DNA of 64,000 bases from Pelomyxa schiedti (lineage: Eukaryota; Protista; Evosea). Below the pieces are notes generated by a model, which saw only the letters and a list, made by a program, of their open reading frames with translations, did not search any database and was not told the DNA's origin. The stretch is taken from the NCBI GenBank assembly GCA_020536535.1, contig JAHLWZ010000448.1, positions 1-64,000 on the forward strand, in the 5' to 3' direction. Shown here one piece after another: positions 1-64,000 of the stretch. The translations under genes and the position numbers were made by a program. How positions within the stretch are numbered: the stretch's first letter is position 1; each line of letters opens with the position of its first letter.

Positions 1-179
1 CCTTTTTAAGCGCGGCACTGAACCGCGAATAAAAGCAATTTAATTGCCAACAGATTCCTTCCAGTGAGCCGAAAAAGACATCCATTAGGCGGAAAAAGGA
101 ATCCATTTGAGCGAAAAAAAAATGGTTGTGTTGATTTCATTTGGTTTTTCATTGGTTTGCCCGTTTTTTGACTGAAACG

Positions 180-476
180 TCCAATAGCCCTGAATAAGGC
201 CTGGTCGTGACTGGCTGCAGCATCACGTATAGAAGTTTCAGGATCTTGTGCTCTATCAAATCCATGCTTGGCAATGTGCGCACTGACAACTTCGAACTGT
301 GGAAGACAAGATAAGAATCATCTTGGATACTGGGACAAAATCAACTCACCATCTTTATGTTGTGACAAGCTCCAAGAAAACTCCAGTTGGTTTTGACCGG
401 GAACATCTCCACCAAGTAGTTGAAGAAGTCCGTTTTATTGATGGACACCAATTGGCATACAACGGACCCCCGCAAC
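180..476 (-). pseudogene. Orphan two-exon coding fragment (weakly ankyrin-like), no clear start
   Basis: The minus strand reads LRGSVVCQLVSINKTDFFNYLVEMFPVKTNWSFLGACHNIKM, then an intron gtgagt...cacag, then FEVVSAHIAKHGFDRAQDPETSIRDAAASHDQALFRAIG in frame. It is flanked by repeat-like non-coding DNA. Confidence 0.35.
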
Positions 477-632
477 TATGACACCGTTTAAACGGTTTAA
501 AACGCTTTCGGAATCGCATTCAAAAGCGTTTCAAAACGGATTCAAACCAGGTTTAAACCCTTTTGGAATCCCTTTGGGAATCCCCTTTGTTGGATACCAA
601 GGAAACATTTTCCAAAGAATCAGCTGTTGGTG

Positions 633-974
633 TTTCAAATAAAAGGCTAGTGCTCTTCGTTCACCAAATCGACATCATCGGCGATTCTCTTCGCATCGGC
701 ACATTGCTATCGCATAACCCTGCTTCTCCTGGCATGCTACGTTCGAGTACTTCNNNNNNNNNNNNNNNNNNNNNNNNNNNNNNNNNNNNNNNNNNNNNNN
801 NNNNNNNNNNNNNNNNNNNNNNNNNNNNNNNNNNNNNNNNNNNNNNNNNNNNNTTTCAAATAAAAGGCTAGTGCTCTTCGTTCACCAAATCGACATCATC
901 GGCGATTCTCTTCGCATCGGCACATTGCTATCGCATAACCCTGCTTCTCCTGGCATGCTACGTTCGAGTACTTC
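633..974. repeat. Identical 121-bp direct duplication flanking a 100-N gap (633-753 = 854-974)
   Basis: The sequence on both sides of the gap 754-853 is identical, as expected for an unmerged contig overlap. Confidence 0.9.
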
Positions 975-1538
975 GACATCCACGTGGTGACATCGCGTTC
1001 TGTTGCTTCGTTGCGTTACTCTGTTGCTCTTTTCATTCGCATCGTTTTGCATTGCACCTTCGTTATGGTTCATCGTCGTCATTATCTGCTCTATCTACTG
1101 TGGTGTCACTCCTGCACTACACACTCGTGCACATTACTTCGACGTTCTCGTGATTACACACTTGTGTTATTACCGCTCTTACAGCATCATCGTTTTCCTG
1201 TTGTTTTCTTGCTCATTCTGTTCATTGGTCGTTCGTACCAACGGGAGATGCTCAAGCGTTTGGCAACGACTCTGTCTACACTACATTGCATCTGTACCTG
1301 CACTACAACAAGCTGTCGTTCTCTGTGACACTCTGTTATGCCGATTTTTCCTTCTAAGGCATAATAAAACCCCAAACCACATTATTTTATTATGGCGTTC
1401 TTGTATGGTTTTGGAGGTATCCTGGTGAAAGGAGAGTGTACCTGGTAAGGCAGCATAGTGGCTAGGAGAGTTCCAGCATGGTGGAATCGCGACTATGTTG
1501 CGATCGCGATGTTGTGGAATGGTGCATCAGCCTACACC

Positions 1539-1622
1539 GAAGCGGATATTTCCGACACAGAAGCGGACATTTTCGGCATGGAAGCGGATATTTCCGGCAC
1601 TGAAACGATCATTTCCGGCACT
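1539..1622 (+). repeat. Minisatellite, 4 x 21 bp (gaagcggatatttccggcact-like)
   Basis: Units at 1539, 1560, 1581 and 1602, read directly from the sequence. Confidence 0.85.
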
Positions 1623-1785
1623 ACCAGCATGCACTCTGCAATGAGATTAGCGCGGAAATCATGAGGATCATACGTACAACACCCANNNNNNNNNNNNNNN
1701 NNNNNNNNNNNNNNNNNNNNNNNNNNNNNNNNNNNNNNNNNNNNNNNNNNNNNNNNNNNNNNNNNNNNNNNNNNNNNNNNNNNNN

Positions 1786-1895
1786 TGAGGTTTCCTCTTT
1801 CTCGTTGTGTAGCAGTAACTGTCACTTAGGAATTTAACAGCGGAATGTGAACTAAAGAACGAGTCCAGGTTCTTGCCAGTTTGCTCTTGTGAAAC
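1786..1895 (+). repeat. 110-bp copy of an intron/exon piece of the downstream methyltransferase (identical to 3101-3210)
   Basis: Exact match tgaggtttcc...cttgtgaaac immediately after the second gap (1686-1785). Confidence 0.9.
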
Positions 1896-2413
1896 CAAAT
1901 ACCAGGCCCACACCTGGGCCAAATTGTTTGTCACCTTATGTCCCTTGTTTGTTAGGGGTTCCAAAGTGTCTCCTTGGACAGAAAAAGCGTGTTCATTGTG
2001 AGGGTGATTTTTGACTATGGCAGAAAGAGGGCAGTACTAAAAGTTACCCAAGGTGTGGGACACGCCTCTGTTCTGAGGGAAGAGGCCGAACACTTACTTC
2101 AAGTCAGTGACTCTGAATTCATAATCTCAATCTTCCACCTACCACCGACTTTTGAAGTCTGGGACTACAACCACACAGAAGCACCACTGAGGATTGTCCA
2201 AGACAGTCGGACATACTCAGCGGACTCTGGATTCCTGGTTGAGCGTTCAGCGGACCTCCTCAAAGTTTCCGAGGCCTCATCTGGGCTCGTTGTTCTAACC
2301 TTGAAGGTGCCGTCCACATTCTGGTACTTTATGAAGGTGTTCTCGTTCCCAGCCCTGTGAACAAAGAAGGGGGAAATGCAAAACAACCACGAGTATTTTC
2401 AAAGCAGAAAAAG

Positions 2414-3502
2414 ATGGGGGACGTGAAGCGGCACTACGACGATCTGTTGTCGGACGTGTACACGTGGTACGCTGCAGGAGGGAGAACAACAGCTGACTAC
2501 GACGCGAGATGTGACCAGTACAAGGAATACTTTGCCTCAGTGCTGCAAGCCACACCCGGTAGCTACCTGTTATCTACTTGTTTACTTTTTTTACTTTTTT
2601 TGCTTTTTTGTTTTTTTTGTTTTTGTTGTTGATTGACTTCCTGGAGGAGGTGGGAATAAGAATGGAGGTGTGGCTGTGGATTTGGGGTGTGGAAGTGGAC
2701 TGCAGAGTATACCACTTAGTGTGATGGGCTATAATGTGGTTTCTATTGATTTGTGTGATCGGCTGCTTCAAGAACTACAGCGCCACGCAGAAAGGCACAG
2801 CGTGACTTCTAGTATGTCCCTTTTTTAAAATTCCCCCAACGGTAAGTGACCTTTAGGAATAAGACCATTTAGTGGGGACATAATGCAATTTCAAACTTAC
2901 CTCCGAGAAGCATCCATACCAGAAATCAATCTTGCAGTTTGCATGGTTGATACAATTCTCCATTTACCTTCAAAAGAGCACGTCCGTTTGCTGTTCTCTA
3001 ACGTGTTCTCTTCACTTGTAAGGCTGCCTTCCTGTTCCTACATTTTCATTTGTCGTTAATCCTCTGGAAAAGGCTTCTGGGGGTTCCTTTATCTTGTCAC
3101 TGAGGTTTCCTCTTTCTCGTTGTGTAGCAGTAACTGTCACTTAGGAATTTAACAGCGGAATGTGAACTAAAGAACGAGTCCAGGTTCTTGCCAGTTTGCT
3201 CTTGTGAAACGAAGGTAATCTTGAAAGGGCACGGTATCTGTAATTGATGTACGGCCCCCAAATAGATATTCACCTGCTTTCTGGAGTATTTCCCCGACTA
3301 TGTCAATGTACACGACCTCATTCACGAACTCGTGAGTGAACCCGATGGCACAAAACACTGGGTGCAGAAGTGCAGCAGCTACCACAAGCTACGACTTCAC
3401 CCCACAGCGGAAGTCATTGAAATGCTCAAGGCTGTTGGCTTCTCCATTTCTGACCACCGCGTTATACGTGGAATGTCCCACATTTGTGCAACAAAGCCCT
3501 GA
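2414..3502 (+). CDS. Class I SAM-dependent methyltransferase, bacterial-like (multi-exon)
   Basis: Spliced model MGDVKRHYDDLLSDVYTWY..., motif I AVDLGCGSGLQSIPL, motif II VVSIDLCDRLL, C-terminus IFTCFLEYFPDYVNVHDL...ICATKP*. Confidence 0.85.
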
Positions 3503-3789
3503 GTACATCGATTCGCCAACAGCCTTAAACCTTGTCCCACAATTACATCTCGCCACCCGCTTAAAAGTGCACTTTGACGAGTTCCAAGATGGAAGGGCGC
3601 GTGATGACAAATTTTAGCAGGAAAAAGATGACTTGCAAGTATTCTTACTGTCTGACTTTTTTTTTTCCACTGGTAATAGCATAGCATAACACACTGTGAG
3701 TGACAACTCTAAGTTCAAAACAACTGAGATCTGTACCAAAAAGTGCCCGTTGGACCACAATTCCAAAAAAAATAAAAACAAACAACGAA

Positions 3790-5355
3790 ATGGCATCCAA
3801 GATCCCACCGGCTCTCATCGAAAAGTGGAACGTGCGTACTCCAGTTCTTTTCTATGTGGTTTATAGTGTTGTGATGCCGTGGTTTTTTCCCCTTCTCCTC
3901 GTCTCTCTTCCCCCTATCGACTTTTTTTTTTCCCCCCCAGTTCATTTCGGGGTTGCCCTACGCTGCCCAATGCAAATGGGTCATGAATGGTTTCTGGGAC
4001 AGGCTCGAAAATGAGGGCGAGCAAATCTGGACATGGTGCCAGACCTTCTCCAAGTTGGACCAGGAGAAGGGCGCCGCCGGAAACCAACTGGACGAGGTTT
4101 TTCTCTCTTTCTCCTCGTTTTTTAGCGAGGAAGAATGTTATTGGACTTGGCTAACTTTGGACAGTTCTGGTCTCACAAGTTCTTGGAATCTCTTGGTGAG
4201 ACAATGACTGTCATAGGTATTTGTATTGTTTTAGAGGCACTGTTGCTCAACCAACAAACAGAAATGCGAGAGAAATTCAGAACTATAGATGCTGACTATA
4301 ATAAGAAAATGTTGGTACCATCTTGATGCGGAGGCATCTTATCGTTTTGCAGGTCCATGATTGAGTACTTGATCTACAAATACAAGTTCCCCATCCCAGC
4401 TGTCATTAATGCTCCCCAAGGAGAGAATAAAGGTTCTCGATAATTATATGTACCTTCGAAATAACGTTTTTACAGAAGCTATAAACCATGCACAGTCAAT
4501 GGTAGACTCTGCCCAGCGTGCTATGGAAGAGATGAATCAGAAGCTGGAGCAGTCTTCAGCTGCTGCCGCACAGGCGAAGTCCACTGCCGATGTTGCCTCT
4601 AAGGCGGCCGAAGTTGCTCTTGCTGCTGCCCAAGAGGATAAGGTTTCTCTAACTTTGAAACAACCAAACAAAGTAACACTTCTCAAGAGGGCGCTTGATG
4701 ATCTCCGCTCGCAAGAAGATAGCTACAAAAAACAAATGGCTGACCTTGAAGCGATAAAAGGTATTATTCTATATACTGCCAGTTACTCACTATATTTTAG
4801 GAGATATGTCCGTTGGTGTTGTGCGAAGAAATAAAGCTGCAAACGAGGTATTACTACCATTTTTTCTTCTGGTGTCTAACCATAAGACAGTTGGATCAGT
4901 TGAAGGGGAAAGACCCTGTGTGCACGGTATTTGTTTTTACTTCATCTCACATTTCCTGTAGCTTCCCTTGAGCAAAGCCAAGATTACTCAGCAAGCCACA
5001 CTAAAGAAATCAGAGAAGGTTTCCTTTTAAACCACCTTTTAATAAAGAAATAAAATTTTTCAAGGCTCGTGCTTTGGCAGAGGAGGCAAAGGCCAAGGCC
5101 AATGCTGATGCTGAGGCTGCAGAGGCAGCAGAACAAGCAGCAAGGGTATTCATCTCGTAGCGTATTATGTTACGCTCACTTGATCATGTATAGGCATCCG
5201 TTCAGGAGGCAGAGAGGCAGCTTCAAGCAGCCAATGACGAGCTCGAGCGTGCAAAGAAACTCGGAGGTGTTGCCAATGGTGACATTTGGTGGCTGCAACG
5301 CGAAATTGCCGAGAAGAAAAAGTACCTCCCTAAAGGAAGGGCCTCCCGCACATAA
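3790..5355 (+). CDS. Calcium-regulated actin-bundling protein (ABP34/AbpB family; 'TolA-like' amoebal protein), ~11 introns
   Basis: LPYAAQCKWVMNGFW, EF-hand-like RTIDADYNKKMSMIEYL, an Ala-rich coiled coil, and the C-terminal GDIWWLQREIAEKKKYLP matching the ABP34 tail (GAIWWMNRDLEEKKK). Confidence 0.8.
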
Positions 5356-5489
5356 ATGCGAAGTAGAAATACACGCCTGACCAAGGCCAACACAACAAAA
5401 AACAAAATAAGGGAACCAAACAAAAAAAGATAAATTTTATTTTTTTTTCCTTCCCTATTTGAGTTTATTCTATCACTTGGGAGAACGTC

Positions 5490-8426
5490 TCAAGGAAAAG
5501 AACTGAACTTACTCCTCATTTCCAACCTGCCGGCACTACGTAGTTGCTCGATAATGTTTTGGAACCATTCTTGACCTCTCACATTGGCAAAATCAGGGTC
5601 TGGAAAAATGAAAATGTGGTATGGTAATGGAATAATGGTAGTGATACCTTCCTCCAGGGACTGAACTGAAGTGTGCGGATACTCGAGGGCACGGAATACC
5701 CATTTTTTACATTTTTCACTCTGAGTGTGTTTCAGTAGTTGGAGTGTATTTGGTGGGAAGAGGCATACATTATTTACAATAGAGTACACACAGGCAATGT
5801 TATAGGATGCCAGATACCTATTCTTCATCATTTTGAAGAGTGATATGGCTTCCGCGAAATGGTCTTGGGCAGCTGGGTTCCTACTAAGAAAGTTCTAAGG
5901 GTATCGGGTAGTACCTTGCTGGTCGGGTAGGAAACGAGCCATCCAGACTTTGGCAATTGCCGCATCGCAAATGATGTCTTTCTAAGATCACAAAAGGAGA
6001 AATTACGATTACCAACAAATAGAATGGGGCTCTCTACTGGGGGATTGTAATGTTGTGCACGCTCCAATTTTTCTGCAGCCTGTGCTAAGAGAGTGGCAAT
6101 AAGTTCGTTTCCAACATCCAAGAACAACTTCCGTACTGTTTTAGCCTGGAAGAATGTAAATAATTTTTGTCGTTCTCAGATTCACCTTTTTTATCAGCGC
6201 ATTTCCCCAGATTTGGTAGAACTTCCATAATTGATTACTAGGAACACTCCCATGGTTAAGCTCTACTTTGAGTGATGTAAGTGCAGTATCAAACGCCGGT
6301 AGTATTCGTCTGGGAAAATGAGGAGAGGTGGGGTTACAAGTTCACTCATACGATTTTGCTACTGGCACAATCGAAGGACAATTCTTCAGACAGGCACAGA
6401 TTGTATGAATCAACTTTGGCACGGCACTGTATGTCGAATGGCTGCCAGAAAGATGGTGTTGGTGTACTTTTTTACAGGAAAACCTAGTAAAACCTTGATT
6501 TCCCTAACAGTTCCATAATCAAAATAGCACCATCGAACAGTTCTTCCCATGGGACAGGAAAACCCCTAACATGCAAGTGAGAAGAAACCTAATTGAGGGA
6601 GGGAAGTACATGCGCAGAAGTGAAGTTTGGAGGCCTGTTAGAAATGACGCTTCTAATAAAATTGGCAAGGCAGAGGGAGCTGTATGTATCTTAGTTGCCT
6701 TTTTCCTGTTATAAAACAGAAATCCTGAGAGGTAACTGACCCGCATAACGGACTTCCGAATGTGATTGGGGATAGTGGACAATTGAGGTTCTTTGCAGAG
6801 GTATCTTATGATCTGTACTGAAGTGTTTTCTCTTGGAAGTGTGAGGCATAATTCCTATAAGTATTTAAAGGTGCAAAGGTAACAAAGCTAGTTTATAGTA
6901 CTTCAGAAAGGCTCAGAAGAAGAACATGTAGTTCTTGACCTTTTTCTTGAAGTTCGGGATATGAACTAAGGCAATAGCGTGCAGCAACCTAAAGGAAAGT
7001 TAAATCCACTGCACCATACAATTCTAACAAACCATGTCTAGACATTGGAAAAATTTAGCGAACGAAGCTTCAGTACCGATAGCCTTGGCTGCACCCTCCT
7101 CCTTATCAAGGAAATAAGCCGCACTTGTTGTGCAGATCTTCAGTTCTTGTCTTGGTGCCCTGAACTCTGTGAGGGGAAAAACCCTATAAGGAGAAATACT
7201 GACAGCCAATCCAAGGGATTTATTTCTGCGTCTCTGTTTGCTTGTTGGGGGGAAGAAAAAAAAGAAGAGAATAAAACGCCAGACCTTCTCTTGTACAGGT
7301 CTTTCCATGTCAATGGGTGATCTGATGCATAGACTACTGTATAGTAATCCCGACCAAGTAAAAAGGGAGGTTCGTCACACTTGAGCTTGGTTGCATATGT
7401 TGTTTCAACCAGAGCTTGCTCGCCTTCCATACCAGAAGAGGAACAAGAAGTCGAGGGGACGGGGGGAGGACACAGCGAAGGACCAGTAAGTCTTGATTGC
7501 TGCTCCGATGCTTGAATATCCAATTTATCAATCAAGGGGTCCCCTGAGTCTCGCGACACTTTAGTGGCACGGACTGAACCAACTTCACTGATAGGAGCAA
7601 CATCAACGTCAACCCCCTCATGGCCAGTGCCACTGGCATTCGTACTAGTAGCGGCAGAAGCAGTACAAGTGTCCAAAAGAGGAGGAATATCCTCAGAAGT
7701 ACCTCCCCAAGCACCGCCTGCCGCCTCTTCCCCCTCTCCCTCTCCCTCTCCCTCTCCCTCTTCTTCTCCATCCCCATCCCCCTCACCATCCACATACACA
7801 CTCTCAACCTCAGTGTCGGTGTCACCACCACCATCACCACCATCACCACCACCGGGTACGGTGTCTGGGGCGGATTCTGCGGGATCCCCGGGGGCCATTG
7901 AGACGTCGTCGCCGTAGGCACCTTCGCCGTCGGCGTAGTCCCCCCACATCTCCAACGGCAACGGCAACGGCTCGACGGACACCGCGAACATTCCACCAGA
8001 GTTATCCGTAGCGGTCTCGGTCTCGACCTCGGCCTCGGACTCCGTCTCTGCGTCGACGCCAGCGACATCGGTGCCAGTGGCAGCAGTAGACGAAGACGCA
8101 GTTGTCGAGGAATGAGATGGCGTGCCTGCGTCCGTGGGAGAAGGCGAGGGAGGCTCCTTGGACGACAACGACGACGAGGAGGAGGCAGCAGCAGCAGCAG
8201 CCGCTGCAGCGACCTCGGCGGCGAAGTGGTCGTTGAGCGCGTTGGGCGGGGGGTACTTGAGGCCCCCGTAGTCGCGGGCGTAGAGGGCCGCCCACGTGGC
8301 GTCCGCGTCGCAGAGCGCCCGCAGGCGGCGGGACGCGCGGGCCAGCGACGACCCCACCTCCCGCGCCCCGCAGTGCGCGACGATCAGCCACAGTATCCCA
8401 TCATCCAGGTCCAGCAACGACGACAT
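5490..8426 (-). CDS. F-box protein with acidic low-complexity linker and C-terminal TPR-like repeats
   Basis: N-terminal LLDLDDGILWLIVAHCG...LARASRRLRALCDADATWAALY (F-box). C-terminal ASYNIACVYS...DPDFANVRGQEWF (TPR end motif). Many introns in 5.6-7.3 kb. Confidence 0.75.
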
Positions 8427-8512
8427 CACCGCCCCCAACTTGTTTTTTTTTGGGATGGTTTTGACCGTTTCGGGAAAAAAAAAAACGTCTGCTAAACAAC
8501 CGAGGAAGGGGT

Positions 8513-11139
8513 TTAGAAGAGGGCGAAAGGTTGGCCAACACTCTTCGAGACCCAAGGGGTTTGTTGGTACTTAGAAAGTCCTTGCACCATGACGATGACA
8601 CTGTCGACGAGATCGTTGAAGGAAGTGCCGGGCTTTGTTTGTTCCAAAACTACACAACGTGGTGAGATGAGTCCAAAGTATTGGAGCAGCTTTACCTTCC
8701 ATCAGGCATCCAGTGAAGAATCCGTGGTTTCTCCTGTTTGGCAGTTTACATTCGTCTCTTGTGAGCTTTCCTTTTCGTGTTCGTAAGCTGGTGCTAATAA
8801 AGAAAGAAAAAAACGAAAAGAAAACCTGGGCTTGTGGGATACAAAACAAAGCATCCATGTGGGAATTCTTCCTTTGCCAAGTCTAGCTTTCTTTTTGCTC
8901 CAAATCCCCGCATCTGGCCAATAAAAAATAAGTAAGGAGGAACAAGACAAGTAGAAGTGCTGCATACCCTCTCCTCATCCGTGTCATCTGATTGACGGCA
9001 AGCATCAAGGATGCAAATCACCATGTCCGAGTGTTTCTTCAATCCATCCAAAATGTCCCCAAGCATGGGTGCTCTGAACTTCAAAACATCAAAGTTTGTG
9101 CTGGTGAAAGCTGTTTCATCCTCAGTCATCATCAAGAAATTGTGCCCCTTCATTTGCCTCCCGTGCCCAGCAAAGAAAAACATGCTTGCAATCTGAACAG
9201 TGTCAGGAGTTGGTGAAGGGTGACTTGTACTGCGTTCCTTACCTTATTCTTGGCTTTCTTTGCAGCTTTCAGAGTTTCCTTGAATTTCTCGAGGTGACAA
9301 ACAAATTCCTGAAGTGAGGGAATATTTTTGAGGTGTGTCACTTCAAATTTGCACACTCCTTCAAGAAACTGAACCAGTGATTACATTGTTAAAGTGATGT
9401 AAAAAATTCAAGGAAGAAACCTGCGATAATTCTGCTGCATCATGGAGTGTGTTCTGCAATGGAGATTGGCAATAAGCTCCATTCCCAACAACAAAGGCGA
9501 AACACTTGAAATTTAAGTTATTTAGAGTGCTCGGAAGCCTTTCAGATGGCAGTGGTGAAGCAGGGGATATGCTGTTATTTGAGAGGGCTCGAATTTCTTC
9601 AATGATAAATTCTGCATCTCCGACAACTATTCCAAGGGCACACAGCTGGGCCACTGTGTAATTGGTAAGAGTTCTCCCACGTAATTTATTGGCCCTGATT
9701 ATGTCAATGCAAGGTTGCTCAACACCAACACCCGCAAGCCACTCACACACTTCATCCACACTAGCAGTTTGAAGCTGAAAACGAGTTCCCGTTCCCGTTT
9801 CAATGGAAGGTGTTGATGACTGCACAGTAGAAGGCTCATTCAGCATTACACTTCTGCACAGTGATGATGGATTTTGACATGCTGATGCTGCCTGTGTGGA
9901 AGCAATAGGATTAACGGGCGCTTCTATCGTTGCGGGAACGATTGCTGGTTCGACAATGGGTGTGCTTAGGGGGCGATGGGGTGCTGTTGGTTTGGGTTCA
10001 GCCCCTTCTGATGTCAAAAACGCGGTCGGGACTGTGACAGTCTTCGAGGTCAAAATGCCGTCCTCATATCTAACTTGAAACTTCATTCCAGTGCGTGGTT
10101 CAGACATGACACCTTCCCCATGAAGTACAGGGAAGAAGGAAGTTGTTTTTGTCTTGCGGCATATCCATGTGCACACTGTAACCGACTCAACTGCGGCAGC
10201 AGAGGATTCTGTTGGGACATGTGTTGGTTCACTTGGATGAGGGGATACATAATATTGAGTTACCACAGCAACCGGGTTTGCCGCATCAGGTTTATCTTCC
10301 ACCCAATGGCACTTGAGAGTGCGGCTTCCATCAACCCACGAGTACGTCATTTCCCCTTGCCTCCAGCCATTTCTGAAAGTGCCGGTAGTGCTGTATGCAC
10401 CACAATCGTCGGACGCAGGATACTCGAACGTAACACAGCCTTCCAGGGCGCCCTTGTTCCATTCGCCGCTGCACACGACGCCGTCGAGCCACCTGAGGGA
10501 GCCAGGCCCGTGCTTCTTGTCGGCGTCCCAGCGCCCGTCGTACACGGATCCGTCGGACGCGGACTTGTAGGTGCCCCTGCCGGACCTGTGGCCCCACTTC
10601 CACTCGCCGTCGTACACGCCGCCGTCCGACAGCGTCAGCACGCCGCTGCCGTGGCGCCGGTCTTCCTCCCACTCGCCGTCGTACACGGCGCCGTCGGGGG
10701 CGGTGTGGCGCCCGCGGCCGTGCATCTGGCCGTACTTCCACTCGCCGGTGTACGTGGAGCCGTCGCGGAACCGCCGCGTGCCGGCGCCGTGGAACCCGCC
10801 GCGCAGCCACGCGCCCTCGTACGAGGCGCCCGACGGCGGCGGCTGGGACTCGCAGCCAGTGCCGTCCGGGGCGTCGTCGCGCCACTCGCCGTCGTACACG
10901 GTGCCGTCCGACGAGCGCTGGACGCCGCGGCCGTCGCGCTTGCCGGCCCTCCAGTCCCCGGTGTAGGTGCCGCCGTTGGTGTACTTGAGCGTGCCGACGC
11001 CGTGGGGCTGCCCGTTGACCATCTGCCCGGTGTACGACCCAACGCTGGTCGTGGTTGTGGCGGTAGCGTCGCCGTCCAAGGGAGCGCGGGGGCCTTCGCC
11101 GTTCCCCTTGTTGTTACTGCCCCACAAGTACCTCCACAT
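8513..11139 (-). CDS. MORN repeat - SAM domain - caspase-like (peptidase C14, ortho/paracaspase-type) protein
   Basis: About 10 MORN repeats (YxGxWxxGxxHGxG). SAM-like SVDEVCEWLAGVGV...LGIVVGDAEFIIEEI. Caspase fold with AFVVGNGAY, FFFAGHG (catalytic His), ILDACR (catalytic Cys), YPTSPG...NHGFFTGCL and QQTPWVSKSVGQPFALF*. Confidence 0.85.
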
Positions 11140-11759
11140 CGGCAGTAACGATTCACTACTAAAAAGTTTTTCTCTTTGTTCTTCTGGGGCACAGAAAGGA
11201 GGCCGTGTTTTGTGCATCGAGTGTGCAAGATACGTGGTCTGGGTGAGGGACGGTGTGGACTGACAACGAGGTTGTTCTCATATCCACCACGTAACACTCG
11301 TACATCGGTTCGCCGACAGGGGTTTCCGAACATCTACGGGTGTGCCTCGACATCGTTTGCGTGACATGGTGGGGGTCTGGCGACGTGGTGAGCCGCGCCT
11401 GCCCTAAACAGAGGCCCACCACAAGAACAAAAAGTGCTACCTTTGTTGTTGCGAGCCCTTTTTCTGGGGGTGATTGGTGGGGTCACATGTTCATATACAC
11501 CCATACAAACCTTAACACCTCCACCACTTTCTGCTACGTTGGACCACCCTCAGCACGACACCTGCCATTGCGATCACCTATTTCACTTAGAGATGGTGGA
11601 GAGGGTACGTAATCAACAACTACGGTACCTTCAAATCAAACAAGTTCCATCTTCAGTGTCAGTTGACAACAAAAAAAGGTGCCAAAATGATAACTTTAGG
11701 ACACACAAACCCAAAGATCCTGAACTTAACCTTGAACAATTTTGTTATAACTTGCTCTA

Positions 11760-13050
11760 AAAAAGGTGGTATTAGTTATATCTACCTCTTATTTACTTTT
11801 CTTAAAAGAGATAGACAAGAATTGGAGGGTCCGCTATATATGACAAATTTTTTATGTCATCTTTACACTGGAGGTTGTTACTTACCCCAAAAACACACAC
11901 CATCAATATTTGGACTGTACTAAGGTTTGTTTAATTACAAAGTTTTTTCCTTCACATACTCACCAGGCAATCATTACTAAATGGCAATGGAAAGTTATTG
12001 CAGAGGTATTTAATCTTTAAAGTTTGATTTATCTAAGGTAATAAGGGTCCCTGATGGTGCTTCCAATATGGAGTCATCGGGTCGACAAATGAACCACCTT
12101 TGGGTTCATTGTTATCCTCACTGTTTGAACCTTTGTATGCAAGAAACATTACCACAGCCTCTTCTTGCAAAGGTTAGATAAATTTTTTTTTTGTCACCTT
12201 TAATATCCAAATAGATTAATGCCCTTGTCAGTAAGAGTCGACGCTCACCTAAGCGAAGTGAGATCTTGAAACAATATTGCACAGAAGAAGAACCCTACCA
12301 CCAACCAAAGCCTGTATACTTTGAGTTCCTTACTTTTGTAATAGAATAACTTTTTGGAGACTTTTAATTCTTCATTGACTCATCTAAAGGCTATGAATCC
12401 CTGTTACTTCCGCCCTTGCTGATCCTGACAGTAGTTTTACACTAAAGCGTAAACAAGACTTGTCCACTTCAGAGTGGAATGACTTGAGGCGTTAACACTA
12501 TTGTTACAGGGTCCTTATGAGGTTTTTCTTTTATTGGTTGTTCATTTTTTCACTCTTACAAGGTAGCTTTACATTTACAGTCTGATAAGATGACTTGAGC
12601 TTTGGCATATCAGGCAATACAAGCCTTACAGCAAGACCTTTTGCAACCCATATACTTTTCCCCAAGAATTTTAAAGTTGTTTGTATCTTTTTCTTCTGTT
12701 GTGACTTATTCCTCACAGTGTCACTGCATAGACGAGCCGCCAAAATATATTACAGGAAATTCAGCAACGGTTTTCTTTGAGCGGTAACACAGACCTGAAT
12801 AGAATTACAAAAGCTGCCTTATGTTTAGATCTTCACACAAAAGACCTAGTTTTCTGCTCTGAGGAATTGAAACAGGTTAAATAAGCGATGGAGAACAAAT
12901 CAACACCTTTTTAGAATTGTTACAAGGCCTTAGAGCAGACTTTGAATCTTAAGTCCGCCGATGTTGTGACCATGACACGGCCAAGTTAATGACAAGAACA
13001 CCTCTCTCTGGATGAATCTCACAATCCTCGACATGCTATTCCATGATGCC
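11760..13050 (+). mobile_element. Degenerate hAT-family DNA transposase relic
   Basis: In-frame DGASNM (12053) and WVHCYPHCLNLCMQ (12101; the hAT C-x2-H motif), later AALCLD. Interrupted by stops and frameshifts, AT-rich; no TIRs identified and boundaries approximate. Confidence 0.7.
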
Positions 13051-15879
13051 TGCAACGATTCTGATACCATCAACAGCATTAAAACAACCTAGTCTGTCAA
13101 TTAATGCGATGAGCAGCCACCAAACGTGCATGCAATTCCACACCTGTGCAACGAAACACCAGCATTCAGGTAACATCACGGAAACACTGGCCAACACCAA
13201 GTCATGCATACTCCATACAGAATCTGGCAAAGGGAGACACAGACAAGAACTTTGGCAATGCGATGTTTCTTGCGAATGCAACAGGTTCGAATACTTTCGA
13301 AAAGACCAACCCAAGTGGGAGGTGGGAGGTGCCTCTTTTTCTCCGTAGGCAGTCTGGCACGGAATTGTCTGCAAACCTGAAGCCCAAAAAGGAGAAGATT
13401 GGAGATTCCCATCGCGCCAAAATTTTGATTTTTTGGTTCCCACACATTCATTCCCAAAAAAAGATAAAGACTACATACACAAAAGAAAAACAATGAACAG
13501 TGAAGAGAAGCTGTGGTGCCGGGGTGTCATGGTGCCGGGGGTGCCCGGTCGCAACACAGGGGGTCGGGCGTGGCCGCGCAGTGTGCGGAGTGGTCTCGGA
13601 ACAGTGTCGTGTTGGAGGCCGCGAGGGGGATTATGGGACACGCCGGGCCAACAGTACACACCACTCGCGCGGTGTGCTGCAAATGGGATTGTGGGTTGTG
13701 GTTCCACTATGGGCGTTTGGAGTGCAGGTATTGTCACCGTAAGAAAGGTATAAATCAATCCAGTTCTATAACCTAGTTAGTTGCATAAGCATGGCCACAA
13801 AGTACCTATTTGTCATTATTCAACATACTACGTCATTTTCTACATCCAGCGGAATCTGTAACACAGAATCAGCAGCAGCACAACAGAGACAAGACTACTT
13901 ACTTACTGTTCTGATATTATGACTTGAGTGACACTTTCGGGGGCATGTTTCTTCTGCCATCATCAATCGTCGTTGTCGTCATCATCATCATCAATAATCT
14001 TGTGGTGGGGAAGAGTATCTTTTTGAGAGCAACCAAGGACAGCTGGCAAGCTGGAGCAAGCAATGCCACTGCCTTCCTGCTTAGTATTGCCTCTGCTGGG
14101 CTGCAAAGGGTTGTGTTGGGGGTGATGCTGGGTGAGTGCAGCCTGTTAATACTCGAATTGGGGTGATGATGAGAGTGGTTTGCTGGGGTTTTCTGTCACT
14201 GGTGATGAGAGTCTCTGTGGTTGTGTTGAGATTGTCAGATGATGCAGCGGCCTTGGGTTGGCACTTTGAGCATTTTTTTGACACCTCTTTGAGCACTCAA
14301 TCGAGATTGATTGATGTGCCAAGAGTGTCTTCATAATGAACAGTGCTTTCTTTGTGGCTTTGCTCTCTCTACTCTTCTCCCCCACCCAACTCTCTGATAG
14401 CAGTTCCGCTTCCACACACAAAACCCCACACCCCAAGAGAAAGTAGCTAGAGCACCCCAGCCCCAAGTAGCAAGTCGCATTGCAGTGTGGCAAAGAAAAC
14501 GCAGGGTTTAGGCCGGGCCGTCTTACTCCTCAACCCAGAAATTTAATTGCCTTGTGTGCTGGCAAGGACCAGAAGAGCGTACTTGGAATCGTCAATCCAT
14601 CGTAGATTCATCGAATTTCGAAAAAAATGTGTACAAATTCAATAACTGTGCAGTTAGTTAGAAAGGGTGTACAGCGAACAATAGTCGTCGAACTTACAAC
14701 TTCCAACAACAACGAAAGGGAAAAGAAAACCACAACAATAAAAGAAACAAACAATCAGGGCATCGGCTGCACCTTGCGCACAGGCATCGAGCGAAATTGA
14801 TTTCTGCTTGTGCGCGGTGTTGTGAATCAATTTGGTGTTTTGGGTTTCATTGAGGGCCATCCTTATTGAGGAGGAAAGGGAAAACCCTGTGGTGAGTGGG
14901 ATGGTGCGTACCAGGCTTTGCTGTAGAGGAACAGACTGAAAGACTCGTCAGCATCCAAATACAGAAATCGACGAAACGCAGCACCGTATGTGCTGAATGT
15001 ACAAAAACTGTGCACACTTTCCACATAAACCCAAGTCGGAGTGTCCTTAATGTCTATTGTAACGGCCTTTCTGCTGCCAAGCCGGCTACCTTTACTGAAA
15101 CTGCCCTCCTTGTGAGGTCAGCTAGTTGCGAGTACCTCTCACATCAAATTGAAACCACTGTGTGGATTTGTTCTCGGAGCTTTTTGTGTCAGCCGAGTTG
15201 GTTGGAAAATGTTCAACTTATGGTTGTGGGCTTTGGAGCAATTCATGTCTAGACTGCATGAGTGGCCACTCAGTACTGTTCTCGTATACTTCCGGTAGCA
15301 AATTAACACTCAGTTTTATCACTTTTAACAATATTATCCAAATTCCACACCTGCAGCAAAACCATCCACAAATTATAAATAAGCTTTATCAAGAAAACTA
15401 TACCTGCTGCTAGTTCGTCGACCTTCCCCATCAATCTCCTCAGAGTTCCATGGAAATTGCTACAGGTGAAGGATATTTACCACACGCTCATGTACAAGTG
15501 CAAAACAAACCTATGAGCCCATCTTTGCAGGAAGAGACATGTGTAACCAATGAAATTGGGTTGGCTGACCTACGTGCAGTTCCAAATAGTGGTGATATTA
15601 AACAAGATTACATGGGGGGAAAGCTCAGAGAACATCATCATTTTCGAAGGAAATGATTCTCTGCAACCAAAATCTCCGTCGGAAATCTCAGTGATTCAGA
15701 ACAACATCTGCAGGTGCAGCCAAGTTGGCTCTAGTCATAGCCTGGAACTACAATGTGGTCACAAAAAGTTTGCTTATTGTCCCCTGTGGGGTGGACAGTC
15801 AAAACAGTTTAGCCGAGTGGCTTTTGATTTTTCCTGTTTCACGAAGGACGGTTTTTTTTTTTGTTTTGGGGTGAGCTTG

Positions 15880-17011
15880 ATGAGCCGGAGAAAGATCGTT
15901 ATTGACCTTGTGATTGGGGAGAGCATCGTGAGAGGGTTGGGCGCTGATATTGTCACATTGGCAGCTTTGGCTAGAGTCAATAGACTTTTCTATTCTTTGG
16001 TTTCTCCGTGGGTCGTCTTACTCACTGGTTTCGTTTGGTTGCGTTGCGTTTCGTTTCATCGCTTCACAGTACTTGTTCGTGTGATGAAAACAACTCTCAT
16101 GATATATATATTGACTCTCCATCAAGGAGGCTCAAGCAATTGGCAACGCTGCATTTCACAAAAGACATTCGGTGGCTGACCAAACGTCCTTGTGTTACTA
16201 TGGATCAAGAGAGGGCACGTATGGGATTCAAAGTTTGCATGATAGGTGATGGTCCATGTGGCAAATCAAGCATTATGGAGAGGTTCATAAAGGACGCATT
16301 CCTTGAAAGGCATGATGCCACTGTTGGAGCTCAGTTCAACGCAAAAAATGTTGTTATTGGCACGGTCAAGGTGAAGCTGGAGCTCTGGGGTTGTAATCTC
16401 TTTTCAAAAAAACAGATGCTACGAACGTCATAATGCACAAACCACCCCTTTTTTTCACCTGTGGGGAATTTTTTTTTTTATTAATCAATGTACCTTCACA
16501 GATACAAGCGGACAGGAGAGATTCCGCTCCTTGGTTCTTAACTTCTAGATATTTACAAACTTATTCTTCCCAGATAACGATGTACTCCCGAGCATCTGCT
16601 GTACTTTTGTTTGTTTACGATGTCACCAGCTTGGCCAATTTGCAGAAGATGATGGAGCTCTACAAAGAATACCGACGCTTTGACCCTGATTGTGGGGTAA
16701 GCTGGCATAAGGTTTAGGCTATTCTCTGAACCCAACCAAACCAGGTCATTGTCTGTGGCAATAAAACAGATCTAGAACGTGATTCCACAGGTGTGCCCTT
16801 TCGGCAAGGTCTCGAAGTTGCCAAAGAACTTGGAGCGGATGGATTCATTGAAGTATCTGCCAAACTAGGGAGGAACATAAATGAACTGGCTACTGCCCTT
16901 GCAGAACTTGCCTACGAACGTGGTGAAAGAAGAAGGCAAGAAAGAGAGCCACGATTGGCCGGTATTGTTGCCCCTCAACCAACAGTGAAGGACAACTGTC
17001 GTTTGATGTAA
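15880..17011 (+). CDS. Rab-family small GTPase with N-terminal F-box-like extension
   Basis: GDGPCGKS, TVGAQF, spliced WDTSGQERFRSL, GNKTD, VSAK, C-terminal CRLM prenylation motif. The upstream exon encodes IVTLAALARVNRLFYSLV. Confidence 0.85.
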
Positions 17012-17084
17012 GGAATGGCCTCAAATTGTTACTTTCGTTTATTTACATGTGTTCAACAATCTGATTGGCTTTGTGGGCTGCCCA

Positions 17085-18951
17085 CTAAGGGTAGGATTCC
17101 AAAAATTCTACAATGGCAAAGTGCTTGTTGGTTCTAGCAATCTCTATTGCTCTGAGCCTAGTAGGGGGTGAAATTGTGGGGAATGTTTCAAACAGCCATT
17201 TGACTCCGTTCAGGTATCCTTCTGAACACCAGGCCATTAAAACAGACCATAGTTCATCAAAACTCAGATGAAAGGCGTGTATAATCCATGATGCCAAATC
17301 AGTGTGGTTATTAACAACTGCAGATGTAAGTGGATGATAGTGATCCACCCTGTTTTCTTTAGATTTAAACTATTTTCACTTTGGAAAAGGAACCTGACGT
17401 CTGAGGTATTGAGAGAAAAAGTCTTTTTCAGCCACTTTGCAATTGGGAGGAACCCTTCCTCACATACAACAGAGAAAATGGGGGAACCAACCAGTGGGTT
17501 TCTGATTTGATTGACAGTCTGTTTTTCTATGCTATGCAAAAATTTAGCCATATCGAGCCAGCCATTTCCACAGGCTGACCTAGATCACAGTTAGTGGTTT
17601 TCCAATTTAAAAGTAGAGGGTGGAAACCTAAAAAGTGTGGGCACAATCATAGGCAATCGAGGTAACTTGAAGGTTTCATACAGCCACCTGGCAAATTCTA
17701 CATGCCCTCGTTGGCAACTGTAGAGGTGTTGGTTTTAACTTTTCCAATCCATGTCCTACCTCTCATAAAAGGCATAGTTATTGCCAGCGGCAGCATCATT
17801 AGAGTCTAATGAAAATTTCTTTGTCAACCATTGTGCCAGTTCAATGTTCCCTTCTTCGGCAAATGTTTTGAAGACCAGATTATCCTTCCAGCGGACATCC
17901 CAGGTAGAAAGTTCAAATTTCTCAATTAACCACTGCACAGTGCCTTACTTTAAGCAATATGACTTAGGGAAAAACCTTTACAATATCACAGTGGTGTTTC
18001 AAACACGTTGCCTCAAGAACAGACGTGCTAATACTAGTAGAACTTATCCTTAAATTGGAGTGCACAAGCTCGGCCAAATCTTGCCTGCCATTTTCACACA
18101 ACACTTGAAATGCTGGGGCACAAGAAGAAGAAATGTGATTAGGGAGTGTCATGATAAACCATGTGATGATTTCTTTGTCACCAAGTTGACAGGCCAAATT
18201 AAAAGCGCTCTGGACAGGGGGTGCTGGGATTGAGTCGTGCAATGAAGAGGCTGAAACCAGCCACGTAAAGAAGCTGAAGCACTTTGTTCGATAGGGTTCA
18301 TCATAGGACTTCAAGTAGTTGGTGACAGAATACGCCAACATTGAAGGGGCAATAGTGTCGAGATTGAACTGATAAAGACCTGGGACAAATATGTGCCGTG
18401 CCAGGCATACTGCATTGAGGTTGGCGCACACTTTGCCTACAATAAGTGGAGATTGAAAATACACCTTTTTCAGCATGGCTGCCATCACACAAACCCTACA
18501 CGTTAATGTTGGGGCACTCAGTGAGAGAAAAGGACAGGGGGAAAAAAAAGAAAAGAAAGAGAATGAATAGGTACAAAGGGAATAGTGCTTCACCGATAGA
18601 CACCAGCATTCCCATAATAGATTCCTCACAAGGCAAGGACTCACAGTCAGGAGCCGGGAGAGCCACCACACCAACGTACCGAGTGCGATTCGGCCGAGGA
18701 AGTTTGGCAGCAGAGTATGCAAAATAAGGATACTTTGTCCTCAGTAATGTTGGTATCACAACCGACCAAGTTGTGTGCGAAATAAACAGCACGTGCCTCA
18801 CGTCATCCCCATCCCTGTGCCTCTCACTATGACTGGCACTCCCATTATCGCAATTCTCAGGCTCTGCTCCGGTGTGGCATGATGGTGGCGGGACAGTGTC
18901 AGAATTGGAAGGACTCTTGTCGTCGGTGTCAGCAGTGTTGTTTGTATCCAT
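17085..18951 (-). CDS. Degenerate ankyrin-like repeat protein (lineage-expanded family)
   Basis: Repeats of the form FxxxCxxGxxxxxxWL (e.g. AFNLACQLGDKEIITWF, FSVVCEEGFLPIAKWL). The first exon (18496-18951 ORF) is joined by an inferred intron. Confidence 0.7.
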
Positions 18952-19121
18952 TTTCCAAGAGGGTATTCCGTGATGATTAACGAAAATGGTTTTCGCATAG
19001 AGGAAGTTTCATTCAATTAAAATAGGATTGTGTTATTAGCACAACAAACCCCTTCCAGAGGGAGGAGGACAAGGAAGGTTAAATGTGTGGGTGTGTGCAG
19101 CTGCTGAGGAGTAGGATTTCC

Positions 19122-22100
19122 TCAAAGGAAAGCTCCATCGGCCCACTGGGTGTAGTCCAGCCCTCCTTCCTTCTGTGGCATTACTCTGGCTAGGTATTCG
19201 GCTTGTGCCGGGGGCATGTTGGCCTGGAGTTCCGAGAGTGTGACTGTGTCCTTGTTGCCGGCAATGGCCCGGAAGGCGGCTACTATCTCGGCCTTGCTGT
19301 CAGTGTCTGTGCGGCGCCTCTTCATGAATGTGAGGAACTCGTCGAAGGAAATGGACTCGTTTCCGTCTGCATCAAACTCGGCTACGACTTTCTTAATTTC
19401 GTCATCACTGTGGGGTTGTCAGGAGGACACTGTGTAGAAGGCGATGGAAGTACAGTACCTCATTTCTTCCCCGAGTGCCTGTAGAATGCCTTTGAAGTGG
19501 AACCATTTGAGTTGCCCAGTCTTATCTTTGTCGAATTGTGAAAAGAGAGAGTGGCACTCCGCAAGTTCATCTGGTGACATTCCTCCATGCCTCTTAGCGT
19601 CAAGCTGTTGAGTAAGCAACTCGCGTCTTTTTTGCTGAAGGAAGATTAGTGTGGAAATTGTAAAGTGAGGTCAGGTACAAGCATTTGCTTCAACTGTGTA
19701 AGTTCACCCTTAAGTGACGACGCTGTGTGAGTACTGAGGGTACTGTCAGGGGTTACTGCTGAATCGACCATTTGCTTGTCCAGTGTGGTCAGGTCAACAA
19801 GAAGTGCTTCGCCTTTCTGGTTTACAGCTGCCTCTTGCCTGGTTATTTGGTCAAGTTGGGCTTCCAATTCACCACTTAGTGTGACCGAGTTTTCCTCAAG
19901 AACCCATCTGTTTGTTTGTCAGACGAGGGGAAAAAATTATATTGAGGTGCTCACCCATGGTATGCATTGGCCTTCTCTGCAAACGAAGCACGTAATTTTT
20001 GAGCTTCCTCCTGAACAGTCTTTTCCTTGGTCAACCACTGTTTCTTCGATTCCAAACCTCCTTCGACAGAACCCCAGTTTTCTGTCAACTTGGCATGTCT
20101 TGTGGCCGTATCACCACCATCAGCACCAATTTGAGAAACAAGTTCACCCAACTCAGTGAACAGCTTCTGCTTGTCAGGCAGGTCTCTTTCAATTGCAGAG
20201 ACTTGTTGCTCTTGTTCAATAACTTCCGGAACAGTATTGAACTTGGGGGTGTAGCCAATAACTTCTGTGGCATTTTCCAGCCACTGTGCCAGAGTATGCG
20301 CTCCATTGTGGTACTGGTTAACAAGCCCTTCCACTTTCTCTTTATGTGCCCACTCCCTCTCCCGCTCCAGCTTCCTCTCTTTCATTACTTTTTCTTGTGC
20401 GGTTGAGGCTAGTAAATTGGCCACAAAGGCTTCCAGTTTCTGTTGTTTTGCACGAAGAGTGGCTATGGTAAGTGGTGTGTGCTTGTTGTCAATTACACCC
20501 AGTTCTCGCCCTTGAGAATCAATGGCTTCACATTCGCTCAACAATGTGCGCTGGGACTCCCCTCCCGCATAGGTTGAGGTTATGATGTTTGCTTTTTCAT
20601 CTGGTTCTCCGGTTACAGCCTCCAAGGCCTTTGTCAATGCTTCGACACTGTTTACATATTTCCCCACTGCTTCTGCAAATGAAACACGGGAAGCTTCCAT
20701 GGCTTGTTGGTGCTCCACTTCATGTTCATACGAAACAGTTCTTTTTTCAATAGCTTGAGTCACTAAGCCTAACATAACATTGGCATCCTTATCCCCAATA
20801 AGGGTGTGAACGTTGTCAGTTATGCCACTCGCTTGTATCTTGGCCCACAGGTCATCAAAGGCTTTCTTCCTTGTCTGGGCCTCTGACAAAATTTGACCAT
20901 CATCAGTTTCTTTACTGGCTTTGTAGGCAAGAACGGCATCGAGAGTTGAACCAAAAGCAAACTGGCTCACTTTATCTACCATTGAGCGTGTCCAGCGATC
21001 GAATTCGGTGGCTAAGCGTGAAAATTCCACACGCAAGGCCTCTTTTTCGGTCTCCTTTAAAACAGCTTCCTTTAATAAGGCTTGCTTGGTAGCATGCAAC
21101 GGTTCAAGGGACTCCCAAATAGCGACAACTGAATCCAATGTGACTTTTACAGACTCTACATCACGGAAGTGTCCTTCCTCCAGCCCTTGATGCAGTTCCT
21201 TCAGTTTCTCGACTCTGGATTTACTTTGATCATACTCCACGGCATAGGCAGAGAGCAAGTCAACTTGAATCTGAGCAGAAATGACTGTACCCACATCTTC
21301 TTCTTTCTTAAGATACGCTTCCTTGGTCTCACACCAAGCACGCAAGTCATTGGATTTCAGAGTGAAGTCCTTGAATAGCCCACTCAGTTTCTCTTGCCTC
21401 TTCAGCTCCGTAACAAGAGCTTCTTCACGGGATTTTTCTTCTTTATTGAGCTGTTCAAATTGTTGGTCAATGGCTTCAAGAGTATGCTCTGGAGCAGGCT
21501 GGAACTTTGGCCGCTTGTGCTTGGAAGCCTCAAGCATCTGTACAACTTTATTGTGTGCCGTGGTTAGTGTACCACGCTCCACAACTTTTGGGGGCTTGGT
21601 AGCTGACCTCCACTCGGTAAATTGCCTCATTTTGCCCTGTGAAACATTAAACTCACCAAAACGTGAAGAATGGAGACATACTTGTGCTCCAACTAGAGTG
21701 TTGTCAAAGTTCCTGTCCTCCAAGTCTCGAGTGGTAGTTGTTAACCAAGAATTTAGCTTGGCAGCTTTGGCAGCATATGCCTCCTTCTCTTTCTTCTCAA
21801 TTTCAAGTTCATTCATAAAATCAATGACAAACTTGCGGTAGTCCGCTACCGCAGCAGTTAACGACTGTACGGTGTGTTTTGTGTACTGCTCATTGTAAGC
21901 TTTTTGTCAAAAAAAAGGGGGAGCGGGGGGAGACCGAACCTTGTTTTCAGAAATTTCCATTGCAAGGCACTGTGAGTGAACAGACTCCGCAGCTTTGAGT
22001 AATTCAGTTGCCTCAACACCATCTTTAAACCTTGTCTTCAGATCATCAGTCAGTGGTTCTGGCTCTCCCGTCATATCCCCCATTGCGGTCAATTCTGACT

Positions 22101-25100
22101 CCAGGAAGTGGATCAGTGCTTCAGCTGCCGCTGCAAACTCCTTTCGCTTTGCTTCCATGGCTTCTTGGTGGGCTAACTCCTTAGCGTATTTCTCATGTCT
22201 GTCATCAATCTCATGTTGAAGCTGGGCGAACATGTCATCTATATCCTTATTGGATATATTGGTATGAACATTGTCAGTCACTTTCATTTCCTCCATTTTC
22301 TGTATCTTCTTTCCAATTGCTTCCTTCCTGTCTGTTGCTTCTTTCAAAAGAACTTCGTCTTCCTTTGTCATATCCTCTTTGTATTTTACCACTGCTTCAA
22401 GATTGTTCCCAAAATCACTTGCGCTAATTTTATTATTCATAGCCGTAATTCTCTCACTGAATTCCTTAGCCATAAGGGCAAAGTCCATCCTCAGTTCCTC
22501 CTTTTCTTGTTCCCTCTTTAGAATTTCCTTGAGTTTTTCCATTTTTTCCACTTTTTGTTTCTCCAGCTGTATCCAGAGTGCATCGACTTCACTCATTCTT
22601 TTAGTAACATCCTGTTTGCCGTTAACTCACTGGAAGGAAGAAGAAAGCTATTGCTTACTTCAGCTTTGCAGTAATTATCACCAATGATCGAATCGTGGAG
22701 AGCGTGGAGTTCAGCATTTTTTGTGAGGGAGACTTTATGTTCCTCTTCATAGTTTTGCAGTAGTTGAAGCTGGATTTGAGCTGCAACAAGTGTATCAACA
22801 GGCTCTTCAGCAACGAGGTAGGCCGATTTACTCTCGCCCCAAGATACCTGTGCGTTGCACTCTTCAAAGAACTTTTTCTGAAGACTGTGCAACTTTTCTT
22901 GCCTAATGAAACTGAGTTAAAACAAATACGATAGTCAAATCAAATTGACCGTCTCAATTCGGCAGCAAGGTAATCCTCTCTGGCTTTTTCAGTCTCCTCC
23001 AATTTGTTCCAAAGGGTTACAATATCGTTTGGTGCAAGACCCTCAGGAGGCACAAAAACGGGTCTATGGTGAGGGCTTTCCTCAAGAAGACGAACGATAG
23101 TTTTGTGCAGAGTAAGTAGAGCTTGTTTTTTGGAACTTTCAGTGGGTTTTTCACTGGATCTATAAGCTGCAAGTTGCTTGTGCAAGATCCTAACGCCTTG
23201 CAGAGTGTTATCATACATCCAATTTTCAAGCTGAGTTATCGTTTCGGTAACCCATTTCACAAGCTGTCTCGCATCAGATGTTAAATAGGAATGCGTTAGG
23301 TTACCTTGGCGGCGCGATCTGCGTAGTCAATTTTTCTATTCTTCTCATCTGTGAGTCTCTGCAGGAAGTTCTTTACCCACACGTTGAGGGCAGTTGATTC
23401 ACCGGACAAGCTCACAACAGTATGAGTGGTATACTTGTTGGAAGTGATTTGCATGGCAAGTTCTTCAGAAAACAATTTCTGCAGAGCTTCCAGTTTTTCT
23501 TGTTGGGGTTTGCCGTCTTGCCAAATTTCGTTGATTTGGACTTGAAGTGGTTCAGGATCGCCTTTAAGTGGGTGAGATAAGAGGGCCAATTAAGAAGGTA
23601 TTTAACCATTGAGAGCATCTATTTTAGAACGCTGAGAGTCCAAGAACTCTTTGAAAGCTACAGTAGCATTTGCAAATTCTATTCTCTTTGCTTCCATCGC
23701 CTTCTGGCGGTCAAGTTCCTGTGTATATTTCTCCTTTCGGTCTTTAATCTCACTTTGAAGTTGTTGGAACATCTCCTCGATATCCGATAGAGAGAAGTTT
23801 GTGTGCACATTGTCAGTAACATCTAGCGTTTTCATTTGTGAAACTTTGTTGACTATAGCCTCTTTTTTTTCATTTGCTTCTTTCATCCAAGCTTCGTCTT
23901 CCTTATCCAAGGTTTCCTGATACTTAACAACATCTTCAAGAGTTTCGCCGAAGGCTGACGCTCTAGCCTTATTGCACAATGCGGTAGTTCGTTCACTAAA
24001 TTCTTTTGCCATACTGGCAAAGTCAACCCTCAAGTCTTCTTTCTCCTGCTCCCTTCGTAAATCTTCTTTAACTTTTAACAGCCTTTCAGCTTTCCGTGAG
24101 TCGAGGTCTGACCATAACTTGTCTACTTCTTGCATTCTTTGCTTGACTTCCTGCGTTCGAATTAATTAACTGACTGAAGCAGGGTGGTTATCACCTCAGA
24201 CTTGCAGTAATTGTCGTTAATAAGCTCATCATGCAGTTCGTGAAGGCCAGACACACGTGGGCCGGAGCTTCTGTGCTCCTCTTCATAAGTTTCAAGTAAA
24301 TCAACTTGAATTTGGGCAGCAACAAGAGTATCAACTTTCTCCTCAGTAGTCAAAAATTTCATTTTGTTCTCCCCCCAGGAGAGCAATTCTGAGGACTCTT
24401 CGAAAAACTGCTTTTGTGCTGCATGCAATTTCTCCTGCCTTAGGGGAATTAATAAGTGCATAATGGACGTAAAAGTAAACCTCTGAAGTTCCTTGGTTAT
24501 GAAATCCTCCCTAGATTTCTCTGCTTCTTCCAGCTTAGTCCACAGTGTTATTATGTCTGCAGGGGTTGACCCTTCAGGTGGAACAAAGGCAGGCCTGTGG
24601 TGTGGACTTTCCTCCAATGTGCGTACAATATTTTTATGAAGAGTCAATACAGCTTCCTTTTCAGCACTTTTTGGAGGCTTTTCGCTTGCCCTGTAAGCCT
24701 CTAACTCTTTGGAGAGAGTTTGAGCACCTGGGAGGGTATTGTCTATTGTTCGTTCTGCAAGCTTTTCAATCGTATCTTTCATCCACTTGGAAATCTATTT
24801 GGAAAAAGTTATTTGATGAATGTTCTTAAAAGCTCTGACCTTAGCAACTCGCTCAAGATATTCCGATTTCCTTTTCTTTTCTTCTTCCAGGCGCAGTAAG
24901 TAATTTTTTACCCAAGTATTGAGACTTGTTGATTCGCCTGCCAATGCCACTGTTGTATGTGTGGTATATTTATTGGATGTAATTTGCATTGTCAACTCTT
25001 CACTGTAGAGCTTTCGTAAAGCATCCAACAGCACTTGTTGAGGGGCACCCTCTTGCCATACAGTAGCTACCGAGGTTGCTAGTTCAGTTGGTTCACCATT

Positions 25101-28100
25101 CAAAGAATCTATTTCTGATCGTTGAGAATCAAGGAATTCCTTTAGTTTCTGGGCGGCCTCAGCAAACTCTTTACGTTTCGCCTCCATAGCTTCCTGGCGA
25201 GTCAACTCTTTACCATATTTTTCCTGCCTTTCCCTTTGACCATCTCTAAGCTTCGTAAGAGCAGCATCAATGTCCGGCTTGGAAATTGAGGTGTGCGGGT
25301 TGTCTGTCACATGTAGCTCAGAAAGTTGTGATAAAGTCTTCTCGATTGCTAGTAATTTCTCATCCGCTTTGGCGTTGCAAGTGGTATCGTTTTCATCCAT
25401 TACTTGCTTGAAGTCTTGAACAGCTTCAAGAGTATCACCAAATGCAGAACGTTCAATATCACTGAGCTTAAGATTGGCCCATTGAATGAAGTCCTTGGCC
25501 TCTAGGGCAAATTCGAGTCTCAATTCCTCTTTGCGCTGTTCGGTTTTTAGATCTTCTTCAGCTTTCTTTTTCTTGGCTTCTTTTTGTTCCACCAGAGTCT
25601 TCCATTGTGCATCAATTTCAGCCAACTTCTGGGCCACTTCCTAAACTGGGTTATAAAACTTAGTTGACTGCTGTGTACCTCAATTTTATGAAAATTGTCT
25701 GCAGCCAAGGCATCATGAATTTTACGAAGAGACTCTATTCTCTTCAATGAACTTTCGTGCTCCTCTTCATACGATTGAAGTAAATGGACCTGGTTTTCAG
25801 CGGCTTCAAGGCTATCAATTGATTCAATTGTGCATAGATACTCTGACTTTTGTGAGCCCCACAAGGCAAGTTCAGTGGCTTCTTCAACAAATTCCCTGTG
25901 CAGAGCGTGCAATGACTCTTGTCTAGTAGTATTGTAAGCGAATTGGTGCAAAGGTATTGTCATACCTTGATAGCTCTGTCTTCAGGTATTGTTCTCGTGC
26001 TTTCTCTGAATCTTCTAATTTCCCCCAGAGTGCAGTTATATCATTGGGTGATGTTCCTTCAGCAGGAACAAATGCAGGGCGATGGTGGGGGCTCTCCTCA
26101 AGAGTTCGCACAATAGTTTTATGGAGAGTCAGAACAGCGTGCTTTTCAGCACTTTTTGGGGGCTTTTCGCTTGAACGATACCCCGAAAACTCCTTCAATT
26201 TCGTTTGAGCACCTGCAAGGGTATTTTCGCAGACGTGATCATCTAGTTTGGTGCAAGAGTCCTTGACCCAAGCTGTGAGCTAAAAAAAAAAAAGGAATGA
26301 GTTACTCTTTTATTGGAAAAGAGAAAATGTGGTACCTTTCCCGCTCTTTCTGCATAGTCAATCTTAAGGCTTCTCTCGTCAAGCAAGCTCAAAAGGAAAT
26401 TCTTAACCCACACATTGAAGCCAGTAGAATCCGCAGCAAGAGTCTGTGGAGTATGTGGGGTATACCTATTCGTTGTGATTTGCATTGCTAGTTCTTCAGC
26501 ATAAATCCGCTTGACGGTATCAAGTTGGATTTTCTGAGGGTTGCCCTCTTCCCAAATTTTATTGATCTCCTCTGAAAGAGGTTCTGGTTCACCTGAAAGT
26601 AGCACAGTTAGTGTGTGCTGAACGCACTCTAAGGTACCTGTAAGGGCATCAAGTGTGCTTTTTTGTGTATCGAGAAAATCTTTCATCTTCTGTGCAGCTG
26701 CTGCGAACTCCTTTCGTTTAGCTTCCATATCTTGCTGCCTCTTCAGCTCAGACGTGTAATATTCCTTGTATTTCCCAATAGCTTCTTCCATTTTTTGCTC
26801 TTGCAAATTAACATCCTCCAAGGTAAGCATGGTGTACTTGTTATCTTTTGCTCCTAGTTCAACAAGCTCCTTCATGAGGTCTTCTAGCTCTTGTTTCTTA
26901 CTGCTTGACGTTTCATGGTAATTTGACACATTTTTATTTAGCTGGTCTTCATACACCACAACCTCGTCCAGAGTATCCCCAAATACGGCATCAGCCATAC
27001 CCTGAATTGTATCATTGTACCACCGGTTCAGGGCCGTGATCTTCTCTGCAAAAGCTAACCTCAGCTTTTCCATCTTTGATTGTTTCTCCAAGCAGTCATT
27101 CAACCATTCCCTCTTTTGTTGGGAGGCTGTGCCTAGGTCAGCCCACTTGCCCTGAACTTCCGACAGTTGCTCCTGCACAATGGCGGCGTCTTTGTAGCCG
27201 AGAGAAACCATTTCATCAGCCAGATTTTTCAAGTCTTCCATCCGCGGCTTAGATGCTTCATACTGTTGGTCATGTCCATCCAAAAGCTTGAGCTGTAATT
27301 GAGCCGCAAGAAGAGTGTCAATGACTGGGCGTTCTTGTGCAAACTCAGTTTTTTCTTTCACCCATCTGGCCATTTTGGCTTGCTTGTCTTTCCAGCGCCT
27401 TGCCAATTCTTCAAGCTTCTCTTGTCTATTGAAATTAAAGGTGAGAAAATGAAAGGGTACTTTTACAAACCGACCGTGCAACTTCATCACGTATGGCTTT
27501 TTCCTTTGCAGTTTCAGCTTCTTGAAGTTCCACCCACTTAGCTGCTAATACTTCCAGACCAAGGCCTTCCGGCGGTACCCAAGCAGGCCTTTGGGCGTTT
27601 CGAAGTTTCACCTGAAGATTGGAAAGAAGTCCTTCAACAGCAAGTTTGTTTGCTGCCTTATCAGGTTTTTCGACTGCAAGATAGCACATCATTTTGTCCA
27701 TTTTATCTCTGGCTCCTTTTTGATATGTTACATTCACTTTATGTTGATGGAATGAAGCCTTCTAGAGTGTTATCAAAAGTATGGTCTCGCATTTCGGGAA
27801 TCTTGACATCAAGCCAGTTTATTAGCTCCTGAGCTTGATCAGTATACGCTTTCTTCATTTCATCATTTCCTTGTACAAGGTTCACAAGTTTACATATTCG
27901 TCGGGTGGCTACTTCATTCTGTCAGTACCATTAGGTAAGAAAAAAGTGAAGGAGAGAAGAACTGTAGCAGTAGCGGCAAATTTGTGAAAAAATTGTAGCA
28001 AGTATGTCATCACAGAACGCTCATCCGCCGAAACTGTGTTTTACAGTTACTATTTCCCTCAAATACCCAAGTAGCAACATACTAACATCTTCAGGATCAA

Positions 28101-29023
28101 AGAAACGGGGTATTCCAAGTTCCTTCTCAGCAACAGAAAAAGCAAGCTCTAAGTTAGGCAAAGCATTTTCTTTGTGGAGTTCGTCATATTCAATAACAGC
28201 TGGTCGGTGCCTGGAGAAAAATTAGGTTGACGGAGAACACACAACACAGACTTGTGAATCAGAGCACAAAACGCAAGGCCATCCTGCCAAGAGGTCGTGA
28301 AGTCTAAATGGATAAGGAAAAGTTGGGTTAAAGTAAAACACACTTGTTACATTAACATCACGGTATCCTGCCGTCTTCTTTTGGCACCAATAAAGAAGAC
28401 CCTCCTTGGCATTCATATCTGCAGGTGGTTGGTTCTATGTTTTTGCAAGATAAGCAGGGACACCTTCAACAGAGATATCTGCTATTTCGAATCGCAAAAT
28501 GATCATCCAGATCATTCCCAGTATAAGTTTGAGATCACCATTGACAATGTCTATTATTACTGTTGGAAAAAAAGCAATTGTATGTATGAAAGGAAACCTT
28601 CGCCAGAGATACCAGCAAGTTTTATACGAGAGGAAATAAAAGTAACGGATACATTAACATTTTCAATCATGTGAATTCTCATTTTAGGATTCTGGTTGAT
28701 CTTGGGCAATTTGGAGGCAGAGATAGACTCGAGTAGTTTGTGCAGGAGTTTACCGTCCTTATATCACTCTTAAAAACTTCTCACACGGAAAAAACAGGGA
28801 AAAAACCTTTAAGTCCTTAGTCAAGTCACTAATTTGTTCTTTGTGACCCGCTTTTTTCAAGTGTGCGTTGAACCATTTCGAAAAGGTCTAGCGTAAACAA
28901 ACAAACAAAAAAAAAAGAAAGAGCAAGCCCTCATTAACGACTAGAACTCAATAACAGTACGAAGATGAAAAGGAAGTGTACTCGGTGCTGGATGTCGATC
29001 CAAGATCGGTTATGCAACGACAT
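19122..29023 (-). CDS. Giant alpha-actinin-like actin cross-linker: CH-CH, ~22 spectrin repeats, EF-hands
   Basis: MSLHNRSWIDIQHR/TFSKWFNAHL (CH1), NAKEGLLYWCQKKTAGY...DFTTSWQDGLAFCALIH (CH2), a long rod of spectrin repeats, and a C-terminal calmodulin-like domain (FDKDKTGQL, FDADGNESISFDEF, GLDYTQW). Confidence 0.93.
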
Positions 29024-29233
29024 TGCTGTTTAACGGGTAGTTTTTTATTTTGTGAAAAAAAGAAAACTGGCCAGTTTTCCCTCCCTTTGTTATTTTTTTT
29101 CCTTTCGTCCGGGGATTTCATGCACTCTTCGCTGCCTTGGTTGCACCCAAAAAAAGGACGTCAGAGTTATCCTGTGTTCAAGGTGCACTCACAGCACTGA
29201 AGTCCGCACTTGATCAAATCCGTTCTGATCATT

Positions 29234-31282
29234 ATGGGCCAATCCACGTCCGCGTCGCCAAAGGCGCCTGCACCCACAACAACAGTGCCCAAAGTGACTG
29301 AGGCGACAGCTGGGGTGGAGGACACCATCTCGTTGATGACGAGGCTGGCCGAGCAGGCGCCGCGTCCCACCAGTGGGTCACGTGACGAGGGGCTGCTACG
29401 TGCCGTCCTGATCGGGTCGCGGGGAGCCAATGCCAGGACTGCAAGATTCAGGGTGCCTGAGGATAACGCTGACTGGGACCTACTTATGTGGTATGTCCTT
29501 TTTTTTTCCCGCTTTCTTCCTTGTTTGACAGGCGGTCAGTTTTTGTTGGTTTTAACCATTTTGTAGGCCCGGAGATCTGGCTTCTGTATTGACTTCGTTG
29601 CCAGAGAGAAAAACTAATTCGTGGGTGTTAAAGAGCATTAAATGCACTGTGAAATCTCCTCTTCCTGTTCCAACTGGCATGAACTCTTCATCTTTGGCAC
29701 CTGGTGAAACTACGTCTCTATTCGTCGGTGTATCTGTCACGTGTATCACGAATAAGGGGCGGTTTGACATTGAAATTCCCGATTCTCCTCATTGTTCCAG
29801 TGCATTGATTCTTGGTATACCAGAATCCTCTTCCACTGAACTTTAAATGCATGTATAGGAAGAGTGATGAAGGGAGCTCGGCTCTCAGATTGCCAAATTA
29901 ATGGTTTCTTTGGAAAACTACTTATTCCTTCTGTGACAACACTGTCTGCAATTAAACGCTCTCACTTGCATTTGGGAATAGAGTGGAGAAAGCACTTCAG
30001 TGACTACTGCTCTTTGCTCAATAGGTACCTTCTTAAACATTTTCATCATGTAATCGTTGCTCGTTCTAGTGACAAGAACTTACAAAACGACGACAAACCT
30101 CTTATTGCTAGACGCACACTTGAGCATCAGGCCATCCATAGTTTTGATTTTTCGAGGGACCTTGATAAGGACTATCTTAGCCTCTCTAAGAAATCTTTCC
30201 AAGATTTAGGAGATGACTCTCTCCGATTACAAACAATTTGCGGATTATTGAGTGGAAATGCAGAGGTTGTGTTGGAGAATATCTGTACACAAGGGCCCAT
30301 GTGGTTAAGTTCTTTTGTTTTGGATCAGGCCACTCAAATTGTGGATGCAATTGTCTTACCCCAAATGGATGCAATTGTTTTACCCCAAGTCGGAGAGCTA
30401 TCAACAGCGGAGGCAGTACCCCATCTATTATTCACTCAACTCCCCCAAATACCCAACGAAGTGATAATAAGCTTTCTGAGCACTTCAGATTTACGAGAGT
30501 GCTCAGCTGTGTGCAAAGAGTGGAGGAGTGCCCTGTCTGAGTCACAGGTTACTCTCTGGAAGAATTTGTGCCTGCGCCACAAGTGGGACGACTTGTTCCC
30601 TCCGCAATCCGAGTTACTCGGGCCTAATAAATACAAGTTGCTGTACTGCTGTGCCTGCGACGCCGTAACCGCACTAAGCAAAGAGCCAACATCCAGTGAG
30701 GTGTTCAAAAAGACAACACAGCTCACTTACGCAATTCGTGCGAGAGGTGTCAAGGCCGTCTACTCACACCTATCGGCTCTTCGCGGCCAGCTCACATCCG
30801 CCTCCTCGTTTCCCGCCAAAACATCACTCACTTTGGAGAGGATCATCAACTCGGTTAATGTACTCTCTTTCGACGACGATAAGACTTCAAACCCACAGAA
30901 ATTCTTGGCTACAATGGACTCTGCATGCGGCAAGTTCACACTTCTATTTGAACAAGGAGTCAGAGAGAACTCCCGAGAAGGAGAATGGCACGCAAAAGAA
31001 GTAACTATTGAACAGCTCACGGGCTTTGTTCCCAAAAGCACAGAGAGGCATCTGCTGTTCTGGGATGGTTCTTCCATCTCCGCAAATGATACATCCATGT
31101 TTGGGTTCACCGGCAAGGCCAAACTATGGGATGACAGTGACTCGATGCTCTTTGGTGGAATACCCGTGAGTGTTGTCGTAGCTCTCACTTTGGTTCTCCT
31201 CCCTGCAGACCATTCTTCTACGATCCGACAATTTGTGATGCATTTCCTAAGACCCAAAACCAGAGTCAATAGCCTGTGGTGA
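29234..31282 (+). CDS. F-box protein, possibly N-myristoylated
   Basis: MGQSTS start; internal LPQIPNEVIISFLSTSDLRECSAVCKEWR...LWKNLC F-box; two short 5' introns. Confidence 0.75.
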
Positions 31283-31374
31283 TTCAATAACTCCACAAGT
31301 TCCAGGATTTGACTGAAACAAAAAAAAAAAAAAAACTGAAAATTCCCAGGTAAGAGTTTCTTTTTTATATGAAA

Positions 31375-31538
31375 GAGAGGGTAGCGAAGATCGCCGGCCC
31401 TCAGCTGACCATAAATTGTGTACTAGGAATCCCCTTGCGGAGACCCATACCAGATATTTCGTCTCGAGTGCAACAGACAAAACATCCGACACACGCCACA
31501 CCCTTAGTGATCAGTGGGCATGAGTACCAGGTAAGTAT
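31375..31538 (-). ncRNA. U1: U1 snRNA (canonical 5' end)
   Basis: Reverse complement gives AUACUUACCUG; helix H GUACU/AGUAC; loop I GAUCACUAAG (U1-70K site); loop II UUGCACUC (U1A site); stem III with a GCAA loop; Sm site AAUUUAUGG; terminal stem IV. Length ~164 nt, with a DUSE-like element 62 nt upstream. Confidence 0.95.
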
Positions 31539-31592
31539 GAAAGAGTCTTCTGGTTGCTTCCGGCGTAATGCTTGGCAGTCCGTGCGGGACTA

Positions 31593-31616
31593 TTGTGGGA
31601 AGAAATTATCCCACAA
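31593..31616. promoter_or_regulatory. Bidirectional snRNA promoter core: two inverted TCCCACAA (DUSE-like) elements
   Basis: ttgtggga (31593-31600) and tcccacaa (31609-31616) begin 62 and 63 nt upstream of the two U1 starts. They match the Dictyostelium upstream sequence element WCCCAYAA in sequence and spacing. Confidence 0.88.
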
Positions 31617-31671
31617 TTCCGGGAATCCGGGGCCTCTTTGAAAAGCGCAACCTGAGTCAAATAAGTTCTTC

Positions 31672-31831
31672 ATACATACCTGACTGTGTACACCCTTGAT
31701 CACCAAGGAGTGGTGTGCTGTTGTGAAACTGTGCTTGCACTCTGCACAGAGTCATGGCATGGAGCCCCGAAAGGGGCCTCCAGCAGTGTAATTTTTGTTC
31801 AGAGGGGTTTGCGTATTCGCGCGAACTCCAT
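31672..31831 (+). ncRNA. U1: Variant U1 snRNA with altered splice-site recognition sequence (AUACAUACCUG)
   Basis: Helix H ACUG/CAGU; loop I GAUCACCAAG; stem II CUGUGC-UUGCACUCU-GCACAG; stem III GGAG-CCCC-GAAA-GGGG-C-CUCC; Sm site AAUUUUUG (31790-31797); stem IV GGGGUUUGCGU/GCGCGAACUCC. Length ~160 nt, with a DUSE-like element 63 nt upstream. Confidence 0.93.
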
Positions 31832-32330
31832 ATTTTAAAAAAAATAAAACAGGGTGACGATTGGGTGTACGCATGTTTCCCGTTTTCTACGGACTTGTAC
31901 CAGTTAATCTCATTGTTAATGTGGCAACCATGCCACATCACATCAACACACTACCCGGGGTTGAAATCTTTTAAACGTTGTTCTCGTCCTTTTCACTGTT
32001 GGCTGGAGAGTGAAGGAAACTCGAATTGTCGCACTGCATTCGGCCCATTCAATTAGTTGACATCAGTTTCTCAAATACAACAATGCCCGACTCTGTGGTC
32101 AATGTGCCCTGGGGCGATTCTGCCTGGTTTCCGAGGTTCGCTTTCTCATTTCCTTGTGTTCAAATCAACAGAACCATGATCTTGACTCTTCAGATGGAGT
32201 TCCCTACAGCGAAGGTGCTTCTGTTGGCGGAAAATTGGTCCCTTCCTTGATTTTTCCTCTAAGGAGGCCTTTAAAAGAAAACTAAGCAGATTTTAACAAA
32301 ATAATAAACAAGTACTAGACAACCAATAAA

Positions 32331-33166
32331 ATGGGTGGCGGAGGCAGCAAAATTAATATGGAGGAAGTGTCGAGCGCCCTCGACCAATACAGTGGTAAGC
32401 GAAATTCTTTCCCCCACAGTTACTTAACCATTAAATTAGGCATCAACCTGGCTGAGGTGAAAGCAAAACTTGAGGCTCTCACTGTGGAGCGTTCAAAGGC
32501 TCGCACTCTGAGGAGTATTGATTTCGATAAAGTCTGTGGGCTCTTGGGCATTCACCCTGAAGCGGGCTTCCAGATTTACCAGATGTTTGACAAAAACCAT
32601 GACCGACTTCTGGATATCAAGGAATTGGCTATGCTGGTTGCCTTCGTAATGAGGGGCACTGCTGAGCAAGTAAGTTTTTTTTTGTAATTCCCACTTATTT
32701 TGAATTGACATTTCGGGCATAGAAACTGGAAGTTACCTTCAAAGTCCTCGACGCCGACGACTCTGGATTCCTCGATACCTCAGAGATCACCGAATTTATC
32801 AAGACTTCACGTCAATGGGTGAGTATCTAATGTGCAGCAACTGTTTCCTCACTGACTCACACAAACCAGGTCCAAGACAGTGAACTCCACCTGACGCTCA
32901 TCCAGACCCAACTTGACTTGGCCAACATGCAATCTGGCGACAGCGCAGAGGAGAAGAAGCGCCTCTATTCCAAGAAGATTCAGAGCATCAAGGCCCTCAG
33001 AGCCAAAATGCCCCCGGCCAACATGTCAGACGCCGAAATTGACCAGCTTGTCTCCGAGGTGTTTGCCAAGTTCGACACCAACCACGACAACAAGATTTCA
33101 CCTGAGGAATTCGTGGCTGGGTTCTCGGCACACCCTGAGGTCACAAAGTACTTGTCCTGCTTCTAA
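32331..33166 (+). CDS. N-myristoylated EF-hand calcium sensor (calcineurin B/NCS-like)
   Basis: MGGGGSK start; EF loops FDKNHDRLLDIKE, LDADDSGFLDTSE and FDTNHDNKISPEE; three introns. Confidence 0.88.
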
Positions 33167-33399
33167 TAAGTAGGTTGTAAGTGAGTTGTTGGTGTGGGAA
33201 GAAACACAAACATAAATACAAACCCAGCAAAGTCTTGACACTTTGCCAGTGTTAGCTCCCCATCATTGTTTTCTTGTGTGCGAAGTAGAAGTGAAGTTCT
33301 TCATCTTCAAAAAAATCGTGTGCACGTTTGTGCCACATGATGATTTCTGGGAAGTGCCACAAAGAAGAATCAAAACACAAAAAACCGAACGGAAACATT

Positions 33400-34233
33400 A
33401 TGTCGGACACGCCCAACGAGGAGTCCTCAAAAAAGAGGGAAACATTAGACACACCCCTGGGACAAATTGTGTGCTCGTTTGACACTACTCCCCTGCTCCT
33501 ACATCATCTTTTCCCCACAAATAAATAAATAAACCACCATAAACGCCTTTGTGCATACTGACACGGCTGAAGACCTTGGGGGAAGAGATCTCGGGTGGGT
33601 TGATGCCGGGGGTTGACGTGGTTAAAGGGCTACTTACGCAACATGGTGAAGTGGTGGCAATTAAAAGACTTCCTCTACCTGCCTTTGGTTCCGTTGTGGC
33701 TCAAACTAATGTATTTGCATGCTGTTGTTTTCTGTCTTTTTCCCCAATATAACACACAATAGGAGGAGTTAAACCGCTTGAAAGATCTCAACGATCCCCA
33801 CATAATTCGTATGCTTGGCCTGCACCAAGACTCTAAGTTTCTATATGTAATTCAAGAGTGAGTGACGCTTCCTGCTTTCCTGCTCTCATTCTATTTCCAC
33901 AGCTATGCTGAAAACGGTTCCCTTTTAGAACTAGTTTGTGAATTTGGTTCTCTACCAGAGCAACTATCAACAGGATACCTCCAACAAGTTTTTTTCCCCA
34001 AAACAAAAAGGTCAATGTCATTATCTTTTAGGCATTGATTGGACTAAAGTACTTACACTCCATGCATGTGATCCATAGGTTCTTTTAATCAGGAGGGAAC
34101 CTTTAAAATCAACTCACTTATTATTAGAAATCTCAAAGTAGAGTTTCTTTTAAAAATAGTTAAAAGAGTGAACTAAATAGTAATGATTTAGGCAGCCAAT
34201 GTCCTCGTAACCAAGGTATTTCTCTTACCACTT

Positions 34234-34268
<35 letters not shown>

Positions 34269-35550
34269 CTGATGGTGTTCTAGACGGGGAGAGTCAAATT
34301 ATGTGATTTTTCCATTTCTGCACTATGGCACACTTGTATTGGATTAGAGGAAATGCCTCACTGGAGTATGACCTTGCCTTACGTTATCGGTGTTTCACGA
34401 TTACCTAGAAGCGCCAGAGGTGTTATCTGGTGGTGAGTGTACAGCAGCTTCTGATATATGGTTTGTAACAATACCATGTTCCAAATTGATTGTGTGCAGG
34501 AGCCTTGGCTGTACAGTTGTTGAACTACTCACTGGATCACCCCCCTTTCCCGAGTTTGTTGTTCCCTTCGTGTTGAAAATGTAATACTGAGTTTCACAGT
34601 TCAGAGGGAGAAACTGCAATTAATAGTATATTGACCGAGGAAATTGCTACTCCAGATTGTTCCGCTGTATGCGTTTCCCTCCTTTTTACTTGAGGGTTTG
34701 ACACCTAATCCTTTGGTTTTATTTCATTGCAGGACATGCAACAATTCCTTCAAGGCTGTTTTAATAAATCGCCAGCAGACAGGCCAACAGCCGCAGCTCT
34801 TTTAGGAAATAAGCTTTTCCGGAGTTTTCCCACACCACACTCTGTATGCTTTTCTGTTCGACAATTCTCTGAATTCTTCTAGCCAGATTTTCACACTGTT
34901 CGGCGCTCCATGGAGCAACTTAGCCGTTCCAGAAGTATTCAGACGTTCCGTTCTTCACATTCCCCATCTCGCCGTAACCCTACTGTCGACCTTGTTCGTG
35001 CCAAGCAGAATATTGCCACAATCAGGACCGAATTAGAGAAGCAGCAAGAAATTTACAACAATCTAGCCGCCAGACAGAAATCTTTGCAGGTTATCATAAG
35101 GCGTGAAAAATTGGTTCTAATTGCTTTCCCAGGCAACTCTCGAAGAACTTACAAACCACTATGAATGGACCAAGTTAGGGGCCTCCACAGTTTTCCGGAA
35201 GTTGAAAGATGCGGATGCCAATAAGTATGGCGATATAACGAATAGACATGTTACGAACATACAACACTCACTGTTGTCAGAAATCGTTCAAGGGACCAGA
35301 AAAAAATGATTGCCGATTGGGAGAACGTTCTAGTACAATATTTCTATGAGGCGTTTCCTGACAAAGCTCCTCCCGAGTTTCCCCGCGTATGCCCGCACAG
35401 TTTTCTTCCAATCTCACACCCAAGCAGACCCCCGCACCCCCTGAAGACGACAACTCGGGAGAGAATCTGCATACGGTACGAAGTACAACTCCATCCACGC
35501 ACATGGGCCAACCACTTAGAAGTAACTCGGCAACCCTTGGCGGTCACTAA
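33400..35550 (+). CDS. STE-group (Cdc7/Cdc15/MAP3K-epsilon-like) kinase-domain protein, probable pseudokinase, with coiled-coil tail
   Basis: VAIK, YAENGSL, spliced [48 protein letters not shown]. Many short exons. Confidence 0.8.
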
Positions 35551-35702
35551 TAACACTGCACCCCACAAACAATATATTCTGTTTACTAGTAAAGATACAA
35601 ACCTCGCTTCCTTACACAGTTTCAAAAAAAAAATCTTTAAAAATGGCCGGTGATTTCTGTGGTCACAAAAAAAGGATGAACTAGCGGTGTGCCCTGGGAG
35701 AC

Positions 35703-38700
35703 TTACACGTAGTGCACCCAGGGTTGCCTAACACCCATCACTGGGCCCACAGGAGACGTTTCAGTGCCAGGAGGAGCCCCAGTAACACCTTTTGTTTGTT
35801 TCGTGATGTTGAGTGAGTTCGCGTGTGCGTGAGGGAGGAGACCATACGTGGTCTTTCTAGTTCTTCTAGTTGCTTTCTTAAACGCTGTTGCTTCAGTTGA
35901 AGGGCCGTTGGTTTTCGTTTTCCTTGAGAAGGGTTATGAAACTGGAGAAAGGAGGAAAATTCCAAACTGTTTTTGCGGTGGGATGGGTATTCTGTTTGCC
36001 AGTCTTCCTCCTCCTCCAGCATTGCAGGAGACGGAGTTGAGGGTACATATAAACCAGGAACTCCAGGCATCCCCATTACCGGTCCACCACAGCTGCCCAT
36101 AGGAGGCACCATTACTGCCATCTGGAGTGTGTGCGGGTCCTGGTACTGGTGAAGCTGAGGATCCATCATAGGATCGCCTAATCCCTAAGAAAGTTAGTGG
36201 GACAAAGAGGTGCTGTGGGTAAGGGTAACCTCCATTACAACAGGAAGGCCGTTGGGGTCAGAAGGCATTACGACACCCATTTGTAACCCTCCCATTTCGT
36301 TTGGCATGCCAGTTTCAATCATCTCCTCCATCCCTCTCATTCCAACACCCATGTCTTGTTTGGGTGTTGCCATGACTGAAACAGCACTGTCGATAAAGTG
36401 AGTTAATGTGAGTAATATGTGGGAATGCACACGGGGGAGGGACACAGGGAGCCATCATAGTAGGTGTTGGTGTGGTGGATTTTCTTGGTCTGCCTGGCTT
36501 CTTTTTAGTGCTAGGCATATGAGAGAGTGCCTGTGTGTATAGGGCAGTTGTGTTGATACCCTCAGGCTTTGGTGATGTGGGTGATGTCATTAGCATCCCT
36601 GAAACAGGGGGAGAAATGGCGCCAGAAGTGTTAAGACATGGAGTGTGCGGGGTGGCCACGGGAGATGGTGGTGCTGGAGTTCCTGGGATAGATGGACTTG
36701 GTGGTGGGGTTGTGGAAGGAGTAGGAATTGGAGTCATCGATCCATCCACCTTCTTAGTTTTTCTAGAGTGATAGACATTTACAGAAGGCTCTTTCCTGTT
36801 CAAAATAAGCGAGAGGTGAAATGGTATGAAATGCATACGGCATCCGCTTTCTTGTCGAGGTTTGAGATATGCATTTCATTGCCGAAGGACTTGCAGGGAT
36901 TGGTACTTGAGGTTGTTGTTGGTGTTGCCTTTCGGGAACGTCCCTGACTAGCCGTTAGTGAATATGTTTACAGATCTAGAAAATTACTCAAAATTCGGAC
37001 TAATAGAAATGGTAACAACTGTTATCGTCTTCCATAGATTTTCGTTCACCAATGGGGCAAGGCGTGCTCTGAGTCCCATGAACTCAAGGCCTTAATAAAG
37101 AAAACAGCAAAGTACCTTTCATTTGGAGTAACTAAAAAATTCTTTTCCGGTTGTGTAATGCCGAGGTATGCTTTACAAAGTACAGTGCGTTTGTTGATTA
37201 TACCCACAATCCCTGGTCTGTAAACGTCTCCTTCTGTAAGGATGGGAATTAATCGTTTTCATCATTTCATAACACAACGTACCTGAACTTGATATCATGA
37301 ACTCCAACCAGCGAATCTTAATCCACTCATCACTCCAACGTGAACTGGAGTACGTTTCTCTCTGCAAGGCGGTGAGATTAAGAAAAATATTTGAAATTTC
37401 TAACACACAGCTAATACTTGCGTGAATCCCACAACAGTCCCACAATTCACAGCGAGAAAGTCTCCTAAGGCTAGATCTGTGACGGCGTAAGGTCTTGGTG
37501 TCGAGGTGACTGTGTGTTGTAATTGCTGCATTTGCTGTTGTTGCATTTGTTGTTGTTGAATTTGCTGCTGCTGAATTTGCTGTTGTTGCATTTGCTGCTG
37601 CTGAAGTTGTTGGAGTTGTTGTTGTTGCTGAAGTAGTTGGGTTGCTTCAACTTGCTGTATTTGCTGTGGTGCTGTGGTTGGTTGAGATTGAGATGGAATG
37701 ATATTTTGTGGTATTGCTTGATTTAGAGCAGATTGTGTAGGAGATTGCTGGTTAGCCAGTTGAGCCGTAGGCTGTGGTGGTGACGGTTGTGTAGTTGGTT
37801 GCATTGGGGTGTGGGGAGTTACTGACAGAACTTGCGTTGGAGATTGTACTTGGGAAATTTGAGGAATTTGTTGTGGTGAGGGTGTCTGTTGTGAAGCTGA
37901 TGATGTTAGTTGAGGTTGTAGTGGGGCTGCAAGAGTTTGTGATTGAGGTGTTTCTGTCACTTCGCCAAGATGTTGATTTGAAATGGATTTTTGTTCTTGA
38001 TGAGGAGACTGCGGAATAGGAGACCGCGGGTTGGCTTGTGGTGGAAGTTGAGATGGCTGAGATGGAGGTTGCATTTGTGGTTGAGGTGAAGGTGGGGGTT
38101 GAGTCTGCTGTTGAGGCTGCATAAGAGGAGTTGACACAATATCTTGGGTTATTTGTTGTTGCTGTGACCGGATTTGCGATTCCGGGTCCTGAGAGGCCGC
38201 TTGTTCAGCAATGGATACTTGCTGATTGTGAACTCCCATTGGCACGATGTAAGGAAACATATATTGTTGTTGCTGTGGTATTATGTACGGCTGTTGAAGA
38301 AGATAATGTGTCATAATGTCTGGGGCATAGTGCATGGGCAAAGCCTGATATTGTTGTTCCATGAGTATTTGGTGTTGGTATGCTGACATTTCCGACATGT
38401 CGCCTAAGTCTTGCTGTTGCACTTGAATTGATTGTGTTTGAGGAGGGGATTCACTGCCCACCCTTGAGGGGTCATCCTTCCCGGGTTCTTGTTTCGAAAT
38501 ATAATCGCCATGCTGGGGTGGTCGTTGTTTAGACCGGTGATGATGGTGGTGATGGTGGTGTAGACCTTGATTGTGTAATTGAAGAAGATGCTGCTGTGCT
38601 TGTTCTTCCTGCTGCTGTTCGTCGTAGTGCGGGGGCATGTTCATAGTGCCTCGGTCGTCGGGAATAACACTGTATAAGTCCTCTTGCCGTTGCACATGAC

Positions 38701-38953
38701 TTGCCTCGAGACTTGGAACAAGCATATTTGGTTGCGCCACTGTGGGAACTGGAGAATGTGACTGCGCCATAACTTGTTGCGGACCACTATCTTGTGGCGT
38801 AAATTTGTCGACACCAACAGACGAAGTGGCAGAGTTATCACAAGTGGCATTCGATTGTACCGACGCTACGGTGACATTCACCGTAGTGACGGTAGACGAT
38901 TGGGAGGAAGATGCCGACGACGGCATCACCTCTGACAGATTCTCACCGATCAT
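35703..38953 (-). CDS. Gln/Pro/His-rich nuclear protein with AT-hook
   Basis: Long polyQ-rich exon, His tract, KKPGRPRKS AT-hook and basic NLS-like segments. The internal exon structure is uncertain. Confidence 0.65.
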
Positions 38954-39327
38954 GATAACGAGTAAAGGGGGATGTGACTAGCAAAGGAGAAGATCTCGTC
39001 GTCCTTGTCTGCCCACATTTTTTTTTTCGTTATGTTTTAGAGCCGTGACAAGCAAAGTGGCGCGACGAGCAGGCAACTACTGTAACAGCCATAAAACCAA
39101 ACGAAAAGAAAAATAAATAAACAAAAAAAACGAAATACGCACTTGCAGGCGGCGTCGCACTTGTATTTTTGATTATTTTTTTTTGCTTTGCTTGCACTTG
39201 TTTTTTGGGTAATTTTTTTCTCTTTGTTTTTTCTGATGGGTGTTTAGAATAAGAGCCAATCGCGTTTCTATCTCATTAGAAAGACAGGTTGAGTTTCTTC
39301 CACGAAAGGCTGTCGGCATGCCGCTCC

Positions 39328-40683
39328 CTATGAGTGGAATTCCCAGTTGCTCACATCGTCGGAACAGGACCAGGCACCAGAGGCCCACTTGTTGGAAACA
39401 ACATTCCATGGCATCAACACGCCTGTTAATTTGTATATGTGAGTGCCAAGCGGGAGTGAGGTTAAGCAAACCTTCGGGGAAGTCCGGCTCGGTGTAGTCC
39501 CACATAAGAAGGTACCAATAGTTGTCAGCGGGATCAAAGCATCCTTCTTGGTTTTTGTTTTCTGCTGGTGTTGGGACATCATACCTACAGTTCATATTTA
39601 ATTCCCAAAGGAAAAGAAATTGAGAAGTACGGCTCATAGAAATGACCAGGAACAACTACATTGCTCCATGTGCCTGTCTTGTAGTCGATCTTTTCCATAC
39701 CACCACCCATGTTCGAGTTCACAAGAGCATAAAGCTAAAGAAGTCAATTTTGGGGTAAATAGGTAGAAGCTTACCTCGTTGTAATAAGGGATCCAAGCAA
39801 GCTCAATAGGATATGCAGCACTTATGGGATCGGTACCTCCAACTGCAGGAGTAATGATGACATCCTTGGTGTACACATTGTATGTTACAATGACGTAAAG
39901 TTCCGTGCTAAGTTCCTTACTACAATTGTTAAAGCGGACTAGGACCAAAGGAAAATAAATACGCTGAGAAGAAGTAATTTCCTAAAACAGAGTCATAGGC
40001 AGCAGGAAGTCTTGGTGTATAAAAAGAAGTATTGACCACTCGGGTAAGTTGTGATACAGTACCAGTAGCCGGATCAATGGTAATCATAAAACCATCAGCA
40101 ACTTGAGTGAGTTTGTGTTAACGTTGCCACGTCATTTCTTGACGTCATACCTCCGTAGAGAGTGTTTGTTGTTGTATCCATCATAATTGAGGTCAACTCA
40201 GCTGTCCGCCATAACTTCAAGGTGGTATTTGTGGCTTGGCCAGCAGTAATCTAAACATAATGACATTGAATTTTGGAGGTACTATGCTTTGTGACATACA
40301 TCTGCTGTGAAAATTTCATAGAAATTCTCCAACTCCTCATGTTCCACGGTCACAAGGTAGTACATATTAGTCGCCTCAGAATAAGCAGAAAATCGGCCAA
40401 GAGCCATTTCTTCCTTGTCACTTCTCTCAGCTACTACCTAAACATCGTTTTAGGAGCTAACAGCGGCCTGTTTTTGGGTTTTTTTTTTGTTTAAATTCAA
40501 AAATACTGTGAACAAGTGCTCAGGGGGAATTGGATCTGGGAGATTGAGTTTCACAAGATCTAGCCTCAGATCCTCGCACAACACGCCAAGGCAATACCCC
40601 TCAATGCCGTATATGAATTTGCATTGCACGCACGCTACGCACAACGCCACGACGACAGCCGCAACTACCTGACAACGCGTCAT
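39328..40683 (-). CDS. Predicted secreted protein of unknown function (beta-rich)
   Basis: Signal-peptide-like MTRCQVVAAVVVALCVACVQC; multiple exons ending ...SDDVSNWEFHS*. Confidence 0.6.
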
Positions 40684-40952
40684 GTTAAATCTCCTTCACC
40701 AACAATTTTGTTTGTTTTTTTTTGTTTGCATTTTTTCGCCTCCTTGTTTGTTCGGGTTTTGTTTCTTCCCGAAATCAGCCAAGAAGAACCAGGTTGTCAT
40801 TCTTGTCAGGACTGGACCGATCACACACAACATCCCATCCATCTGGAATAGCACATCCAGATGGGCCAGTCACATAGGTGAGTCATAGAAGTGACTCAGC
40901 AGCCTCAGTAAGGACTCTCTTCCGTGAGCAACGAAATATTAGAGATACGGAA

Positions 40953-42586
40953 ATGACTTTCGTGGGGGCGTTTTCATGGACGGTGATGGTGATGGTCGTG
41001 GGGTGGGTAGTGACGCGTTTCCGGCGCCGCGTGCCGAAGACCATTGCGTTTTTCCACCCTTATTGCAACGCTGGTGGTGGTGGCGAGTTTGTGCTGTGGA
41101 GCGCAATAGTTGCTATTCATGAAAAGTAAGGAAAACCCCGACACTTTTTTTTTTTTTTTTTTTTGAATTTCAGTTGGGGCTTACGTTTAAGGTGAGGTTT
41201 CCTGATTATAAGTGCGTTGTGTATACGGGAGATGTTGTACCAGATGCGGAGATTCTGGAGAACGCAAAGCGGTGGTTTGGATTCGAATTTTCCACACAGG
41301 CTTCCGAGTCTGGGAAATCTGCAGCCAGACCCTCACTACCACCTGCACCTCGTTTCATTCGTTTGAAGTTGAGAGCTCTTGCAGGCTACCCGTACCCTGT
41401 GGTAACATTGGCACTGCAGAGTCTCGGTTCAGTTCTTTTGGCTTTTGAGGCGTGGTGGAAATTACTGCCTGAAGTCTTTGTTGACACAACTGGATTTGCA
41501 TTTTCCATGCCAGTATTTCGACTTTTGGGAAATGCGAAAGTACTGTGCCACATTTATCTGTAACCTTGCCAACTTACACAATCAGGTGGCTTGTTACGTT
41601 CACTACCCAACAATTAGTGAGGATATGCTTAACTTTGTTGCAGCAAGGAAAGGCGCCTACAACAATAGACCAACAATTGCCAGTTCTTGGAGTATTTGCT
41701 TACTATTATTATGACTTATCTGATCAACTTTGTAGTCCTCTCAACTGGTAAATGGCTGTATTATAAGGCGTTTGCATACATGTATTGCTTTGCTGGGAGG
41801 ACCGCAAACGCTGTTATGGTCAACAGTAGCTGGACAAAATCACACATAACAAAGCTCTGGCGCCGAACCGACATCGCTCTAGTGTTTCCTCCATGCAAAT
41901 TTGAAAGTGGCTCCGTGAGTGCCTCGTACGAGAAGCAGACCGACCCCGCTCTCGTGGTCTCCATTGGACAATTCCGGCCCGAGAAGGACCACATGCTGCA
42001 GGCCAAGGCGTTCGAGAGGCTCCTGCAGCAGCACCCCGAGCACCGCGGCAAGGTGCAGCTGGTCATTGTGGGATCAGTCAGGGACGAGGCCGACGCGGCG
42101 CGGAAGGCCAAGGTCCGCGAGGCCTGCGAGGCCAGCCCGCTGCTCGCGGACTGCGTCAAGGTGCCGGACTCTGTGGACTGCGCCGAGAAGAACTCGCTGC
42201 TCTCGCGGGCGGTGGCGGGCCTGCACACGATGCGCGACGAGCACTTTGGCATCTGCGTGGTGGAGTACATGGCGGCCCGGGCCGTGCCGGTCTCGCACCG
42301 CAGCGCGGGGCCGCTGCTGGACATCGTGGTGCCGGCGCAGGAGGACGCGGCGGGGATGTGCGGCTTCCTGGCCCAGACCGCCGACGAGTACGCCGAGGCG
42401 CTGCACAGGGTGCTGGCGATGGGGGACGACGAGAGGAGGCTGGTGGCCGAGAGGGCCTTTGGGCGCAGCCAGATGTTTTCGCCAGAGACATTCGCCAAGG
42501 ATTTCATCAGGTCGCTGGTGTCTTCTGGGTGTGTGCAGACAATCACACAAGCAACTGCGGCCACGAAATCACATAAGGTGGAATAG
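40953..42586 (+). CDS. ALG11: GDP-Man:Man3GlcNAc2-PP-Dol alpha-1,2-mannosyltransferase
   Basis: [17 protein letters not shown], [35 protein letters not shown] (GT4 EX7E motif). Confidence 0.95.
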
Positions 42587-42781
42587 AGTCATTTGGGTGA
42601 AATAAAGTAAAGTAAGTAATTTAGTTCTTTTTAAAGAGAAAATGTTTTCCTGTGTTTATTCTCCACTTCGTTCCTTTTAATCAACAGACACACCTGAGAA
42701 AGCAGCATTTGCACTATTTTTGCTCTGTATTCTTTTATAGTTGTTACATTGAACGTATTCTATGGATTTTACATAATATTC

Positions 42782-44602
42782 TCACTCATGGATATGGGTG
42801 CCTGTGAGGCGCCTGAGGAGTTGAAGTAAAAAGGGGTCCTCAGATATGTTCATGATGCAGGGTGAGTCGCTGCACAGCTCCGCAACAGATGGAGAGTACT
42901 TTTCCAGTAAAAACTTGACTACGGAGGTATGTGCGGAGCGGCAGGCACGGCGTATGCACGCTACTGCTTGCTGTTGGGCGATTTCAGAATAGTGAACTGA
43001 CAGCCACTTGACAGCTCCTATGTTTCCAAAGTGTGAGTATATTTCAAGAGGGGTTCCTTGGCGCTCTTCGGCGCCATCAAAGTCACGTCCAACGCTGAGC
43101 TGCAGGTCGCTGGCGGTAATGTAGGCCTTTTCTAGTAGCCATTTCAGTACGGCTACGTTTCCTTGGACACAAAACATGCGAAATGCTTTGTTTCTAGCAG
43201 CGTGAAGGCTAGATATAGGCTCAAGCTTGCCTTCCTCGAAAAGCCACTGCAGAAAAGGAAGTGGGTTCTTTTGGGAAGAACAAGCAATGGTGTGTAAAAT
43301 GTCACTTGGATCCATCGCCAGAGGGGGATACTTCGCAGTCACCCACTTGAGACTATCAATATCGGCACGGCTGCAAATCGTTTGTAGAGTGTATTGTAGT
43401 TCTGAGCGTACGGGGTCAAAGGGACCATATTTTCTCTCAAGATACTGAGCAATTTCCAAAAAACCTTCCAGGCTGCCCAGAAAAGAATTACAAACCGAGG
43501 GTGAATCAAGATCTGTTTTTTCGCATATTAACTTGACTGAATCGAAGTGCCCCTGCCGGCAAGCTGTAGACAACAGGGATCTGCGGGAACGAGGATAGGT
43601 ATCACAAAGCCACTCCACGAAATCGACTTGGCCTGTCTCAGCATATACCATAGAATGGTCTTTTGGTTCCCAGCTGCAATCATAATTGGCCGTGAGCCAC
43701 TTGGCCATTTTGCAACTTCCCGCTTGAAGAAGGGCGTGAATTACCCCCTCAATGCATGGTGATATGTCAGATTGCCTCACTTTAAACTGAGAGAAGAACC
43801 ACTCCACAAATTCAGGGTTCGCTGTCTTCAGCGCCGCCTTGACAAGAGTCCCCAGATGCTTGTTGATTTCAGGTTTGTCTCTTGTCAGTCCCCAAGAAGT
43901 TACTAGCCACTTAAATGCATCCACGTGACCATTCTCAAGGCTTCTCAATACATCGTCGCAGTCGTCCATACAGGCATGCTCTGCAGTAAACCCGAATTGT
44001 TCAACAAGAAACTTGCAGGCTTCCAACCGTCCTTTTCGGAAGGATTTGGCGAAGATTTCAGAGTATTCTCCTGTCACCAGTTCTCTCGAGACAGGGAACT
44101 TAGATAGAGCCCATTTCGCGTAATCCACATGGCCCTCTGTGCACGAGACTAGCAGAAGCCCGGCACCAAGTTTAGCGCCAAAAGGAGTTGACTCGACAGA
44201 ATAATGGGAAGCAAGCCACTCTGATAACCGTTTGCAACTGAAGCCAGCACAAAACAATAACGCTAATTCTATACTCCCATCAGTTAATGCCATTATTTTT
44301 TTCCCAACCAAAGATATCAACCTATTGTCAAGAATACAGATTAAGTCAGAAAGGGAAACCGATACCAAGTGGGTCTTGGTGCCTTCAAAAAAAAAGGGAA
44401 AAAAAGGGCAATACGGGAAAAAGGCTTCAGCGAGCTTCAAGAGTGTTTCTAAGTTTTCCTCATCCTCCCTTGAACCCAGGATCTCGGCATCCTGTGAGAT
44501 CCAAGGAATGAGACAAGTGTTAGGAGGCAGCGCTACGGTCCACAAGATCCTTGATGCCCAAACAACCCAGGCACTAGTTCCCGGTTCCGGTGCCCCCTCC
44601 AT
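42782..44602 (-). CDS. Degenerate ankyrin-like repeat protein (same family as 17085-18951)
   Basis: Repeats such as SCTEGHVDYAKWAL, ACRQGHFDSVKLI and FCVQGNVAVLKWLL; shares an EAxFP motif before an intron with the 17-19 kb gene. Confidence 0.75.
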   Translation of the reverse strand: MEGAPEPGTSAWVVWASRILWTVALPPNTCLIPWISQDAEILGSREDEENLETLLKLAEAFFPYCPFFPFFFEGTKTHLVSVSLSDLICILDNRLISLVGKKIMALTDGSIELALLFCAGFSCKRLSEWLASHYSVESTPFGAKLGAGLLLVSCTEGHVDYAKWALSKFPVSRELVTGEYSEIFAKSFRKGRLEACKFLVEQFGFTAEHACMDDCDDVLRSLENGHVDAFKWLVTSWGLTRDKPEINKHLGTLVKAALKTANPEFVEWFFSQFKVRQSDISPCIEGVIHALLQAGSCKMAKWLTANYDCSWEPKDHSMVYAETGQVDFVEWLCDTYPRSRRSLLSTACRQGHFDSVKLICEKTDLDSPSVCNSFLGSLEGFLEIAQYLERKYGPFDPVRSELQYTLQTICSRADIDSLKWVTAKYPPLAMDPSDILHTIACSSQKNPLPFLQWLFEEGKLEPISSLHAARNKAFRMFCVQGNVAVLKWLLEKAYITASDLQLSVGRDFDGAEERQGTPLEIYSHFGNIGAVKWLSVHYSEIAQQQAVACIRRACRSAHTSVVKFLLEKYSPSVAELCSDSPCIMNISEDPFLLQLLRRLTGTHIHE

Positions 44603-44651
44603 CACACTCGGCGGTTGAAATACCAAAAGACAGGATGATTAGATTCGGCAA

Positions 44652-45941
44652 ATGCAGGTTTCCTTTGATCGCGTTAACCAGGCACGGGACCAGTTCATTG
44701 CCTTGGCTCTGTGCACGTCACCACGGTGCGGGGCCTGCAGCCCTGCCCGGGTACTGAGCCCCTCCGCCGTGGCCGACGCCCTGGGCCGCGGCTGGGTCCT
44801 GCGCCCCTGGACCCGCCTGGGGGTCCTCGTCGCGCCGCCGCGGCCCGACGTCCTGCTGCTGACCCCCATGTCCGACCCCAGGGGCTCCTGGGCCCACGTC
44901 GCCGCGGTGGTCACGCCGACCCTGGGGCTGCTGGGCCCCCCGCGGGTGGCAGTGCACACCACGCACTGGGGCGACTACTCGCACAACAGGGCGTGGGTGG
45001 ATCCCTCCTGGATGATCTCGGAGGTGGGCACCAGCAGGGTCTTTTGCGTGAGGGACGTGGCGGCTGGGGGGCGCGTTGTCCAGGAGCTTACTCCCAACCC
45101 ACGAATAAGACATCTTGGTAGCCATGGGATAATCCACAGGACCGTGGGCCCTGGCCTTGGGTTTCATTTGTGCGACTGTGATGACAGGTGGATAACAATT
45201 GTGGGAGGCACGAGGGTGAACAAAATTCACATTTGGAGGAGGAGAGACCACCGAAATATTCCACATGCAACTGCGGAGGGTGGTGTTTTTGTTGTGTCAG
45301 AATTCCTGCTGGGTGGCGGCCTTGTCCATTCCGTCAAGCTCACTGGAATAGACGAGGTTTCAGTTCTATACGAAATGGTGAACTCAAGAAACAGTGACCT
45401 TCAGTGGATCCACATTGACATTGCCCAATCAATCAAGGGCGGTGTGTTGCTCCGTGATGTTATTAGCAGTTGGGACTCACCTTTTTCCGACCGGCTGAAA
45501 CTCAACCGTGCCCAAGTATTTTCGAGGGAGCTCCTTTTGACTGATAAGCACGAGTTAGTTTCACCATCTGGTGAAGTTGTGAGAGTGTTACCAGCTGCAC
45601 CTTGGTTGATTGACCAGTATCACTTTGCTTGCATTGACTCTGTATCTGAGTCAACTTCCAGTTCTATCAATGTGTTCAACTTCAGCAATCCAACACAGCC
45701 CTTTATGTGCGTACATCTTTGTGCTCACAACGATGTTTCATTCTATGGCAGTCAAGGCAGTGGGTTCATACTCACCGCCCAGAAGCGGGAAGGAAGTTCC
45801 TCCGTGTTGCAATTTTTTGATGTCCCAACAGGCTTGAACATATTCCAAGCCAAATTTGAACCACAAAAAGGTGCATTACAATGGACTATCATCACGCGGG
45901 CGTGCAACTTGGATTTGAATGTATCCTGTGAGTCGCCCTAA
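44652..45941 (+). CDS. Intronless hypothetical protein, lineage-specific family (ARDQFxAL...PRCGxxSPA N-terminus, beta-rich body)
   Basis: 429-aa ORF with coding-like composition. The N-terminal motif resembles an expanded hypothetical family I recall from Pelomyxa (unverified). Confidence 0.7.
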   Translation: MQVSFDRVNQARDQFIALALCTSPRCGACSPARVLSPSAVADALGRGWVLRPWTRLGVLVAPPRPDVLLLTPMSDPRGSWAHVAAVVTPTLGLLGPPRVAVHTTHWGDYSHNRAWVDPSWMISEVGTSRVFCVRDVAAGGRVVQELTPNPRIRHLGSHGIIHRTVGPGLGFHLCDCDDRWITIVGGTRVNKIHIWRRRDHRNIPHATAEGGVFVVSEFLLGGGLVHSVKLTGIDEVSVLYEMVNSRNSDLQWIHIDIAQSIKGGVLLRDVISSWDSPFSDRLKLNRAQVFSRELLLTDKHELVSPSGEVVRVLPAAPWLIDQYHFACIDSVSESTSSSINVFNFSNPTQPFMCVHLCAHNDVSFYGSQGSGFILTAQKREGSSSVLQFFDVPTGLNIFQAKFEPQKGALQWTIITRACNLDLNVSCESP

Positions 45942-46192
45942 AATGAAGATCTGAATGATCTCACCCCCTGCCCTTCGCATTTCCCCATCTTTTCATCAAA
46001 AAATAACAACTTTTAATTTTGTCGAGAGAGCACCTGCCTAATGCGGTTTGTTACAAAAATCTGTTTAATATATGTGCATTGACGTACCGTGGGTGCACCC
46101 CAAAAAACCATTGTTTATTAGTGCAATGTGCTGTGCGCACAAGTTGTTGATTTCAAAGCGTTGCTGGGAAAGAAGTTGGTACCACTAGCACA

Positions 46193-47484
46193 ATGGCGAG
46201 AACCACGTTCTTTGCGGTGCTGCTTATCCTTGGTTGTTGTGGGTTGTTCTCTGCTAAGGCTTCCTTGGTAATGCCGAGCAGTCCAGTGGCGGGCGCAGAC
46301 CCATGCAACAGCATGCCCCCCGATTACAGCATCAAGTTGGTGGTGGCACTGTGGCAGACTTCATCGGTTTTGGGCGACAAGAAGGCGAACATTGACAAAC
46401 TTGCGGTGGCTGCCGCTGAGGCTGCCGCGAATGGGGCGAATCTCATAGCTGTTCCTGGTGTGTAGTACCACTACAATTTTTTTTTTTCTCTTTGCTTTTT
46501 TGTTGACATGGACCTAAGAGCTGTATACAACTGGGTACTACAATTTCTCTTATCAGCAACTCATCTCGATGGCTGAAACGAGCAACGGAGATACATTTCA
46601 GCAGATGTCAAAAATCGCCAGGTATTCAAGAAGTGATTGCCTGTCTCACACCAAACAGCACAAACAACATTTCTATAGTCTATGGTTATATTGAGACCGA
46701 CAACGCCAAGCATCTGTATGACAGTGCCGTTCTTGTGAGTTATACAGGTTCGGTACTGGGGAAAATCCTGTATCCCATAACATTATCAATGTAGGGGAAC
46801 GCTTGATCAATTACCGTAAGGTTCACGTCGACGGTATTGAAAACTATGTGTTCACTTGCGGAGAAGAGGTATCTTCTCCATTATGCCACTATACTCCTAA
46901 TTAGTGTAAAACCTCAGCTGGGCCCAGTAGTGGAACTTCTGGGGGTTAGAATAGGTAATACTCTTTGAATTTAACCATGTGGTACCACATCTCTAACGAT
47001 TATGCAGGTCTGTTGATCTGTGCAGATGTGTCATTCCCAGAGGCTGCCCGAGTACTCGCTCTCCAAGATGCAGATTTCATTATCATTCCTACTGCTCAAG
47101 CTGCACTTCCCGAGTTCAATGGATACAGCAATGCAACTGTACCTTCAGTATGTATCACCCCTTCGTACTTTCATTTCTAACAAGTTGGAAGCGCGCAAAT
47201 GAAAATATACTTTACGTTGCCTACGTCAACTACGTACAAGAAACAAACTATGCGTCGTTTCATGGCTTGAGCAGATTAAGTGACCCTGTGTACTGTTCCT
47301 GGATTGAGGGGTCCACTGACAAAGAGGAGGTGTGGCTTTGTAATCCCTTACTCCTCACCTAATGTACCCAAAGCTCCTCTATGCAACTTTGTATCCCGCC
47401 ACATGGCGACCATACCGCACCCACGGATTCTCAGAAAGACACCCTGAGTGCTATGGTCTCATTTGTGAAACAACACTCGTATAG
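46193..47484 (+). CDS. Nitrilase-superfamily carbon-nitrogen hydrolase with signal peptide
   Basis: Spliced PELYTTGY (Glu), YRKVH (Lys), GLLICADVSFPEAARVLAL (Cys); hydrophobic N-terminus. Confidence 0.88.
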
Positions 47485-47597
47485 AAAACAAGTTTCTTCC
47501 TTTCTTTTGGGTTTTTTTTTTGCTCCACTCCTTGCTGAGGAAGGGAGTGTTTTTTATACCGCGTTTCTATACACAGAGGTTTTATGAATACAGTCCA

Positions 47598-48609
47598 TCA
47601 AAATATTCCAGGAACTGAGCAATCTTTGTGGAACTGTAAGCAAAGGAAAAAGGTAAAGGGGTTATGCACCTCAGTGTTATCTCTAACAAATCTGCTGAAT
47701 TCTGCAAAGTGTGTAATTGTGTTAGAGTTGTTTGCTTTATTGTGCTCAATACCTCTTGCATTCAGTTTGCCGTCATGGTCTGCATCCAGCGCACGAAAGG
47801 ATTGCTCCAAGGACGTATTGATGTAGTCAGAGTCATCCACTTGACTGACAAAATTAAGATCGTGGAAAGATAGATTCTGGGTGTGATTTAGAGAGTCTTG
47901 TTTCATAAATATAAATAGTGGCGAGATACATGAACTGAGAGAAGCTTCTCACAAGCAGCTAATGAAAGTTGAATTGCCTCACGAACTTCTTCAAGACTGA
48001 TAGTCCCATCACCGTCTCGATCGAACAGTTTGAACAAAACTGTAATGTTTTATAAATAGTGGTCACTTGGGGAAATCTACAAGAAATTTTTTCTTCCTTG
48101 TTGCCTTTACAGAGGACTACAGTGGCGTTAATTCACAAAAGGGGTGAAATGAACGAAAGGACAGGAACTTACTACTCATGCCTGTAGCCAATTCCAAAAA
48201 ATCAACAAATCCATCTTTCAAATGATTTGTCACTTAGAAAAAAAAGATTACAAGCAACATACCGTGGTTGAGGTCAAACGCCAAGAAGAAACACTCAGCA
48301 AGTTCTGCAGTAATTCCGAATCGTCGTTGCATCAACTTGAAAGAAGGTTTAGATAAAAAAGGAAGGATAGCGAGTTTCAGGTAATCACCTCGGAAAATGC
48401 ACCTTTCTCCAGCAATACAACACCGAGTCTCTTTGTGCCCTTCCTCCTACCCTCTCGTGCATACACTTTAAGGTCCTGCAATAGCCTGTCTCTCTGGGAA
48501 CTGGTAACTAACTGAGGTCACCAAGGAACGATTTAACAAAAAGTGAAAACACACATTTGCATGTATACACAGGTGACCTCCTGGATGTAGTGCTGCATAC
48601 GTGACCCAT
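47598..48609 (-). CDS. EF-hand calcium sensor (calcineurin B-like/NCS)
   Basis: MGHVCS acylation-type start; EF loops FDLNHDGFVDFLE, FDRDGDGTISLEE and LDADHDGKLN. Confidence 0.82.
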
Positions 48610-48937
48610 TACCCTTCGGTTGAACACAAAGTTGGTTCTTGTGTTTGTTGTTTGTTCTGTTCGGTTTTTTCGGTGTAACTGCAGCGAACTGTCCGACGGA
48701 AAAGGCATGTACCCTCGGAGATCTCATCTTGGATGTCTTCAATACAAGACCCCGGAGTACTCTTCCCGACACCCCGCATGCATTGCCCTGGTCTTTGATT
48801 TGCATTGTGGAGGATTTCCAGTCAGACTTCACTCCAGTGGCCAGATCCAGATGGCGGATGATGAATTCCCGTAAACGCGGAAGGACAAAAATCTAAAACT
48901 CGCAAGTGCCCTTACGCACGTAACACCAAGTTTCGAA

Positions 48938-49726
48938 ATGGCAATGAAATCGAAGGCCTCCACGCCAATGGACGGCGACTACCATGAAGTAAATGACAAT
49001 ACATTTTGATCTTCGTTATCACGACACCCCCTTACGGATGTGATGACACTATATTTCTCACACATTATTACGAGCGACGCGCTTCCACACACGAAATTCT
49101 TAAACTCACCTTGCATCAATATAACAAGCCTGAATACATATCTATATACGTCACTGACCCCGTTACTGTACAAGACGGCACTGGCACCTTCACGCGATAC
49201 AAAGTAGCCACGGAGGTACATATTCATTTGTCCTTTTTTTTTCCCCTCCTGTTAGATTGTCAAATGCATTGAAAATACAAAGTAATCCTTGATGTTGCGG
49301 GAGGCATACACCACTTTGACCCCCCAATTAGACAACGTTCCCAGAATACAAGAAGGGTAGGAACTTCTTCGTCTACAGACGTTACAAACAGTTTGTTATG
49401 CTTAGTGACCATCTCAAAGAGCGCCTAGCAGCCAACCCCAGAAATATAAAATTCGGAGGTTCCCCTTACCCTCCCTTTTCTCCCTCCTGTAAATATTGGT
49501 TATCTCTAACGCAAACATACACAACAAAGATGTACCACCATTGCCAGGAAATACTGTTGGCTCCTTGTTTAACTTGGGGAATTCCCGCTTTGACACGGAA
49601 TTTCTCGAGGAACGCAGAAAGGGCCTAGAGGATTTTATAAATGTGGTGGCAAAGCACAATGCATTCAGATTTGAGCCAGCCTTGCACAACTTCCTCCAGA
49701 ATGACGATTTCACACAACCTCTTTAG
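48938..49726 (+). CDS. PX-only sorting nexin (SNX3/SNX12-like)
   Basis: ISIYVTDP, FTRYKV, VYRRYKQF, VPPLPG, RFDTEFLEERRKGLEDFINVV...LHNFLQ. Confidence 0.88.
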
Positions 49727-49794
49727 ATTGTACCACTTGGTAGAACAAAAAAAAAAAAAAAAAACAACAAAAAAACCAAACATATTTCATTCAC

Positions 49795-51592
49795 TCAATA
49801 CCCTAAACGGTTTCTTAGCCTGCGGTGTTTTTCTTTCTGTTCATTGAGTGCTGTGAAATGGTCTACGGGCGTCCGATTGTAATTGAGGCGGCCCCACAAC
49901 AAAGAGTCCTGCACGCAGGAAAGATGAGCACATAAATCCTCCAGTGTTGGGTAGTAAGCTTGTGGCGCATTCATGTCAATCATGTACCAGCCAAATTGGT
50001 CGTCATTCACTGGAACTGCATAAGGTGAATCTGTGTGAGAGAGCCAGACTTCACGACACTCGGGCCACCGCCGTGCAATCCTCGTACCGTGTTGAACGAA
50101 CCGTTCCGGGAATGCCTGTTTGAATTTGAATGGTGGTTGTTTGAGAGTGCGAGAGTTAGAGAAAACAAAGGCTGAAGGGATGGAATTGCTCACTTCCTGG
50201 TAGACAAATGGAGAAGTCACTACGGTGTAAACAGGAGCCCCCATGTTGGAACATCTAACGAAGCATGACGATACTGTTGCTGCTCGGAGAGAGATTACAC
50301 TCTGCTGATATTCCAATAAACCATGAAACCACCTTGATTTTTTGGTTATTGGTCTTGTGTGGGTACAGCATACTACAATCATACATACAGGTTTTTCCAG
50401 TCATCGATTACAGCCTGCAATTATGTTAGAGGGTGCTTAAGTAAACAATTATGGGAACCTGACCTGGTCCCAATAGAGGCAACGATCTGTACTTGGACGG
50501 ATCAGGTACTCACAGAGGGTTATCCAATCTTTTTGCTTTATCCTTTCTCGATCAATAGAAACTGATGTCATTAAGTGCGACATATAGGTAATGTGCAAAG
50601 CAGAGACAGACCTAGCTCACATAACCATGCCCTAGTTGGTGCAGGAAGAATCTCGTTTTGGTAAAGCATATCCCAGGTTCCAATGGAAGCAGTATTAAAC
50701 AGTTCAGTCCATTTGGTACTTGCCCACTGCCGCACAGGTGAGATTCGAGTCAAAGCTGGAGTTGGGCCTGGCGAGTTGGAGTAGCTACATGGTGGGCCGA
50801 GCAAGGGAGAGGCTGGAACAGTGCACACTGGCGGTGGCATTGTGTGCGTCGGAATGAATTGGACAGGTGTATGAGTGGCTGTGTTTTGTGTGGTACACAT
50901 GCAAGCAACACCATTGATTCCATGGTAATGCAGGGCGGTACTATCCACACAATCAATAACATCGGGTGGTCTTAGGAGGAAGTTGGAGACTCCGTTATGA
51001 GGTGATGGTTGAACAGACCGATCAACTACTAATACTAGGTCACAAGGAGGATAAATGGATGAAGGGCGCACTTATTACATGGCTATCATAAAAAGGTGTA
51101 TTTGGAGAGAACTGAACCCAAACATGCATCTCCAGCTTGGCCTCAGAATCTTCAGAGGATCGTTCAAGTCTGACATTATGATACTGTGAGGCAGTTCCAT
51201 GGTAACAACGGCAAAGAACCAAGTAGTCATCCTTAACCAGCTTCACAGAAGCTATCTGTGGAGGTGGTTGATTGTGACAAATGAGTAACCTCGCTCCAAG
51301 CTGCAAAAAATCCTCCAGTAACCTTTTTGATGGCAAATTAATCCAGTGACCCTCACTCATTACTTCTCTTGACATTATTATATTATGTGTAACGAAGTGG
51401 TCCACATTAATAACAAACAGAAAAGAAAAAGCCAAGAACAAACTGGTAGGACGAAGTCAGCTTGAATTGTTTGGCCGAAGTCACTACATAGCGACTTCGG
51501 TTGCTTCTTTCGTTCGGTAGGCTGTGGCACTCGACGTTGTCCCTCACGTGCCTGAACAGCGGTCCAAGTGCCTCGGTAATAGACAACAGCAT
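49795..51592 (-). CDS. Protein with C-terminal SH2-like domain
   Basis: Last exon contains RWFHGLL...SSCFVRCS (WFHG and FLVRES-like motifs). The 5' exon from 51592 is inferred via a gtttgt...aag intron. Confidence 0.55.
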
Positions 51593-51723
51593 GTACAAGT
51601 TGTACAAACAAACAATAAATAAGGGTGTGTTTTGTGTTTGTCTGTTTTTGTTTTGTTTTGTTTTGTTCTTGTGTATGCCGTATGGAAGAGGCTTTTTTTT
51701 TTTTGTTTGGCGAAGTCGATAGC

Positions 51724-53075
51724 TCAAGTTGGTTTCCTTGCACCCCAAGTGGGTGGGGTAATAATCACCACGATGTTTTTGTAGTGGGTGGTTGTTCTAC
51801 TCATCACCGACAACAAGCATCGTGGGCTCCTCGTGGTGCAGGTCCCAACCACAAAAAGTCTTGTCCCAGACGCCTCTGTGCGGCAAGTGAGTTTTTGCTT
51901 GTTTTGGGGCATTTCACGTACTTTGTTTTGACACTTATCCTTATTATTTCAAAGTCTGCCCTTGGAGTTCGTGTCTCTTCGTAGGAGAACCTGTTTTCTT
52001 TAGTTTCTTTTAAAGGGGAGTAGGGCTATACCTCGTGGAACACCCGTGTATCGCAGAAAAGAAGTGCAGTGGAGCAATTAATGTAGTTTCTAGTCTCTCC
52101 CTCTGGCTGAGATTTCCTTGTGTATATTCATCCTCCCATATTGAGTGATGGGTGACCAAGTGCAAGCGCTTGTGCTTCAAGTGGGGTGTTTTTAATGCTT
52201 CTAGGCACCAAGTAAGTTGGTCCTGTTTGATCCTTGGGGACTTGGGAGATGGATGAGTGGTACGACTCACTTAAAATGAAAGGTACCTGATCAGGGCCAT
52301 GCTGAGAGCACATGCAAACAAAGATATCCGATCCCAAATTGAAGATGATGTCGTGGGTCTCCGCAGAGCTAGAAGCGACCCTCTCTTGGGCACTAATCTT
52401 TGCAAAAAGGTGGTCTAATCTCTGCGAAACTACTGGATTTGCGGGATCTGTGCCTTGGGGTAAACAAGATGACAACTTTTAAGGGATTACCTGGATGTGT
52501 GCCGACAGTAATAACAACGGTAATTCCAGTAGACATGAAGATGTTCAAAATTTTTTCTGCAACAGGCCACTTGGAATCATTCAGGGCGAATTCAACCATA
52601 TCACCTTGTTGGCATCAGACGATAAGAAGTATCAAATGAAGAGACCAGGTATCACAACGCAGGTGCCAGCAGGGGAGGCGTCCTGGGCGTCACTCATTAT
52701 GGTAAAGGCAGCGTGTAGGGCGGGGTCTGTGATAGACATCCCCAAGCAAGCGTCGCTCAGCATAAACACACTCTCAATGTTGGCATCGGAACCGTGGTGC
52801 TCGGCCGACTCGGCGAGGCCTGGCGTCGTTACCTCCAAATGTCGTTGCAGCAACAACGCGTAAGGCGACGACGACGCCGACGCGTGAGCGCTGGACGACG
52901 TAGTATGGGCCGAAGAGGCGGAAGTCGCCGAAGTGTGGTGCGACGACGGCGGCGAAGTGGCACGATGAACAGACGTAGCAGTGGGCGTCCTGTGTACTGC
53001 CGTGCTTTTCATTGGTACGGCCTTTACGCGTGACGCCGCCGATCCGGACTGTGACGCCGCTATCCTGCTCAACAT
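51724..53075 (-). CDS. Divergent calcineurin-like metallophosphoesterase-fold protein
   Basis: Motif order FMLSDACLG, VVIPGDMV, TVGTH and LVTHH corresponds to DxH, GD, GNH and HH, with several metal ligands altered. The 3' end is uncertain. Confidence 0.5.
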
Positions 53076-53237
53076 CTTTCTGGGTTTTTTTACTGTTTGT
53101 TTGCTATTCGGGTTCTTTTTGTGGCAACGAGATTTTCTTCTCGGCCATGCAGGGAAATCACTGATGCCAACATTTCGAAAAAAGTGCAGATCTCCGAAGG
53201 AACAGCAGGCAGAAAAAACAAATAAACAACAAACCAG

Positions 53238-55044
53238 ATGGGGAACTGTTGCGGCAGCGGAAGTAACAGTCCCGAGGGCCTTTTTTCTTCGTCGGGCACA
53301 GAGATCGGCAAGATGAACGACTCATTTGGCTGTACCGCCACAATCGCAACAGAAGATCCGGACAAGAACACGGACACCAAGAAACATGACGACTCTGATG
53401 ACGACAGCGATTTCGACTCGAGCGACGACGATAAGCCCGATCCTGCTCTGGAGGAGTCGAGGCCGTTGGTGAAACCTCCGAGTGCTGCTGTGACAAAAAA
53501 AAAGATAGTCGCGGCTCCACCACCAAAAAGAGCCTTGATTACTTCTCCAACATCCACTGCTGCATCAAGACCAAAGATAACTACAAGGACTGCTTCACGG
53601 CTACAAGACCAGGTGTCTGTAGCCAATGAAGGCGACATTGGTGACGGAGACCCAAAGCCAAGCGCTAGTGCAGGTGTTGTATGTGAGAGTGCAGCAGCAA
53701 TTGATACTAGCGCTTCAAGTGGGTGCGAGACAACCTCAGAATCCACTGATGGAACGTCTGAAGCACCTTCTACACGTAGGCCCAGTTACATTCAATCTTA
53801 ATCATGACATTTTTGTGCAGCAACTGTGAAAATAGCTAATTTCCATAACCGGCGGATAGCGTACCAACTAAACTCCTAAAATTACCTTTGACTTTCATCA
53901 AGGGAACTGGTTGCCGGGGAGCGCAAACATATGAATAACTCTACTAGTTCACTGTACATACGAACTGAATTATCTCATCCAAACCTAATGGAGCTCCTCC
54001 GATGGTGAGCAATACACATTTCCCCCCCCCCCCCCCCCCCGTTTTGGTGCTCAATTGTGCACTTTCATACGTGTTTGGGTGTACTGACAAATAACTCAAT
54101 TTGAGAAATTCGCAGTATGTGCCAAGCCTTACGATATGTTATGGAAACAACACTGGCAAGCGACTCTGAACACGTCATCTACTCTATATTTTCCGAGAGC
54201 AAGCACCCCATAACTGTACCCACATTAAACAACCCTTCCAACTGTTTTAATCAAGTTTTTATCCTAACAGACCCTATCACCAAATGTAATTGACTTACCA
54301 TCATGCGATGATATCATAGCATTTGTATCAAGAGTTTTTAATTGCACCCATGTATCCTTCCCTTTTCAGTTTTCCTTTGGACCGTAAACTACCACCTAAC
54401 ATTATACCAGTTAGATCCAGAAGTTGCTGTAATGTCACTTGTAGGTTTCAATAAAACTGACAAAGTAAAAACCTAACGACACACAGATTTACATCGAGCG
54501 GGTCACTAAAAGTGGAGCAGCCTTCTGCCCAGAAACATGGAAACGGATGACGCTTATTGCACTGATGGTAGCATCCAAGGTATGGGATGATCACGCAGTT
54601 TGGAATGCCGATTTCTTGACAACGTAATACTTCGATTATGACCCACTGCAGTAACATTTAACAGATTTGACATGCTTACCCAAGACGATCTCAACAAAAT
54701 GGAATGCCGGTTCCTTAACCTAGTTGAATTCACAGTTTCTGTCTCCCGTGCCGAGTACCTTCCCTCCACTTTTCCCTTTTGTGACGCCTTTCTTTCACAG
54801 TTATGTCGAAATGTACACATCATTGAGCAGATTCTCTGCGGACTTCCCTCTCAAGCCATTAGCTTCAGCTGCAGAATCCAGACTCGTAGGCTCACGTCTC
54901 CTATCCTTGATTCACTCAACCCCTTAACAGGAACGAACGAAACTGTATGTCCCAGAGGCTACAGGTGTAAGGAAGCTCAACAAACGAGGCAGCGAGGGAT
55001 CTTTACAGCCCATGGCCTCCCAGGGTCGAATGGTCCTCAGCTGA
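53238..55044 (+). CDS. Cyclin Y-like protein
   Basis: MGNCC acylation start, NSTSSLYI, IYIERV, WKRMTLIALMVASKVWDDHAVWNADF, DLNKMECRFLNLVEF, ends ...RMVLS*. Confidence 0.88.
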
Positions 55045-55180
55045 GTAAAAAAAAGAATGTTTAAAATTTCGTTTTTTTCCCGAAGTTCCATGACAATTTA
55101 AGACTAATGGCTGGTATGGGTTGTATACTGCTGATAGAAAAAACGAGGCAAATAAGAACAAGTAAAGGGAAACCAACGGA

Positions 55181-57402
55181 ATGGCAGCAGCCACTGACAT
55201 CGAGAATGGTATTCGGAATTTACTGTATGTGTGTGGTTCTGGTGGTTCTGAACTCCTCCACAGTTCCAATGTTCTGTTTCCAATGTGAACAAACCGCTAA
55301 GGCTGAGGCGTGCACAATCAGAGGAGTCTGTACCAAGTAATTGTCCCCTTGAGGAATGACATTAGCAGTAATAAATAGTAGTAGAAATAAAATAACTCCC
55401 AAAAGGGATGCGCAATTGGCTGGTCTCGAGGATCACCTAATGTGGGGTCTGCAGTCTCTTGCAGTGCATGCGCAAGTTGCTCTTGACGGAAATATTCCTC
55501 TGCCGGAAAATCTGTATATGTTCATGGCCAAGGTTAATACTTTATGGCAATATGTTTCCAAAAACTCTGCTCTAGGCATTATTTTCTACTCTGACCAATG
55601 TCAATTTCTCCTGCGACGATATAGTGTCTTTCATACGCGAATGTGTTGAATTTAGGGATTTGATCAAAAGTTCCAATCCCACTCCTGTACAGCCGCTTCC
55701 TGGTGAAACTTTCTATTCCGGTAATTGCGGTAGTTTATTGAACCATACAGCTGTGGCAACATGGGTCCCTGGAGCAACGATGGCTGATATGATAGCAGAA
55801 GCGAGGGCTTTCTTAATTTCAAAGAGGTTCGCCAGACTCGGGAAAGGTAATGCTGTCATGCCTTTCCATTGTTCTTACTTCGAGTACCTTTGCAGACAGA
55901 GTCTGTTTACAGGAATTATTGATGTATGGACTGAAGGGAATTGCTGCCTACTATTACCACTCTCAAGTTCTTGGTCTGCAGAACGAGGATATTGGAAAGT
56001 TCAGCATAAAGGCTCTCGCATTTGTGGTGAGTCAAAACATAGCTCAAATTAATTGGGCTTACTCTGCTGTAGCACAAGGAGGATCCCTCTGTAGACGAGC
56101 TCTTGGGAATGTGCCTTGAGTGCGGAAAAGGTGCGTTGTTTCTTGGTTTCGGTTATTCAGTTCAAATTTTTGTAGTTAACTTTGCAACTATGGAACTACT
56201 TGACAAGGCTAATACTTCCCATTATGGCAACCCTGAGCCGACTAAAGTACTATGGGCAAAAACTCCACAGTGTGCCAAAGAGGGAAAGGCAATCCTTGTC
56301 TCAGGCCATGACCTCTGGGAACTCGAAGAGATTCTCAAGCATACTCAGGGCAAAGGTATCAATGTGTGGACCCATGGAGAGATGCTTCCTTGCAACGCCT
56401 ATCCCCTCCTGAAGAAGTTCCCGCATCTTGTTGGTCACTATGGAACTGCATGGCAAAATCAGAAGCGAGAATTTGAGGTATTCCCAGGGCCGATATTTAT
56501 GACCACAAATTGCTATATCCCAGCACCTCGGACGTAAGTAAATCTGAGTTTTGCTCGGTAAACTCACTGCATGATATAGTTATGTGAATAGAGTATTTGC
56601 ATCGACACCGGTTGGTGGAGTTGACGTAAAGAAACGTGAGAATTTTGATGCTATGATTCAGTGTGCCCTTGAGATGCCAGGATTTCAAGCTCCAACTGAG
56701 CCACTCGGCTACCTCACCATTGGATTTGGTCACAATGCAACTCTTGGTGCAGCTGGTACAGTAATTGATGCAGTCAAAAGTGGTGCACTGCGTAGAATTT
56801 TCTTGATTGGTGGGTGTGACGGGTTTGAGAAGGAGCGCAATTACTATACTGAGGTAACTATGTACTTCTTGCTAGGCTTGGCTAAAGATTATGCAATACT
56901 TTAAAATAGTTTGCAGAGAAGGTTCCAGCAGATTGCTTAATGCTCACCTTGGCATGTGGAAAATTCAAGGTCAACATGAATGACTATGGCACTCTTGTAG
57001 GCTTACCCAGGTTGCTTGACATGGGGCAATGCAATGACGCGTACTCGGCAATCAGGGTGGCTGTTGCTCTGGCAGAGGCATTTAACACAGATGTCAATTC
57101 ATTACCTCTATCCTTGATTCTTTCTTGGTAAGTGCGGTTTCCACCTAACACTATACCACTCACACTGATGCACAGGTTTGAACAAAAGGCAGTTGCAATT
57201 CTTCTCACTCTGCTGTATTTGGGTATCAAAAACATCTATCTTGGGCCACGTATCCCTGGATTCTTTACTGTATGATTCCTTCTCCTTGCAATCTTCTCAC
57301 CGTGGACAGCCAACAATATTGAACATCTTGAAGGAGAAATTCTCCCTTCAGATTGTTGGAAACGTGGACAATGACCTTCGCACCATTCTTGGCACACACT
57401 AG
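55181..57402 (+). CDS. hcp: Hybrid-cluster (prismane) protein / hydroxylamine-NO reductase, ~11 introns
   Basis: MFCFQCEQT...C...GVC (C-x2-C-x8-C-x5-C), [66 protein letters not shown] short inferred first exon encodes MAAATDIEN. Confidence 0.97.
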
Positions 57403-57477
57403 ACAAAAGCAGTGATAAATACAAAGGAATAACAAGAAAGTTTTTTCACCTTTTATATTGCATATTGGTTCGAGGTT

Positions 57478-58614
57478 TTAGCAGCTTCCCAGCTGTTGAC
57501 ATAGGTACAAGAACCCAGGTGCATCCTCATTGCAATCTGACGTCCAGTCTCCACATGAAGACAGTGAACCGGGAGCGGGTGGGCACACTGCCCAGCTGAG
57601 GATCCCGTAGGTACTGTAGGGATCAAAGAAGCTTATTGTAGTGTCTATGGCCGAGATTGCATAGGCATCCCCCTTGCATATGCCCAAGCCAGGGTATCCT
57701 GCAATAAGGGCGAAAGTAGTGCGCGGCATATTCAGAAGTTCTAGAGAATGGAAAGTGAGTCAACTATTGGTCGCCTTGACTACATACTGGTGTCAATCCA
57801 CTGCTGCCAATAAATTTTGTCCGTGTCGACAGTTTGGCCATCAATTACCATAACGTTCACGAAATCCAACCAATTCCCATCCCCATAGAGATCTCCAGGA
57901 ATTCCAGTAGGTGGCATCACTAGTGGAAGTAACGACTTCTGCCAGTCAGCACCACCAGGGCTTCCATACAAATCCATGGTAAGAAGGCAGTCAGTCATGG
58001 GACATACAGAACGGAATCCCTTGATGAATGCTGGAACACCTGTTGAAGGAGAAATCCACCCCTCATAGTCTATCTCTATTCCAACACCTGTAGGATGAAG
58101 TACTGTGAGCTGGAATTCAAAATAACCAAAATTTGATAGACATTATACCGTGTTTCTTTGCAATAGTGCCAGCATTTACACCAGCAGTGGTGGAATCACC
58201 AATGTTACTCAGCCATGACCAATGGTCGGCATATGCATAGCCACCAATACTGTAGAACACAGTTTTTCCCAAACCGTTCAACAGTGATGAAGTATTAGAA
58301 AAAACCTCTGGAACCCCACTGCTCTCAGCAATGTCCTGCACAGTCAAAATTAGGAGTCAGTCTTAAAAACAAATCCGTGCTATTTATTGGGTGTCGGAAA
58401 AACCAAGGCAACAAAACCTACACACATTTGGGTCCAAAAATGCCAGGCTGAAAGTGTTGCCTGATTGGGTCAGTAGCCAAGCAGGCTCAGGGTCGAAAAC
58501 ATGCGCGCTGGTGTATCCATCACCAATATAGTACCACGGTCCAGACACTACTTGAGGCACATTGCTCGCAGCTAATCCAAACAAATACAAAAGTACCGCC
58601 AACACTCCTGCCAT
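57478..58614 (-). CDS. Secreted GH18 chitinase-like glycoside hydrolase
   Basis: Signal peptide; LAFL, FYSIGG, GVGIEIDYE (DxxDxDxE variant retaining the catalytic Glu), LDFVNVM. Confidence 0.75.
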
Positions 58615-59191
58615 TCCGTGTGAGTTGTTATTTTTTAAAACCCTTTCGTGGTTTCGGTTTCTCTTATTTAAGCCGTAACACTGTCGGAACAAAGTTTTGT
58701 ACAGGACCGTTGACATCAACTTGCAGTACCAGCCGGGACAGGGGCTCATTAAATATGTTGTCTCTAAGTGGGAAGAGAGGCAACACTTGATTGAGTTGGT
58801 ACGAAGTCCGTTTCTTTTTTACTTTAAAAAAATAGTCAGATTGGCACGAGTGGCCTGATGTAACAAGGTAACATAAGGCGGCCACCTTTATCACCCAATT
58901 TGGGTGCTATAGCCTATTCATCATTTGTTTCTTCCTTATGGAAGGATCTGAGAGAATTATCTTCAGGGTCTTCGGGTTTTGATGGCCTCAGCTCCATTGC
59001 ACTTATGGTACGACTGATCTACAAAGTCAATTTTCAGCGACCTTTCTTGTACCTTTGCTTCTGGAAGAGAGAATCAAATGCAAAAAAATACAACAAAAAC
59101 CGGGAAAAACCAAAAAATTCCACAAAAAAACCCAAACCCCGCACAGAGGAAACCCGAACGATCGCAAAAGCGACAAAACAAATCGACAGCA

Positions 59192-60569
59192 ATGGCAGCA
59201 ACATCAGGTCGCGTTTATAACTTCTCCGCTGGTCCCGCAGTTCAACCAGAATGGGTCTTGCGCAAAGCTTCCGAGGAAATGCTCAACTGGAACGGCAGTG
59301 GTGCGTCTTACATCCTCCTTCATCTCTCTCTATTTTCCTGCTCCTGCATTTTATGCATTATCGTTTAAACGTTGTTTTGTTTTTTAGGCATGAGTGTTAT
59401 GGAAATGACACACAGGGGGCCTCACTGGGAGGCCATCATGAAGCGCGCCGAGGTTGACCTCCGCAACCTCCTCAGCATCCCCGCGAACTACAAGGTTTTG
59501 TTCCTTGAGGGAGGAGCAACACACCAGTTCAGCGCCATCCCAATGAACCTTCTCGGCGGTGCCAAGAAGGAAGCCGACTACATTGTCACCGGCACATGGT
59601 CCAAGAAGGCTATTGCTGAGGTTTGCCTCGCACTCCCCCAAACAAAATTAGCTTACCATACCCTCAGGCCAAGAAATACGGAACCGCAAACGTAATTTGC
59701 GAGCCCCCAAAGTGCAACACCATCCCCGATCCAACAACCTGGAGACCATTCTCTCCAAATGCTGCCTACGTCTACTACTGCGACAACGAGACAATTGAGG
59801 GTGTTGAATTCCCTTTCATCCCCGAAACACACGGCATTCCCCTTGTTTGCGATATGTCTTCCAACTTCCTTTCTCGCAGGTATTTTTTCCAGGTTTTTCG
59901 TACTCTTTTTCTAATAGTCGCCTCAGGTTCGATGTTTCCAAGTTCGGCCTTGTCTACGCTTGCGCCCAGAAGAACTTCGGACCAGCTGGTCTCACCATCG
60001 TTCTTATCAGGGAAGACCTTCTTGCCATCCCCCCCGTTCCCGCATGCCCAACCATCTTCTCATTCAAGCTTCAAGTAAAAACCTCGCAAACCTATCCTAG
60101 TGTTAACCCCGCTTAGGCTGACAACAATTCCATGTACAACACACCAGCTTGCTACTGCATTTACATTGCCGGTCTCTGCTTCCAGTGGCTCCTTTCTCTT
60201 GGAGGACTTGAGGGCATGGAGAGAATCAATGCCCAAAAGGCCGCCAGGCTCTACGACTTCATTGACAACAGTGGCTACTACAAGAACCCAGTAACCAAGG
60301 AATTCCGATCACGCATGAATGTTCCATTCATCAGCAAGAACCCAGCGGACGAGAAGGCTTTCCTCACCGAGGCCGCTGCTGAGGGACTTGTTACCTTGGT
60401 AAGTCTCTTGAATTGCCACTTACCTTCTCATATTCCGCTCCTTACTGTTATACAGGCTGGTCACCGCAGTGTTGGTGGATTCAGAGCCTCCATCTACAAC
60501 GCCTTCCCCGAGGCCGGAATTGAGAAGCTCATTGAGTTCATGAAGGCCTTTATGATCCGCCACCCTTGA
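59192..60569 (+). CDS. PSAT1: Phosphoserine aminotransferase
   Basis: [53 protein letters not shown] (PLP Lys), [20 protein letters not shown]. Confidence 0.97.
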
Positions 60570-60844
60570 TTAATCTGAAATAAACCTTTTTTTTTTTTGC
60601 TCGCGCAAGGAAACCATTGTTCTTCGGCATGCTTTTTTTTGATCTGCGAAATTTCGCCCGGTGATGGTTGACCAACCTCCTGCTTGAATTGTGTTTGCCA
60701 CAACTTACAATCGTATCTAATAATTTCACTTGACGTAACACAATAGCCCGGCTCGACAAGATTTAACCACCGCAATATCGGTGGGAAAAAATCATTATTT
60801 TATTTTAAATATAAAAGTATAATCGCGTTGATCAACGAACGACG

Positions 60845-63759
60845 ATGGCGGATGATAAACACGACAGTGCGGCCGACGTTGTTGGCTACGACAAGAACAG
60901 CAACAACAACAACAACGACGGCAGCAACGACAGCGGCGCTAATGTCGCCGCCGTCGGCAGTGGTGTAGGAGGCGAGGCCGGTACCGGGAACGGTGCCGGC
61001 GTAGCCCGTGGTGATGCCGTCGTCGTGAGCGGAGCACGCGAGGGAGGAGGGCTTACGGAGGAGCCAGAGGGGTGCCCCGCCGAGGAGCGCGAGGAAACCC
61101 AGGCAGCAGTTGGCGGTGCCGTAACGGGAGAGCAGAGTGACGGCGCCTCGGCTCGAGATGATGCAAGCAACGCCGCGGTGGAAAAAAAGAGTACCGACTC
61201 GTCGCAGGCACAAGAAAGTGGGAAGCCGGCTACTTCAGTGCAGTTGGGCGCACCACCATCTTGTGACGGTAGTGTCCAACCTACTAGTTCTACAGGCTCC
61301 AGCGATCCCAGATTGCCCGAAACGGTGTCAACCTCAGCACCAAAGAATGCTAAACTTGCCTCTGCACCAGTAGCATCAAACTTAATCGTTATTGAAGATG
61401 ATGAGACCGATGAGCCTCCATCTTCCCCACGTGCTCAGCCTGTAGTTATCCGAAAATTGTCTCGGAGTATACTCAATTCTAAGAGTGTAAAATCAAAAGC
61501 AGTTCACGTCTCTACCAAGCAGTCTACTCCTGCTCAAGTGCAAGACTTACCAGGGCCTGCCGTTGTTCCTTCTGCTTCATCTTCTCTGGGAATAAGAAAG
61601 CGGGCTCCAATAGAACAAGCCACCCCTGTTAATAGTCCCCCAGTCAGGGGCCCTGAACTTGCCCATATACTGAGATCTACAACACCCCCTGCCGCAATCT
61701 TCGAGTCAAAGAGGAAATACTCGAAGTTACATTTCGACATTATTAATTTTGTGGCACTCATGGGTATTTCTTTCGGGCTGTTGTCACCACTAACTTGATT
61801 TAGGACCAACACCTGAAGAAGATGCCATTCGTCGGTTCATGATCCGTACTATTGAAGAAATGGTTTTAAAATTGTGGCCCAATGGGAAGGTCATTCAAAC
61901 TTCTTTATTCTGTTCTTAGTAAGTTTAATAACAGATTGTGGTCTATGGCTCATATAACACAAAACTTCTTCTGCCCACTAGCGATCTGGACATTGTGGTG
62001 ATTACAAACTTGCAACATATCCCTTATCCAGATTATTCTCCGCTCAGACTACTCGAGCAGGCCCTTACAAAGTACAAGAAGGAGTGGACTGTAACTGTAC
62101 TCGAAAATGCACGAGTAACCTTCAACTCAAATTTGAATGGCAAGAATTTACTCAATTTACACAGGTTCCCCTAATTAAAATTCATCCTGTTGTTGGTTGT
62201 GATGTAGACATTTCCTTCAATAGCCCCAGTGGTACCATATCCCGTGCCATATTCTTTATAAATTGAAATGGCACAGGTATCAAAAATTCCAAAGCCATAC
62301 AAGGTTTTATGGAAGAATACCCTGCGTTATATCCCCTTACCCTTGTGGTTAAGTACTTCCTGCACCAAAACCTCCTTAATGAACCACACCTTGGAGGCCT
62401 TGGCAGCTATGCTACCACCCTGTTGGTGGTAAGATTTTTGCAACAACGTAAGTTGCTTACAGAGTACGCCACATCAACTGCTGAGGCTGCCCGTGCACAC
62501 CCATCTTCCAAGACCCTTCAAGCAAAGAACATTGCACAGGAGGCAGCAACTTCACACGGAGTTTTGGTTACTGACCCCGATTTTGAAGACTTGGGTCATA
62601 TGTTAGTTGGATTCTTGAAGCTCTATGGTTATACTTTCAATTACTATTCCTCAGGGATTTCTGTGAGAAATCAGGGTGGCTTTTTCCCCAAGGTACCTAC
62701 CTACTAACTTATGTTTTTCCTCTTATGTTCGCGTTTCAGGCTAGCCGTATCAATCATACATCTAATGCCGATTGCCTGTGTCTTGAAGATCCCACAGATC
62801 CCACAAATGATGTGGGTAGGCCAACCTCAGAAATGCGTCTCATACGTCATGTATTCGCGGCAGCACATACCAATTTCATTGCTGCTGGAGTCCTTGATTT
62901 TGTGCCACCCGGTATTCAAAACAAGGGCAATTTTCCTGCACTAGCAGCAATGCCAATTTGCATCCTCCCACGTTTACAGGAGCATAGGGAGGGATTAGTA
63001 ATTTCCTGCAGAACTAAGGGAATTGAAGTGTGGGATACACCAGAGTGGAAGTGGGAGTGGCGAAAAGGATTCATTAATCTTCGAGACAAAAGTACGGGTC
63101 CAAATGGGGATTCTGGTAGCAATAACTCCACTGCACAAACAAATGATGAAAGTTCTGAACAACTATATGGGAGTGAAAATGATGACAATGAATCTGCGGA
63201 ATCAAATACAGCACTCCGAGAGACTGATCAGACAAACCAACCAGCCGTACCAGAACCGACCAGCAGCACAACTGCAACGAAACCGGGCAATCCCAAAAGA
63301 ACTGTTGTGAAGACTCTCCCGTCTGGTCACACTGTAGTTACCACAATGAAGCCGCAGCCGCCAACAGGAACAGGAATCCCTGATTCCCAAACAACCGCAA
63401 CACCACAAAACACAACAACCCCGTCAGTTCAGACCTTCCCCGATCTGCAGCCGCGAGACCAGAAAAGGCAACGTACAACAGTACCCACACACCCTTGCTC
63501 ACCAGCACCACACCTCAACAACTTACCCACACAACAAAACCTCCTGGCCAACAACCAACATCCCTCTCCACCACCCACTCCACCCACAAACAGAACCGCG
63601 ATGCAGTCACCACCTCACTATCCCACTAACCCCAAGAGACAGTATCCATCCAAACAACCACCACGGCCACAAGCAAGACCCCAAACACCCACACGAGTGC
63701 CACCAAACACACAAATACACCTCAGGGTACAAACATCCCCCAAAGCATACAAATTTTAA
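60845..63759 (+). CDS. Non-canonical poly(A) polymerase, Trf4/PAPD5 family
   Basis: YGSYNTKLLLPTSDLDIV, VPLIK, DVDISFN, LNEPHLGGLGSY, LCLEDPTDPTNDVGR; long disordered termini. Confidence 0.92.
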
Positions 63760-64000
63760 ACCTCTTTTGTACAGAAAGAAACTAAAACAATTTTTCTGAT
63801 AAACAAACCAAATTTCTTTGTTACTTTTAAAAAAACAATAACCTCAAAGGGTGCTATTGCCTGATTTTGTGGGTGGTGGGTCAGAAGAACCATCTGGCTC
63901 TCTGCCCTGTGTAGTGGGTGTTGTTGCCGATGATGCCAAATTTGAAGGTAGTTTTGTGTTACTCAGCAGCGAATTAGTTGAAGTGGATGACGTGAGCCTG

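Follow-up and report, generated by a model that had tools for sequence, protein, structure and literature searches.

In the pairing of U1 snRNA with a donor site, nt 5 of the RNA lies opposite intron position +4 (PMC10581693). The U1 arm is invariant in 227 yeasts, where a preference for +4U tracks the loss of METTL16 and SNRNP27K (PMC10581693), and in yeasts +4U donors are spliced although U1 itself has not changed (bioRxiv 10.1101/2022.06.08.495308; PMC10581693). Recoded arms have been accepted as U1 in two genera of amoebae: five Entamoeba species have one recoded U1 each, in which nt 4 and nt 5 are both A and match +3U/+4U donors, and Mastigamoeba balamuthi has a U1 with G at nt 5 that matches +4C (bioRxiv 10.1101/2022.06.08.495308). 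For Physarum polycephalum, candidates for a standard U1 and for a U1 with A at nt 5 were stated to coexist, in a short remark with data not shown (Roy and Bowser, bioRxiv 10.1101/2022.06.08.495308). The selection of variant snRNAs for particular splice sites has been described as an open question (PMC10228655), and in tunicates with non-canonical introns U1 duplication was not the route taken, according to a 2026 study (PMC13326754).

The window analyzed here is a stretch of 64,000 nucleotides from contig JAHLWZ010000448.1 of Pelomyxa schiedti. The published genome, for which seven cells were sequenced, has 52.4 Mb in 5337 scaffolds, one 18S gene, 8.6% duplicated BUSCOs and 149,016 introns (PMC8887013), and the assembly searched for this study comprised 52,367,397 bases in 5337 contigs. 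A sequence-only reading of the window had proposed two U1 genes pointing away from each other, 133 bp apart and each with every U1 hallmark, and this description was borne out. The Rfam U1 model RF00003 matched both loci above its gathering score of 69.5, with model positions 1-166 covered: a canonical gene on the minus strand (31375-31538, 75.2 bits) and a variant gene on the plus strand (31672-31831, 74.2 bits), with a divergent spacer of 133 bp (31539-31671) between the two 5' ends. A second model, R1, which was built from 18 U1 copies on other contigs with the window copies left out, gave 133 bits for the canonical gene and 133.4 bits for the variant. The window copies have the same fold as their paralogs, a four-way junction plus stem IV. 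The U1-70K-binding loop of stem-loop I (31698-31707 in the plus-strand gene, 31503-31512 in the minus-strand gene), the U1A-binding loop of stem-loop II (31735-31742 and 31466-31473, respectively) and the Sm site (31790-31797 and 31409-31417) were found in both window genes and in all 20 intact paralogs. The U11 snRNA model RF00548 had no matches within the window. Other predicted genes in the window encode a MORN-repeat plus SAM-domain protein (8516-11136, minus strand) and an ankyrin-repeat protein (42785-44626, minus strand).

Identity between the two window U1 genes is 51%, and nt 5 is the sole difference in nt 1-11: U at 31534 in the minus-strand gene, as in 8 of 8 intact genes of its class, and A at 31676 in the plus-strand gene, as in 10 of 10 of its class. 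The canonical arm, which pairs with +4A donors, is thus found in the minus-strand gene and not in the plus-strand gene, and this is what defines the variant. Because nt 5 faces +4 (PMC10581693), the A makes the plus-strand gene Watson-Crick complementary to +4U donors, as had been argued from the window alone. The classes are referred to below by the base at nt 5, as U5 (canonical), A5 and G5.

A genome-wide search in which nt 5 was catalogued gave at least 25 U1 matches with RF00003 and at least 27 with R1, and revealed three nt-5 classes. Twenty of the 27 matches are intact (8 U5, 10 A5 and 2 G5) and 7 are damaged. The G5 genes (C804:115512-115670 and C919:35771-35933) are both intact, unpaired and 91% identical to each other, and their arm would pair with +4C donors. 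No C5-class U1, the type fit for +4G, was found in the assembly. The earlier idea of a two-U1 system therefore stands in part: the U5 and A5 classes are real, but they belong to a set of at least three classes and about 20 intact genes rather than to a two-gene pair.

The intact A5 genes are on 10 different contigs, and this recurrence excludes a base-call error at A31676. A broader form of artefact, in which base-calling or a single-cell assembly of mixed species produced the classes, could draw on the derivation of the assembly from seven cells (PMC8887013) and on the unusual divergence of the U1 paralogs, which are 60-93% identical within a class. Such an artefact is hardly credible given that a single contig has U5 and A5 133 bp from each other, that there are seven intact cassettes of this kind with flanks that are not syntenic, that the genome has one 18S gene and 8.6% duplicated BUSCOs (PMC8887013), and that METTL16, SNRNP27K and U1-70K are single loci.

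A tree of the intact genes placed the canonical class in one clade (100/100) against A5 and G5. The plus-strand window gene clustered with the remaining A5 genes, and the G5 genes joined the A5 group by a long branch. Mean identity was 71-74% inside each of the two main classes and 53-58% across classes. Positions -50 to -4 were 29-32% identical among paralogs, with none of 47 columns invariant, while nt 1-11 were invariant inside each class and nt 5 was the only arm position that separated the classes. Since the spacers have been randomized and nt 1-11 have nevertheless stayed fixed per class, A5 cannot be put down to either sequencing error or neutral substitution.

The stems have also changed in a coordinated way. 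Helix H, whose 5' strand in the A5 window gene (31683-31687, plus strand) pairs with 31783-31787, has a sequence that is diagnostic of class through compensatory changes: five of five pairs were kept in 18 of 18 genes, and four of these pairs had two-sided changes between classes. Over the structure as a whole, 92% of cells were paired and 33 of 40 pairs had two-sided changes, a count reached by none of 500 shuffles in a test on 18 paralogs that left out the window copies and in which relatedness inflates the shuffle control. Judged from this pattern of conservation, the three nt-5 classes are under purifying selection. The suggestion of an old duplication with both copies selected is supported by the clade, by the compensatory stems and by the fixation of nt 1-11 next to randomized spacers.

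Intact head-to-head U5/A5 cassettes were found at seven loci: C448 (the window), C455, C290, C966, C171, C716 and C1082. Three further cassettes, on C22, C1151 and C918, include damaged members. The spacer was 131-152 bp in cassettes other than that of the window, with the exception of 43 bp in the damaged C918 pair. Cassette loci were alike over the cassette of approximately 470 bp and then similarity ended; flanks were in common only for C1151 and C171. In addition, the more two U5 members had diverged, the more their A5 partners tended to have diverged (rho 0.65, exact Mantel p 0.007). Similarity that ends at the cassette edges and correlated partner distances identify the cassette as the unit of duplication, and on this sequence evidence it has been copied around the genome as one unit. 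Head-to-head pairing is not a general property of snRNA genes in this genome, because none of the U2 and U6 loci examined had a divergent partner; the 33 U2 matches were on 33 different contigs.

Some further observations were made on the other snRNA genes. The U6 genes (approximately 20 matches) and the U2 genes are dispersed genome-wide. Among the top six U2 copies, identity is 93-99%, whereas U1 genes of one class are much less alike (60-93%). On C129, a U5 snRNA gene lies upstream of a U2 gene, in tandem on the minus strand.

Each window gene has a candidate promoter element of its own. In Dictyostelium, snRNA genes are preceded by an upstream sequence element, DUSE (PMC3188802), and a near-identical motif at about -63 was found here: at -62 of the canonical gene (31592-31600, minus strand) and at -63 of the A5 gene (31609-31617, plus strand), both assigned by motif likeness. 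Unlike the Dictyostelium arrangement, the window has two such elements, inverted and separated by 8 bp. Where the DUSE consensus has A/T the window copies have C, and most of the Pelomyxa paralogs match the consensus exactly. All 20 intact U1 genes have a DUSE-like motif between -59 and -65, and one is also present upstream of U2. The pair had been described as co-promoted, which does not appear to hold: with two inverted DUSE-like elements, one per gene, the spacer would contain two back-to-back promoters.

The damaged copies are of several kinds. Six of the seven are without stem-loop III, and the seventh, on C22, has an A5 arm and a canonical-type body. This copy (C22:72484-72641), one partner of a cassette, also has changes at nt 11 and in the loop of stem-loop II, and its branch in the tree is long; it may represent an independent U5-to-A change, or conversion from its neighbor, in a decaying gene. 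A decayed cassette family includes C1151:13642-15473, C918:63-385 and C3860:276-415, in which both members are without stem-loop III and have a G-to-A change at nt 11 in common; the C3860 copy is a damaged canonical-class gene. The C1151 locus has an additional inverted A5 copy and shares approximately 1.3 kb of flank with C171. In the C918 pair, promoter elements are absent from the 43-bp spacer.

The existence of seven damaged copies in the genome raises the question of whether the A5 and G5 genes as a whole have gone silent or become pseudogenes. This is very improbable. The 12 intact variant genes have promoter-like elements, protein-binding loops, Sm sites and compensatory stem evolution, and the damaged copies differ from them in having lost stem-loop III or changed nt 11, and are found in both main classes.

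Factors that bear on position +4 were present. A METTL16-like gene with the NPPF motif was kept, as was SNRNP27K including its methionine, each at a single locus, and the U6 ACAGAGA box was canonical. With all three present, the explanation of +4U that applies to yeasts is inapplicable to Pelomyxa. U1-70K was a single locus and there was a single locus with a strong U1C match, so the U1 classes probably use the same proteins. A weak second zf-U1 match (C808:91537-91638, 25.9 bits) is probably a matrin-type zinc finger protein and not a second U1C. A single U11 snRNA gene with a DUSE-like element (C820:10548-10683, 67.5 bits) fits the report of 90 minor introns in P. schiedti (PMC10639083).

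Donors were surveyed in 166 kb (0.3% of the genome) by means of a gene model trained on that same sequence, with +4 left unscored and introns predicted from DNA alone. A first gene model had been discarded as overfitted, with 42 introns. The model used predicted approximately 450 introns, or one per 370 bp, compared with one per 351 bp from the published figures, and its accuracy was uneven, an earlier pass having been about half right by eye at the METTL16 locus. Most of the predicted introns were 40-55 nt, with the branch point approximately 9-14 nt before the end. Predicted donors fell into two groups, one with exonic AG and a weak intron signal and the other with no AG, a strong +3 purine and +5 G; the same two-class pattern was described in PMC9803359.

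Among the 321 predicted donors with posterior ≥ 0.9, position +4 was A in 87, C in 74, G in 21 and U in 139 (27%, 23%, 7% and 43%, respectively; CI for U 38-49%), and the profile was similar within and beyond the window. Information at +4 was 0.02-0.03 bits, compared with about 0.5 at +3 and +5. The very degenerate donors noted on first reading were thus supported, with +4U the commonest type, to which the A5 arm change is complementary. The most frequent predicted donor hexamer was the match to A5 (16 donors), and the canonical match occurred 7 times. G at +4 was below background (6.5% vs 11%, p 0.003); in a fully neutral run, +7 was G-poor like +4 (7.4% vs 7.0%).

One gene allowed the predictions to be compared with homologs. 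In the spectrin-repeat gene at 19125-28679 (minus strand), 24 of 24 predicted introns had a junction offset of zero in at least two homologs in an exon-by-exon alignment, and +4 in these introns was U in 9, C in 7, A in 7 and G in 1. The predicted protein is approximately 2800 aa, the introns are 38-56 nt, exon lengths repeat as 85/104/81 aa, and there is one GC donor, at 27758.

The reading that we favor, and regard as moderately probable, is a mixed U1 pool whose classes each commit, by preference, the donors that match them at +4, with a graded division of labor. The major spliceosome would be supplied by a mix of U1 snRNPs with common proteins and three RNA classes distinguished by nt 5. 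U at this position would pair with +4A and wobble with G, A would pair with +4U, and G would pair with +4C and wobble with U. If each class favored its matching donors, though not exclusively, +4 would be nearly free to track intron base composition. The 0.46-kb divergent cassette, in which each gene would have its own DUSE-type promoter, would couple the U5 and A5 classes, and genome-wide copying of the cassette as a unit plausibly holds U5/A5 dosage in balance. We infer that the classes are expressed, are assembled into snRNPs, recognize donors in a class-specific manner and are balanced in dosage.

The correspondence between arms and donors is consistent with a mixed pool: the three nt-5 states match the three commonest +4 bases, and +4G, which is without a Watson-Crick partner class, is the lowest. 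Several observations count against it. Position +4 is near the intron background, and relaxed selection alone would yield the same result. The G deficit is modest and +7 is equally G-poor. G5 accounts for only 2 of the 20 intact genes, compared with approximately 23% of donors with +4C. Furthermore, the example of yeasts, whose U1 is unchanged, shows that +4U donors can be spliced without a U1 that matches them.

The main alternative, rather unlikely in our view, is that every class is expressed and works but that they are effectively interchangeable or specific to life stages, with the +4 mismatch tolerated, selection on +4 relaxed, and nt 5 kept fixed by something else, be it biogenesis, modification or a link to helix H. 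The flat +4 by itself cannot tell this from a mixed pool. Retention of the canonical arm in the 227 Saccharomycotina whatever their +4 preference (PMC10581693) agrees with interchangeability, and a promoter element for each gene makes separate regulation possible. On the other hand, nt 5 is the sole arm difference and is fixed per class despite saturated spacers, and in related amoebae the arm has changed in the same way, to match the donors there (bioRxiv 10.1101/2022.06.08.495308). Interchangeable classes would also leave unexplained that each of the three nt-5 states has its partner among the three commonest +4 bases, and that a C5 class for the rare +4G was not found.

U1 has non-splicing roles in animals, for example the suppression of premature polyadenylation and the masking of cryptic donors. 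If the variant classes had such a role in the U-rich short introns of Pelomyxa and the canonical class carried out splicing, A5 would bind the commonest GT-containing words of these introns. We consider this quite improbable, because A5 genes outnumber canonical genes (10 vs 8) and keep all splicing-related elements, and because the hexamer that matches A5 is the commonest among the predicted donors themselves.

The mixed pool suggests a route for the coevolution of U1 and donors that has no unfit intermediate: U1 is duplicated, the copies diversify, +4 is relaxed, and classes are then lost. This route could explain the recoded U1s of Mastigamoeba and of the pathogen Entamoeba. The Entamoeba arm is one change away from Pelomyxa A5 and the Mastigamoeba arm is the same as G5, and both may be what is left of an ancestral set. 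A link to Entamoeba, as foreseen from the window, is supported. In its full form, three co-expressed U1 classes would each handle their own +4 donors with U5/A5 dosage locked by the cassette, the set would be ancestral to Archamoebae and perhaps held in common with Physarum, and the recoded U1s of Mastigamoeba and Entamoeba would reflect differential loss and not independent invention. We put this forward tentatively and hold it to be doubtful as a whole. Scans of metagenomes for G5- or C5-type U1 gave no matches and then six, all by chance. Pelomyxa is a clean natural case, with abundant classes under purifying selection that differ at one reading base in a genome with 149,016 introns, and the predicted association of class with +4 base is therefore directly testable.

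Compared with the canonical U1 represented by RF00003, the Pelomyxa genes have the same four-helix junction, U1-70K and U1A loops, Sm site, stem IV and arm (nt 1-11) except for nt 5, which is found in three fixed states tied to three classes that are 53-58% identical to one another. Variant U1s of vertebrates are minor and heterogeneous, and many are degraded. Published work on vertebrates (for example PMC8457000 and PMC5786027) describes, as here, a multigene family with variants proposed for different splice sites; in Pelomyxa, in contrast, the variant class is the larger gene class and has one fixed change at the reading position. The route through METTL16 and SNRNP27K (PMC10581693, PMC9803359) concerns the same donor position, +4, but there U1 and U6 are unchanged and the factors were lost, whereas Pelomyxa has kept METTL16, SNRNP27K and the U6 ACAGAGA box and has diversified U1.

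The closest likenesses are with other amoebae. The A5-type arm of Physarum is the same as that of Pelomyxa and its commonest donor is likewise +4U, but a G5 class, a head-to-head cassette and an analysis of selection are not described there. Mastigamoeba and Entamoeba are reported to have a single replaced U1 per species and a shifted donor consensus. In place of a single replaced U1 and a homogeneous shifted consensus, a canonical class coexists in Pelomyxa with two recoded classes, and +4 is flat (approximately 0.03 bits). Our literature search, which did not extend to subscription journals, found no paper on Pelomyxa U1 or on a three-class or cassette-organized U1 set. The claim that no specificity-switched, co-promoted U1 pair had been described in amoebae is upheld for the cassette within that search and has to be narrowed for the arms, since recoded arms are known in Entamoeba and Mastigamoeba and coexisting candidates have been mentioned in Physarum. 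For amoebae there are precedents both for the A5 arm and for its occurrence alongside a standard U1; what appears to be new in Pelomyxa is donor-matched U1 recoding by a three-class family under selection whose U5/A5 cassette was duplicated as a whole.
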